Source: Eledone cirrhosa (lineage: Eukaryota). Taken from it: a stretch of 64,000 nt of DNA. This document shows positions 1-64,000 of this stretch, piece by piece (the stretch's first letter is position 1; the number at the start of each line of letters is the position of its first letter). Both the position numbers and the translations under genes were made by a program. Location: assembly GCA_964016885.1 (NCBI GenBank), contig OZ024743.1, positions 69,068,001 to 69,132,000 of the forward strand, read 5' to 3'. Below the pieces are notes generated by a model. It did no database searches, was not told the DNA's origin, and worked only from the letters and a program-made list of their open reading frames with translations.

Positions 1-139
1 ACCACCAACACCACCGACATTAACACCAGCACCATTCTCCCTGCCACCACCACATTTACTAACACTGTCAATTGCACCATTACCACCACCACCATTACTA
101 ATATTGTCAACCACACCACCGCCACTCTCACAACGACAT

Positions 140-165
140 TCAAAAATAACAACTACAATAACAAT

Positions 166-233
<68 letters not shown>

Positions 234-755
234 GTAGCAACGACTACTACATCTACAACAACCACAACAAAGTTAATCAGTATTAAAGCCTCCACTACTA
301 CACCTATATCTACAAGTAGATCTATGACTAATGACTACAACACTTATAACAACTATATATGTCACAACAACAACAACAACAACAACAACGACAACGACAG
401 CATCAACAGCTACACGACTGCAACAACGACAACAACAACGTCAACTACAACGATATCAACAACGACGACAATGACAGCATCAACAGCAACAACAACAGCA
501 ACAACGACAGCATCAACAACAACAACAACAACAACAACGACAACGACAACAACTACAACGACAACGACAGCATCAACAGCTACAACGACGACAACAACGA
601 CAACGACAACGACAACGACAGCTACAACAACAACAACAACTACTACTACTACTACAACGACAACGATAACTACAACGGCAACATCAACAGCTACAACGAC
701 GACAACAACAAGTACGGCTACAACTACAAAGACGACAACAAAAACAAAGACTGAT
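140..755. repeat. (ACT)n/(ACA/ACG)n low-complexity tract
   Basis: Direct inspection. Confidence 0.9.
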
Positions 756-1249
756 ACAACCTCCTTCCCTATAAATGCAAGATCTTATCAGAATGATAGT
801 CAACTAAATGAGGTTAAGTCATCAATTTCTTAAACAATGCACTTCCTAGTCAACTCTCTGACACTGTCTATTGAAATATTGACGCCGATGAAAGGGCCTA
901 GACCCAAACGTCAGACAAGGCACACCTGTAAAACCACACTTTCCACTCCTATTGCCCTCATAAACTGACACTACTTTTGTTACTGTTTCGTCATGTATAG
1001 GTGCAGCCATGGCTGTCTGATTAAGGTATACGTTTCCAGACCATGTGTTGTTGAGTTCGCTCAAACCGTACGGCTCCGTGGTCAAATGTTTTTCACTATA
1101 GCATTGAGTGGGGCAATGATTTTTGTCCGAAGATTGATTTAATTAGACAGAAATAGCACAAGTCTATGTATATTTTAAACTGAAGCTGTTAAAATCATTC
1201 CATACTAACACACACACACACTTGTGCATACCTATATCTCTCTACCTCT

Positions 1250-1318
<69 letters not shown>

Positions 1319-1461
1319 ATGTATAATAAACAATACAATATAATTACCTCATTATTAGAGGTTTCCCGAATAAGACGAATACGAAAGAAACGTCCTCATT
1401 CGTTCGTCGGACAAGGCAATATAAAACATTTATAAATTTCAACAGAAAAAGGCGAGTGCTT

Positions 1462-1505
1462 AGCTCTGATGAATACCAACAGTATGAAACAGAGATCTGT
1501 CAGCT
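1462..1505 (+). ncRNA. Type I hammerhead ribozyme (canonical core)
   Basis: AGCT-CTGATGA-ATAC caaca GTAT-GAAA-CAG agat CTG-TC-AGCT; lies in a single copy (~1440-1672) of the 320-bp family. Confidence 0.8.
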
Positions 1506-2279
1506 TATCTCCCTTTGTTTGTTGAAAAAAGAAGTAAGTGACATAGTCACTACATTAAAACAATAGCGTAAGGTCTTCAAAATGTTTTTAATTAAGCATA
1601 CAGTATATTGCCAAATATACTATATATATATACATTCATATATGCATCGCTATTTCAGAGCACCAATTCTAATATATATATATATGTATGTATATATATA
1701 ATTAGTATTTACGGCTCCTAAGTCTACTGGTAGAGATGTTTATGTTGAAAGGACTGGGCTGTTATTTCTAGCTGTCGATAACCCTTTTCACGCCACTGGC
1801 TTGACGGCAGGGCGATGTGTGTTTTTTAAACCACATGTGCTTTTTCACCATTATTCCCCGATTTGCTTTTAGCGTTTAATCATAGATAGTTGAATCTTCT
1901 CCTTTGCCGATGATCCAAGATTTGATATCTATGATTCACTGATTAATGGTGAAATATATTTCTTCAATGGAATATATACAAAGGAGATTAATCATTCTTG
2001 CAAGGGATCTATATTCAAGGTTCTTGTTAATTTTTAATATGTTACCTCCATGAATATATGTGTTTACACTCTTTACAAATTATTCCCTGTGATTGTTTGG
2101 TGTGTCTATTTTATATATGTATATATCATCCTACATTTCATTTAATATAAATGCTCGGATTTACTACTTGGAATCTTTCAGCTTATTCCACAGGTGGTAT
2201 AGCGCATGCTTCTGATATTCTCAGACATGAAATTATATATATATATATATATATATAATACGGAAAGGAAAAATCTTCG

Positions 2280-2384
<105 letters not shown>

Positions 2385-2562
2385 ATGATAATATTATTTA
2401 TACTTATATATACACTATATATAATTATAAACAGGAAAGGTCAGTAATTCATTACCACCTTATTACCAGTAAGAAAAGTACCTCAATGTAAATACATCAG
2501 ATGTTTTACAGAGCCGAAATATAAATTACAGAATAATCAAAACTATGTTCAAAACATTTTAT

Positions 2563-2609
2563 TGCTGACAATCGTTTCTTCCAAACTTTCGTTTGGAATT
2601 ATCGGAGCA
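2563..2609 (-). ncRNA. Hammerhead-like motif with altered core (CCGAUAA)
   Basis: Reverse complement: TGCT-CCGATAA-TTCCAAAC gaaa GTTTGGAA-GAAA-C gatt G-TC-AGCA. Confidence 0.55.
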
Positions 2610-3401
2610 CTAGCAAAGTTTAGACATATAATTAACCTCCTATCGCACAGAACAATCGGAAAGATACGTAGATGTTAGTGTTGTCATTAACAGTGTCATA
2701 TTTAAAGAGTGAAGATGATGTGGTCAGTATCAGTGGATGCGACAAATATTATAAAAGAATAATACAACTATAGAGGAATTAAAGAAGAAAGTTACTCTCA
2801 AAACGAGGACATTAGCTGTACATATGCAAACGTATAGAAAGAGTGCAGGGGTATTAGGCATGTACAGAATAACCAGGTGAGAAACAAGCAATGGTACTAA
2901 GCATATATATCACAGTATGGCAAAGGTATCACATAATACAATACAGGTATAAAAGCATATTAAGCGGACAGAGATGCGTGGGTATGAAAAGCAGTTTCTA
3001 TGAAGTTTATGGTGGATGCAATGTGATAATTGTCCCGGTAATGTTCAAATGTGCATGTGTTGTGAGTATTAATACCAAGGTTTTCCTTTCCATTACATTG
3101 GTTATATTTTAGTAAATGTTTATCAGTAGTTACTACTATGGATTGTATATTGGTCCTATTACAATCTTATCATGGGTTCGAGTTGTTCTAGAGTGATCTG
3201 ACTAACGGTTTAATTTCAGGAAGTGATTAGAGATCTATACTAAGGGGAGCTAATGTGAAAGGGGAAGTAATTGGCGATTAATTTGTATATAAGTGAAAAA
3301 TGTTTAGTTGTTTACAACTCCAATTAGTTAAATTCTGTGTTAATATACAATATATTAAGTGAATCCTTTTATATAATTTTATTTATTTTTTAGTTTATAT
3401 A

Positions 3402-3450
<49 letters not shown>

Positions 3451-3741
3451 ACACACCCACACACACATAGAAATATAACTAAATATAAAGATAATGAGCC
3501 CCAAATTCCTCCTGTTGTCGGCTATGTTCCGTCATGACACCCATAATGTCTTACGTATATTTCAAAACTGGGTGGGATTAATTCCTCACCAAATCGAGAC
3601 AAGGGATATTTCTTAGAGAGGGAGTTAGTGGGATAAAGATATATAATGGTTGGTGACCACAACTAAAAAAGGTACTCAAAACGTTAGTAGAGTGTAGGTA
3701 TCGTTACCGTAATTTATACACAAATTACTTGTAGATCTTGT

Positions 3742-3788
<47 letters not shown>

Positions 3789-4661
3789 TTCTTGAAAACG
3801 TGAGTTGACATAGATATTTTGATAGTTTTGGAGGCCCTTACGAGTCTAAAGAATTTACATTAATACCTTTGGGAGTCATTGACAATTAACATTTTTCTAA
3901 ACAGTAGTAAAATATTTCCATCGTGTGCCAAGTAAGCTTTTTCAGCAATGCTGGTATAATCAATGCCTCCGTCTCTTTCGCTTTCCCCATCTCTCACTGT
4001 TATAAGTAAATAGGAGCCCACGCACAGTGCGCCCCGCGGCCCAGACAGATAGAATAGAGAAGGCGTTTCCTTGGACGTGGTGAGGAAGGCGCGTTGGAAG
4101 AGACATTCCAGCTCGCGTGGCTCACACCTGCAGGTAGCCAAATACATGCCGATTGTGGTGAATAGGGAGGTGGTACTAGGGCCACGGACACCAGTAGTTT
4201 CCACTGCTACAGGTAGCCAAATTCATGCCGATAGTGGTGAATAGGGTGTAGACCAAGGGCTAGGACACCAGAAGTCTCCTCTGCAAACCTCTCGGAGATC
4301 GACCGATATTTGGAGAGTTTACCTTCCTCGGCCAGAGGGCAGCAGGATCTGGATTCTAATATAATTGAATTAAATGTTGCTTCATTTATGAATATCAAAA
4401 CGTTCAAATCTGGCCAGGGCAAGAATTGAGAGATATGAGACGGAAGAAAAACCTTAAGTTTTTTGTTTTTGTTTTAAATTCGGAGCCCTAAGGATTCTAC
4501 CAATTGGTAGTATAGGAATAATATATGTGTTCCGGGTGGGGGTCCGTTTTCCACCTCTACAATAAGAGATCGACAGATTAATGTTAAACGATGTCATCCT
4601 CGTGATGCAGATTTGTGTGTGTCTGTTTATATGTGTGTATGCATACACATCTGCATGTATA

Positions 4662-4737
<76 letters not shown>

Positions 4738-4922
4738 ATACTTTGGGAGGGTCATGTTGCCAATGACCCTTCCAAAGTATAACAATATCGGTTTCAACAC
4801 ACGATTTCATATAAAGAATCTTGCTAAACAAATTCAGAAACGATATATATATATATTCAAACCAGAATGGTTGCATTTTTTAAGGGTATGTCATTATATA
4901 TTTATAAAACTAAACTATATTA

Positions 4923-4988
4923 TATTTTATCTGATGAAAGCGCACCATAGTTTGCTTTGGTGGCCCTTGGAATATGTATAATTAAATA
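4923..4988 (+). ncRNA. Decayed hammerhead (TA-stem-III family)
   Basis: TATTTTAT-CTGATGA...GGAA (GAAA mutated)-TATGTA-TA-ATTAAATA; homologous to 32464-32526. Confidence 0.45.
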
Positions 4989-5027
4989 AATATGGTTTTA
5001 TAAATATAGTTTCAATTTGTTAATATA

Positions 5028-5080
<53 letters not shown>

Positions 5081-5148
5081 GTGTGTGAGTGTGTGTATAT
5101 ATATATATATATATGTATATACATACATATATATATATATATATGTAT

Positions 5149-5189
<41 letters not shown>

Positions 5190-5190
5190 C

Positions 5191-5221
<31 letters not shown>

Positions 5222-5242
5222 CATACATATATATATATATAT

Positions 5243-5326
<84 letters not shown>

Positions 5327-5425
5327 ATATACATATATATATTTATGTTTAAACATATACATATATATGTATATATATGTATATATACATATATACATAT
5401 ATATATATGTATATACATATAATTC

Positions 5426-5462
<37 letters not shown>

Positions 5463-6249
5463 CATATATATATATATATATACATACATATATATATGTA
5501 TATATGTATAGTATGACACACACAAACACACACACATACATATATACATACACTCATTGTTCTTTGTAGGTAGCATTTATATATATAATTTTTTTTCTTT
5601 GTTGTTCCGATGACAAATGACATTTGAAATATCAAAGAAACTTTTTTACTTTGATGTTTATCAGAACACGGCGAATCGTGTTAAATACTATATCATTCTA
5701 TATTACTACAGTCAAACTCCAAACGTTACTTTTTACTTCATCGTGATTGTTGGTATTATTACTATTGTTATTATGTCTAGTAGCGTACTACAGCCTCAGT
5801 TAGTTACAGTGATATCAATAAGGGTAAAAACACAGTTGTAACGAAAGTAGGAGGTGAAATAAATATGACGAAATGAATGAAAGAACTAGCAAGTAAATTG
5901 AAGTTGTCGAAAATGGTGGTAAATGAAATATTGTCGTCATCGTTGTTATTGTCGTTATCATTGTCGTCATCTTTGTTGTCATCGTTGCCGCCATACCGAC
6001 AGTAGCCAGAGTTTTCAACCTTAAAGGATCACATTTTTATTGAAATTTTTATAATTAAGTTACATATATAATTTACTGCAATCAATTAATATGTTTCTAA
6101 TTTACAGAAATATTAAACACATACACACACATATATACATACATACATACATACATACATAATACATACATACATACATACATACATACATACATACATA
6201 CATACATACATACATACATACATACATACATACATACATACATACATAC

Positions 6250-6850
6250 TACTTCACTCCTTTGGCGCTAAACTCCGCCAGTTTTAGACTGCGCATCAAC
6301 ATAAGATATTTCTCTCCACAAAGTTCGATCACCAACAGCAGAGTTTAAAAAGCAAAGATGAAGTCCAGCCCATAGTATGACATTATGAAGACATCGTTTT
6401 GGCTGCCGACCTCTGCTTCTCTTACCAACCAACCGTCCTTCCAGGCATAACCTACTCACACCACGATCTGTTTATATGACTGTATAGTTTGAGTACACTT
6501 GACATGACAATTGATGTAATTGGTCTAAGCTCTCTGATACAGATACGGTCGCTGACCGGCTTGCCAGTCTCATGATGTGGTTCTGGAATGTAGAGAGCTT
6601 CTGAAGTGACCTTGTCGTCCAATTAAGAGTCAAGATAACTGGTAGGATGTAAGTATCACAGATCTTAGCCTTCAAATGATAGGAAACTCGTTTTGATGTT
6701 AGTACTTCATTGTTCTTGTTGAAAGCTGCCCAGCCTAGAGCGATGTGATACTGCGCAGCAACCATTCCATTGTTGTTTGATGATTGTTTGTGAGCGAGAT
6801 ATAGACACTCGGTAACTTGAGCAATTTGCTGGTTGTAGATTGAGTTCGAG
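6250..6850 (-). mobile_element. Decayed RTE-like LINE 3' fragment
   Basis: LEGRLVGKRSRGRQ and YILPVIL motifs; (TATG)n tail at 6135-6249. Confidence 0.7.
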
Positions 6851-7157
6851 ATACATACATATATATACATATATACGAGTGGCGAAGGGTAACCTGGAAA
6901 GCAGGGCATGCAGTCCAATCGCAATGGCGGAAAGTGGGGCTCTGCAACGTTACCCCCCTAATTCCCTCTAAATGACCCTCCCGGTCGAAGCCGCATGTAG
7001 TGTTACCTAGTGTGTTTGTGTGTGTGTGTTATCTTTTTTATGTGTTTATTTAGTAAGCAGCCAAAATTATGATTGCTTCAACCGACGTAAAATGATCAAC
7101 TCAAGATTCTATAGCGCATACACTGCATGCGTTGCATGCACGCACCCTTCGCCCCTG

Positions 7158-7208
<51 letters not shown>

Positions 7209-7212
7209 CACA

Positions 7213-7296
7213 CAGTGGGTGTCCCAAAAAATTAATACACACTTCTAACAGCATTTTGATAATAGTGTGTATACATTTTTTGCAACGCCCTGGTGT
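7213..7296. mobile_element. Tiny Tc1/mariner-like hairpin MITE
   Basis: GGGTGTCCCAAAAAATTAATACACACT / AGTGTGTATACATTTTTTGCAACGCCC imperfect inverted repeat. Confidence 0.4.
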
Positions 7297-8809
7297 AACT
7301 GTATATATATGTATATATATATACTATTTTAAGGTATAACAACATATATACGATTTATGATGCTTGTGTTTCTGAATTAAATTTTGCTGATCTATCTCCG
7401 GCGAAATTATATTTTAAGTGGTAGTATTCCTGCGACAATTAATTTCCTTTGGACATTAAAATTATTATGCATGACCCAAAAAAAAACAACAACAAAAAAT
7501 ACATTACTAGAAATCTTATACGTTATAAAATACATAGGATGGGTTGGTGGTCTCAAAATGTAAACTGAACGACTAATTCTGGTTTCATAGAAAAGCAACG
7601 GTGTCAACCTAAAACAAATTCCCGTCCTCCCTCTCCGCCGGCATATTCCAACTCCCTCGATTATTTAGTACGCGAGAGTAACTTAACGTAGTTATCAGCG
7701 GAATTCGGACCGACAAACTAATGTTTGCCAGTTCAGTGATTTGAAGGAACATGAAATAAAGTGTCTTGACCAATGACATAAGACATCGCTGAGAATAGAA
7801 TTCAGGACCTTGAGAGCATCAGCCGAACTAACTAAACAGTAAATCATGTGCCTTCACTACTAGTACATATGAATGGCTCACTAAATAGACACTTGCTTTC
7901 CTCCCTTGAAAGCCATTTCCTACTATATCAACGGACAAACTATTATATATCATTGTACTCTATCGTATCCACATGTTTTTCCTCGTTGTTTTTTGCATAT
8001 ATATATATAGATTCTACCCCCGACATAGGTGTATACATACAAGTATCTGAATTTCGTATGTATAATATACGGTATGTTTAATAAATAAATATCTGAAAAA
8101 CTGTCTAGCTATGAATATTAAAAGGCTGGTGCTAACGCCGTCTAGTTGATTCCAGCAGAAACAGGCCTCATCTGCATGGAAAACTGGACGTTAAACGGTG
8201 ATGATCACGATGATGATATATAACCACAGCATATACGTTTAACATCATATTGGCCCCGTAATGAACTCAAAACGCTAAAAAATAAAAGCAATCTGAGAGA
8301 ATGCGGTCATGTTGCAAGACTGAACAGCCATGAAATAACGATTCTAAAAGGAGCTTGGAAGAGAGAGAAATGAGGGGAGGGGGTCACGGAGACGAGGTTG
8401 ATCCTTCAAACGGTGGTTAAGTGATTAATGTGTTTCTGCTGATTGTCATGTGATATGTCAATAGGAATAACATAGATGTTTGATCCAATAACACACGCTA
8501 AATTTGATGTAAAAATTTGTTCGGTTTTCTTAGCTTTAAACAGTTTACAACAGATACGAGTTTTCCTTCCAGTCGAGTGTACAGTCACATAGATTTTCTA
8601 TCATTTCTCGCTTGTATAAAAATCCATCATTTACGTTGAAGTTTATCAATGAAATCTTAACCACTATATTACATTATATGTGTATATACATATATATGTG
8701 TGTATATAGTAATAATAATAAATGTGAAGACTATGTGTGTGTACACCTACACTCTCTCTAACACACACACACATATGTATATGAATGTATATATGTATAT
8801 GTATATATG

Positions 8810-8896
<87 letters not shown>

Positions 8897-8902
<6 letters not shown>

Positions 8903-9025
8903 ATAGCCGTCGAAACGGCTTGAGCTCTGCCGTCGTGGTTAAACATTTTCCTATTACTCACGCTACTACCCTAAGTATTGAGTACTCTGGTGCGTTATGG
9001 TCCATCTAGTTCCTTACAACACTTC

Positions 9026-9030
<5 letters not shown>
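8897..9030 (+). mobile_element. 3'-end fragment of a related Naiad-like element
   Basis: TAGCCGTCGAAACGGCTTGAGCTC...GTATTGAGTACT..GGTGCGTTATGGTCCA, flanked by (TA)n. Confidence 0.75.
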
Positions 9031-9106
<76 letters not shown>

Positions 9107-10281
9107 GTGTATATATATATAATGTTTAAGTGTGTATGTTCTTGTGTGTATTTGTATGTGTATTTGTATATGATTGTGTGCGTATATGTATGCATGTGAG
9201 TGAATGTGTATGTGTGAATATACATGAGTATATGTGTGTATATTTGTATATGTGTTTGTATATGTATGGGGGTGTATATGTTATTGATTGTGCTAGTGTG
9301 ATCTCCTATTAACTGCTATGTTGCTACGTTGCACAATATAATTACTTGTGTTGCATTTCTTATGATATTACTTGGAAAAAGTACATTTATTATTATATCC
9401 ATCAGATAAAGTCACATTTTCAATTTGCCAAACAATTTCAAAGTAGACAGCAGGTTTTATGTTACCTCCATCATGGCTGTCATGGCTGTTTTTCAAACAT
9501 CTGGCCATTTGGCATCATTAATAAATATATATGTCCGGTGGTTGTTGAAGACGGGTTTGAAATAACAGTATTTCTGCTATATGTGTCTATAATGGACCCG
9601 TATATTCTGGTGCGTCACCATAACATCCGGCATATCTTGAGCCCTGTAAACTAAGGAGGGCCTAGTTGTTCCTAAAAAGAACAAAACATGAATGAACGGA
9701 AGTGAAAAAGGGATTGGAATAGTCCTTTTTTTATCAAGATCGAAAGGGTTCAGAGAGCCTTATGAATAACGCAAAGCATTCTTTCAGTTGTCCTAACGAA
9801 TTTGTTAATTTGCCACCTATCGCTCTGATATGTGAGGGCGTGTGTACAAGGCTTTCCCCCTACAATTTCCTAATTATATAGAGAACAAACATGACATTCG
9901 ATAATGTCTTTTATATGGAGGATCAGGATTTCATATTCGAAAACAAAGTACACCTGCAATTGTGTTTTTAATCTTCATCTATGCATATGTGTTTTGGGAT
10001 CCAACTGCAGAAGCACAGAGAGTGATACAAGTATTGACAATGCTATGTTACAGCACCATATACATATCACACTTGAACTAGAGGCATCCCAAACGATCAA
10101 ACCTACAAAAACATCGGACATCATATTGGCCCCGTGAAAACGTCGCAAGAGTGGAGAGAGGCACTCTGAGAAGATACAATCTTGAATTAGATTCAATGTC
10201 GTTGTAACGATCAATTTACCAGGAAACTAGAGGTGAGAGACGAAGAGTTAGATTGAGGAAGATATGGACAGCCTACATTAA

Positions 10282-10499
10282 CCCTTTACCAGTTACACCG
10301 GCTGTATCCTGCCAGAGTGCTCTCACCTCTTTATGCTCAAACTGACTGTAACCGGCTACTCATACTGTTAAAGTATTGTTCTTAAAATAAATAATATCAA
10401 AGTCTCATAGATTTGATATTATGTGAGATCATTGTGTGAGGTAAAGCTTTTACCACAAAAATATAATAGTAAATATAGAGTAATATAAATGCTAAATAG
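10282..10499. mobile_element. piggyBac-type MITE, same family in opposite orientation
   Basis: TTAA-CCCTTTA...TAAATGCTAAATAG-TTAA; internal similarity to 23279-23478. Confidence 0.55.
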
Positions 10500-11388
10500 T
10501 TAAACAATGGTTACACAAAGCTTTGTCGGTGACCTGAAATCTGGTACACAACCATGAGAGTTGGGGAGTCCTGGTGTTACGCACATCACAACTGTTACTC
10601 CACGGTTTCAACAGAGGTTGAGCGAGCCTACAATAAGATACAGAGCAAAGTATGTTATCACCTACCAGATGTCTATTTCTGGAGATTTACCTCTCAGCAT
10701 AACATTTGTGCGCCCATCATCAAACTATTAGGTTATCAGAGGGAAATGTTTCTTCTTACATGGGAAATTATTGCACCTTAGCTTACGTTTTTGATACAAA
10801 TCTCATCTGCCGTCTTCCATGACGCCTCGCGCAAATGACAATAAAAACATCTTCATCGTAAATGCTTTTCAAAGAATAACCCATTTCGGCTTAGCTCACA
10901 GCCTACGGAATTCAATAATATCGCTCACGATATTATACACGATTGGCATCAAATAATATAACACAGCCCACACAATACAAAATCTCATTATTGTCACCCG
11001 GCACGAAAGCACAAATTACACATCTCACACACCCTCCCAAAATTAAGATAGCACACATGAAACCATCTCACACACCTTGCCAAAATTATGAGAACACACA
11101 TGAAACACAAATACGAGACAAGAAAATAACATAACTTACATTACAGTCATCTACTCGACAAACAAAAAAACAAAACCTCTAAAGCAACACCTGAAACAAC
11201 AACAAATTTAAATCACAACACATGAAATTAGATGCAGAATACCAAGGCAACACTACACCACCACAATCACCAGCGATGTACAAACCTCAAAAATATGAAT
11301 GCACACTTGGGTGTGCATTAGAAATGAGCATGACACTGCTGTTGTAGAAGACAAATCTTTAAAATGCACTTCACCATCTGATACAACA

Positions 11389-11455
<67 letters not shown>

Positions 11456-11847
11456 TTACTAGCAATAATAATAATATCAACAATAATATTACTAATAATA
11501 GTAACCACAATGGTAATAACGACAGCAAATAACATTATGAAAATATCCATTGATGAAAGATATTGTTGAGGAAAGAAAATGCATGAAATGTTAAATAGAG
11601 CAGCTAAAATGTTGTTACATAATAATCTACCAATTGCATGATGGAAAACATTGAATATAACAAAATCGTGTGAAATATTGCAACAATTAACTCTTAATAG
11701 CTCTGTTGATTTTATTTCTCCCTCACGTTCTTTGCCACAATTCACAATTTCACGCATACCTGTACGCTTTGCACAACATTCGACATATACTGCATTGCTG
11801 TCCCCGTATGCATACACTCACACACACACACACACACACACACACAG

Positions 11848-11972
<125 letters not shown>

Positions 11973-12065
11973 TTGTGTGTGTGTCTGTATATATTTATTT
12001 ATATACATATAATATATATATATATATATCCATGTGTGAACATTCAAAACACACACACACCAAAC

Positions 12066-12105
<40 letters not shown>

Positions 12106-12192
12106 TATATGTGTGTGTGTGTTTATATATATCCATGCGTGAACATACAAAACACACACACACATCACACACTAAATATATATATATGTATG

Positions 12193-12286
<94 letters not shown>

Positions 12287-13658
12287 GTGGGGGTTGTCTC
12301 TTTGTATTTCTTCTCCCAGCCCTTTCTAACTCTTTCTCTTTATGCCTCTTTCTCTGCCTCGATTTCTTTCAAATTTATCTTTCGTTTAATCTCGAATAAC
12401 ATTTTGCGTTTTAAAAAACAACAAAAAACAATGACAAACACTCACATAATCAATACACGCAGACACAATAACACACACACACACAACACTCACACACAAA
12501 CATACACAACGCTCACACACAAACGCACACAAACACATGCGCGCGCATACACACACACGCGCACACACAAATACACACACACCAACTGCTACACGCCCAA
12601 ACAGATACACGCATACATTTACACAGCAAAACAAATCACCCTTCCGCCTCACGAAATAAATGAACGAAAAAAAAAATGAAATAAAATAGAGAAGTATATG
12701 AAGGATTAAAAAAGGAATGAAAAACATCAACGAAAGATGAGAATTGGAAGAAATATAAAAAAAAAAAATTTGAATAAAAGAACGAAAAAGGAAAAATACA
12801 ACGAAATTTGTTTTTTAAATGATGGCCGACTTATTTTTTCCTTCTCGCTTTTGTTAGTTAAGCCATATTCGCCATTTGCTATTTTAGACGCAAAGAAACA
12901 GCGACTGTCTTTTCAGTTGAAAGTGGAGTGATACTCGAGTCATAATTGCAAATCACAGATCTATCGTAATATTTTCTTCAATTTTTAATCTGACACCCCC
13001 CCCCTATCTCTCCTATTACCACCACCACCAACACCACCACCTCCATGAAAGTGGTGGTGATGCTGCTGCTTCTGATAATAACCTCATGCACCATTCTTCA
13101 CTAACACGTACCAAATAATATGACATCACAAATGCCATTCAATTGTTGAAGTTGAATATTTTTTTCAAATAGGAGGACGTGAAAGCAAAAACAACAGCAA
13201 CAGACACGTACAGATTAGCAACATCGGTAACTACTACTGCAACAACGCCGACAACGTCTACTATAACAACAACTGCAGCGTCTACAGTAACAACGACAGC
13301 ATTTACAGAAATACCAACCACAACATCTATAGTAATAACAACACCCATGACAACATCTATTTTAACAACGACATATACATTAAAAACAACCATAACATCT
13401 ACAGTAACAAAATTGGAAGAGACACCAACATCCTGCATATTTCAAGCAACAAGAATAGAGAAGTTGGGGATGCCACAATCATTCAGAAGGAAATAGAAAA
13501 GGGTATGCGCATACTCAACGACAAAATCACCAGAGCTCCTAAAATATGGAAGGCCGAAGTTTATCGAAGCTATATAGCATACTATATACACTGTTCGGTG
13601 CTATGAAAAACATTTTAGAAGCCAGTCAAGTGTGTGTGAAAATATGTAGAGGGGTACG

Positions 13659-13697
<39 letters not shown>

Positions 13698-13900
13698 TAG
13701 AAAAGGGAAGTAAGGTTCTATACAAAACAGTGGATATAGAGAAAAGGTGAAGTTGGAAATAGCACGGAAAATGTATTTAAGGGTCTCTTTTTCTTTTTTA
13801 TCCTTTCTTTGATTCGTCAAAGTGACATTATTGAAAAAATGAGAGAGACAATTCTTTAAAAAAAGTTTTATAATGTATATAAAGTATATATATATTAAGA

Positions 13901-13975
<75 letters not shown>

Positions 13976-13980
<5 letters not shown>

Positions 13981-15217
13981 TCTTAACAGGATCCAGCCTG
14001 AGATGGAGAAGAAGCTCAGGGACAACCAGAGCGGCTTCAGAGAGGGTAGATCAACCACCAGTCACATACCGATGCTGAGGAGGATATTAGAGGGAGCTAG
14101 AGCAAAGTGCCTTCCTGCAGTCATGGTTTCAATTGACTTTAGGAAGGCCTTTGACTCTGTGGACCGTTACTGCATGATGAAGATCTTACAGGCTTATGGA
14201 ATCCCCAAGAGGATAGTGGACCTGATATCACTGCTCTACACCAACACCAAAACCCAAGTCATTACACCTGATGGAATGACAGAGTTCTTTGAGATACTGG
14301 CTGGAGTGCTCCGGGGAGATACATTGGCTCCCTACCTTGTTATCATCGTAGTGGACTATTGTATGCGCCTTGCACTGGAGAAACACCAGGACTCTGGCTT
14401 TACTGTAGCACCGGCTCAGAGCAGGAGAGTTGGGGCGAAAAAGGTATCGGATGCTGAATTTGCCGACGACATAGTTTTGGTGACAAATACAGTGAAGGAG
14501 GCAGAGGATTTGATGCGGGAGGTTGAGACTGTGTCGATGAGTGTGGGGCTGAGAATGAATGAGACTAAAACAAAATATCTGGTAGAGAATGTTGAGAAGT
14601 CAGAGGGGATCACTAATGTAGGCGGGAAGCCGCTAGAATTGGTTGAGAGCTTCCTGTATTTGGGAGCAAAGATTGGGAATACGGAAGATGATGTGGTTGA
14701 GAGAAAGAGCAAGGCCTGGGCGGCGTGCCACAGCTTGAGATCGGTGTGGAAGTCGGACCTTCGTAGAGACCTGAAAATCCGCTTCTTCATTGCTGTAGTG
14801 GAGTCTGTGCTGCTGTATGGGTCTGAGACTTGGACACTGACCAAGAAACTCACTCAGATGGTGGATGGGTGCTACACGAGAATGCTGAGGATGGCTCTGA
14901 ACATTAATCAGTAAACACTGAGGATGAAAAACCTAGAGCTGTATGGGAGCATCCCAAAAGTCAGCTCAAAAGTGACACAGAGTAGATTGAGGTTAGCTGG
15001 ACATGCTCACCGACATCCAGAGTTGATATTGCACTCAGTGCTCCTTTGGGAGCCCCTACATGGACACACTAGAAGAGGAAGACCAAGGTTAACGTATGTT
15101 GATGCCCTAAGGACAGACACTGATCTGTTGGAGACGCAGGACATGGCAGCGATAATGAGGGACAGAGACCGCTGGAGAGAACTCGTCCATGGATCTCGGG
15201 AATTTTACCCACCATAG
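13976..15217 (+). pseudogene. 5'-truncated RTE-like LINE reverse transcriptase
   Basis: QSGFR, IDFRKAFDSV, GVLRGDTLAP, FADDIVL, YLG, RGRPR; single in-frame TAA at 14912; inserted in (TA)n. Confidence 0.9.
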
Positions 15218-15249
15218 AATATATATGTATATATATATATACATACATA

Positions 15250-15466
15250 TTTGGTGGGTCATATTGTTATAATATTGCCAAAATAATAATAAAACACACT
15301 CACTGTTTGCTTTGGATGGGTTTTCGATTCTGTATATTTTATATCCCTATAGTTAATTTAGCTAGCAATCAATGTTTATCATTCATTGACCAAAGATTAA
15401 AAATATAGATATGAATGTATATGTATATATAGACTATCAAAGTTCTTACATCACACATATGTGACA

Positions 15467-15530
<64 letters not shown>

Positions 15531-15772
15531 TATATATTTATATCGATATGTTTCACCGTTGGTCAATGAATGATAAATATTGATTGCCAGCTAAATTATC
15601 TATGGAGATATAAAATATATAGAAGTGAAAACCAATCCAAACCAAACAGTGAATGTGTTTTATTATTATTTCTGGCAATATTATAACAATACGACCCTCC
15701 CCAAATATAATAATATTTGTTTCAACACACGATTTTATATTAAAAAAAACTTGCAAAACAAATTCATCGCCG
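15250..15772. repeat. Diverged inverted pair of PLE 3'-end sequences
   Basis: 15250-15395 (-) and 15557-15772 (+) resemble 55790-55940; a mini-hairpin copy lies at 4731-4842. Confidence 0.55.
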
Positions 15773-15789
15773 TATATATATACATATAT

Positions 15790-15823
<34 letters not shown>

Positions 15824-16860
15824 GATGGAAAAAATGAAACGAATTTACATATCTCACTCTTAGTACGGCTGTTACTTAAATATAAGTATGTATACGTACA
15901 TACATATATGTATACAGACGTACAGTAGTATGTATATATATACATACATGCACTACATATATATATATGTACATATGGATTTACTGAACATTTATTAAAA
16001 TGCTCGGTTTGTTTGTAACAAACATCCCCAATTAAGCCGTACAGTGTTTAGCAACCATCGTTGCCCTTTTGTTCAACATTGACAAAGGAAGGATGTACTA
16101 GTTTCAAGCTTATTAGCTATCGTCAGCAACGTATACCTTCTTGCCAGATGAGTGAACGTCTGAAAGTATATACTTTCCTTATGCATATTAACGGCTGGGC
16201 AGCCTAATTTGCATATCGAGTGAGTTAATCGGCCGGGCGCACTGAAAACAATAAATGGAAAAAATGAAACGAAATTTCATTTCTCAATCTTAGTACGGCT
16301 GTTACTTAAATATAAGTATGTATACGTACATACACATATGTATACAGACGTACTGTAGTATGTATTTATATATATACATGCACACATATATATATGTATG
16401 TATGGATTTAACGAACATTTATTATAATGCGCGGTTTGTATGTAAACAAGAGTGAGAAATGAAATTTCGTCTCATTTTTTTCCATTTATCGCTTTCGGTG
16501 CGCCCGGCCGATTAACTCACTCGATATGCAAATTAGGCTGCTCAGCCGTTAATATGCATAAGGAAAGTATATACTTTCAGACGTTCAATCATCTGGCAGG
16601 AAGGTATACGGTGCTGACGATAGGTAATAAGCTTGAAACTAGTTCCTTGTTCCTTTGTCAGTGTTGAACAAAAGGGCAACGTTGGCTGCTAAACACTGTA
16701 CGGCTTAATTTGGGATGTGTGTTTACAAACAAACCGAGCATTATAATAAATGTTCGGTAAATCCATACGTACATTTATATATATGTGTGCATGTATGTAT
16801 ATATATACATACTACTGTACGTCTGTATATATATATATATATGTATGTACGTATACATAC
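15824..16860. mobile_element. ~430-bp HHR repeat family: ~1.4 minus-strand units + inverted plus unit
   Basis: Homologous to the 42809-43705 tandem; HHR cores at 16091-16131 (-) and 16608-16650 (+). Confidence 0.8.
16091..16131 (-). ncRNA. Hammerhead ribozyme (430-bp family)
   Basis: Reverse complement: CTGACGA-TAGCT aata AGCTT-GAAA-CTAG-TA; stem I partly decayed. Confidence 0.6.
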
Positions 16861-16888
16861 TAATATATATATATATATATATATATAT

Positions 16889-16928
<40 letters not shown>

Positions 16929-17003
16929 GGTAAATAACAACACAATCGGTACAGTATATGGAAGGAATATATTAGGTTGACGCTTGAAATAGCAGGAAGA
17001 GGG

Positions 17004-17039
17004 TCTTAACCTTTCGGACGCTAGTACTTCATCAGAAGA
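17004..17039 (-). ncRNA. Decayed minimal hammerhead
   Basis: Reverse complement: TCTT-CTGATGA-AGTACTAGCGTCC-GAAA-GG-TT-AAGA; stems II and III mismatched. Confidence 0.4.
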
Positions 17040-17347
17040 AAGAATGAGAAATAAGATAGTTTGAAGGGACGGTCGGGGTATAGTTATATGTGTGTCTGTG
17101 TGCGTGACACTATACAGCCCTATTTATGTTTTACCTCACAAAAAGTTGATGTCATGATTAGAACTCAGTAATAACAACGAACAACGATAATGCCCAGCTC
17201 ATGGAGTGTCAGCGAGAGCGAGAGAGAGAGAGATAGAGAGAGAAGGAGAGAGGGAGAAAGAGAGAGAAAGAGATAGAGCGAACGACGAGAGAGCTAGCGA
17301 GAGAGAGAGATGGAGCAAGAGAGAGAGCCAGGGATCGAGAGAGTGTA

Positions 17348-17467
<120 letters not shown>

Positions 17468-18014
17468 TCACGGAACATTTGTTATGTTTACATTTTCGAC
17501 AGAAAATAAGGAGAGCCAGCAGAAGACATTCCGAAGACGTCTACAACGTACTAAATTCCTTTCGAATTCATTCACTGAAAGATAATTTTTTTTATCTTAC
17601 AAGAATAATTTCATCTGAAACATGTTTAATGGAAAAAAGAAAGAAAACGAAAGGAGGAAAAAAAATCTATTTACTTTCACTTTCATTTCGGCTGTTACTG
17701 TCTTCCATTTGCACTACTTTGGCATTTAGTTCATGAAATTTTCTAGAAAATGTCTAAAACAGTCAATAATCAGGCTTAGTGGGAACGAATGTTGCATGTC
17801 TTGCGGTTTGTTGTGGCAACAAAATGGAGAATTTCTTTCAACTGTCAGAATTTATACAAAAAATTCTCCATCATTCTCAAATGACCATCCACGGAATTAG
17901 AATTGTTTTATTTATCTAAATCCCCCTTTTGTTGTTTATTTCTTTATTCCTTTTATAGACATAAAATATTATTAATATAATCTGCACACAAATTTGTTTC
18001 ATTAACACACATTA

Positions 18015-18059
<45 letters not shown>

Positions 18060-18062
<3 letters not shown>

Positions 18063-18690
18063 GATATTAAATAAATGGAAACTATATTTATAAAACCATA
18101 TCTATTTCATTATATATATTTCAGGGATATCATATTAACAATATGCTATGCCTTCCTCAGACAAAATACAATATAAACAGTTTTATAGATAAATAGATTT
18201 GACATACCGTACAACATCGACTTGTATTTGAAAAGTTGAATTGGCAGTGAAAAAATTGTAAACAGAGAGAAAGAAAGAGAGAAAAAAAAGGAAAGAAAGA
18301 CAGAAAACGAAGAAAAAGAAGAAAAAGAAGAAATGCATGGAACAAAATAGAGAGATGGAAAGATAGATAAAGAGAAGAACTTCATGTAAAGAAACAGAGA
18401 GAGATATATATAGAGAGAGGAAATAGATAGAGATAGATATATATATAGAAAAATATGTAGTTGGACATCCGTTGAGTAAACGTATCAATGATACATTTAT
18501 TTTGTCTGAGGCAGGCATAGCATATTGTTAATATGATATCCCTGAAATATATATAATGAAATAGATATGGTTTTATAAATATAGTTTCCATTTATTTAAT
18601 ATCGTAAATATACTCCAAATACTTGTCGAGTGCTTTTATATCAGTTATTAATATTTACTAGTTGTAACCCAACAATTTAAATATAACTTT

Positions 18691-18692
<2 letters not shown>
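18060..18692. mobile_element. Fold-back PLE-type element with two HHR copies and a one-sided tail
   Basis: Arms ~18060-18168 and ~18498-18606. HHR at 18103-18168 (-, CTGAGGA intact) and 18498-18563 (+, CTGAGGC). Extra tail 18607-18692. (TA)n flanks. Confidence 0.7.
18103..18168 (-). ncRNA. Hammerhead ribozyme with (TA)n stem III
   Basis: Reverse complement: TATTTTGT-CTGAGGA-AGG...CCT-GAAA-TATATA-TA-ATGAAATA. Confidence 0.7.
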
Positions 18693-18732
<40 letters not shown>

Positions 18733-18740
18733 CAGATTAA

Positions 18741-18791
18741 AGTTTAAGCAAAGAATCGCTGCTTTCACCCTTAACGGGATCTTCTGAAACT
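18741..18791 (-). ncRNA. Hammerhead-like motif, core CAGAAGA
   Basis: Reverse complement: AGTTT-CAGAAGA-TCCC gttaa GGGT-GAAA-GCA...TGC-TT-AAACT. Family also at ~19350-19640, 26630-26840 and 53743-53960. Confidence 0.5.
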
Positions 18792-19163
18792 AACAAAGTC
18801 AATCTGTAAACGCAGAACTGGATATTTCAAAAAACGTTGCAACCGGAGGAAGGCAGGAAGACAATAGATTTGTTCGTGGAAACGTTCGCTGGCGAAGAAC
18901 GGGAAAAACGAATATAATACGTCATTAATAGGAGCGGTGAAAAACAAAACAATATATATATATATATATATATTTGAAAATAACTATATATATTAAAATA
19001 ACTATATATATATATATATACTTATATATATTAAAATACATATATATATATATATTAAAATAACTATATATATATATATATACTTATATATATTAAAATA
19101 CATATATATATATATATTAAAATAACTATATATATATATATATATACATATGTATATATTAAA

Positions 19164-19228
<65 letters not shown>

Positions 19229-19232
19229 TAAC

Positions 19233-19263
<31 letters not shown>

Positions 19264-19269
19264 TAAAAT

Positions 19270-19306
<37 letters not shown>

Positions 19307-19310
19307 TAAC

Positions 19311-19349
<39 letters not shown>

Positions 19350-19739
19350 GTAATAATAATAAATTTGAAGACTAAAATCTAAAGAGGGCTCGATAAGGAT
19401 AAATATATATCAAATATATAAGAACCGTAGAGCAAATATTTATTAAAATAACAGATTAAAGTTTAAGCAAAGAATCGCTGCTTTCATCTGACGCTAAAAA
19501 AAATCAACCTGTGAACGCAGAAGTAAATATTTCGAAAAACGTTGCAACCGAAGGAAGACAGGAAGACGATAATTTGGTTCGTGGAAACGTTCCCTGGCAA
19601 AGAACGGAAAAAACGAAGATAATACGTCATTATGCGAACAATTACACGCAAATACAAAACCACGTTTATGGTATAACTGAAGTCGAGGACTAAAATTCTA
19701 TTTAGGAAACCGAATGATTCTCGGCTTCAGAGTTAAGAA

Positions 19740-20022
19740 TAATTGTTTCTACTTTTGGTACAAGGCCAGCTATTATCCCAGTGTACTACTGGTACTTTAT
19801 TTTATCGACCACGTAAGAATAATTATTTCTACTTTATATAATTGTTTCTACTTTTGGCACAAGGCCAGCAATTACCAAGTGTATTATTGGTACTTTATTG
19901 TATAGACCCCATAAGGATGAAAGGCAAAGTTAACCGCGGCGGGATTTGAACTCAGAATTGCAAGGGCCGTAACTCTATACGTCAAAGCATAGCGTCCGAC
20001 CCTCTACCGATACTGCCAATCC
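19740..20022 (-). mobile_element. tRNA-derived SINE
   Basis: Same family as the 46.8-48.5 kb cluster. Confidence 0.75.
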
Positions 20023-20411
20023 ATACAAAATATATATATATATATATGCGCGTGTGTGTGTGTGCGTATACATATAATTATATAAACGTATATAAATATA
20101 CACACATAAACGCATATAACGCGCGCATACACGTACCTACATGTAAATACACATATGTTCGCTAAACGTACGTCAACCAAAACACAAAGTACACATATAC
20201 ACACACCCTACATACGTGCAAACCCACATACACAAACAAACGCAAAACTCACGTATACACATAACCATATAGACTTGTACCAGTATATATAATATAATAT
20301 ATAGGCCAATAACAAATACAAGCAAATATATGTACGAGAAAGTATATGTACCTTCACAAAACATACATGTAATATATACTTACCTATACAAATAAGTAAT
20401 GGTATAATATG

Positions 20412-20469
<58 letters not shown>

Positions 20470-20605
20470 AAAGTTAAACAAGTTCAATGAATAAATCAAA
20501 GAATGAGGTTTACAATAGATTGGAATCACTCAACTGAAACGGTTTTCCAGAGTTATTAAAATTAATTCAAAATATTAACAAAATAGATATTCTTGTGATC
20601 AAGTA

Positions 20606-20672
20606 TATTTTATTATACATATTTCAGAGGTACTGAATTAAGTTCAGCAGTACGTCCTCATCAGATCAAATA
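20606..20672 (-). ncRNA. Hammerhead ribozyme, inverted mate of 20771-20837
   Basis: Core CTGATGA and GAAA intact on the reverse complement; one stem I mismatch. Confidence 0.7.
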
Positions 20673-20770
20673 ATATGATGCATGACATACGCTGACATAT
20701 TAGATGGCTAAGATTCAGCCACGAATGAATCTTAACCATCTAATATGTCAAGGTATGTCATGCATCATCT

Positions 20771-20837
20771 TATTTTATCTGATGAGGACGTATTGTTGAA
20801 CTTAACTCAGTACCTCTGAAATATGTATAATAAAATA
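20771..20837 (+). ncRNA. Hammerhead ribozyme, AUA site
   Basis: TATTTTAT-CTGATGA-stem II-GAAA-TATGTA-TA-ATAAAATA (8-bp stem I). Confidence 0.75.
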
Positions 20838-20878
20838 TACTTGATCACAAGAATATCTATTTTGTTAATATGTTGAAT

Positions 20879-20940
<62 letters not shown>

Positions 20941-21068
20941 AAAAGGTGAAATCGAAAATGCAACTGAAGTCTTTTTTTTAAAAAAAAAATTTTATTTGGT
21001 CCCTTTACCGGTTTCGCAGTTCTTCTGCTTTTCAAAAGTAGAATTGAGATGGAGAGTTTGTGGTTTTT

Positions 21069-21152
<84 letters not shown>

Positions 21153-21157
21153 GACAG

Positions 21158-21266
<109 letters not shown>

Positions 21267-21476
21267 TAATTTCAGCGAGATTGTATTTCGGCGGGGCCAA
21301 AAGCACAACGAAACGCAACTTTCGAGATATGCGGCAACCACTCAATGGAGTAAAAGAAGACCAGAGCAATTAACATACGTTATAGAGGCCACATAAAATG
21401 AAAAGAGTGATCGTGAAGCCATCAGCCACCGGAGCCAAACAAATAAACGAAGCAAGCTAAACAGGTTAACAAAAGA

Positions 21477-21550
<74 letters not shown>

Positions 21551-21577
21551 ATATATATATTGTTAAATATATATATG

Positions 21578-21646
<69 letters not shown>

Positions 21647-21861
21647 GGTACAAAAGAGAAAACACAGGTAAGCATTAAGAGAAGGATTTTATCCAGGTAT
21701 TTACGACCGTTTCATTGGTAAGTGCAACCTCATATTGCTATACTGCAAATAGCAGCCACTCAAATATAATTGTTGGTTGAATATAATTGTACGTTGAAAC
21801 CATCCATGAAACTGGCTTTCTTAGCCAAGAACTGGATCACAATAACCAATTTCTTGCTTCT

Positions 21862-21926
<65 letters not shown>

Positions 21927-21943
21927 TATATATAAATATATAC

Positions 21944-22087
<144 letters not shown>

Positions 22088-22361
22088 GTGTACGTGTGTA
22101 AGTTAGGGTATGTATGTGTGTGTGTGTATAAAATGTAGATATAAGCACATGTGTACACATACGTACCTACATACCTACCAACCTACATCCTTACTTGACA
22201 ATATGGACGTCCAAACAGATCACTAAATATCTTTCAGTCTCTTAGAGACATAATTTACCCTAGGTTCTCAAATATTTATTATGATCCAATATTGTTATAT
22301 TTATATTCACCAAGACACATACACATATATATATATATATACTTATATACATATAAATTAT

Positions 22362-22481
<120 letters not shown>

Positions 22482-22639
22482 GTATGTATTGCATATATAT
22501 ACATACATCCACCTGCGAGGAGACACTCATTTGTACAAACAACATAAGGCCACAGAACCATAATACTACACTACAACTAAATTCAAAATCAAAGCCATAA
22601 TACTTAAATATTCACGTAAATACACCCACTACATAAAAT

Positions 22640-23672
22640 CTATGCCAATCCGTACCAAATACTTAAACCCTATACTAAAATCTACCAAATATCTAAACAC
22701 TACATTAAAGACTACCAGATACATAAACCCTATACTATAGACTAACAAATAGTTAAACCTTACATTAAGGGCTAACAAATAGCTAAATCCTACATTAAGG
22801 ACTAACAAATAGTTCAACCTTACATTAAGGACTAACAAATAGTTTAACCCTAGATTAAGAACTAAAAAATAGCTAAACACTATATTAAGGACTAACTAAT
22901 AGCTAAACTCTACATTAAGGACTAACAGATAATTAAGCCTTACACTAAAGACTAACAAATATCTAGACCCTACATTAAGGACTAACAAACAGTTAAACCC
23001 TACATTAAGGGCAAACAAATATCTAGACACTACATTAAGAGCTAACAAAAAGTTAAACCCTACATTAAAGACTAACAAATACCTAAACCCTACATTAAAG
23101 ACTTACAAATAACTAAACCCTATATTAAGGGCTAACAAACAGTTAAACTCTACATTAAGGACTAAAAAATAGTTAAACCCTTCATTAAGGACTAACAAAT
23201 AATTAAACCCTATATTAAGGAACAAGAAATAGCTTAACCCTACATTAAGGACTAACAAATCGTTAAACCCTACATTAACTCTTTAGGATTTACATTACTC
23301 TATATATACTATGGTATTTACATAATTATCTCACATAATATTGAATCTATGAGATTTTGAGTTATTTTATTTTCTGAACAATACCTTAAAATTGGCATGA
23401 CTGGACAGTTATAGCCAGTTTGAACAGAAAGAGGTGAGAGAATTCTGGGCGGATATGGCCGGTTTAAATGCTAAAGAGTTAATAACTAACAAATAGTGAA
23501 ATCTTACATTAAGAACTAACAAATAGCTAAACCCTATATTAAAGACTAACAAATAATTAAACCCTAATTTAAAGACTAACAAATAGTTAAACTCTACACT
23601 AAGAACTAACAAATAGTTAAAATCTATATTAAAGACTAATAAATAATTAAAACCCACACTAAAGTCTAACAA
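22640..23672. repeat. 30-bp minisatellite (ACTAACAAATAGTTAAACCCTACATTAAGG)
   Basis: About 27 diverged tandem units, interrupted by a MITE. Confidence 0.9.
23279..23478. mobile_element. piggyBac-type MITE
   Basis: TTAA on both sides; TIR CTCTTTAGGATTTA / TAAATGCTAAAGAG. Confidence 0.7.
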
Positions 23673-24192
23673 ATATATGAAAAACTAGACTGAATCCTAT
23701 GAAATACGTAATACCTACAATCACGCCGTATGCAGAATTCTCTCTGAGTGATTTCCCGTATGATCGCGACCATAAAACTCCGAATATAACTCATACTCAA
23801 CTGTTCTTCCCCATATGTTCCCCTTACCCTGATTTAACTAAGGTTTTCAACATACTTAAAGTGATGGGGTACAGGGAGATGGAGTTAAAGATATATACGG
23901 AAGTAAACGTTCACACATAACTACACACACACGCGTGCATATGCGAATATGTATGGACCCGTAATTTCTAAAAGACACAGGGACGCCACATTAACATAGG
24001 GTGATTCTAGTGCATTATGTTTTTAAACTGGTGGAGTCCATCTATATACATATATATATATATGTATATATATATATATCTTGACCACCTTGACCTACCA
24101 GTCTGTCGGGCACCATTCGGCGCCGCTGGTTACAGCACGTTGCTCTGTTAGCCATACAATGACGCCATCCCACTGGCTGGCCGGGCAATCCG

Positions 24193-24225
<33 letters not shown>

Positions 24226-24389
24226 GAATTGGTGCTCTGAAATAGCTATATATATATATATGAATGTATATATAGTGTATTTTGCAATACACTGTATGCT
24301 TAATTAATAGCATTTCGAAGACCTTATGCTATTGTTTTAGAGTAGTAACAGTCTCACTTACTTTGATTTTCACCAAACAGGGGAGATAA

Positions 24390-24434
24390 AGCTGACAGGG
24401 CCTTGTTTCGCATGTTTTGATGCTTATCAAAACC
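24390..24434 (-). ncRNA. Hammerhead ribozyme U3-A8 variant
   Basis: Reverse complement: GGTT-TTGATAA-GCAT caaaac ATGC-GAAA-CAAGGCCCTG-TC-AGCT. Confidence 0.7.
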
Positions 24435-24709
24435 AACTACTCCTCTTGTTTGCTGAAAATCATGGATGTTTGATTCTTATAGAATTCTAGTAAATAATCA
24501 GGAACTGATTATACAGAGCGGTTTCCGGTCAAGCAGAAATTGAAAATTAGAATTGGTGCTGTGAAATAGCTATATATATATGAATGTATATATAGTGTAT
24601 TTTGCAATACACTGTATGCTTAATTAAAAGCATTTCGAAGACCTTATGCTATTGTTTTCGAGTAGTGACAGATTCACTTACTTTAATTTTCAGCAAACAG
24701 GGGAGATAA

Positions 24710-24754
24710 AGCTGACAGGGCCCTGTTTCACATTTTTTTATGCTTATCAAAGCC
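24710..24754 (-). ncRNA. Hammerhead ribozyme U3-A8 variant
   Basis: Reverse complement: GGCT-TTGATAA-GCAT aaaaaa ATGT-GAAA-CAGGGCCCTG-TC-AGCT; palindromic stem III ACAGGGCCCTGT. Confidence 0.75.
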
Positions 24755-25699
24755 AACTACACGTCCTGTTTGCTGAAAATCATGGATGTTTGATTCTTAT
24801 AGAATTCTAGTAAATAATCAGGAACTGATTATACAGAGCGGTTGCCGGTCAAGCAGAAATAGAAAATTAGAATTGGTGCTCTGAAATAGCTATATATATA
24901 TATGAATGTATATATAGTGTATTTTGCAATACACTGTATGCTTAATTAAAAGCATTTCGAAGACTTTATGCTATTGTTTTAGAGTAGTGACAGTCTCACT
25001 TACTTCTAATTTTCAATTTCTGCTTCACCGGCAACCGCTCTGTATAATCAGTTCCTGCTAAATCATTTATGATTCTTTCTTCATAAGTATATTTTAAACT
25101 TATAGCCTCGTTTAAATGATTTTTGTGTGGTGTATTTATGCTGATTGGGACCAGAAATACTGTATATATTTTATCTAATGATTCTATGAACTTACTTTTT
25201 ATATATTGCTCTGATTATTAATTATTTAATTAATTCGTCATTGAGCCACACCGTGAATGGTTGCCAAAAACATATATATATATATATAACAACTAGAAAT
25301 AACCATATGAAACAATCACAGAGGATAATTTTTACAAGTGTGTAAGCACACATAGCTAGGTAGGTAACTAAATAAAGTTAACTAGAACTTCAAAAATAGA
25401 TACCTAATAATATGATTAATGTTCCCTGTATATATTCCATTAAGGAAATATATTTCACCAATTAATCGAATGGTAAACCACGAAAGCCGATACTTGTATT
25501 TTCAACAAGGAAGAAGTCCAGCCATCTGTGTTTAGGCATTAAGTTCAAATCAGCGACTGGCCAGTAACACGTGCTCTATCTACTAAAAATACACACATCA
25601 TACCAGCTTCGTCCCAGTGGCGTGAATAGGGTTATCGACAACTAGAAACAGCAGTCAAGTCATTTCAACAGAGTTAGCTCTACAATTAAGGAGCTGTAT

Positions 25700-26099
25700 T
25701 TATATATCTATATCCCAAATTAAGATGAATCAAAGTTAATTTAATCTAAATCAAAATTATGGGTGTCATGCCAGAAAGGCATGCGCCATATCACCCGTAA
25801 AATAAGCTCCAAGATTCTAATGAATAGGTCCGAGCATTTTATAACAACTAGAAGTTATTATAATATATATATATGTATATATTATGGTGTTATTATGTTG
25901 TTATAAAATAAAGTACCAGTAATGCACTGGGTAATTGCTGGCCTTGTGCCTAAAGTAGAAACAATTATGTTGTTATAAAATGCTCGGACCTATTCATTAG
26001 AATCTTGGAGCTTATTTTACGGGTGATATGGCGCATGCCTTCTGGCATGACACCCGTAATTTTGATTTAGATTAAATTCACTTTGATTTATCTTAATTT

Positions 26100-26100
<1 letters not shown>
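25700..26100. repeat. Inverted repeat with ~135-bp arms
   Basis: 25715-25848 versus 25968-26100; family also at ~1700-2235 and 25290-25690. Confidence 0.65.
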
Positions 26101-26137
<37 letters not shown>

Positions 26138-26175
26138 GATATGGATTTGACTAGTTTATATGTATATACCCATTA

Positions 26176-26277
<102 letters not shown>

Positions 26278-26356
26278 GCGTGTGTGTTAGGTAATTCCGA
26301 TGGAAAAGCAAAGGAAAAAGAGTGTTCTATGTATAGAACACCTAGATAAATAACAT

Positions 26357-26424
26357 CTCTCTCTGATGACCGATCCAGACGTATATTATTATTGTCTGGG
26401 ATCCAGAAACCATTAGTAATCGAG
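26357..26424 (+). ncRNA. Hammerhead-like motif, long stem II, weak stem I
   Basis: CTGATGA...GATCCAGAC/GTCTGGGATC...GAAAC catta GTA. Confidence 0.45.
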
Positions 26425-26465
26425 TAGTTATATTTCGTGTTGTTCACTTTCTAATTAAATATATA

Positions 26466-26589
<124 letters not shown>

Positions 26590-26629
26590 CATATACATAT
26601 ATATATATATATATATATTTATTTATTTA

Positions 26630-26840
26630 TAGTAATAATAATAAATTAGAAGACTAAAATCCAAAGAGGGCTCGATAAGGATAAATATATATCAAATATA
26701 GAAGAACAATAGAGCAAATATTTATAAAAATAACAGATTAAAGTTTAAGCAAAGAATCGGTGCTTTCACCCTTTAAGATCCAGTTAAGGGTGAAAGCAGC
26801 GATTCTTTGCTTAAACTTTAAACTGTTATTTTAATAAATA
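26630..26840. mobile_element. Short fold-back of the 18741 HHR family with a left tail
   Basis: Inverted arms meet at ~26775-26782, within the HHR stem II/core region. Confidence 0.7.
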
Positions 26841-26924
26841 TATATATATATATATATAAAGCTGGATTCTATAGAATTCCAGTGATAATCAGGATTTTAT
26901 TATACCGAGCGAAATAAGGGAGAG

Positions 26925-26966
26925 AACTAACAGTCTGTTTCACGCTGGTTAGCGATCATCAGAGCC
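26925..26966 (-). ncRNA. Hammerhead ribozyme (320-bp family, canonical core)
   Basis: Reverse complement: GGCT-CTGATGA-TCGCT aacc AGCGT-GAAA-CAGACTG-TT-AGTT. Confidence 0.65.
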
Positions 26967-27264
26967 GCGCAACACCTGCTTCCGCCGAAGATTATAGAAG
27001 CTGGATTCTTATAGAATTCCAGTGATAATCAGTAGCGCATTATACATAGCGATTACCGGTCCAGCAAAAAATAGGTATCAGGATAGGTGTTCTGACATAG
27101 CGATATATATATGAATGTGTGTATAGTATATATATTTAATTAGAAACTGAACAACAATATATGAATATATGAATGTGTGTATTTGTGTTTATAGTATATA
27201 CTGTATGTATATCAAAGCATCAGAGCCATGCATCTACTGCTTCCGCCGAAGTTTATATATATAT

Positions 27265-27345
<81 letters not shown>

Positions 27346-27408
27346 CATACATACATACATACATACATACATACATACATACATACATACATACATACAT
27401 ACATACAT

Positions 27409-27908
27409 ACTGGTGGTGGCTGCCAACTCGTTTTCGAGTACGGCCACTACTTTATATCCATGTAGGAGAAACCCTACCGATGCGCTGAATGAGTGTGACT
27501 TTTTAGTCCAACCAGCGACTTGAAAACACTGGTACAAACACTACACATGTGACAATTATTGAAACAGTGCTGGGCCCATGGTACCATGTGACGACAAGTG
27601 CAGAGAGATATCCAGATATAAAGCAATGCCTGTGCCGTGAAGCTTTTATAGTGAGCAAAGCCACTGCACAATTCAGTCCCACTCTCTTAACCGAGATGAT
27701 ATTTACCAAAAAGAAGAACAAGTCAACATCATTTCATACCATCAGGGTTGCAGGTGTTATATCAGAGTTTTCCTTCTCCTAGAATTCTGCCTTGACAAAG
27801 TCTAAGGGATCATCTCTCTCGGTGATTTTGGATGGCCATTGGCTCTTAAGAGCTCCTTTGACAGGTTTTGTTTTTAGTTCTGCAGGATGTCCAGAGTCAC
27901 CCTCCTCA
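27409..27908 (-). mobile_element. RTE-derived non-autonomous element, 5'-truncated copy
   Basis: Similar to 29188-29795; CxxC..GLKSH remnant, CTCG-AAAA-CGAG 3' hairpin, (TATG)n tail. Confidence 0.65.
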
Positions 27909-27992
27909 TACATACATACATACATACATACATACATACATACATACATACATACATACATACATACATACATACATACATACATACATACA

Positions 27993-29137
27993 TCAATGGT
28001 GATGTGGATAGGCTATACTTCTCACGCAAGGAAGGTGGCCGGGGTCTAAAATCAATATTAACAACATATGAGACCCGGATAGTAACACTGAAGCAACACC
28101 TTCAACAGAGGAAAAAGGTTGGCAACCATCTTGCCCAGGTTTATGACCATGAAAAAAGAAATATCATTAGAATAGCGACTGATCTGGAGGAGAGATATGG
28201 AATAAATCCTGATATAAATCTCTCACCCAGAGAAATCGGAAGATCCTATTCAATGTTCAAACAAGATAAAAAAATTGACCAATTTACAGAAAAAGTTGTG
28301 CATGGATACTTGAGGCGTAAAACACAGACCATATAGGGGATAAACCACTCAAAAAGCCTGGCATGGAGTTCCGACAAGTTTATGACATCACACCTTGAGG
28401 GATATCTCTATACAATACAGGAACAAGAACTCCCTACCAAATATCTGCTGCACAAAATAGGAGGGCCAGCAGCTGACAATAAATGTAGGCTATGTAAAAC
28501 AAAGATCGAAGATGTAAGCCACATTGTTGCCAGCTGCGAAAGAATGTCATCTCGCTACTACCTCCCCATGAGACACGATGGGATAGCTAGAACCATCTGG
28601 AACGCACTTCGAAAAACAAAATTAACAACAAACGAGGAGGAATATATTGAGACAGATGGCACTAAGGAATACTGGTGGAACCTGAAAATAAAAACTGCCA
28701 CCAAATTAAAGCACAACCGGCCTGATATTGTAGTTTGGGACCACACATTGAAAACGTGTTCTGTTGTGGAGATCAGCTGCCCACTTGATGTAAACGTTGT
28801 CAGAAAAATACAGGAGAAGGAGGACATCTACGGACCATTGATGAGGAGTTTACAAATCCAGTATCCAAGATACACCTTTAGCTTCATACCCATCATTATT
28901 GGTGCTACGGGTTATATACCAACCCGCTTGGACCAAAGTATGACTGAACTTGGATTTGCGGACAAAAAGCGCAGCTCCCTAATTCATAGTCTACAAATGG
29001 CTGCGATAGCTGGCACCTTCAAAATTTGCAAAACATTCTTGCGATTCAAGGGATGACAATTTCTTTTCTTTTACAACCTCGCCACCAGGAAGGTGGCTGG
29101 TCAAAAAGATATACTCGAAATTAAGAGAAAGAGAAAA
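27993..29137 (+). mobile_element. 5'-truncated Dong/R4-clade LINE with restriction-like endonuclease
   Basis: DVDRLY..RKEGGRGL, CRLC..HIVASC zinc knuckle, RHD, RPDIV..EISCP, K..Y; one in-frame TAG at 28334; sits in (TACA)n. Confidence 0.85.
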
Positions 29138-29187
29138 CATACATACATACATACATACATACATACATGCATGCATGCATGTATGCA

Positions 29188-29795
29188 TGGTGGCTGCCAA
29201 CTCGTTTTCGAGTACGGCCACTACTTCATATCCATGTAGGAGAACCCCTACTGATGCGCTGAACGAGTGTGACTTTTAGTCCAGCCAGCGACTTGAAAAC
29301 TCTGGTACAAACACTGCACTTGTGACAATTATTGACACATAGTGCTGGGCCCATGGTACCATGTGACGACAAGTGCAGAGAGATCTCCAGATATAAAGTA
29401 ATGCCTGTGCCATGAAGGTTTTATAGTGAGCAAAGGCACTGCACAAAGCCAGTCTCATTCTATTAACCAAGATGATATTTACCAAAAAGAAGAACAACTC
29501 AACATCATTGGATACCATCAGGGTTGCAGGTGTTATATCAGAGTTTTCCTTCTCCTAGAATTCTGCCTTGACAAAGGCTAAGGGATCATCTCTCCCGGGA
29601 TTTTGGATGGCCATTGACTCTTAAGAGCTCCTTTGCCCTTTGACAGGTTTTGTTTTTAGTCCTGCAGGCTGTCCAAAGTCACCCTCCTCACCAAGAAACC
29701 TTGGTGGGCTTGCCAGTTTAGTCACCAACGACACGACCATGAGACGGGTTGTACTGGGATACATGTTACCAGTAGCACCAACTGGTGACCTGACA
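29188..29795 (-). mobile_element. RTE-derived non-autonomous element, longer copy
   Basis: As for 27409-27908, with an additional 5' segment. Confidence 0.65.
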
Positions 29796-29806
29796 TACGT
29801 ACAAAC

Positions 29807-29884
<78 letters not shown>

Positions 29885-30011
29885 GAGAGAATAGTGAGTG
29901 TGTAACACTCCACTTATCAAATAGGCAGTATATGGTTAGCTCAATGTCGGAGGACAGAGCCGTAATACAATTAACAACAAAGAGCGCTTAGAACATAGGT
30001 ATATCTTTAAT

Positions 30012-30057
30012 TGCTAACAGTGTTTCGTCCACACTAGAAGTGGGACTCTTCAGAGCA
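30012..30057 (-). ncRNA. Hammerhead ribozyme
   Basis: Reverse complement: TGCT-CTGAAGA-GTCC CAC ttcta GTG T GGAC-GAAA-C act G-TT-AGCA. Confidence 0.75.
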
Positions 30058-32184
30058 TAAAGAGTAAATACATAGTATACAAGCATTGACAAAGCCAAAA
30101 CAGAAGAATATATGTGGGGATACCATAAGTTGGGAGGAGTTTAAAGAGTAAAGTAAAAGGAGTAAAATAAGAAAAGAGTAAAATAAAAATAAAAATAAAA
30201 ATAAAAATAAAAATAAAAATAAAAATAAAAATAAAAATAAAAATAAAAATAAAAATAAAATTAAAAATAAAATAAAAATGTTATCTCTCACAGTTGGGCA
30301 GGGTTCCGTTAACATACAGCTACATACAAGTATACGCATAAGCATGAGCACCCGCATGCACCTACACACAAGCACCCGTATGCAACACATACAGTATACA
30401 CTAATACAAATAACATATCATAGACGCATGGGCACAAGTTAAGAGATAGAGATAGATAAAAAATAGATAAGAGGTAGATAAAAAATAGATAAAAAATAGA
30501 TAAAAAATAGATAAAAGATAAAAAATAAAATAAAATAAAATAAAATAAAATAAAATAAAATAAAATAAAGTAAAGTAAAATATACACCAGAAGATAAATA
30601 AAACAATACACCAAAAAAAAATGGAGTAAAATATACACCATAAAGGAAGGTGTGGGTAAAGATAAGACTGGCAAATGCATAAGCTATCACGCTATGTTCA
30701 ACAAGTGATATACGTACAACATATAAAATACACAAAAATATATACAAAAATATATATAAAAAATATATATAAAAGAGACGTATATATAAGGATATATATA
30801 TATATACACATATCAGTCCAAGTAATGCATATTTATAAAAATGTAACCGGGGTAAATAGATGTAATAAGGGTAATCAAGATGGTAATTATTAGGGCATGT
30901 AATAATAATATTATTATATAAATCCTAAGGTGACACTAGTGTTGACTCATGGTGATATATGGAATATATCAGGAGCACACGAACGCCTTAGGTGTTGTAG
31001 TTAGCCGCAGTTCCACAATAGAGTGTTCGAATGAGATTTTTTATGAACAGATGCTATGTCCGCACTAGATTGAGTGGACCATTACAATGCAATGGAAACA
31101 TCATGCGGCTATTGTGGAACTGCGGCTAACTACAACACCTAAGGCGTTCGTGTGCTCCTGATATATTCCATATATCACCATGAGTCAACACTAGTGTCAC
31201 CTTAGGATTTACATAATAATATTATTATTACATGCCCTAATAATTACCATCTTGATTACCCTTATTACATCTTTTTACCCCGGTTACATTTTTATAAATA
31301 TGCATTACTTGGACTGATATGTGTATATATATATATATATATCCTTATATATACGTCTCTTTTATATATATTTTTTATATATATTTTTGTATATATTTTT
31401 GTGTATTTTATATGTTGTACGTATATCACTTGTTGAACATAGCTTGATAGCTTATGCATTTGCCAGTCTTATCTTTACCCACACCTTCCTTTATGGTGTA
31501 TATTTTACTCCATTTTTTTTGGTGTATTGTTTTATTTATCTTCTAGTGTATATTTTACTTTACTTTATTTTATTTTATTTTATTTTATTTTATTTTATTT
31601 TTTATCTTTTATCTATTTTTTATCTATTTTTCATCTATTCCTTATCTATTTTTATCTATTTTTTATCTATTTTTTATCTATTTTTTACCTATTTTTTATC
31701 TATTTTTTATCTATTTTTTATCTATTTTTTATCTATTTTTTATCTATTTTTTATCTATTTTTTATCTATTTTTTATCTATTTTTTATCTACCTCTTATCT
31801 ATTTTTTATCTATCTCTATCTCTTAACTTGTGCCCATCCGTCTATGATATGTTATTTGTATTAGTGTATACTGTATGTGTTGCATACGGGTGCTTGTGTG
31901 TAGGTGCATGCGGGTGCTCATGCTTATGCGTATACTTGTATGTATCTGTATGTTAACGGAACCCTGCCCAACTGTGAGTGATAACATTTTTATTTTTATT
32001 TTTATTTTTATTTTTATTTTTATTTTTATTTTTATTTTTATTTTTATTTTTATTTTTATTTTACTCTTTTCTTATTTTACTCCTTTTACTTTACTCTTTA
32101 AACACCTCCCAACTTATGGTATCCCCACATATATTCTTCTGTTTTGGCTTTGTCAATGCTTGTATACTATGTATTTACTCTTTA

Positions 32185-32230
32185 TGCTCTGAAGAGTCCC
32201 ACTTCTAGTGTGGACGAAACACTGTTAGCA
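32185..32230 (+). ncRNA. Hammerhead ribozyme
   Basis: Same sequence as 30012-30057, on the plus strand. Confidence 0.75.
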
Positions 32231-32270
32231 ATTAAAGATATACCTATGTTCTAAGCGCTCTTTGTTGTTA

Positions 32271-32326
<56 letters not shown>

Positions 32327-32463
32327 CAAAAGGGATTTTCAATTTGTTGGTAAATCTACAAATATAAATGTTTATAACTTTATGCAAAACACTCGACAGC
32401 TTTTCTGGAGTATAATATTCAATGAAATTAAATAAATGGAAACTATATTTATAAAACCATATT

Positions 32464-32526
32464 TATTCTATTATATATATATTTCAAGGTCATTAAAACT
32501 TTGGTACGCTCTCATCAGATAAAATA
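32464..32526 (-). ncRNA. Hammerhead ribozyme with (TA)n stem III
   Basis: Reverse complement: TATTTTAT-CTGATGA-GAG...CTT-GAAA-TATATATA-TA-ATAGAATA. Confidence 0.65.
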
Positions 32527-32756
32527 CAAAGTTTGTTTTATAAATATTGACATAACCAGGAAAGAATAACTCAACGGTCAACTTAACTAGAGAAAATTTA
32601 CCTAGTATTTATAAGAGTCTGTTGAAATCGACTAGACTACTCGCTGACAGGCACCAATCACAAACTTTCTGCCTTGACTATTAGCCACGTGCTGATTCTT
32701 AGCCATTTGAGTTCGTTTCTGGCAGGGATCATGTAATAAAAATTTTTGTCCAATTG

Positions 32757-32846
32757 AGTTATCTCTGATGATTTCCAAACTCGTTCATTTATCAAGGAAC
32801 GGATATATCCCAAAATGGAATGAAACCGTAATATGTATGGTTAACT
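32757..32846 (+). ncRNA. Decayed hammerhead
   Basis: CTGATGA-TTTCCA...TGGAAT-GAAA-CCGTA atatg TATGG-T; 3' strand of stem I apparently deleted. Confidence 0.4.
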
Positions 32847-33933
32847 ATATGTCTAGTAAATTTCTACAGGCTATCAGAAATACTAGGTAAATTTTCTGTA
32901 GCTATGTGTCGCGGATAAAAAGCTAAATCATTTATCTATTGTTTCTGCATAAGTATATTTTAAACTTATAGCCTCGTTTAAAGGATTTTTTGTGTGGTTG
33001 ATTTGTGCTGATTGGGAGAAGAAATACTGTATATATGTTATCTAATGATTCTCGGGGAGAGTAATATCAGGGTCTCATAGATTCAATACTATGTGAGATA
33101 ATTATGTAGGATGGAACCTTTACTGTGAAAATATGGTCGTATATGTGGAGTCGTGGGTTAAGGAAGACCTCTTAGAAACAACCGCACTGCAGGTCAATTT
33201 AAGAATGCCAGCATTTCAGACAGGAATACCAAGATATATATATATAAAAACAATCACCACCTCAGTCAACACTAAGGTCACTGAATCATTTAACCCTATC
33301 CCACGAAAAGCTTGCCTTTATCATTATTAACAGTGACTCTCTTACTACTACACCTGCTTGCCATCTCCTTCTGCTTAACCCACCCCTTCTCCGTCCTCCC
33401 CTTCCTTACCATAGCCCTGGTATTGCTACCAAACCTATCCTCTGTCGTTCTCTTTCTTCTACTTCGTCGTCTTCTTCTCCTTCGCCTACTTCTTCTTCTC
33501 TCCCTCCTCACTTCTTACCTTCTTCCTATCCTTCCCCATATCACCCCACTACTACAACTACAGTCGAAGCCAACAACTTAAACTACTACGACTACTGTTG
33601 GTCAATACTAACAGAGAACGAAAGAAAACTACGCACAAACATGTAAATATTACTCCCCAAATATGCATGAAAAAACTAAAAGATTTTTTTTCTCCATTTT
33701 ATTATTATTATTATTATTAATATGCAATTTAACTGCACTATACACTTCCGACGTTGAAAAAGCATATAAAGCTGAAACCGGTACACAATTAAATGCGGAA
33801 ATCACTACTTTGTAAATAAATATGTTAATGTTATAGTGAAAAAATACCTCTAGCATATCCTACTGTGTTTTTTTCCTTTTTACTATTTGTTAGTATATAT
33901 ATATATATATATATATATATAGGAACCAGTAAG

Positions 33934-34027
33934 ACCCCGACAGCTGAGCTCAAGCCGTTTCGACGGCTAATTCTGGACTAAATGAACATTTATCCTGGTA
34001 TTAAAATAGCCGATCTTCTCAAGGGGT
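33934..34027 (-). ncRNA. Hammerhead ribozyme U3-A8 variant, inverted copy
   Basis: Reverse complement of 38232-38325. Confidence 0.8.
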
Positions 34028-35125
34028 AATTCCATATATGGTCAAAGTGATTGTCAAAAATCAGTAGTAATTCTGTGGTTGCAAATTAGTAGGGGAGATG
34101 GTGGCTAAACCTGCCAGTAGGAGAAAGAGGGGAGGGGGTGGAGTAGACCCAATCAAGCGTTGGTAGTGCCAGCTACAGCTGGGCATGAGGTCAAAGAAGA
34201 TACAGGGGAGGGGGAGGGGGAGGAAGTCGGAACGGTAGGTAGAACAATGGGGGGTAAAAATAGGAAAGAAAAAATACTGAGAGTGAAGAAAAGCAAATAA
34301 GTGTAAAGAAAAAATTAAATTCTACGACCTAGGTGTCAGGCTATTGTTAGGCGAGAATAAAATAAAGAAAGAAAGAAAGAAGTAAATAAATAAATAAATA
34401 AATAAATAAGGAAATAAGTAAAAGAACTAGGTGGGACGAATTAGGCAAGGACCCTTTTAAGAGGTATAAGTACGTAAATGATACGGTGACTGGTCAACAA
34501 AAGGGGCCAAAATACTAAAGAGACTACCACGAAATAAACAATAAAGGTTTCCATCCCGGGCCAGCAACGACCCAGTGCAGCAAAGTGAACTTGTACGACA
34601 TAATAATTCTGAGTCCCGGGAAAAATATATACTAATGCTAACTCTAAAAGATCTAAAACAAGCTACATGAAAGTTCGTACGAAATAAAGGTAGAATACGG
34701 GGAAATAAGTTCAGAATCCACCCCGCCCAGAAGAAAAGCGAAGCAAGAAATACTGAAACGAAAAAATAAGGCATAAGTGCCACTAAGAAATATAGAGGGC
34801 ACAGAGAATAGTGGGAGCGGTCGGAAAAGGGGGGCAAGTATCCGGGGTCTAAGCCAACTGCTATAAAGGGCGGAGTCCGCCAAATCTATCAAAGACTAGG
34901 GGAGGGGGGAGTGGGGGTACTAAGGCTACATGGGGCCAAAGGGCAGCCTCGGGTGGGCGAGAAAAGACGCCGACAAAGGAGAAGAGCTGGGGTAGAAGGA
35001 CAAAGGAGAGAGGGGGGAAGGTAATAAAGGATGCGATAAAAGAATACAAAGAAGATCTTACGTCTTCCTTGGCAAGCAGGGGTTACCCATTGCAAAATCG
35101 GCAACTGGGGTGTTATAGCCCTAGT

Positions 35126-35879
35126 CTACCCCCCCGGGTCATTATGGGGTTTGAGGGCGAGGTAAGTCCTACGCAATCTATGTTTACATGCAGTAACCAG
35201 TTCATCTTTCTTGTTTAGGAGTTGGTCCGTCGAAAACAGCATTTGTAAAGTTTCCTCCGAGCATAAATTGCACGGACGGCGTCCTCCCGTGTAAGAATTG
35301 GCTCTGGACAGTAATCTCCAAGTGAGATCATAGGTGATGTTGTTGTCCTTGAGGTCCCATATGTGGCCCGAAAGTGTAGTGGCGTGACGCCGGGCCGGGT
35401 TTCGGAAGGTATGTCTATGTTGGTATAGCCGGGTCTTGAAGTCACATGCGGTAAGTCCTATATAGGCTTTGTTGGAGGTATCCGTCCTCACGTTGCACTG
35501 GTAGATCACATTACGGTCTCTGCATCTATTGTCGAGTGGGCAAATAGATCTATCCGGGCAGTTACACCTCCTGGTCGGTTCTCCACTGCTATTTAGGTTA
35601 TTTCTGCCATCGGGGTTGAGTTTTTTGTTGTTAGAGGAGACGATGTTTTGTGCGAAGTTTGGTGTAGTGCTGTAAGAGAGTTTGATGGTATTTTTGTTAA
35701 TTATGTTGTGGTAGCGGTGTTGTAATGGGAAGTGTTTTTCAATGAGCCTAAAGAATAGTTTCCCGATGGGAGTAGTCACCTCTGCGTTGTGGGGAGGATT
35801 GAACCATGTTACATTGCGTGAGCGGCGGTGTCTCCTGCTGGTTCCGCTAATGGGATCTGGACAGTAGGATATTTCCTCC
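35126..35879 (-). pseudogene. Inverted 3' part of the PLE ORF (linker + GIY-YIG)
   Basis: Reverse-complement copy from EEISYC... to the stop codon; carries the full-copy alleles (I, Q). Confidence 0.9.
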
Positions 35880-37133
35880 TCTAAATGGATAAAAAGAGCT
35901 CCCGACTCACCCTTCGACGTCAGCATGGGCGCCACGGATTCGGCGGAGGTCACTGATCTTATAGGATTATTCCTAATAGCCAAACTCACTGATATGTTTC
36001 CTGCATTCGGTGGTGGATTGTACCGTGATGATGGGCTCCTTACCCTTAAAGGGTACAACCCCAGTAGTACAGATCGGGTCCGGAAACAATTAATCAGATT
36101 CTTCCGCGACTGGGGATTTAAAATAACCCTACAAACGTCCCTGACCCGAGTAAACTTCCTGGACGTAACCCTCGACCTCGAAAACGACCTGTACTACCCA
36201 TACAGAAACCCTAATGACAATCTGCACTACATCCACCGCCGATCAAACCATCCTAGGAACATCACAAACAACCTGGTCAAAAACATCTCCCTCCGCATAT
36301 CCCGTTTGTCAGCTAATGAGCGGATATTCGATGAACATGCGCCTTATTACAACCAGGCCCTCAAGCGGAGTGGTTTCCGGGAGGAAATATCCTACTGTCC
36401 AGATCCCATTAGCGGAACCAGCAGGAGACACCGCCGCTCACGCAATGTAACATGGTTCAATCCTCCCCACAACGCAGAGGTGACTACTCCCATCGGGAAA
36501 CTATTCTTTAGGCTCTTTGAAAAACACTTCCCATTACAACACCGCTACCACAACATAATTAACAAAAATACCATCAAACTCTCTTACAGCACTACACCAA
36601 ACTTCGCACAAAACATCGTCTCCTCTAACAACAAAAAACTCAACCCCGATGGCAGAAATAACCTAAATAGCAGTGGAGAACCGACCAGGAGGTGTAACTG
36701 CCCGGATAGATCTATTTGCCCACTCGACAATAGATGCAGAGACCGTAATGTGATCTACCAGTGCAACGTGAGGACGGATACCTCCAACAAAGCCTATATA
36801 GGACTTACCGCATGTGACTTCAAGACCCGGCTATACCTACATAGACATACCTTCCGAAACCCGGCCCGGCGTCACGCCACTACACTTTCGGGCCACATAT
36901 GGGACCTCAAGGACAACAACATCACCTATGATCTCACTTGGAGATTACTGTCCAGAGCCAATTCTTACACGGGAGGACGCCGTCCGTGCAATTTATGCTC
37001 GGAGGAAACTTTACAAATGCTGTTTTCGACGGACCAACTCCTAAACAAGAAAGATGAACTGGTTACTGCATGTAAACATAGATTGCGTAGGACTTACCTC
37101 GCCCTCAAACCCCATAATGACCCGGGGGGGTAG
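35879..37133 (+). pseudogene. 5'-truncated tandem copy of the PLE ORF
   Basis: Matches 39410-40664 except for about 3 amino-acid changes (K>N, I>F, Q>L). Confidence 0.9.
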
Positions 37134-38231
37134 ACTAGGGCTATAACACCCCAGTTGCCGATTTTGCAATGGGTAACCCCTGCTTGCCAAGGAAGACGTA
37201 AGATCTTCTTTGTATTCTTTTATCGCATCCTTTATTACCTTCCCCCCTCTCTCCTTTGTCCTTCTACCCCAGCTCTTCTCCTTTGTCGGCGTCTTTTCTC
37301 GCCCACCCGAGGCTGCCCTTTGGCCCCATGTAGCCTTAGTACCCCCACTCCCCCCTCCCCTAGTCTTTGATAGATTTGGCGGACTCCGCCCTTTATAGCA
37401 GTTGGCTTAGACCCCGGATACTTGCCCCCCTTTTCCGACCGCTCCCACTATTCTCTGTGCCCTCTATATTTCTTAGTGGCACTTATGCCTTATTTTTTCG
37501 TTTCAGTATTTCTTGCTTCGCTTTTCTTCTGGGCGGGGTGGATTCTGAACTTATTTCCCCGTATTCTACCTTTATTTCGTACGAACTTTCATGTAGCTTG
37601 TTTTAGATCTTTTAGAGTTAGCATTAGTATATATTTTTCCCGGGACTCAGAATTATTATGTCGTACAAGTTCACTTTGCTGCACTGGGTCGTTGCTGGCC
37701 CGGGATGGAAACCTTTATTGTTTATTTCGTGGTAGTCTCTTTAGTATTTTGGCCCCTTTTGTTGACCAGTCACCGTATCATTTACGTACTTATACCTCTT
37801 AAAAGGGTCCTTGCCTAATTCGTCCCACCTAGTTCTTTTACTTATTTCCTTATTTATTTATTTATTTATTTATTTACTTCTTTCTTTCTTTCTTTATTTT
37901 ATTCTCGCCTAACAATAGCCTGACACCTAGGTCGTAGAATTTAATTTTTTCTTTACACTTATTTGCTTTTCTTCACTCTCAGTATTTTTTCTTTCCTATT
38001 TTTACCCCCCATTGTTCTACCTACCGTTCCGACTTCCTCCCCCTCCCCCTCCCCTGTATCTTCTTTGACCTCATGCCCAGCTGTAGCTGGCACTACCAAC
38101 GCTTGATTGGGTCTACTCCACCCCCTCCCCTCTTTCTCCTACTGGCAGGTTTAGCCACCATCTCCCCTACTAATTTGCAACCACAGAATTACTACTGATT
38201 TTTGACAATCACTTTGACCATATATGGAATT

Positions 38232-38325
38232 ACCCCTTGAGAAGATCGGCTATTTTAATACCAGGATAAATGTTCATTTAGTCCAGAATTAGCCGTCGAA
38301 ACGGCTTGAGCTCAGCTGTCGGGGT
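38232..38325 (+). ncRNA. Type I hammerhead ribozyme, U3-A8 core variant (PLE terminal repeat)
   Basis: Stem I ACCCC/GGGGT; core TTGAGAA; stem II GA(T)CGGCTA/TAGCCGTC; GAAA; stem III CGGCT/AGCTG with palindromic TGAGCTCA; GUC site, cut predicted after 38320. Confidence 0.8.
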
Positions 38326-38363
38326 CTTACTGGTTCCTATTACCCACTCTACTACCTCAAGTA

Positions 38364-40664
38364 TTGAGTACTTTGGTGCGTTATGGTCCACCTGGTTCCT
38401 TACCACATTTCCTTCGTTATCTAGCTCCTACTCCCGTAGTAGAGCACTTTCCGACCCTACCACGCCGTATCCAGACTTTTCCGCTAAGCTCAATTCATTT
38501 CACCCGCACCATGCGAAAACACAACATTGACTTCTCTACCAAGAACATCCCAATCCCACCGAAAAAACTTTACCTTCGGATGCTCACGCAAAAAATTGAT
38601 CTATTTGCGAAAAGACTTAGATGGAGAACTTTTTTCTATGACAGATATTGCGACAACCAAGACTTCGGCACCAAGGAGAGATTCGGATTTATTACCTACA
38701 AATCTCCGCCCCTGAACCCCTTGCTCGCACCCTTCGAGAATGACCTCTTCCAACTGGTCAAGAATATTAAATTTAAACCCAGACACAACCGATTCCTACA
38801 AAAACTCCGTAGCAACTTAACAGAGTATGATAACACAAATGACATCATGGTGCATTCGGATAAAACTGGGAACCTATACTTTGTCAACCCTGACAGATAC
38901 CACACACTGATCAGGAGCAGCCTAAACTCCACCTATAAAAAGGCCAACCACTCTTGCATCGAGGACATAAATCGAGATGGACAACAAATCACCTCCAGCC
39001 TCGGGGTCGCCGACCGCACGGAACCTCTAGACCCACGGACACCATACTTCACACTGAAGGACCATAAATCCGATTTTGACCGTAAACCCTCCATCAGGCT
39101 TATTAACCCAACGAAGTCCGACATAGGGAGAATCAGCAAAAAAATCCTAGACCGCGTGATACCAAAAGTCAAGCAACACACCCGACTTAGCCTATGGATC
39201 AACACCCAGGAAGTAATCTCCTGGTTCAGCAATATGGAGGATAAACGAGAAACTAAATTCATACAGTTCGACATAGAGAGCTACTATGCTTCAATCACCT
39301 TACCGCTACTTACTGCCGCCTTGGACTTCGCCGAAACACTCGTGCCCATCACCGACCAGGAAAGAAAAATCATCCTCCACGCCAGGAAGACAGTCTTACT
39401 CTTTGACGACTCTAAATGGATAAAAAGAGCTCCCGACTCACCCTTCGACGTCAGCATGGGCGCCACGGATTCGGCGGAGGTCACTGATCTTATAGGATTA
39501 TTCCTAATAGCCAAACTCACTGATATGTTTCCTGCATTCGGTGGTGGATTGTACCGTGATGATGGGCTCCTTACCCTTAAAGGGTACAACCCCAGTAGTA
39601 CAGATCGGGTCCGGAAACAATTAATCAGATTCTTCCGCGACTGGGGATTTAAAATAACCCTACAAACGTCCCTGACCCGAGTAAACTTCCTGGACGTAAC
39701 CCTCGACCTCGAAAACGACCTGTACTACCCATACAGGAAACCTAATGACAATCTGCACTACATCCACCGCCGATCAAACCATCCTAGGAACATCACAAAC
39801 AACCTGGTCAAAAACATCTCCCTCCGCATATCCCGTTTGTCAGCTAATGAGCGGATATTCGATGAACATGCGCCTTATTACAACCAGGCCCTCAAGCGGA
39901 GTGGTTTCCGGGAGGAAATATCCTACTGTCCAGATCCCATTAGCGGAACCAGCAGGAGACACCGCCGCTCACGCAATGTAACATGGTTCAATCCTCCCCA
40001 CAACGCAGAGGTGACTACTCCCATCGGGAAACTATTCTTTAGGCTCATTGAAAAACACTTCCCATTACAACACCGCTACCACAACATAATTAACAAAAAT
40101 ACCATCAAACTCTCTTACAGCACTACACCAAACTTCGCACAAAACATCGTCTCCTCTAACAACAAAAAACTCAACCCCGATGGCAGAAATAACCTAAATA
40201 GCAGTGGAGAACCGACCAGGAGGTGTAACTGCCCGGATAGATCTATTTGCCCACTCGACAATAGATGCAGAGACCGTAATGTGATCTACCAGTGCAACGT
40301 GAGGACGGATACCTCCAACAAAGCCTATATAGGACTTACCGCATGTGACTTCAAGACCCGGCTATACCAACATAGACATACCTTCCGAAACCCGGCCCGG
40401 CGTCACGCCACTACACTTTCGGGCCACATATGGGACCTCAAGGACAACAACATCACCTATGATCTCACTTGGAGATTACTGTCCAGAGCCAATTCTTACA
40501 CGGGAGGACGCCGTCCGTGCAATTTATGCTCGGAGGAAACTTTACAAATGCTGTTTTCGACGGACCAACTCCTAAACAAGAAAGATGAACTGGTTACTGC
40601 ATGTAAACATAGATTGCGTAGGACTTACCTCGCCCTCAAACCCCATAATGACCCGGGGGGGTAG
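38364..40664 (+). CDS. PLE polyprotein: reverse transcriptase + C-terminal GIY-YIG endonuclease (first ATG at 38511)
   Basis: Uninterrupted 766-codon frame. RT motifs QFDIESYY, MGA, GGLYRDDGL, VNFLDV. Linker CNCPDRSICP (CxCx5C). GIY-YIG motifs NVIYQC...YIGLT..FKTRLYQH and LLNKKDE. Confidence 0.95.
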   Translation: MSTLVRYGPPGSLPHFLRYLAPTPVVEHFPTLPRRIQTFPLSSIHFTRTMRKHNIDFSTKNIPIPPKKLYLRMLTQKIDLFAKRLRWRTFFYDRYCDNQDFGTKERFGFITYKSPPLNPLLAPFENDLFQLVKNIKFKPRHNRFLQKLRSNLTEYDNTNDIMVHSDKTGNLYFVNPDRYHTLIRSSLNSTYKKANHSCIEDINRDGQQITSSLGVADRTEPLDPRTPYFTLKDHKSDFDRKPSIRLINPTKSDIGRISKKILDRVIPKVKQHTRLSLWINTQEVISWFSNMEDKRETKFIQFDIESYYASITLPLLTAALDFAETLVPITDQERKIILHARKTVLLFDDSKWIKRAPDSPFDVSMGATDSAEVTDLIGLFLIAKLTDMFPAFGGGLYRDDGLLTLKGYNPSSTDRVRKQLIRFFRDWGFKITLQTSLTRVNFLDVTLDLENDLYYPYRKPNDNLHYIHRRSNHPRNITNNLVKNISLRISRLSANERIFDEHAPYYNQALKRSGFREEISYCPDPISGTSRRHRRSRNVTWFNPPHNAEVTTPIGKLFFRLIEKHFPLQHRYHNIINKNTIKLSYSTTPNFAQNIVSSNNKKLNPDGRNNLNSSGEPTRRCNCPDRSICPLDNRCRDRNVIYQCNVRTDTSNKAYIGLTACDFKTRLYQHRHTFRNPARRHATTLSGHIWDLKDNNITYDLTWRLLSRANSYTGGRRPCNLCSEETLQMLFSTDQLLNKKDELVTACKHRLRRTYLALKPHNDPGG

Positions 40665-41762
40665 ACTAGGGCTATAACACCCCAGTTGCCGATTTTGCAA
40701 TGGGTAACCCCTGCTTGCCAAGGAAGACGTAAGATCTTCTTTGTATTCTTTTATCGCATCCTTTATTACCTTCCCCCCTCTCTCCTTTGTCCTTCTACCC
40801 CAGCTCTTCTCCTTTGTCGGCGTCTTTTCTCGCCCACCCGAGGCTGCCCTTTGGCCCCATGTAGCCTTAGTACCCCCACTCCCCCCTCCCCTAGTCTTTG
40901 ATAGATTTGGCGGACTCCGCCCTTTATAGCAGTTGGCTTAGACCCCGGATACTTGCCCCCCTTTTCCGACCGCTCCCACTATTCTCTGTGCCCTCTATAT
41001 TTCTTAGTGGCACTTATGCCTTATTTTTTCGTTTCAGTATTTCTTGCTTCGCTTTTCTTCTGGGCGGGGTGGATTCTGAACTTATTTCCCCGTATTCTAC
41101 CTTTATTTCGTACGAACTTTCATGTAGCTTGTTTTAGATCTTTTAGAGTTAGCATTAGTATATATTTTTCCCGGGACTCAGAATTATTATGTCGTACAAG
41201 TTCACTTTGCTGCACTGGGTCGTTGCTGGCCCGGGATGGAAACCTTTATTGTTTATTTCGTGGTAGTCTCTTTAGTATTTTGGCCCCTTTTGTTGACCAG
41301 TCACCGTATCATTTACGTACTTATACCTCTTAAAAGGGTCCTTGCCTAATTCGTCCCACCTAGTTCTTTTACTTATTTCCTTATTTATTTATTTATTTAT
41401 TTATTTACTTCTTTCTTTCTTTCTTTATTTTATTCTCGCCTAACAATAGCCTGACACCTAGGTCGTAGAATTTAATTTTTTCTTTACACTTATTTGCTTT
41501 TCTTCACTCTCAGTATTTTTTCTTTCCTATTTTTACCCCCCATTGTTCTACCTACCGTTCCGACTTCCTCCCCCTCCCCCTCCCCTGTATCTTCTTTGAC
41601 CTCATGCCCAGCTGTAGCTGGCACTACCAACGCTTGATTGGGTCTACTCCACCCCCTCCCCTCTTTCTCCTACTGGCAGGTTTAGCCACCATCTCCCCTA
41701 CTAATTTGCAACCACAGAATTACTACTGATTTTTGACAATCACTTTGACCATATATGGAATT

Positions 41763-41856
41763 ACCCCTTGAGAAGATCGGCTATTTTAATACCAGGATAA
41801 ATGTTCATTTAGTCCAGAATTAGCCGTCGAAACGGCTTGAGCTCAGCTGTCGGGGT
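41763..41856 (+). ncRNA. Hammerhead ribozyme U3-A8 variant, 3' terminal copy
   Basis: Same sequence as 38232-38325; cut predicted after 41851. Confidence 0.8.
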
Positions 41857-41947
41857 CTTACTGGTTCCTATTACCCACTCTACTACCTCAAGTATTGAGT
41901 ACTTTGGTGCGTTATGGTCCACCTGGTTCCTTACCACATTTCCTTCG

Positions 41948-42002
<55 letters not shown>

Positions 42003-42290
42003 TAAATTAGCGAGAATTCTATTTCGGGTTAGGAATTAATGAAAAACAACTTCCGAGATGTGTGGCAAGCGCTCAATGATTCATATGAACCAGAGCTACA
42101 ACATATGTTAAAGGCCAAACACACTGAGACGATGGTTAAGCAATCATCCGCACAGACAGCCAAAGAAACGACCAAGTAATTTGGGTCAAACAAATAAAAA
42201 TATATGTGATATATATATATATATGTGTGTGTGTGTGTATATATAGTGACGAAACATAAGTCAATTGCATGAACTCATAATCTTTTATTT

Positions 42291-42346
42291 ACTGCTATAT
42301 ATATTTCGATGATAGCCATTGAATGGATATGACCTCATCAGGCAGT
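42291..42346 (-). ncRNA. Hammerhead ribozyme with (TA)n stem III
   Basis: Reverse complement: ACTGC-CTGATGA-GGT..CCATT c AATGG..ATC-GAAA-TATATA-TA-GCAGT. Confidence 0.75.
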
Positions 42347-42414
42347 TAGTCAGTTCTTAGATATGCCAGTTCTGTGGTTATGGTGTTGATGGTTTCAGAG
42401 CCTTGGGACATATG

Positions 42415-42446
<32 letters not shown>

Positions 42447-42523
42447 TACACACACACACATATATATATATATATTATTCAAAATATTAATAAATGAAAA
42501 CTATTCTCATAACCCAAAATATA

Positions 42524-42586
42524 TATTTTATTATACATATTTAAAAGATACAATGGTGTTTCAGTACGTTTTCATCAGATAAAATA
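42524..42586 (-). ncRNA. Decayed hammerhead (TA-stem-III family)
   Basis: Reverse complement: TATTTTAT-CTGATGA...TAAA (G12 lost)-TATGTA-TA-ATAAAATA. Confidence 0.45.
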
Positions 42587-42808
42587 TATGAGAGATTGGA
42601 TATGAGACATACCGTCATGGTTTAGATTATTCAATTCCTGTAGTGGTTATATATATATTTACTCTTTTACCTGTTTCAGCCATCCGGCTGAGGCCATGCT
42701 GGGGCACTGCCCTTGGGTATATATATATATATTATGAAATACTACATTAATTTCTATATTTTCATTTATATATATATATATAAGTATATATACGTACATA
42801 CTCTTAGT

Positions 42809-43701
42809 AGAAATGAAATTTCGTTTCATTTTTCCATTTATCGTTTCGGTACCCCGGCCGACTAACTCACTCGATATGCAAATTAGGCTGCTCCACCGTT
42901 AATATGCATAGGGAAAGTATATACTTTCAGACGTTCAATCATCTGGCAGGAAGGTATACGTTGCTGACGGTAGCTAATAAGCTTGAAACTAGTTCCTTGT
43001 TCCTTTGTCAGTGTTGAACAAAAGGACAACGATGGTTGCTAAACACTGTACAGTTTAATTCGGGCTGTTTGTTTACAAACACACCGAGCATTATAATAAA
43101 TGTTCGGTAAATCCATACGTACATATATTTATGTGTGTGCATGTATGTATATATATATACATACTACTGTACGTCTGTATACATATATGTATGTACGTAT
43201 ACATATTTTATTTAATTAACAGCCGTTCTATCAGTGAGAAATGAAATTTCGTTTCATCTTTTCCATTTAACGTTGTCGGTGCGCCCGGCCGATTAATTCA
43301 CTCGATATGCAAATTAGGCTGCTCCACCGTTAATATGCATAAGGAAAGTATATACTTTCAGACGTTCAATCATCTGGCAGAAAGGTATACGATGCTGACG
43401 ATAGCTAATAAGCTTGAAACTAGTACATCGTTCCTTTTTCAGTGTTGAACAAAAGGGCAAGGATGGTTGCTAAACACTGTACGGTTTAATTCAGACTCTT
43501 TGTTTACAAACAAACCGAGCATTATAATAAATATTCGGTAAACACATACGTACATATATACATGTGAGTGCATGTATGTATATATATATACATACTACTG
43601 TACGTCTGTATACATATATGATATGTATGTACGTATACCTACTTACATTTAAGAAACAGCTGTACTAAGTGTGAGAAATGAAATTTCGTTTTATTTTTTC
43701 C

Positions 43702-43705
<4 letters not shown>
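42809..43705 (+). mobile_element. Tandem ~430-bp non-coding HHR repeats (retrozyme-like), ~2.1 units
   Basis: AGAAATGAAATTTCG recurs at 42809, 43237 and 43674; one HHR per unit (42958-43000 decayed, 43389-43431 intact). Confidence 0.8.
43389..43431 (+). ncRNA. Minimal type I hammerhead ribozyme
   Basis: ACGATG-CTGACGA-TAGCT aata AGCTT-GAAA-CTAG-TA-CATCGT; stem III is the palindrome ACTAGT. Confidence 0.8.
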
Positions 43706-43769
<64 letters not shown>

Positions 43770-44201
43770 TGACATACATACATAGATAATATTCTTACAC
43801 ATAATATAATAGATAATATTCTTACACATACATGTATAAAAACAAAACAGTCAATCCCTTACTCAACAAGTCTTAAAGCATATGAATAGGTGTTTGTATA
43901 TATGGGTGTCTGTGTGTGTGTACGCGTGTGAGTGTGTGCGTGGCTGTGTGTATGTGTGTGAGTGTGTATGCATATGCGCATGTGGTCTTTCAATTCCGTG
44001 CAACAATAGCTATAACGCAGTTGTATAGAAATCAAATTGCGAAAAACCAATTAGATCATTGGACTGCCCTCTCACATTCACCCCCCCCTCTCTCTCTTTC
44101 TTCTATATCTAACTTCTGACTCTCTTTCTCTCTATTAACTCTACCGTCTCACACATTCTTTCTCGCTCTCTGACTCTCTCTACTATATCTGCCCTCGCCC
44201 C

Positions 44202-44238
<37 letters not shown>

Positions 44239-44697
44239 TATATCTGCCTTCTCACTCTCTCTCTCTGACACTCTTTACTATATCTTCTCTCTCACTACTG
44301 TATCTTCCCTTTCACTCTCTCTATCTCTCTCTTTCACTGCATCACTCTCTACTATATCCTCTCACTCTCTCTGTTTCTCTCTACTAAGTTTTCGAACTCT
44401 TCATCAATTGTTCTTAAATGATTGCAGAGATACACTCACACATACATATAAACACATACATACATACTCATACACACATGGAAACATATATGCACTTAAA
44501 TACATGCATACATATATACACATACACACATGCACACATATGTACACGTATACAAATAGATACATATATGCGTACATATTCATACACACACATATATATA
44601 CATGCATACATATATGCACTTATAAACCTGCATACATATACACACAAATATATACACTTATACACATGCATATATATATATATTAATACTATATGTA

Positions 44698-44772
<75 letters not shown>

Positions 44773-45137
44773 ATTTATATATATATATATATATGTATAT
44801 AAACAAACATTTTTACACATATATATATATATATACATATATATATCACAGGCACACGTACATACATACATACACATACTCATATGCACATACTCATGCA
44901 CACATACCCATGCATACATACACCCATATACAATGCACCAATTAGATCACCGGTCTCTCTCACTGTCTCTTTTCCACATCCTTTCCTTTTCTCTCTCTCT
45001 TTCTTTTCCTTTTATTTCTCACTTTTAAACATGTTTTTACCGACTTCGCCAGTAGACAGTAACACCATCAAGACCGCTTACGTGGGCAGCTCTCCAACTT
45101 CGCAACCAAATAGTTCATAACGGCGATAGCAGTAGTA

Positions 45138-45200
<63 letters not shown>

Positions 45201-45306
45201 TATCTGAGGCTGCAGGTAGTGGCTTGATATTCATTTCAACAAACTTTCCACAGTTAACTAACATCAATAACTGAGACTCAAAGAGTAATAACAATAATAA
45301 TAATGC

Positions 45307-46150
45307 TTTCTTTATTAACCACAAGGGTTTACACAAAGTAAGACATTAAGCACAGTACACGACAATACAGGACAATGCAGGACGGTACAAATAGGCGTTT
45401 CTGCGTGTAAAAAAACAAAGACAGAGGATGTAACAAAAAAAAGAAACAATGAAAAATTCCCCAATAGGGGGGGGGGGGAGACTTCCGAGGGCCATCTTGG
45501 AAAAAGACCATTAAAAGGAAGCCACAGTGACCCTGACTTCCAGGGCAAGTGCCCTCTCCCAGTTTGCCACCTTCAATTTACAGGCACATACTCAGAGTAA
45601 GCCCATTCACACGGGCCATTCTTTCCTCTCTTACCAATCTTTCAACAAAATGCTGGGAAGAGAGCACTTCCCTCTCTACCCTGATTTTCCTTTTTAAATG
45701 AAATTTGAAAAAGTTAATCAGGGCATCACCGAAGAGGTAAGTGCTCGTCTTCAGCCCTTTCAAACGCGTCCACTATTCTATCTCTTTCGCCATGGCCACC
45801 AGACAGAAAAAAATTACCTGCTCTTCCCGGCTAAAGGAGGAGTGCGGGGCAATCCTCACGAGTGCGTGTAGAACGGTTTCGTCGCCCAGCGAGTATCACG
45901 GACATGCCCGGCTGACGGCACTTCAATGCCTGTAGAGTTTATCCCGAATTGGCAAAGCTCCTCGGTAGCACTGCCAGGCTAGGGATTTCTGGAATTTGTC
46001 CATAGGCCCCGGCCCGAAAGTTCTTCCGAAGAGATTGGCTAGTTGATTTTCGTCGACGCCTAGAGTTTCCCCAAGTACGTCGTCGCTCTTTCCCTCCACT
46101 AATCTTCTATAGAACGCCAAGGTGGAGTTTCCACCGATAGAACGCCAAGG
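45307..46150 (-). mobile_element. Tx1/L1-like LINE 3' end
   Basis: LAWQCYRGALPIRDKL zf-RVT-like motif; 3' UTR ending in AATAAAG; (AAT)n flank. Confidence 0.7.
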
Positions 46151-46176
46151 TGAATAATAATAATAATAATAATAAT

Positions 46177-46730
46177 AACTGGACTTTCCTGTACATACTG
46201 AGAGGACCATCAAAGCAAATAGACCTGACATCAGTTATAAAAGATCAACATAACAAGGTCTGTTTGTTGATAGATATGAGCATCCCATGTGATCACAATA
46301 TCGCGGCAAAAGAATTTCACATGCTACGAAAATATAAAGATCTGCTTATTGAAATTGAGAAATTGTGGGACCTCAAGGCCATTACAATACCAGTGATTGT
46401 GTGAGGACTGGGAATGATCAAGAAAGGAACAGGACAATATTTGCGAATGACTCCTGCAAGAGGTGCAACAAATTGTTTTGACTGGTACTGCACACGTATT
46501 GAGAAGAGCACTATCTCTGTAAGATTGATATCCCTCCTTGTATTTACATATGCATATGCCCATGTGTATATATGTATAGTGTTTTTTTTTTTTCTTTTTA
46601 AATTATAATCAATGTGCTGTATTAACTGGCTTACCAATGCACACTGTGAATTTGTTTGCCCTAGGTGTCAGGAAGACACTCGGCATATATCTCAGAAACA
46701 ATAATGAAAGAAAATAAAAATAACAATAAT
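46177..46730 (+). mobile_element. Decayed Dong/R4-like 3' fragment
   Basis: WDFP..NRPD..LIDMSIP..KYKDL..IPVIV; flanked by (TAA)n. Confidence 0.7.
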
Positions 46731-46779
46731 AATAATAATTTCTTTAACAATGACAGCAAAAGTAATAATTATTTCTTGC

Positions 46780-48500
46780 ATAGAAACAAGACCCTCAAAC
46801 TTGAGGTGATGGTGGTAAGGACTGTGAATAAATAAAGCCTGGTGTATTACTAGTGCATTTTTCTTTCTACCTTGAAAGGCAGAGTGGGCCTCGCCAGGAC
46901 ATAAGTTCAGAACGTAAATATCCCAAAGAATTACTGCTAAACATATTATTCGATATCATCAATACAACGAATCCCTTGCTATAATGATAATTGTTTCTAC
47001 TTTTTGGCACAAGGCCAGTAATTATCTCATTGTATTACTGGTACTTTATTTTATCGACCCGTAAGGATGAAAGGCAAAGTTAACCTCGGCGGGATTTGAA
47101 CTCAGACCATAAAGGGCCGTAACTCTTTGCTGCAAAGCCTGGCGTCCGACTCTCTAACGATACTGCCAATGGCATAATAATAATTGTTTCTGATTTTAGG
47201 CACAAGGTAACAATTTTAGGTGATGGGAAATCAATTAAATCGACCCCAGTGTATTACTGGTGCTATATTTTATCGACCCCGTAAGGATGAAAGGCAAAGC
47301 TAACAACATCGGGATTTGAACTCAGAATGTAAATGGCAGTAACTATGTTGCGAAGCATATTGCCCGACACTCTACCGATACTGCCATCCACCGCCCTCAA
47401 TAGGTTTTTTACTTATCCCATTGTATTATTGGTACTTTATTTTATCGACGCCGTAAGGATGAAAGGCAAAGTTAACCTCGGTGGGATTTGAACTCAGACT
47501 AAAGGAACGTAATTCTATGCTGCAATGCATGGCTTCCGACCCTCTACCGATACTGCCAATCCACCACCATCGATAACAATAATGATTTCTACAATAGGGA
47601 TATGTCATGCAATTTTGAGGGAGGTGGAAAGTCGATTAAATCGATTACAGTGTATTACTGGTACCTTATTTTATAGACCTCGCAAGGATGAAAGCCAAAG
47701 CAAACCTCGGCGGGCTTTGATCTCAGATCATAAAAGGCCGTAGCTCTATGCCATAAAGCAGACTCTCCGACGCTGCACCGGTACTGCCTATCCACAATGA
47801 TAAATAATGTAAAGGAAGGTGTGCTTATGCGCACAAATGCTATAAACTAGGTTATAAAATAGGGTGAAGGCCCTTATAAGAAGGACAGTTGTTATTGAGG
47901 AGCGGTCGATGGCAACTATTTTTTTCCATCTTTTAAGAGTGGTCATCCTATTTTGTAAGCTATTTTATAGCATCTGTGCGCATCAGTACATTATCTTTAC
48001 ATTATTTCTAGATTCTCAAGGGCGGTGGATTAGCAGTATCGGTAGAGGGTTGGACACCTTTCTTTGCAGCATAGAGTTACGACCCTTTATGATATGAGTT
48101 CAAATCCAGCCAAGGTTAACTTTGCCTTTCATCCTTACGGGGACGATAAAATAAAGTACACGTCACGCACTGGTGTCGATTTAATCGATTTTCCCCTTCT
48201 CCAAAATTTCTGACCTTCTGCCTATATAAGAAACCATTATTTCTAGATTCTCAACGCTTCAAAGTCCCAAGTCTCTGTTACGTACATTGTTCAATAATAA
48301 TAATGATGATTTTTTAATTCAGGTACAAGGCCAACAATTTTCGGAGAGGAATGCGTCGATTACATTGACCCAAGTTTGTGACTGGTACTATATTGTGTCG
48401 ACCTAGCAAGGATGAGAGGCTAAGTAGATTTCGACGGAATTTAAACTCAAAGCTGAAAGATCCGATGCACTAACGAGACTGACAATCCACCGCCCCAACA
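46780..48500. mobile_element. Cluster of ~6-7 tRNA-derived SINEs
   Basis: Repeated B-box GAGTTCAAATCC and GCCTTTCATCCTTACGGGGTCGATAAAATAAAGTACC core; mostly minus strand, 48020-48240 plus. Confidence 0.8.
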
Positions 48501-49539
48501 TCAACAATAAAACATAATATACAAACTATCAAAGCTGTAGGTTATTTGAAATTCTTTAGAAAATACTTGTAGCAACAGGCGATTGTTGTAAATAACAGCT
48601 TAGGCAACTGGGTAAAGGTCCTCTAGTGACGGAAAAGAGGGAAGCAGAAGTTATGAAGAATCTAACTCCGTATTTTTCGAATACAGGCCAAGTGGCTTAA
48701 CCATTGAGCTGTAAATATTAACTTAAAATTCGGGTATTGATATTTATAGCAATCCACTGTTACATTCTTTTTATGCGTTTAGACTTCCTCATTCTCTTAA
48801 GAATTTCAAATTACGTAACGCTTTGATAATTTGTATAACATGTTTGTTTACATTCAAGCTATTCGGTGTAGCTAACGTGTTCGGATCGAAAGTGACCCGA
48901 GGCCCTTTAGTTCAATGGATGGAACACGCGGCCGGAACTTGAGAGATACAGAATCCATTTCTCCGTAACTATTGGCTAATTGTGTTTTCCGTCCCTAGGG
49001 ATATATATTATCTGATTATCTAAGATATTTATATTAATCGACTGTTTGGAATTCCGATATTTTCTAAAGTACATAAATAATGATTTTTTATTTATTTTGG
49101 CAACACTAGCCTAAGAGGATTACTAACACGATCATAATAACTGGAAAGATGTTGATGATGATAATTCTAAGTCTTTCAATTCTCACACATATTCACATAA
49201 CTCCACTCACTCGCACATGCGTAACGCTTACGCACTGTCAAACACTATGCCTCACATATACATACTGCTACACACAGACGCACAAATAGTCTATGAGGGA
49301 TATAATGAAGTTATTTAGAAGAGGCTGTAGACTTACAATATAAAACATTTAATAAAGTGGTATATGAATACATAAATATGTATGGATCAACAGGTATGGT
49401 GTTGTAGGGGTGTCGGAATGACATAGGACGAAGACCGTTCCTCTCCATGTATGAACACGAAAGAGAAATAGTGAGATAATAAGGAAGTGAGAACGAGATG
49501 AAGAAAAAGAACGATTCTAGTACTGGATTGTTATCATTC

Positions 49540-49935
49540 TTCATCATGTTCTCGCAACTGGTGCAGCCAGTCGTTGGGATGCCACTCTAGACGCGTTTGA
49601 AGTCAGTTGTCGTCAATGGTCTCTATTTTCTATCATACGTAGAAATCTCTCGGCGTTTCTTCTTTGTTTCTTCTTCGCAATCATCCCTCAATTGTGCCCA
49701 GAAAAATGGTTTTAGACATGGAATTGTGGTGGGATATACGACCATACGTAGCTGTTTCTCTCTTTTCACTATCACAAGAAATGGTTCCTGTCGGCCAGCA
49801 TATTTGTTGATATCTGACAAAGCAGTTTCCTTTGTGCTCCGTGTATGGAATCTGAAGCATCCCTCTGAATTACTTCAGGTCAAATTATGGCCTTGAGAAA
49901 AAGCTTGAACAACAATCACACCCTCTTCCTATCAG
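49540..49935 (-). mobile_element. Decayed RTE-like LINE 3' fragment
   Basis: Frameshifted ..GRQEPFLVIVKREKQL../HNSMSKTIFLGTIEG motifs. Confidence 0.55.
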
Positions 49936-49954
49936 TCAATCATATATGTGGTAT

Positions 49955-50230
49955 CCCCACAGCCCCGGCGGACATAATGGAGAAGGCGTTTCCCCGGAGA
50001 ACGGTAAGGGTGACGCCTGGAAAACCGATTCCAGCCCGCGAGGCTCACACCTGCGGCTGGCCATCTCAGCGCCTATGGTGGTGAGTAGGGAGGTAGCCCT
50101 AGGGGTTAGGACACCAGAAGTCCCCACTGCCAAGGGTACAACCACAAACCTGTCGGAGAGCGACCGGTATTTGAAGAGTTTGGCCTCCTCAGCCCAGTAT
50201 GCAGCAGAACGTGGGTTAGTCGCAGAATCT
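49955..50230 (+). repeat. GC-rich interspersed repeat fragment (possible LINE ORF1/5' part)
   Basis: Homologous to 4015-4350. Confidence 0.45.
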
Positions 50231-50254
50231 CCAGGTTGTTGTCGTTATTTGTTG

Positions 50255-52215
50255 ACTTTATTATTGTTGTAGAGGTTGTTGTTGTTGTTGACTTTGTTAT
50301 TGTTGTAGTTGTTTTTGTTAACTGTATTATTGTTACAGTTATTTTTGTTGTTCACTTTGTTATTGTTGTTGTTGTTGACTTCGTTATTGTAGTTTTTGTT
50401 ATAGTTGTTGGGGTTGTTGTTGTTGTAGTTGTTGTAGTTGTTGTTATAGTGGTTGTTGTGGTGTTTGTTGTTGTTGTTGTATTTGTTGTGGTTGTTGTTG
50501 TTGTTGTTGTAGTTGTGGTTGTTGTGGTTGTTGTTGTCGTTATCGTAGATGTTGTAGTTGTTGTTGTCGTTCTTTTGTTGCGGCGTTGCTGTTGATGTTG
50601 TTGTTGTGGTATATGATATTGCTGTTGCGGCGTTGTTGTCGTTGTTGGTGTTGTGGTGGTGGTGGTGGTGGTGTTGGTGGTGGTGTTGTTGTTAGTGGTG
50701 GTGGTGGTAGTGGTGGTGGTGGTGGTAGCGTTGGTGGTGGTGGTTGTGGTGGTGGTGGTAGTGGTGGTGATGATGGTGGTGGTGTTGTTGTTAGTGGTGG
50801 TGGTGGTAGTGGTGGTGGTGGTGGTGGTGGTAGTGGTGGTAGTGGTGGTAGTGGTGGTAGCGTTGGTGGTGGTGGTGGTGGTGGTGGAAGTGGTGGTGTT
50901 GTTGTTGTTGGTGGTGGTGGTATTGTTGGTGGTGGTTGTGGTGGTGGTGGTGGTGGTGGTGGTAGTGGTGGTTGCGGTGGTGGTGGTGATGGTGGTGATG
51001 GTGGTGTTGGTGGTGGTGTTGGTGGTGTTGTTGTTGGTGGTGGTGTTGGTGGTAGTGTTGGTGGTGGTAGTGTTGGTGGTGTTGGTGGTGGTGGTGGTGG
51101 TGTTGGTGGTGGTGGTGGTAGTGGTGTTGGTGGTGGTGGTAGTGGTGGTGGTGATAGTGTTGGTGGTGGTGGTGGTTGTAATGGTGGTAGTGATGGTGGT
51201 TGTAGTGTTGGTGGTGGTAGTGGTGGTGTTGGTGGTAGTGTTGTTGTTGGTGGTGGTGTTGGTGGTGGTGTTGGTGGTAGTGTTGGTGGTGTTGGTGGTG
51301 GTGGTGGTGGCTGTGGTAGTCTTGTTGGTAGTAGTGGTGGTGGTAGTGGTGGTGGTGATAGTGTTGGTGGTGGTGGTGGTTGTAATGGTGGTGGTGGTAG
51401 TGGTGGATGGTTGTAGTGTTGGTGGTGGTGGTGGTGGTGGTGGTGGTGGTGGTGGTGGTGGTGGTGGTAGTGGACGTGGTTGTGGTAGTGTTGGTGGTGT
51501 TGGTAGTGGTGGTGGTGGTGGTGGTGGTGGTGGTGGCGGAGTTGGTGGTTTGTGGTGGTAGTAGTGGTGGTGGTTGTGGTGGCTTAGTTGTTTTTATTCT
51601 GGTTCTTGTTGTTGTAGTTGTTGCGATTCTTGTTATTGTCGTGGCTTTGTTGTCGTGACTATGTTCTTGTTTTGACTTTGTTGTTGTTGTTGTCGATTAT
51701 ATTGCTGTTGAATTGTTGTATATGATGATGTTGCCCTTCATGTTGTTTACCCCGTTGAAACTCTTCCTACCGAGCAGGTGTTTACCGCAGTTCACAAGAA
51801 CTTACGAGTATCCTGGCCATTTTCTCTTCAAAGACAAACAACAGTGCAGCATCACCACCACCATCACCATCACCACCACCATCACCATCACTATCACCAC
51901 CATCATCACCACCATCACCATCACCACCATCACCACCATCACCATCACCATCACCATCAACACCATCACCTTCAACACCACCATCACCATCACCACCACC
52001 ATCTTCATCACCATCACCATCACCATCACCATCACCACCACCATCTTCATCACCATCACCATCAAATTCACCATCACCACCACCATCACCATCAGCACCA
52101 CCATCTTCATCACCATCACCACCTCCATCATCACCACCATTTCCATCACCATCACCATCACCATCACCATCACCGCCACCAATACCATCACCACCACCAT
52201 CTCCCCCCCCCCCCC
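50255..52215. repeat. (GTT)n, (GGT)n, then (CAC/CAT)n trinucleotide tracts
   Basis: Direct inspection. Confidence 0.9.
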
Positions 52216-52331
52216 ACCACTAGACATTTTTACTTAAAACTGAGACACTTTGTACGAAAGATTAGTCAAGTATTTTGTAGATTAAATGTTCGAGGATATA
52301 GAATAATTACAGACGCATGCATGTATATATG

Positions 52332-52363
<32 letters not shown>

Positions 52364-52413
52364 TATATATGATATATATTACATATTATATATATGATAT
52401 ATATTACATATTA

Positions 52414-52479
<66 letters not shown>

Positions 52480-52486
52480 TGTATGT

Positions 52487-53067
52487 TCTAGCAGTGGTAC
52501 CCGGCGTTGCACGGGATAAGGTATAGTGAAATATATAACCGCCTTAGCTAAGCTTAGTATTGCCACAACCACGGCTGGGTTTAGCGGTACGTAAGTAAGC
52601 AACACCGTGGCTTAAAACGTGAGGAAGAAGTTGTGTGCACTTACAAGCTGTTTGGGGAATGAGTGTGAGATTTGCCTTGAGCAAGGTTGGCGGAATACCC
52701 GGAGGGTGCAGACAGCCAGACATACAGACAGACATTATAAGGGCGCGTTCTGGACGCAGAGCGAATTGTAGGAACTGACGTAATGCAGACAGGCAGACAT
52801 ACAGACAGATATTATAAGGGCGCGCCGTTATATGTATGTGTCTATCTTAAAAGAGAAAGACTAAGAATTATAGAGAGAGATCGCTAAATCGCCTAATGCG
52901 ATCCCTAGGGCATTGGAAATTTGAATTTGTTTTTGCTCAGAACACTCCCTGAAACATAAGTATTACATGTGTAAAGTTTGAAAACAGTCGGTTGGGTGGC
53001 TCTCTAGTTTTAGGGATTCAAACTTACACACACACTGACAGACATCCCCAGTTTTATATATATAGAT
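52487..53067 (+). mobile_element. Helentron/HINE-like non-autonomous element
   Basis: CTAGC..ACCCGGCGTTGCACGGG start, internal (CAGA)n, TTTTATATATATAGAT end. Confidence 0.55.
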
Positions 53068-53578
53068 TATATGCATATATATATATATATATCGGAATGA
53101 AGCCTGAGAAGATAGCCAGAGATTATCGTTTTCTCTCCAGACCTGCAGTTGGATCGGTCTTAAATGCTCCCCGCTCTTCTTTATACCTTGCCATCATCCA
53201 TTACCTACCTAGACACACTCATACCCACTCCAACACATGCACCCTACCACTTCACAAATATCCACTCACACCATATTAGAAGTCACTAACACATAGAGAT
53301 ACACAAAGACACACATACCAACATAAATAAGTTACATCAATACGACAATGATAATTATTTAATTCTACCAACGCTACTAATTAACTAATTAATCAAACTA
53401 AAATGTCTAATCATAGAACACGGTCAACTGAAATATCACACTACACTAATGTATTACCACCCCTGCTCTGGCCAACTCTTACAATAAGCCAGTCGTTACC
53501 ATTACCCACGTGTTGCTATGACCTTCAAGACCAAAATACTTAGGAAACATCATTTACATATACAGATCATGTTTATGA

Positions 53579-53742
<164 letters not shown>

Positions 53743-53951
53743 ATAGTAATAATAATAAATTTGAAGACTAAAATCCAAAGAGGGCTCGATAAGGATAAAT
53801 ATATATCAAATATATGAGAACCGTAGAGCAAATATTTATTAAAATAACAGATTAAAGTTTAAGCAAAGAATCGCTGCTTTCACCCTTAACGGATCTTCTG
53901 AAGATCCCGTTAAGGGTGAAAGCAGCGATTCTTTGCTTAAACTTTAATCTG

Positions 53952-53960
<9 letters not shown>
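53743..53960. mobile_element. Short fold-back of the 18741 HHR family with a left tail
   Basis: Palindrome centred on TCTTC-T-GAAGA (~53899); the same structure occurs at 26630-26840. Confidence 0.7.
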
Positions 53961-53998
<38 letters not shown>

Positions 53999-54140
53999 TT
54001 TACACATACACCAATTAAACAAAGTCACAAGTATATATGTGTTTTGGCAACTTTTCACGATGTGGCTCAATTGCTGATTGGGAGTAGAGATGATGTATAT
54101 ATATTATCAAATAATTCTCAGGACATGCTTTACTCTATAG

Positions 54141-54192
<52 letters not shown>

Positions 54193-54194
<2 letters not shown>

Positions 54195-55940
54195 CGTCAG
54201 TATAGTTGGTGACGTTGCCAACCTTTTTATGGTATGGAGGGAAAGGAGAATCAAAGATCTCCTTGATGCGAGCTCCATAGACCTCATCATGTACTCTCCT
54301 TACGTAGACGACATCAATATAGTAATAAGGACATCCCCACAAGAGAGTACTAACAAGTTTGATTTAGAACGTAGCACAATGGAAAGCATCCAGCAGATAG
54401 CTAATTCCATACACCTGAGTATAACTGTAACTAACGACTACCCTTCTAAACACCCTAACAATAGAGTATGTGTATTAGACACGGAACTCTGGATTAACAC
54501 TATAGACGAGAGAGTCCATATTCTCCACTCACACTATGCTAAACCCATGGCCTCCAAATACCTGATACTCAAAAACTCAGCAATGTCCAGTAGTGCTAAG
54601 TTTAATATCCTGAGCACAGAGTTGGTACGAGTGATGAAGAACGTGTCCCGCATGTGCGACCCAACATAAATGAAAAGACACATCCAACACTTCACCAACC
54701 GCATGCAGTTCTCTGGCTACAACAAAATGGACAGAATCAGAGTATACGAAGGAGCCACGGAGAAGTATAAGACTCTCATAGAACTGGACATGAAAGGAAT
54801 TTGCCCATTATACAGGAACAAATCATAGAATAGCTTAGATAGGACTAGACATAAGATAGGGAAAGCCACCTCATGGTACGACAAGCAGAGATACCCGAGC
54901 GTCATGTTTGTTGACGCTACCCCTGGAAGGAAATTAGCTAAACAGTGTAGAAAGGCCCTGAGAAAGACCTACTTAAAGATTAAGGTGGTAGAAAATCCAG
55001 GAACCACCATAAAATCCCTGGTCAGCAAAACCTACCCTTTTAAGAAAATCCACTGTACTAATAGGAAATGTATTATATGTAAAGTAAACCCCAGGATAAA
55101 CTGTAAAACTAGAAACGTAGTCTATAACATAAGATGTACAGAGGGTACTCTCAGAAACATGACAACAACATACATAGGCGAGACAGCTCGTAGCATTGGT
55201 GAAAGGATAGACCAAGACAGGGGGGAACTAAAAGGACGACAAAACGGTTCAGTACTATACGAACATACCAGACAACAACACGACGGTAACATAGACAACA
55301 TCGAAATTAGAATAATATCTAAACATAGAAATGACCCAGCAGATAGGCAAATCAGAGATGCCGGTGAAATAGAACTTAGAAGGCCGAGGCTAAACAGAAA
55401 GAATGAATGGAATAACAACAACACCCAAGCAAACAACACTGACCTAAGAGAAGTATAAATAAATAAATAAATACATACAGAAGCACAATAACAACAAACA
55501 CATATAAACACACTAGTAAACTAAGATAGAATACAATAACCAATACACAGTCACCCGACCATCAAACACACATCAAACAAAACACTATACACACACGCAA
55601 ACGCATGCGCAGAGTAGACAAAAAATATATATATAAATAAATAAACAGACTATATAAAGATGGCGTTGGCATGCAATACAACGGGAGGAAACATAGTAGC
55701 CCCACTGACGATGTTGCAGATGTGCAACGAAAGAACTTTGTTAGAGACTATATATATGAGTTTTTGTCTATATTGTATCTGTATTTTTGACCAGTCAAAA
55801 GTAACATTGAGGACCGAATAAATTAAATTAACCGATATAAAAGATACAGAAGCGAAAAGAAACCAAACAGTGAGTGTGTTCTGTTATTAATTCTGGCAAT
55901 ATTATTACATAAATATGACCCTCCCCAAGTATAACAATAT
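54193..55940 (+). mobile_element. Decayed 5'-truncated Penelope-like element (second family)
   Basis: YVDDI RT motif, VLDTELW, and GIY-YIG NVVYNIRC...YIGETARSIGER, with in-frame stops; 3' UTR has an HHR-like motif at ~55700. Confidence 0.85.
55700..55750 (+). ncRNA. Hammerhead-like motif in the PLE 3' UTR
   Basis: CTGACGA-T-GTTGCA gatg TGCAAC-GAAA; stems I and III decayed. Confidence 0.5.
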
Positions 55941-55988
55941 ATATATATATATATTTATATATACAGTATATATATATACATATATGTA

Positions 55989-56075
<87 letters not shown>

Positions 56076-56442
56076 TTGTGCGTGTGTGTGTGTCTGTGCT
56101 TGTCTGTGTGTGCTTGTGTGTATGTGTGCTTTCACTTCCGTACTTACAGTACCAGACAGTCTGTTCTATTTACAGCCATTGCCGGTTCTCCCTCAATTGA
56201 TGTAGAGTTGTCCGAACTCTGTGTTAGCGTGTGCGTGTTTATCTGTTTAATTTCTTTCTCACATTATTTTCTGCAACCGACAATGTGGTATCGGTAGGTC
56301 AAACATAATAAAATAAAACATCACCAGTACACTCACAGCTACAAATAAGATGGCGTCCAAAAATGTACCAGCGTCGAGAAGAACACGGTTATCGCGAAGA
56401 CTTTCGCACACACACACACACAGACAAACACACACAAACACC

Positions 56443-56522
<80 letters not shown>

Positions 56523-56742
56523 TACATATATATATATACATATATATATATACACACATACATATATATATATATATACACACACACACATGCATATATA
56601 TATATATATATTTAAACATTAAATGGTATTATTTTTTCCGCCTTATCCTTTCAGCATAGCTGAGCCAATTTCCGGTCGATATATTCTTATTCTTTTTTCT
56701 CCGTCATTACACAAAGTTATATATACGTATATGTATGTATAA

Positions 56743-56843
<101 letters not shown>

Positions 56844-57109
56844 CGTCCAGTATGAAATTTGTAAAAGTTTGTAGAAAAAAACGAATTTCTACAAATGTCA
56901 TACTTGACCTAATATATATGTATATATATATGTATGTGTGTGTGTGTAAATATATATGTGTACATATATATATACACACACACAACCATATGCATTTATG
57001 TGTGAGGGGCAATCTAAGTCTTGTTTACGGGTTATGGCAATCGACTGTCTTTTTACATACACACACACATATATATAAAGAGAGAGAGAGATAGGAGACA
57101 GAGACAGAG

Positions 57110-57183
<74 letters not shown>

Positions 57184-57289
57184 GTATATATTTATACAGT
57201 TTTTCTTTTCAGAGAATATAGTCAAAATGTCTGAGCACGTATTACGTAGGTTTTTGTTAAGTGTATACATGTTATACACCAATCATATG

Positions 57290-57690
<401 letters not shown>

Positions 57691-57849
57691 TGATATAATT
57701 GTGGCATTGTGTAAATTAAAATTATACTAATATTAATAATTTTGCTTTATTCGTTTTTCAGAGCCAGATCTTTTTTCACTGAATATATTACAGATCAGAG
57801 CTGTTTCATCCATGACCATTAGAGCTGGTTACTCTAATTATCCCCTGAT

Positions 57850-58793
57850 GTCCTTTTACAACACCATCTGGACGCCATATACAAATGGGCTGAGGACAAC
57901 AACATGCAGTTTAATGCTGGAAACTTTCAAGCCCTATAATACCTAACTGCTAAAACAAATTCAATTCAACACAGCTACACAGGACAAGGTGGGATCGAAA
58001 TCCCCGTGACGAAATTGATACGAGTCCCAGGGATAGTCATGAGCGACGATGCATCTTTTTCTTCACATATCATGAGGGTGGCGACATTGTGCAGATTACT
58101 TGCTGGCTGGATCTTGAGGACTTTCCGGACAAGAGACCGAAAAACCATGTTGATACTATGGAGGACATTTGTCCTAATCCGACTGGACTAATGCTCCCAA
58201 CTGTGGTCACCCCATAGTATCAAACTAACCACGGAGCTTGGGGCAATCCAACGAAGCTACACCAAGAATATTACCACGATGGAGATGAGCTAATGAGCTA
58301 CTGGGAGAGGCTAAAAGAACTGAACCTCTACTCGTTGGAACGAAGACGGGAGAGATACGCAGTGATATACATATGGAAGATGCTGGAGGGACTAGCACCA
58401 AACTTCGGCATTGAGAGCTGGACCAACCCCCGCACAGAATGTCAATGTGTGGTGCCAAAGATCGCGTCTTTCAAATCTATAAGGAGCAGATATTGCAATA
58501 GTCTGGGGTTCAAAGGCCTTCAACTCTTCAACAAGCTGCCGAGAAATTTGAGAGATCTGCATGGTGTGGACGTGGATGTTTTCAAGAAAAATCTTGACAC
58601 TCTGCTATCCAGGATCCCGGATGAGCCCACAGCACGGTACAAAGGTAACCTAAGGGCAGCAGCAACGAACTCCCTCTTACACCAATGGCCAGCGGAGAAG
58701 GCTGGAGATAGAATGTGTAGCAACAAGGACGGTTCCCCAGCATGGCCTCAGCATGATGGCTGGAATAGGTAAAAGAGTAAAAGAGTAAAAGAA
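57850..58793 (+). mobile_element. Decayed CR1/L2-like LINE 3' part
   Basis: WAEDNNMQFN, YWERLKELNLYSLERRR, FKKNLD; (GTAAAAGA)n tail. Its 3' tip recurs at 42659-42715 (-). Confidence 0.8.
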
Positions 58794-58860
58794 TATGAAT
58801 ATATTTACACACGTACACACACACATTAATACTTAAAATGATAAAATGTATACATGTATA

Positions 58861-59461
58861 TATATATATTTCTTAAGGTTTGTTGGTTCACCACTGGATA
58901 GAACTGGTCATTCCGTATGGTAAATCCTGGTGTAATATTGTGACGAGTACTCAACGCAGTGCAGTTCAACCATCTTCGTTTGTGTAGTTGGTGGTGCGAA
59001 TACGGAGTTAATTATAAATGAAATAACAGGAGGCTGCACTGGTGTAATCCTTGAAGGGTTTATTATACTATGATCATTTCAATGACCGGGTTCCATATGA
59101 ATGCGGTGATATTATCAGGTATTGGAATATAACAAAGGAATATGTAAAATGCCATAGGTCCGAAAAACCATGGGTCCGAGAAACCAGAGACAGAGAGGGC
59201 GGCTGACCAACTAGCTTCATAGCCAGGCGCCCTCATATGGAACCCGGTCATTGAAATGATCATAGTATAATAAACCCTTCAAGGATTACACCAGTGCAGC
59301 CTCCTGTTATTTCATTTATAATTAACTCCGTATTCGCACCACCAACTACACAAACGAAGATGGGTGAACTGCACTGCATTGAGTACTCGTCACAATATTA
59401 CACCAGGATTTACCATACGGAATGACCAGTTCTATCCAGTGGTGAACCAACAAACCTTAAG

Positions 59462-59470
<9 letters not shown>
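58861..59470. repeat. Fold-back element, ~240-bp arms, 132-bp spacer
   Basis: 58861-59100 versus 59233-59470 near-perfect; TA flanks. Confidence 0.8.
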
Positions 59471-59533
<63 letters not shown>

Positions 59534-59559
59534 GGGGAGAGAGAGAGAGAGAGAGAGAG

Positions 59560-59700
59560 AGCACATCGGCATAGTCGTTCGAACGTCGGATCCAATGCTT
59601 TATGTTATTCGTACTTGATCTCTGAGTTCAAATCTAGTCGAGGTCTTTCATCCTTTCAAGGGACGATAAAACAATGTACCAGTCTAGTACTGGGTGAACT
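59560..59700 (+). mobile_element. tRNA-derived SINE (decayed)
   Basis: GAGTTCAAATC B-box followed by TTTCATCCTTT..GATAAAA. Confidence 0.6.
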
Positions 59701-59911
59701 CTTCCTCTCTATCTCTATCTGATTTTCCTCTCTTCATTTCCTATATTTTTCTGGAAGAAATCTGCTGTACTCAGGCCTAGTGAGAGATGAGCTCTGTCAG
59801 GCTTAAAATGCCGGAGAAACGCCGTATTTCAATACGGTACCGCTATGGTTCTATCAGGAATTATGGGACCATACATACACACGCCCCCTCTCTCTCTCAC
59901 ACACACACATG

Positions 59912-59943
<32 letters not shown>

Positions 59944-59956
59944 GTGTCTGTGTGTG

Positions 59957-60000
<44 letters not shown>

Positions 60001-60004
<4 letters not shown>

Positions 60005-60177
60005 AACGAGTAGGACCCCGACGGCTGAGCTCAAGCCGTTTCGATGGCTAATTCTGGACGAAACGGCTTGAGCTCAGCCGTCAGAGTCCTACTCGTTTCT
60101 ATTACCCACTATACGACCCTAAGTATTGAGTACTTTGGTGCGTTATGGTCCATCTGGTTCCTTACCACATCTCTTCG

Positions 60178-60180
<3 letters not shown>
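60001..60180. mobile_element. Miniature inverted insertion related to the Naiad-like element
   Basis: Minus piece 60001-60059 + plus piece 60059-60180, both matching the 41820-41950 end; embedded in (TA)n. Confidence 0.8.
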
Positions 60181-60223
<43 letters not shown>

Positions 60224-60234
60224 CTATCTATTTA

Positions 60235-60329
<95 letters not shown>

Positions 60330-60751
60330 TTATATCTATCTACACCTATATATATGACATGTCTCAGTGTGTGTGAATATGCCTGTATATCTGACGAACA
60401 TAAAACTTTTTAAAACATACTCATATTGGCGATCACACGAACACACAAAAACGACAATTTTAAAAGCAGACGCCCAACAAATTATCTGAGATATGTCGAT
60501 AAGGCTTCAACCACCCATATGAATAACCACACATACACTCATATAGGTGTGTCGGTGCGTGTGTATATGCATATTTGTAAATATATCTATCATCAAATGT
60601 GATATAGACACACACATACACACACATTATATATATATATGTATATACATATGTATTTACATATATCTATCTATATATATATATACACGCATAAATACAT
60701 ATATACATATGTATATATCTATATATATATATACATATATGTATGTATATC

Positions 60752-60818
<67 letters not shown>

Positions 60819-61187
60819 ACAGATAAACATATATATTTTCTATACCTTTCATTTATTAATATATATATATATATGTGTGTGTGTGTGTACAGATAAACAC
60901 ACGTATAGATATACATATACATATTTATGCATATATATATATAGATATATACACGTATAAAACACATATACACACACATATATATATGTGTGTGCGTGTG
61001 TGTACATAGGTATGTATATGCACTTACACATACACACGTACACACATATGTTTATATCCATGTATATGTGTCCATATGTAAGCAGCATGCTAATCGACAT
61101 GACAGATGCCACCCTATACTTCTCTTTCATTACTTACCACCACATAAAGATAAGGGTGAATTATGGGGTACAGGGGTGACTCTTTCG

Positions 61188-61246
<59 letters not shown>

Positions 61247-61322
61247 GTATGTATATATAATAGTATATTCGTTGTTGATGTTTGTGACAGACTATTACAA
61301 ACTTATCTTAGACTAGTTGTAC

Positions 61323-61447
<125 letters not shown>

Positions 61448-61476
61448 CATATATACATACATATATACATACATAC

Positions 61477-61518
<42 letters not shown>

Positions 61519-62235
61519 ACCCATTAATATATAGACACCCATATGGGAATATTTATAGATAATGTCACACTCTTCAAACATCCTTTAAAAGCTCACAAAC
61601 GTACAGCCCCCGACACACACACATCCCTTCCCTCATATATATACATATACACATACGAAAATATAATAAGCACATACAGTGGAATCTTACGAAAACTTAA
61701 GAACCATTTCCAAATAGTTCTTTTATTTTTGATAAACAAAATGTGGAAAAAAAATCCAACAGCAGAAAAATAACAGTACCAACGTAAACAACAAAGACAA
61801 TTAAGAAAAAGCGAAGCCATCACAACTATCGCAACAACACAACACATAGTGATAGCAAGAAGAACATCAACAACAAAACAATTATACATCACCCAGAATT
61901 ATTTTCTAAAAGAGCATATGAAAATATACTTGCGATCCATCTAGAACTCTTTTCTTGTAGGCTGGTGAAAATGTTCTTCTTTAATACCGTACACTGTTGC
62001 GTCAGTGAAACTATGCCTCTCACATCCTCCATACAAGTGGTTCGCTATTTTGTAATATATTTAATAAAATATTCCTTGGCTTTCAGTTTACTATTGAGGA
62101 CCACTCAGTTGAACGTAAATGTTTTCTTGGGAAATTGGAGTGGTTAAGTGATAAAACCTGACATTATAAACTATATTCGTCAGTGTCAGGCTTGTGTGTC
62201 TCTGTGCATGTCTATCTATCTATCTATCTATCTAT

Positions 62236-62775
62236 CCATCAAGCCGCCTCCCCCCTTCAAAGATGAAGCAGAGGCGGTGTTTCTGTGCGTAATAGCCATG
62301 GCGAAAGAGGTTGTATGGTGGACGCGTCTGAAAGGACTGAGGTCGGGCACCTTTCTCTCTGGCCAACAACTGGTCCGTTTCTTCCGATATCATTTCGGAA
62401 GAAGGATCAGGATGGAGAGAGAGGTGCTGCACCCCAGCCGTTTCTATGAAAGATGGGTGAAAGTGGCGAGAATGGCCCGTGTGAATGGGCCTTCACTCTA
62501 CATCAGACTATAGGTGAGGAAGATGAAAGACCAAGGGAGCACCCCTTCTCTGTGCTCCTGAGGAGTAGGGTTGCACACTTTTTTCGGGGGTGTGTGCGAC
62601 CCCCCAAGGCGCCTCCTCTCTATTGAGGATTTTGTTAAACATTTTATTTTTTGTTATATCTTATTTTATTTTTATATTTTGTTATTGCCTCCTCCTTATT
62701 GAGGACGCCTTTTTGTGTAAACTCCCCCCTTTGTACTTGTCCCACTTTTGATGCCCTAGTGGCAAATAAAAGAAA
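62236..62775 (+). mobile_element. Tx1/L1-like LINE 3' end
   Basis: AKEVVWWTR..FYERWVKVARMARVNG, homologous to 45580-45830; (TCTA)n flanks. Confidence 0.7.
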
Positions 62776-62794
62776 TATATCTATCTATCTATCC

Positions 62795-62899
<105 letters not shown>

Positions 62900-63129
62900 C
62901 ACACACACACACATAAATATATATATATATATATATATAGCAATAGTATATCAAATATATATCGCGTCCCCAATACGTCGAATTCACTAATGCCTTTGCA
63001 TTCGGTAATTAAATCATGTACTCCGCACTCATGTATTGAATGCTCATTCAATTAACATTTTAACGGTTTTTCGTACGCGCGTTTATAAAACTGAATCCCC
63101 CCCCTCTCTCTTTCCCGCTCTTACTCTCT

Positions 63130-63329
63130 NNNNNNNNNNNNNNNNNNNNNNNNNNNNNNNNNNNNNNNNNNNNNNNNNNNNNNNNNNNNNNNNNNNNNNN
63201 NNNNNNNNNNNNNNNNNNNNNNNNNNNNNNNNNNNNNNNNNNNNNNNNNNNNNNNNNNNNNNNNNNNNNNNNNNNNNNNNNNNNNNNNNNNNNNNNNNNN
63301 NNNNNNNNNNNNNNNNNNNNNNNNNNNNN
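63130..63329. other. Assembly gap (200 N)
   Basis: Run of N. Confidence 1.
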
Positions 63330-64000
63330 AACCCACTGTACCAATAGGAAATGTATCATATGTAAGGTGAACCCCCGGATAAACTGTAAAACTAGAAACG
63401 TAGTCTATAGCATAAGATGTACAGAGGGTACTTGCAGAAACACGACAACAACATACATAGGTGAGACAGCTCGTAGCATAGGTGAACGGATAGACCAACA
63501 CTGGGGGGAACTAAAAGGACGAAAAAACGGGTCAGTACTATACGAACATGCTAGACAACACCATGACGGTAACATAGACAACATAGAAATTAGAATAATA
63601 TCTAAACATAGGAATGACCCAGCAGATAGGCAAATCAGAGAGGCCAGTGAAATAGAAATTAGAAGACCAAAGCTAAACAGAAAGAATGAGTGGAACAACA
63701 ACAACACCCAAACAAACAACACTGACCTAAGAGAAGTATAAATAAATAAGTAAATTAAATTAAATAAAATAAGATAAATAAATACATACACAAGCACATA
63801 AACACACACTAGTCACCCAGCAGACAACACTATACACACTAGTCACACATCACACATCACACATAACACTATACACACACGCAAACGCATGCGCAAAGAA
63901 GACAAAATAAAATAAGATAAACAAACAAGCAAATAAATAAATAAATATATAGACAGACTGAACAAAAAAAATGGCGTAGACATACAACACAACAGGAGGA
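63330..64000 (+). mobile_element. Second copy of the 54.2-kb PLE family (GIY-YIG + 3' UTR), cut by the gap and window edge
   Basis: ORF 63367-63741 closely matches the C-terminal part of 54904-55458. Confidence 0.85.

Follow-up and report, generated by a model that had tools for sequence, protein, structure and literature searches.

Hydra-clade Penelope-like elements have been described as carrying an RWK motif, DKT in place of DKG and a CxCx5C linker, as lacking GxKF/Y and CCHH, and as having CxxC and CxH around the E and N of the endonuclease (Craig et al. 2021, PMC8557442). In supplementary File S2 of that study, 26/26 Hydra rows have a CUGANGA hammerhead core at the same place near the 3'-end. 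Naiads carry their endonuclease at the N-terminus and have no canonical hammerheads. Natural covariation of core positions 3 and 8, including U3-A8, has been reported (Perreault et al. 2011, PMC3088659). About 1,300 Cercyon-related hammerheads of Schistosoma carry U3-A8, with long stems II, a palindromic helix III and low activity in vitro (Cervera & de la Pena 2014, PMC4209133). An internal promoter with an Inr is described for Penelope (PMC2377424), and in Poseidon of Anolis two internal start sites of the reverse transcriptase (RT) define a tail (Frangieh et al. 2024, PMC11167929). The headline of an earlier note on this DNA, a non-canonical hammerhead with the core UUGAGAA, concerns a known core variant, because U3-A8 has already appeared in two of these reports (PMC3088659, PMC4209133).

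Element identity and hammerhead motif

The window, i.e. the whole 64,000-nucleotide stretch of Eledone cirrhosa DNA that was analysed, contains an insertion with the following parts.

33919..35879, minus strand: inverted arm, 5'-truncated, stopping at the equivalent of 38340, with a third hammerhead at 33934-34027
35879..38420, plus strand: upstream tandem unit, 5'-truncated, with 4 mismatches to the full unit
38341..38420, plus strand: 80-nt 'tail' between the element ends 38340 and 38420, both of which abut (TA)n in genomic copies
38421..41950, plus strand: full element unit, period 3531, ending in (TA)n
38511..40664, plus strand: intact 717-aa ORF of the Hydra clade, RT and C-terminal GIY-YIG
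41763..41856, plus strand: second hammerhead copy, in the 3' terminal repeat

These parts form one insertion, with a tandem period of 3531 at 4 mismatches and a 1961-nt inverted arm that is 100% identical. At both 38340 and 38420 the element adjoins (TA)n, within the window as well as at sampled loci. Exact head-to-tail arrays of 4-5 young units with an inverted arm were also seen at C1:437198048-437213199 and C1:91473243-91493732.

The single ORF has the RT first and GIY-YIG at its C-terminus, as judged from motifs and homolog alignment. Its motifs are RWR at residue 37, DKT at 117, YRDD at 348, CxCx5C at 572 (CNCPDRSIC), IY..AYIG at 590-608 with YIG at 606, CxxC at 670 (CNLC) and CxH at 698 (CKH). 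GxKF/Y and Cx2-5CxxC (CCHH) were searched for in the ORF and neither is present. The domain calls rest on motifs and homologs because a Pfam search and a PDB sequence search with the ORF gave no match. Among 8,000 scored sequences 2,049 homologs had E<=1e-10; the 16 aligned ones have mostly RWK/RWR and DKT, and the Hydra signatures are common to them. The published Hydra family sequences are alike to the ORF by eye (supplement of Craig et al. 2021). The RT-endonuclease at 38511-40664 has more than 2,000 homologs, yet Hydra proteins are invisible to the Pfam and PDB libraries. All 83/83 scored ORF matches of the young family in the 3.0-Gb genome are 99-100% identical. The earlier note had called the element intact and Penelope-like, which the 717-aa ORF bears out, and Naiad-like, which was wrong: the endonuclease is C-terminal and the signatures RWR, DKT, CxCx5C, CxxC and CxH are those of Hydra. 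A Naiad identity was rejected, as an N-terminal GIY-YIG, a CxC domain and DKA are all missing. Judged by its sequence, the element is a young, high-copy Hydra-clade Penelope-like retrotransposon.

Upstream of the ORF lies the motif that gave rise to this study. Its parts, all on the plus strand, are as follows.

38232..38325: type I hammerhead motif with U3-A8 core, upstream of the intact ORF, from sequence and fold
38232-38236 / 38321-38325: stem I, from the fold
38237..38243: core strand U3 U4 G5 A6 G7 A8 A9 (UUGAGAA), U3 being 38237 and A8 38242
38244..38297: long stem II with G10.1-C11.1, a CGGCUA/UAGCCG helix, a variable internal loop and an inner hairpin
38244-38252 / 38290-38297: outer stem II strands
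38264-38271 / 38276-38284: inner hairpin of stem II
38278..38283: initiator-like TTAGTC (A at 38280), where most genomic copies end; putative transcription start
38298-38300: GAA strand
38301..38320: stem III, its loop self-complementary, and the GUC site; cleavage predicted after C38320
38301-38306 / 38314-38319: stem III strands, followed by C17 at 38320

Over the 94 nt the linear order is ACCCC, UUGAGAA, stem II, GAA, stem III, C and GGGGU. When 38232-38325 was folded, the three-way junction was both the MFE and the centroid structure, at an ordinary folding energy (z -0.82). As in a type I hammerhead, three helices surround U4 G5 A6, A9, G12 A13 A14, A15.1-U16.1 and H17. A Watson-Crick 3-8 pair is present in the window copy and in the young family, a C3.A8 mismatch or a U3.G8 wobble in many older copies (see below). 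When a 3531-nt unit was shuffled with its dinucleotides preserved, 0/600 shuffles contained a NUGANNA hammerhead whose stems had at least 5/7/5 pairs. The earlier note had described sequence and fold correctly, so that its hammerhead with a UUGAGAA core is real, and its statement that CUGANGA searches would miss the motif was borne out, Rfam giving no hammerhead match at E<=1 within 30000-46000 either. The three copies on which it relied, at 33934-34027 (minus strand), 38232 and 41763, are indeed identical, but all belong to one insertion and their identity is thus no evidence of conservation. The motif is a genuine, homologous type I hammerhead that lies in a terminal repeat of the intact Penelope-like element, with cleavage as a prediction.

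A single letter in the stem II loop, at 38256, sets the window copy apart from most young copies. The 8-nt palindrome TGAGCTCA of loop III is found in the younger subfamilies only, and GAGCTC alone is kept in older ones. A word at 38251-38258 (TATTTAAA in most young copies), which we label TATA-like, lies 29 nt upstream of the initiator-like A and varies between subfamilies.

Other repeats are also present in the window. Canonical CUGANGA minimal hammerheads with an (AU)n palindromic stem III, at 20771-20838 (plus strand) and with minus-strand cores near 42341, 32518 and 18160, come from another abundant repeat family. ORF fragments at 13976-14914, 28382-29056, 54904-55458 and 58293-58772 resemble other retroelements; their motifs are presumably those of an RT, a restriction-like endonuclease, GIY-YIG and a LINE C-terminus. 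Nested long inverted repeats of 190-400 nt at 30000-32242 possibly represent another inverted insertion.

Core states across the family

Exact genome-wide patterns, which undercount old copies, found 2,237 copies with the young U3-A8 core and, with the seven core letters left free, 3,532 copies of older subfamilies. The mismatch C3.A8 is present in 1,270 older copies genome-wide and in 17 of the young context, some of which are one-letter deletions. G8 was found genome-wide in 49 copies: 39 U3.G8, 9 canonical C3-G8 and 1 with A3. The first 100 of the 3,532 older copies were inspected by eye and comprised 62 U3-A8, 34 C3.A8, 2 U3.G8 and 2 otherwise damaged cores. Among these 100, U4, A6 and A9 are each constant in 100, G5 and A8 in 98, while position 3 is U64/C35/G1 and position 7 is G67/U16/A14/C3. 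An alternative core register, with N7 deleted and G7 read as G8, was rejected because position 7 takes four letters.

BLAST with one U3.G8 copy led to a diverged subfamily that is 86-92% alike; this subfamily, the oldest, has U3.G8 in 25/33 cores and U3-A8 in 4/33. The C3.A8 copies bear their own ORF pieces, mostly 77-97% identical. Three of the four pyrimidine-purine 3-8 states have been amplified and the canonical C3-G8 has not. The earlier note had taken the core for a functional compensated variant. U3-A8 is indeed a natural core state, but ORF-bearing C3.A8 and U3.G8 subfamilies were amplified too. A C3.A8 core would be expected to cleave much more slowly; for U3-A8, U3.G8 and C3.A8 cores, no cleavage rates were found in the literature accessible for searching. 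The idea that A-to-I editing of A8 might rescue C3.A8 was rejected as unsupported, G8 copies being rare. Short copies of older subfamilies lie in (TA)n of the window at 8898-9028 and 60000-60181; they start inside stem II, and in their stem III a G-C pair takes the place of the G.U of the young family.

A tree built from 42 ORF rows, with 5 young rows left out and a sister family as the root, gave the order U3.G8, U3-A8, C3.A8, U3-A8, with ORFs in all groups. In this tree U3.G8 forms a star and C3.A8 a grade over several starred nodes, followed by a 100/99 U3-A8 clade that includes the young family; a second tree, of the repeat region and with the core masked, is consistent with this shape. 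The rooting depends on a single distant outgroup, and the bootstrap had not settled. Without the oldest group the ORF tree roots at the young end, which we take as long-branch attraction, and within-group distances are non-monotonic (0.095-0.106 in the oldest, 0.019 in the young and 0.106-0.141 in two small C3.A8 groups). Following the tree order, the present U3-A8 would be a restored Watson-Crick pair, C.A having gone back to U-A. Because of this reversion, residual selection for cleavage or fold is likely.

Within the stems 92.5% of cells are paired (81/86 distinct full copies), far above slid controls, the 5' strands of stem I and outer stem II being partly fixed by the search patterns. The inner hairpin of stem II is the least constant part (89%). 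The earlier note had made its claim depend on stem covariation among family copies; the signal did not exceed that of shuffles, both-sided changes occurring in 2 pairs versus 1.7 expected (81 copies). Since compensatory covariation stays at shuffle level, the conservation could partly reflect needs of a promoter or of protein binding.

The sister Hydra family, whose protein shares 53-54% amino-acid identity with the ORF described here, has a hammerhead at the corresponding place in at least 18,169 copies; the stems differ from those described here, and stem III is long. Among the first 100 of the 18,169 matches its core is CAGAAGA (U4A) in 94, and A4 is present in 100. It shows the same two-end tail geometry. 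In the window, fragments of it lie near 26771-26790 and 53885 (minus strand).

The fixed U4A core of the sister family, the amplification of three non-canonical states and the covariation result would all suit a catalytically dead relic, in which the fold is kept as a promoter or as a platform on which the RT-endonuclease binds or primes, and the 3-8 pair drifts neutrally; so would the coincidence of copy ends with initiator-like words inside both hammerheads (see below). We nevertheless regard this explanation as quite improbable. A free N7 between fixed neighbours is the catalytic pattern of hammerheads, the stems are largely paired, and the architecture is retained in the sister family, whose stems are wholly different. 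A same-site reversion that restores a pair is also unlikely by drift over ~0.05-0.1 changes per site.

Copy ends and a putative transcription start

The tail occurs 35,090 times genome-wide, and a single old form of the motif's right half 17,258 times; tail and right half are several times more frequent than the left half. Copy ends were determined from the first 100 listed tail places, of which 5 were unfetched and 2, both long copies, were skipped. In the remaining 93, ends fell at 38268-38290 in 54, at 38291-38316 in 12, at 38317-38325 in 10, further right in 11 and at 38264 in 1; 5/93 passed the whole motif (7/95 with the skipped two). The farthest reach of either arm peaked at 38281 (18/79) and lay within 38275-38287 in 70/79. 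This peak is the A of TTAGTC/TCAGTC, inside stem II and away from the cut site. We take TTAGTC/TCAGTC to be an initiator-like word, the motif being short; a downstream promoter element was sought by eye, and none was seen. Contigs of three sequencing runs of unrecorded kind, which carry neither strand nor end information, show only that depth steps at 38279 and that contigs end at 38340/38420. The 10/93 ends at 38317-38325 could be cleavage products or could result from slippage between two GCCGUCG repeats.

Longer copies behave differently. Among 40 ORF-bearing loci, some of which share an insertion and about half of which were chosen by an open frame already past 38321, 29 run upstream into the previous repeat, and 27/27 that reach 38290 pass the 38280 site. 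The GUC-G junction is intact in all long copies. In the sister family 8/29 arms that were met by chance have their start -5 to 0 from C3, at the A of a TTAGT word (TTAGTT) that lies in stem I.

The pile-up at 38280 might instead be a stall of the RT on stem II or on a bound protein during a first passage, with no transcription start at this place. This is conceivable, given that the ends spread over 38275-38287 and that the site lies within a hairpin strand, but we consider it somewhat doubtful. The RT would have met the stronger stems III, I and outer II earlier and passed them, its second passage is unhindered (27/27), and the pile-up of the sister family, likewise at a TTAGT word, is located in stem I. 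A start site, as deduced from the copy ends, would explain the pile-ups in both families better than a structural stall. In a literature search that was light on subscription papers, no prior report was found of C3.A8 subfamilies or of a start site inside a Hydra hammerhead.

A proposed attenuated ribozyme and its relation to known systems

The motif is likely a conserved but attenuated ribozyme that overlaps a promoter, with cleavage as a prediction. Transcription would start at the initiator-like site inside stem II, at ~38280. With such a start, the RNA would begin with the right half of the ribozyme alone. Internal priming, at 38340 and 38420, would follow once the RT-endonuclease has nicked (TA)n. 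When primed within the 5' repeat, synthesis could reach only the RNA start, giving tens of thousands of copies of 60-140 nt, and priming on multimeric or circular RNA may read through intact hammerheads and so yield long and tandem copies. With these priming sites 20 and 100 nt beyond GUC on its downstream side, fast cutting would sever the template from the primer. A weak core would be tolerated, and the canonical pair may never have been re-amplified.

On balance we lean towards U3-A8 as the core of a slow, attenuated ribozyme, with most copying independent of its cutting, because older relatives multiplied with a wobble or a mismatch at 3-8. The fold and its absence from shuffles, the Hydra signatures and the constancy of U4, G5, A6 and A9 (98-100%) around a free N7 argue for a ribozyme. 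The counts (U3-A8 2,237, C3.A8 1,270, C3-G8 9), the tree order and the ORF pieces of C3.A8 copies speak for tolerance of a weak core. The clustering of ends at 38268-38290, the 27/27 second passages and the sister family, with its fixed U4A core and a pile-up at the TTAGTT A although this lies in stem I, also speak for this reading. In Anolis, hammerhead mutations left insertion in vitro unaffected, uncut RNA was the main template, and the RT started at two internal sites (Frangieh et al. 2024, PMC11167929). Against the attenuated-ribozyme reading stand the covariation at shuffle level and the ends at 38317-38325, which could mean real cleavage. The tree root with its distant outgroup, unsettled bootstrap, reversal and irregular distances, and the shortness of the initiator-like motif weigh in the same direction.

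Several of the same observations would also be expected of a fully functional compensated ribozyme, in which U3-A8 cuts efficiently and cleavage is required, e.g. for unit-length circles: a perfect junction geometry with a stem III that is stable in the monomer, a core that stays fixed while N7 varies, the return from C3 to U3 on the trunk, the Watson-Crick pair of the youngest, still intact family, and exact tandem repetition of as many as 5 units. Perreault et al., citing earlier work, call U3-A8 active in vitro (PMC3088659). We hold full function to be unlikely, as 1,270 C3.A8 copies and a U3.G8 subfamily were amplified with their own ORFs, C3-G8 is found in 9 copies only, the GUC-G junction is intact in all long copies, and the anole element inserts in vitro without cleavage (PMC11167929).

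A further model would turn the split of the motif into a gate on RNA length. With the promoter in loop II, a transcript would start with the substrate half, and whole-unit RNAs would gain the enzyme half of the next repeat, pair via the palindromic stem III and be cut at both ends, yielding 3531-nt circles for rolling reverse transcription. The weakened 3-8 pair (U.G, U-A, C.A, never C-G; U4A in the sister family) would offset the monomer-stable stem III. This model was suggested by the predicted co-fold of a full copy with a 38280-38325 half, which is favoured (-50.2 versus -34.1 kcal/mol for separate folds) and places GUC in a hammerhead. Two full copies are predicted to co-fold as a double hammerhead (-63.7 versus 2 x -23.6 kcal/mol). 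We judge the length-gated model quite unlikely.

The U3-A8 core alone is not new; it is the family history together with the map of ends that makes this a useful test system. It combines an intact, very young family, a sister family whose core is defective in another way, and copy ends that serve as a natural 5' map, and it offers a natural allelic series (U.G, U-A, C.A, U-A) in one successful lineage. Thereby it can be tested whether the ribozyme is required, attenuated or incidental. In addition, CUGANGA, Rfam and Pfam searches miss this family with its tens of thousands of copies.

The element shares with the Hydra clade the RWK-type motif and DKT, CxCx5C, the missing CCHH, CxxC/CxH, (TA)n targets, tandem and inverted structure and a hammerhead ~100 nt from the 3'-end (PMC8557442). 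It differs in its unit of 3.5 kb, as compared with mostly <3 kb in the published families, and whereas the published rows have CUGANGA and short stems II and III, it combines U3-A8 with a stem II domain of 54 nt, a stem III of 6 bp and a tail of 80 nt (PMC8557442). Hydra hammerheads are thus not universally canonical; in the accessible text of Craig et al. (2021, PMC8557442) the canonical CUGANGA is descriptive rather than clade-defining. With the Naiad clade the element has (TA)n targeting and tandem and inverted copies in common, but Naiad's N-terminal endonuclease, CxC domain, DKA motif and lack of canonical hammerheads do not fit it.

Outside the Hydra clade, the Cercyon hammerheads of Schistosoma mansoni are similar in U3-A8, long stem II, G10.1-C11.1, palindromic stem/loop III and a predicted dimer (PMC4209133). 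They belong to another clade and host and have no stable helix III, and the accessible text of that report describes neither an ordered series of core states nor C3.A8 subfamilies. The U3-A8 cases of Perreault et al. (PMC3088659) apparently lie outside retrotransposons, and mismatched or wobble 3-8 pairs are unlisted in the section on core variation. Poseidon of Anolis resembles the element in a tail defined by internal start sites (putative here), in AT-rich targets and in the read-through, here likewise putative, of an uncut hammerhead; there, in contrast, a canonical C3-G8 core overlaps the ORF start and cleavage is protein-assisted (PMC11167929).
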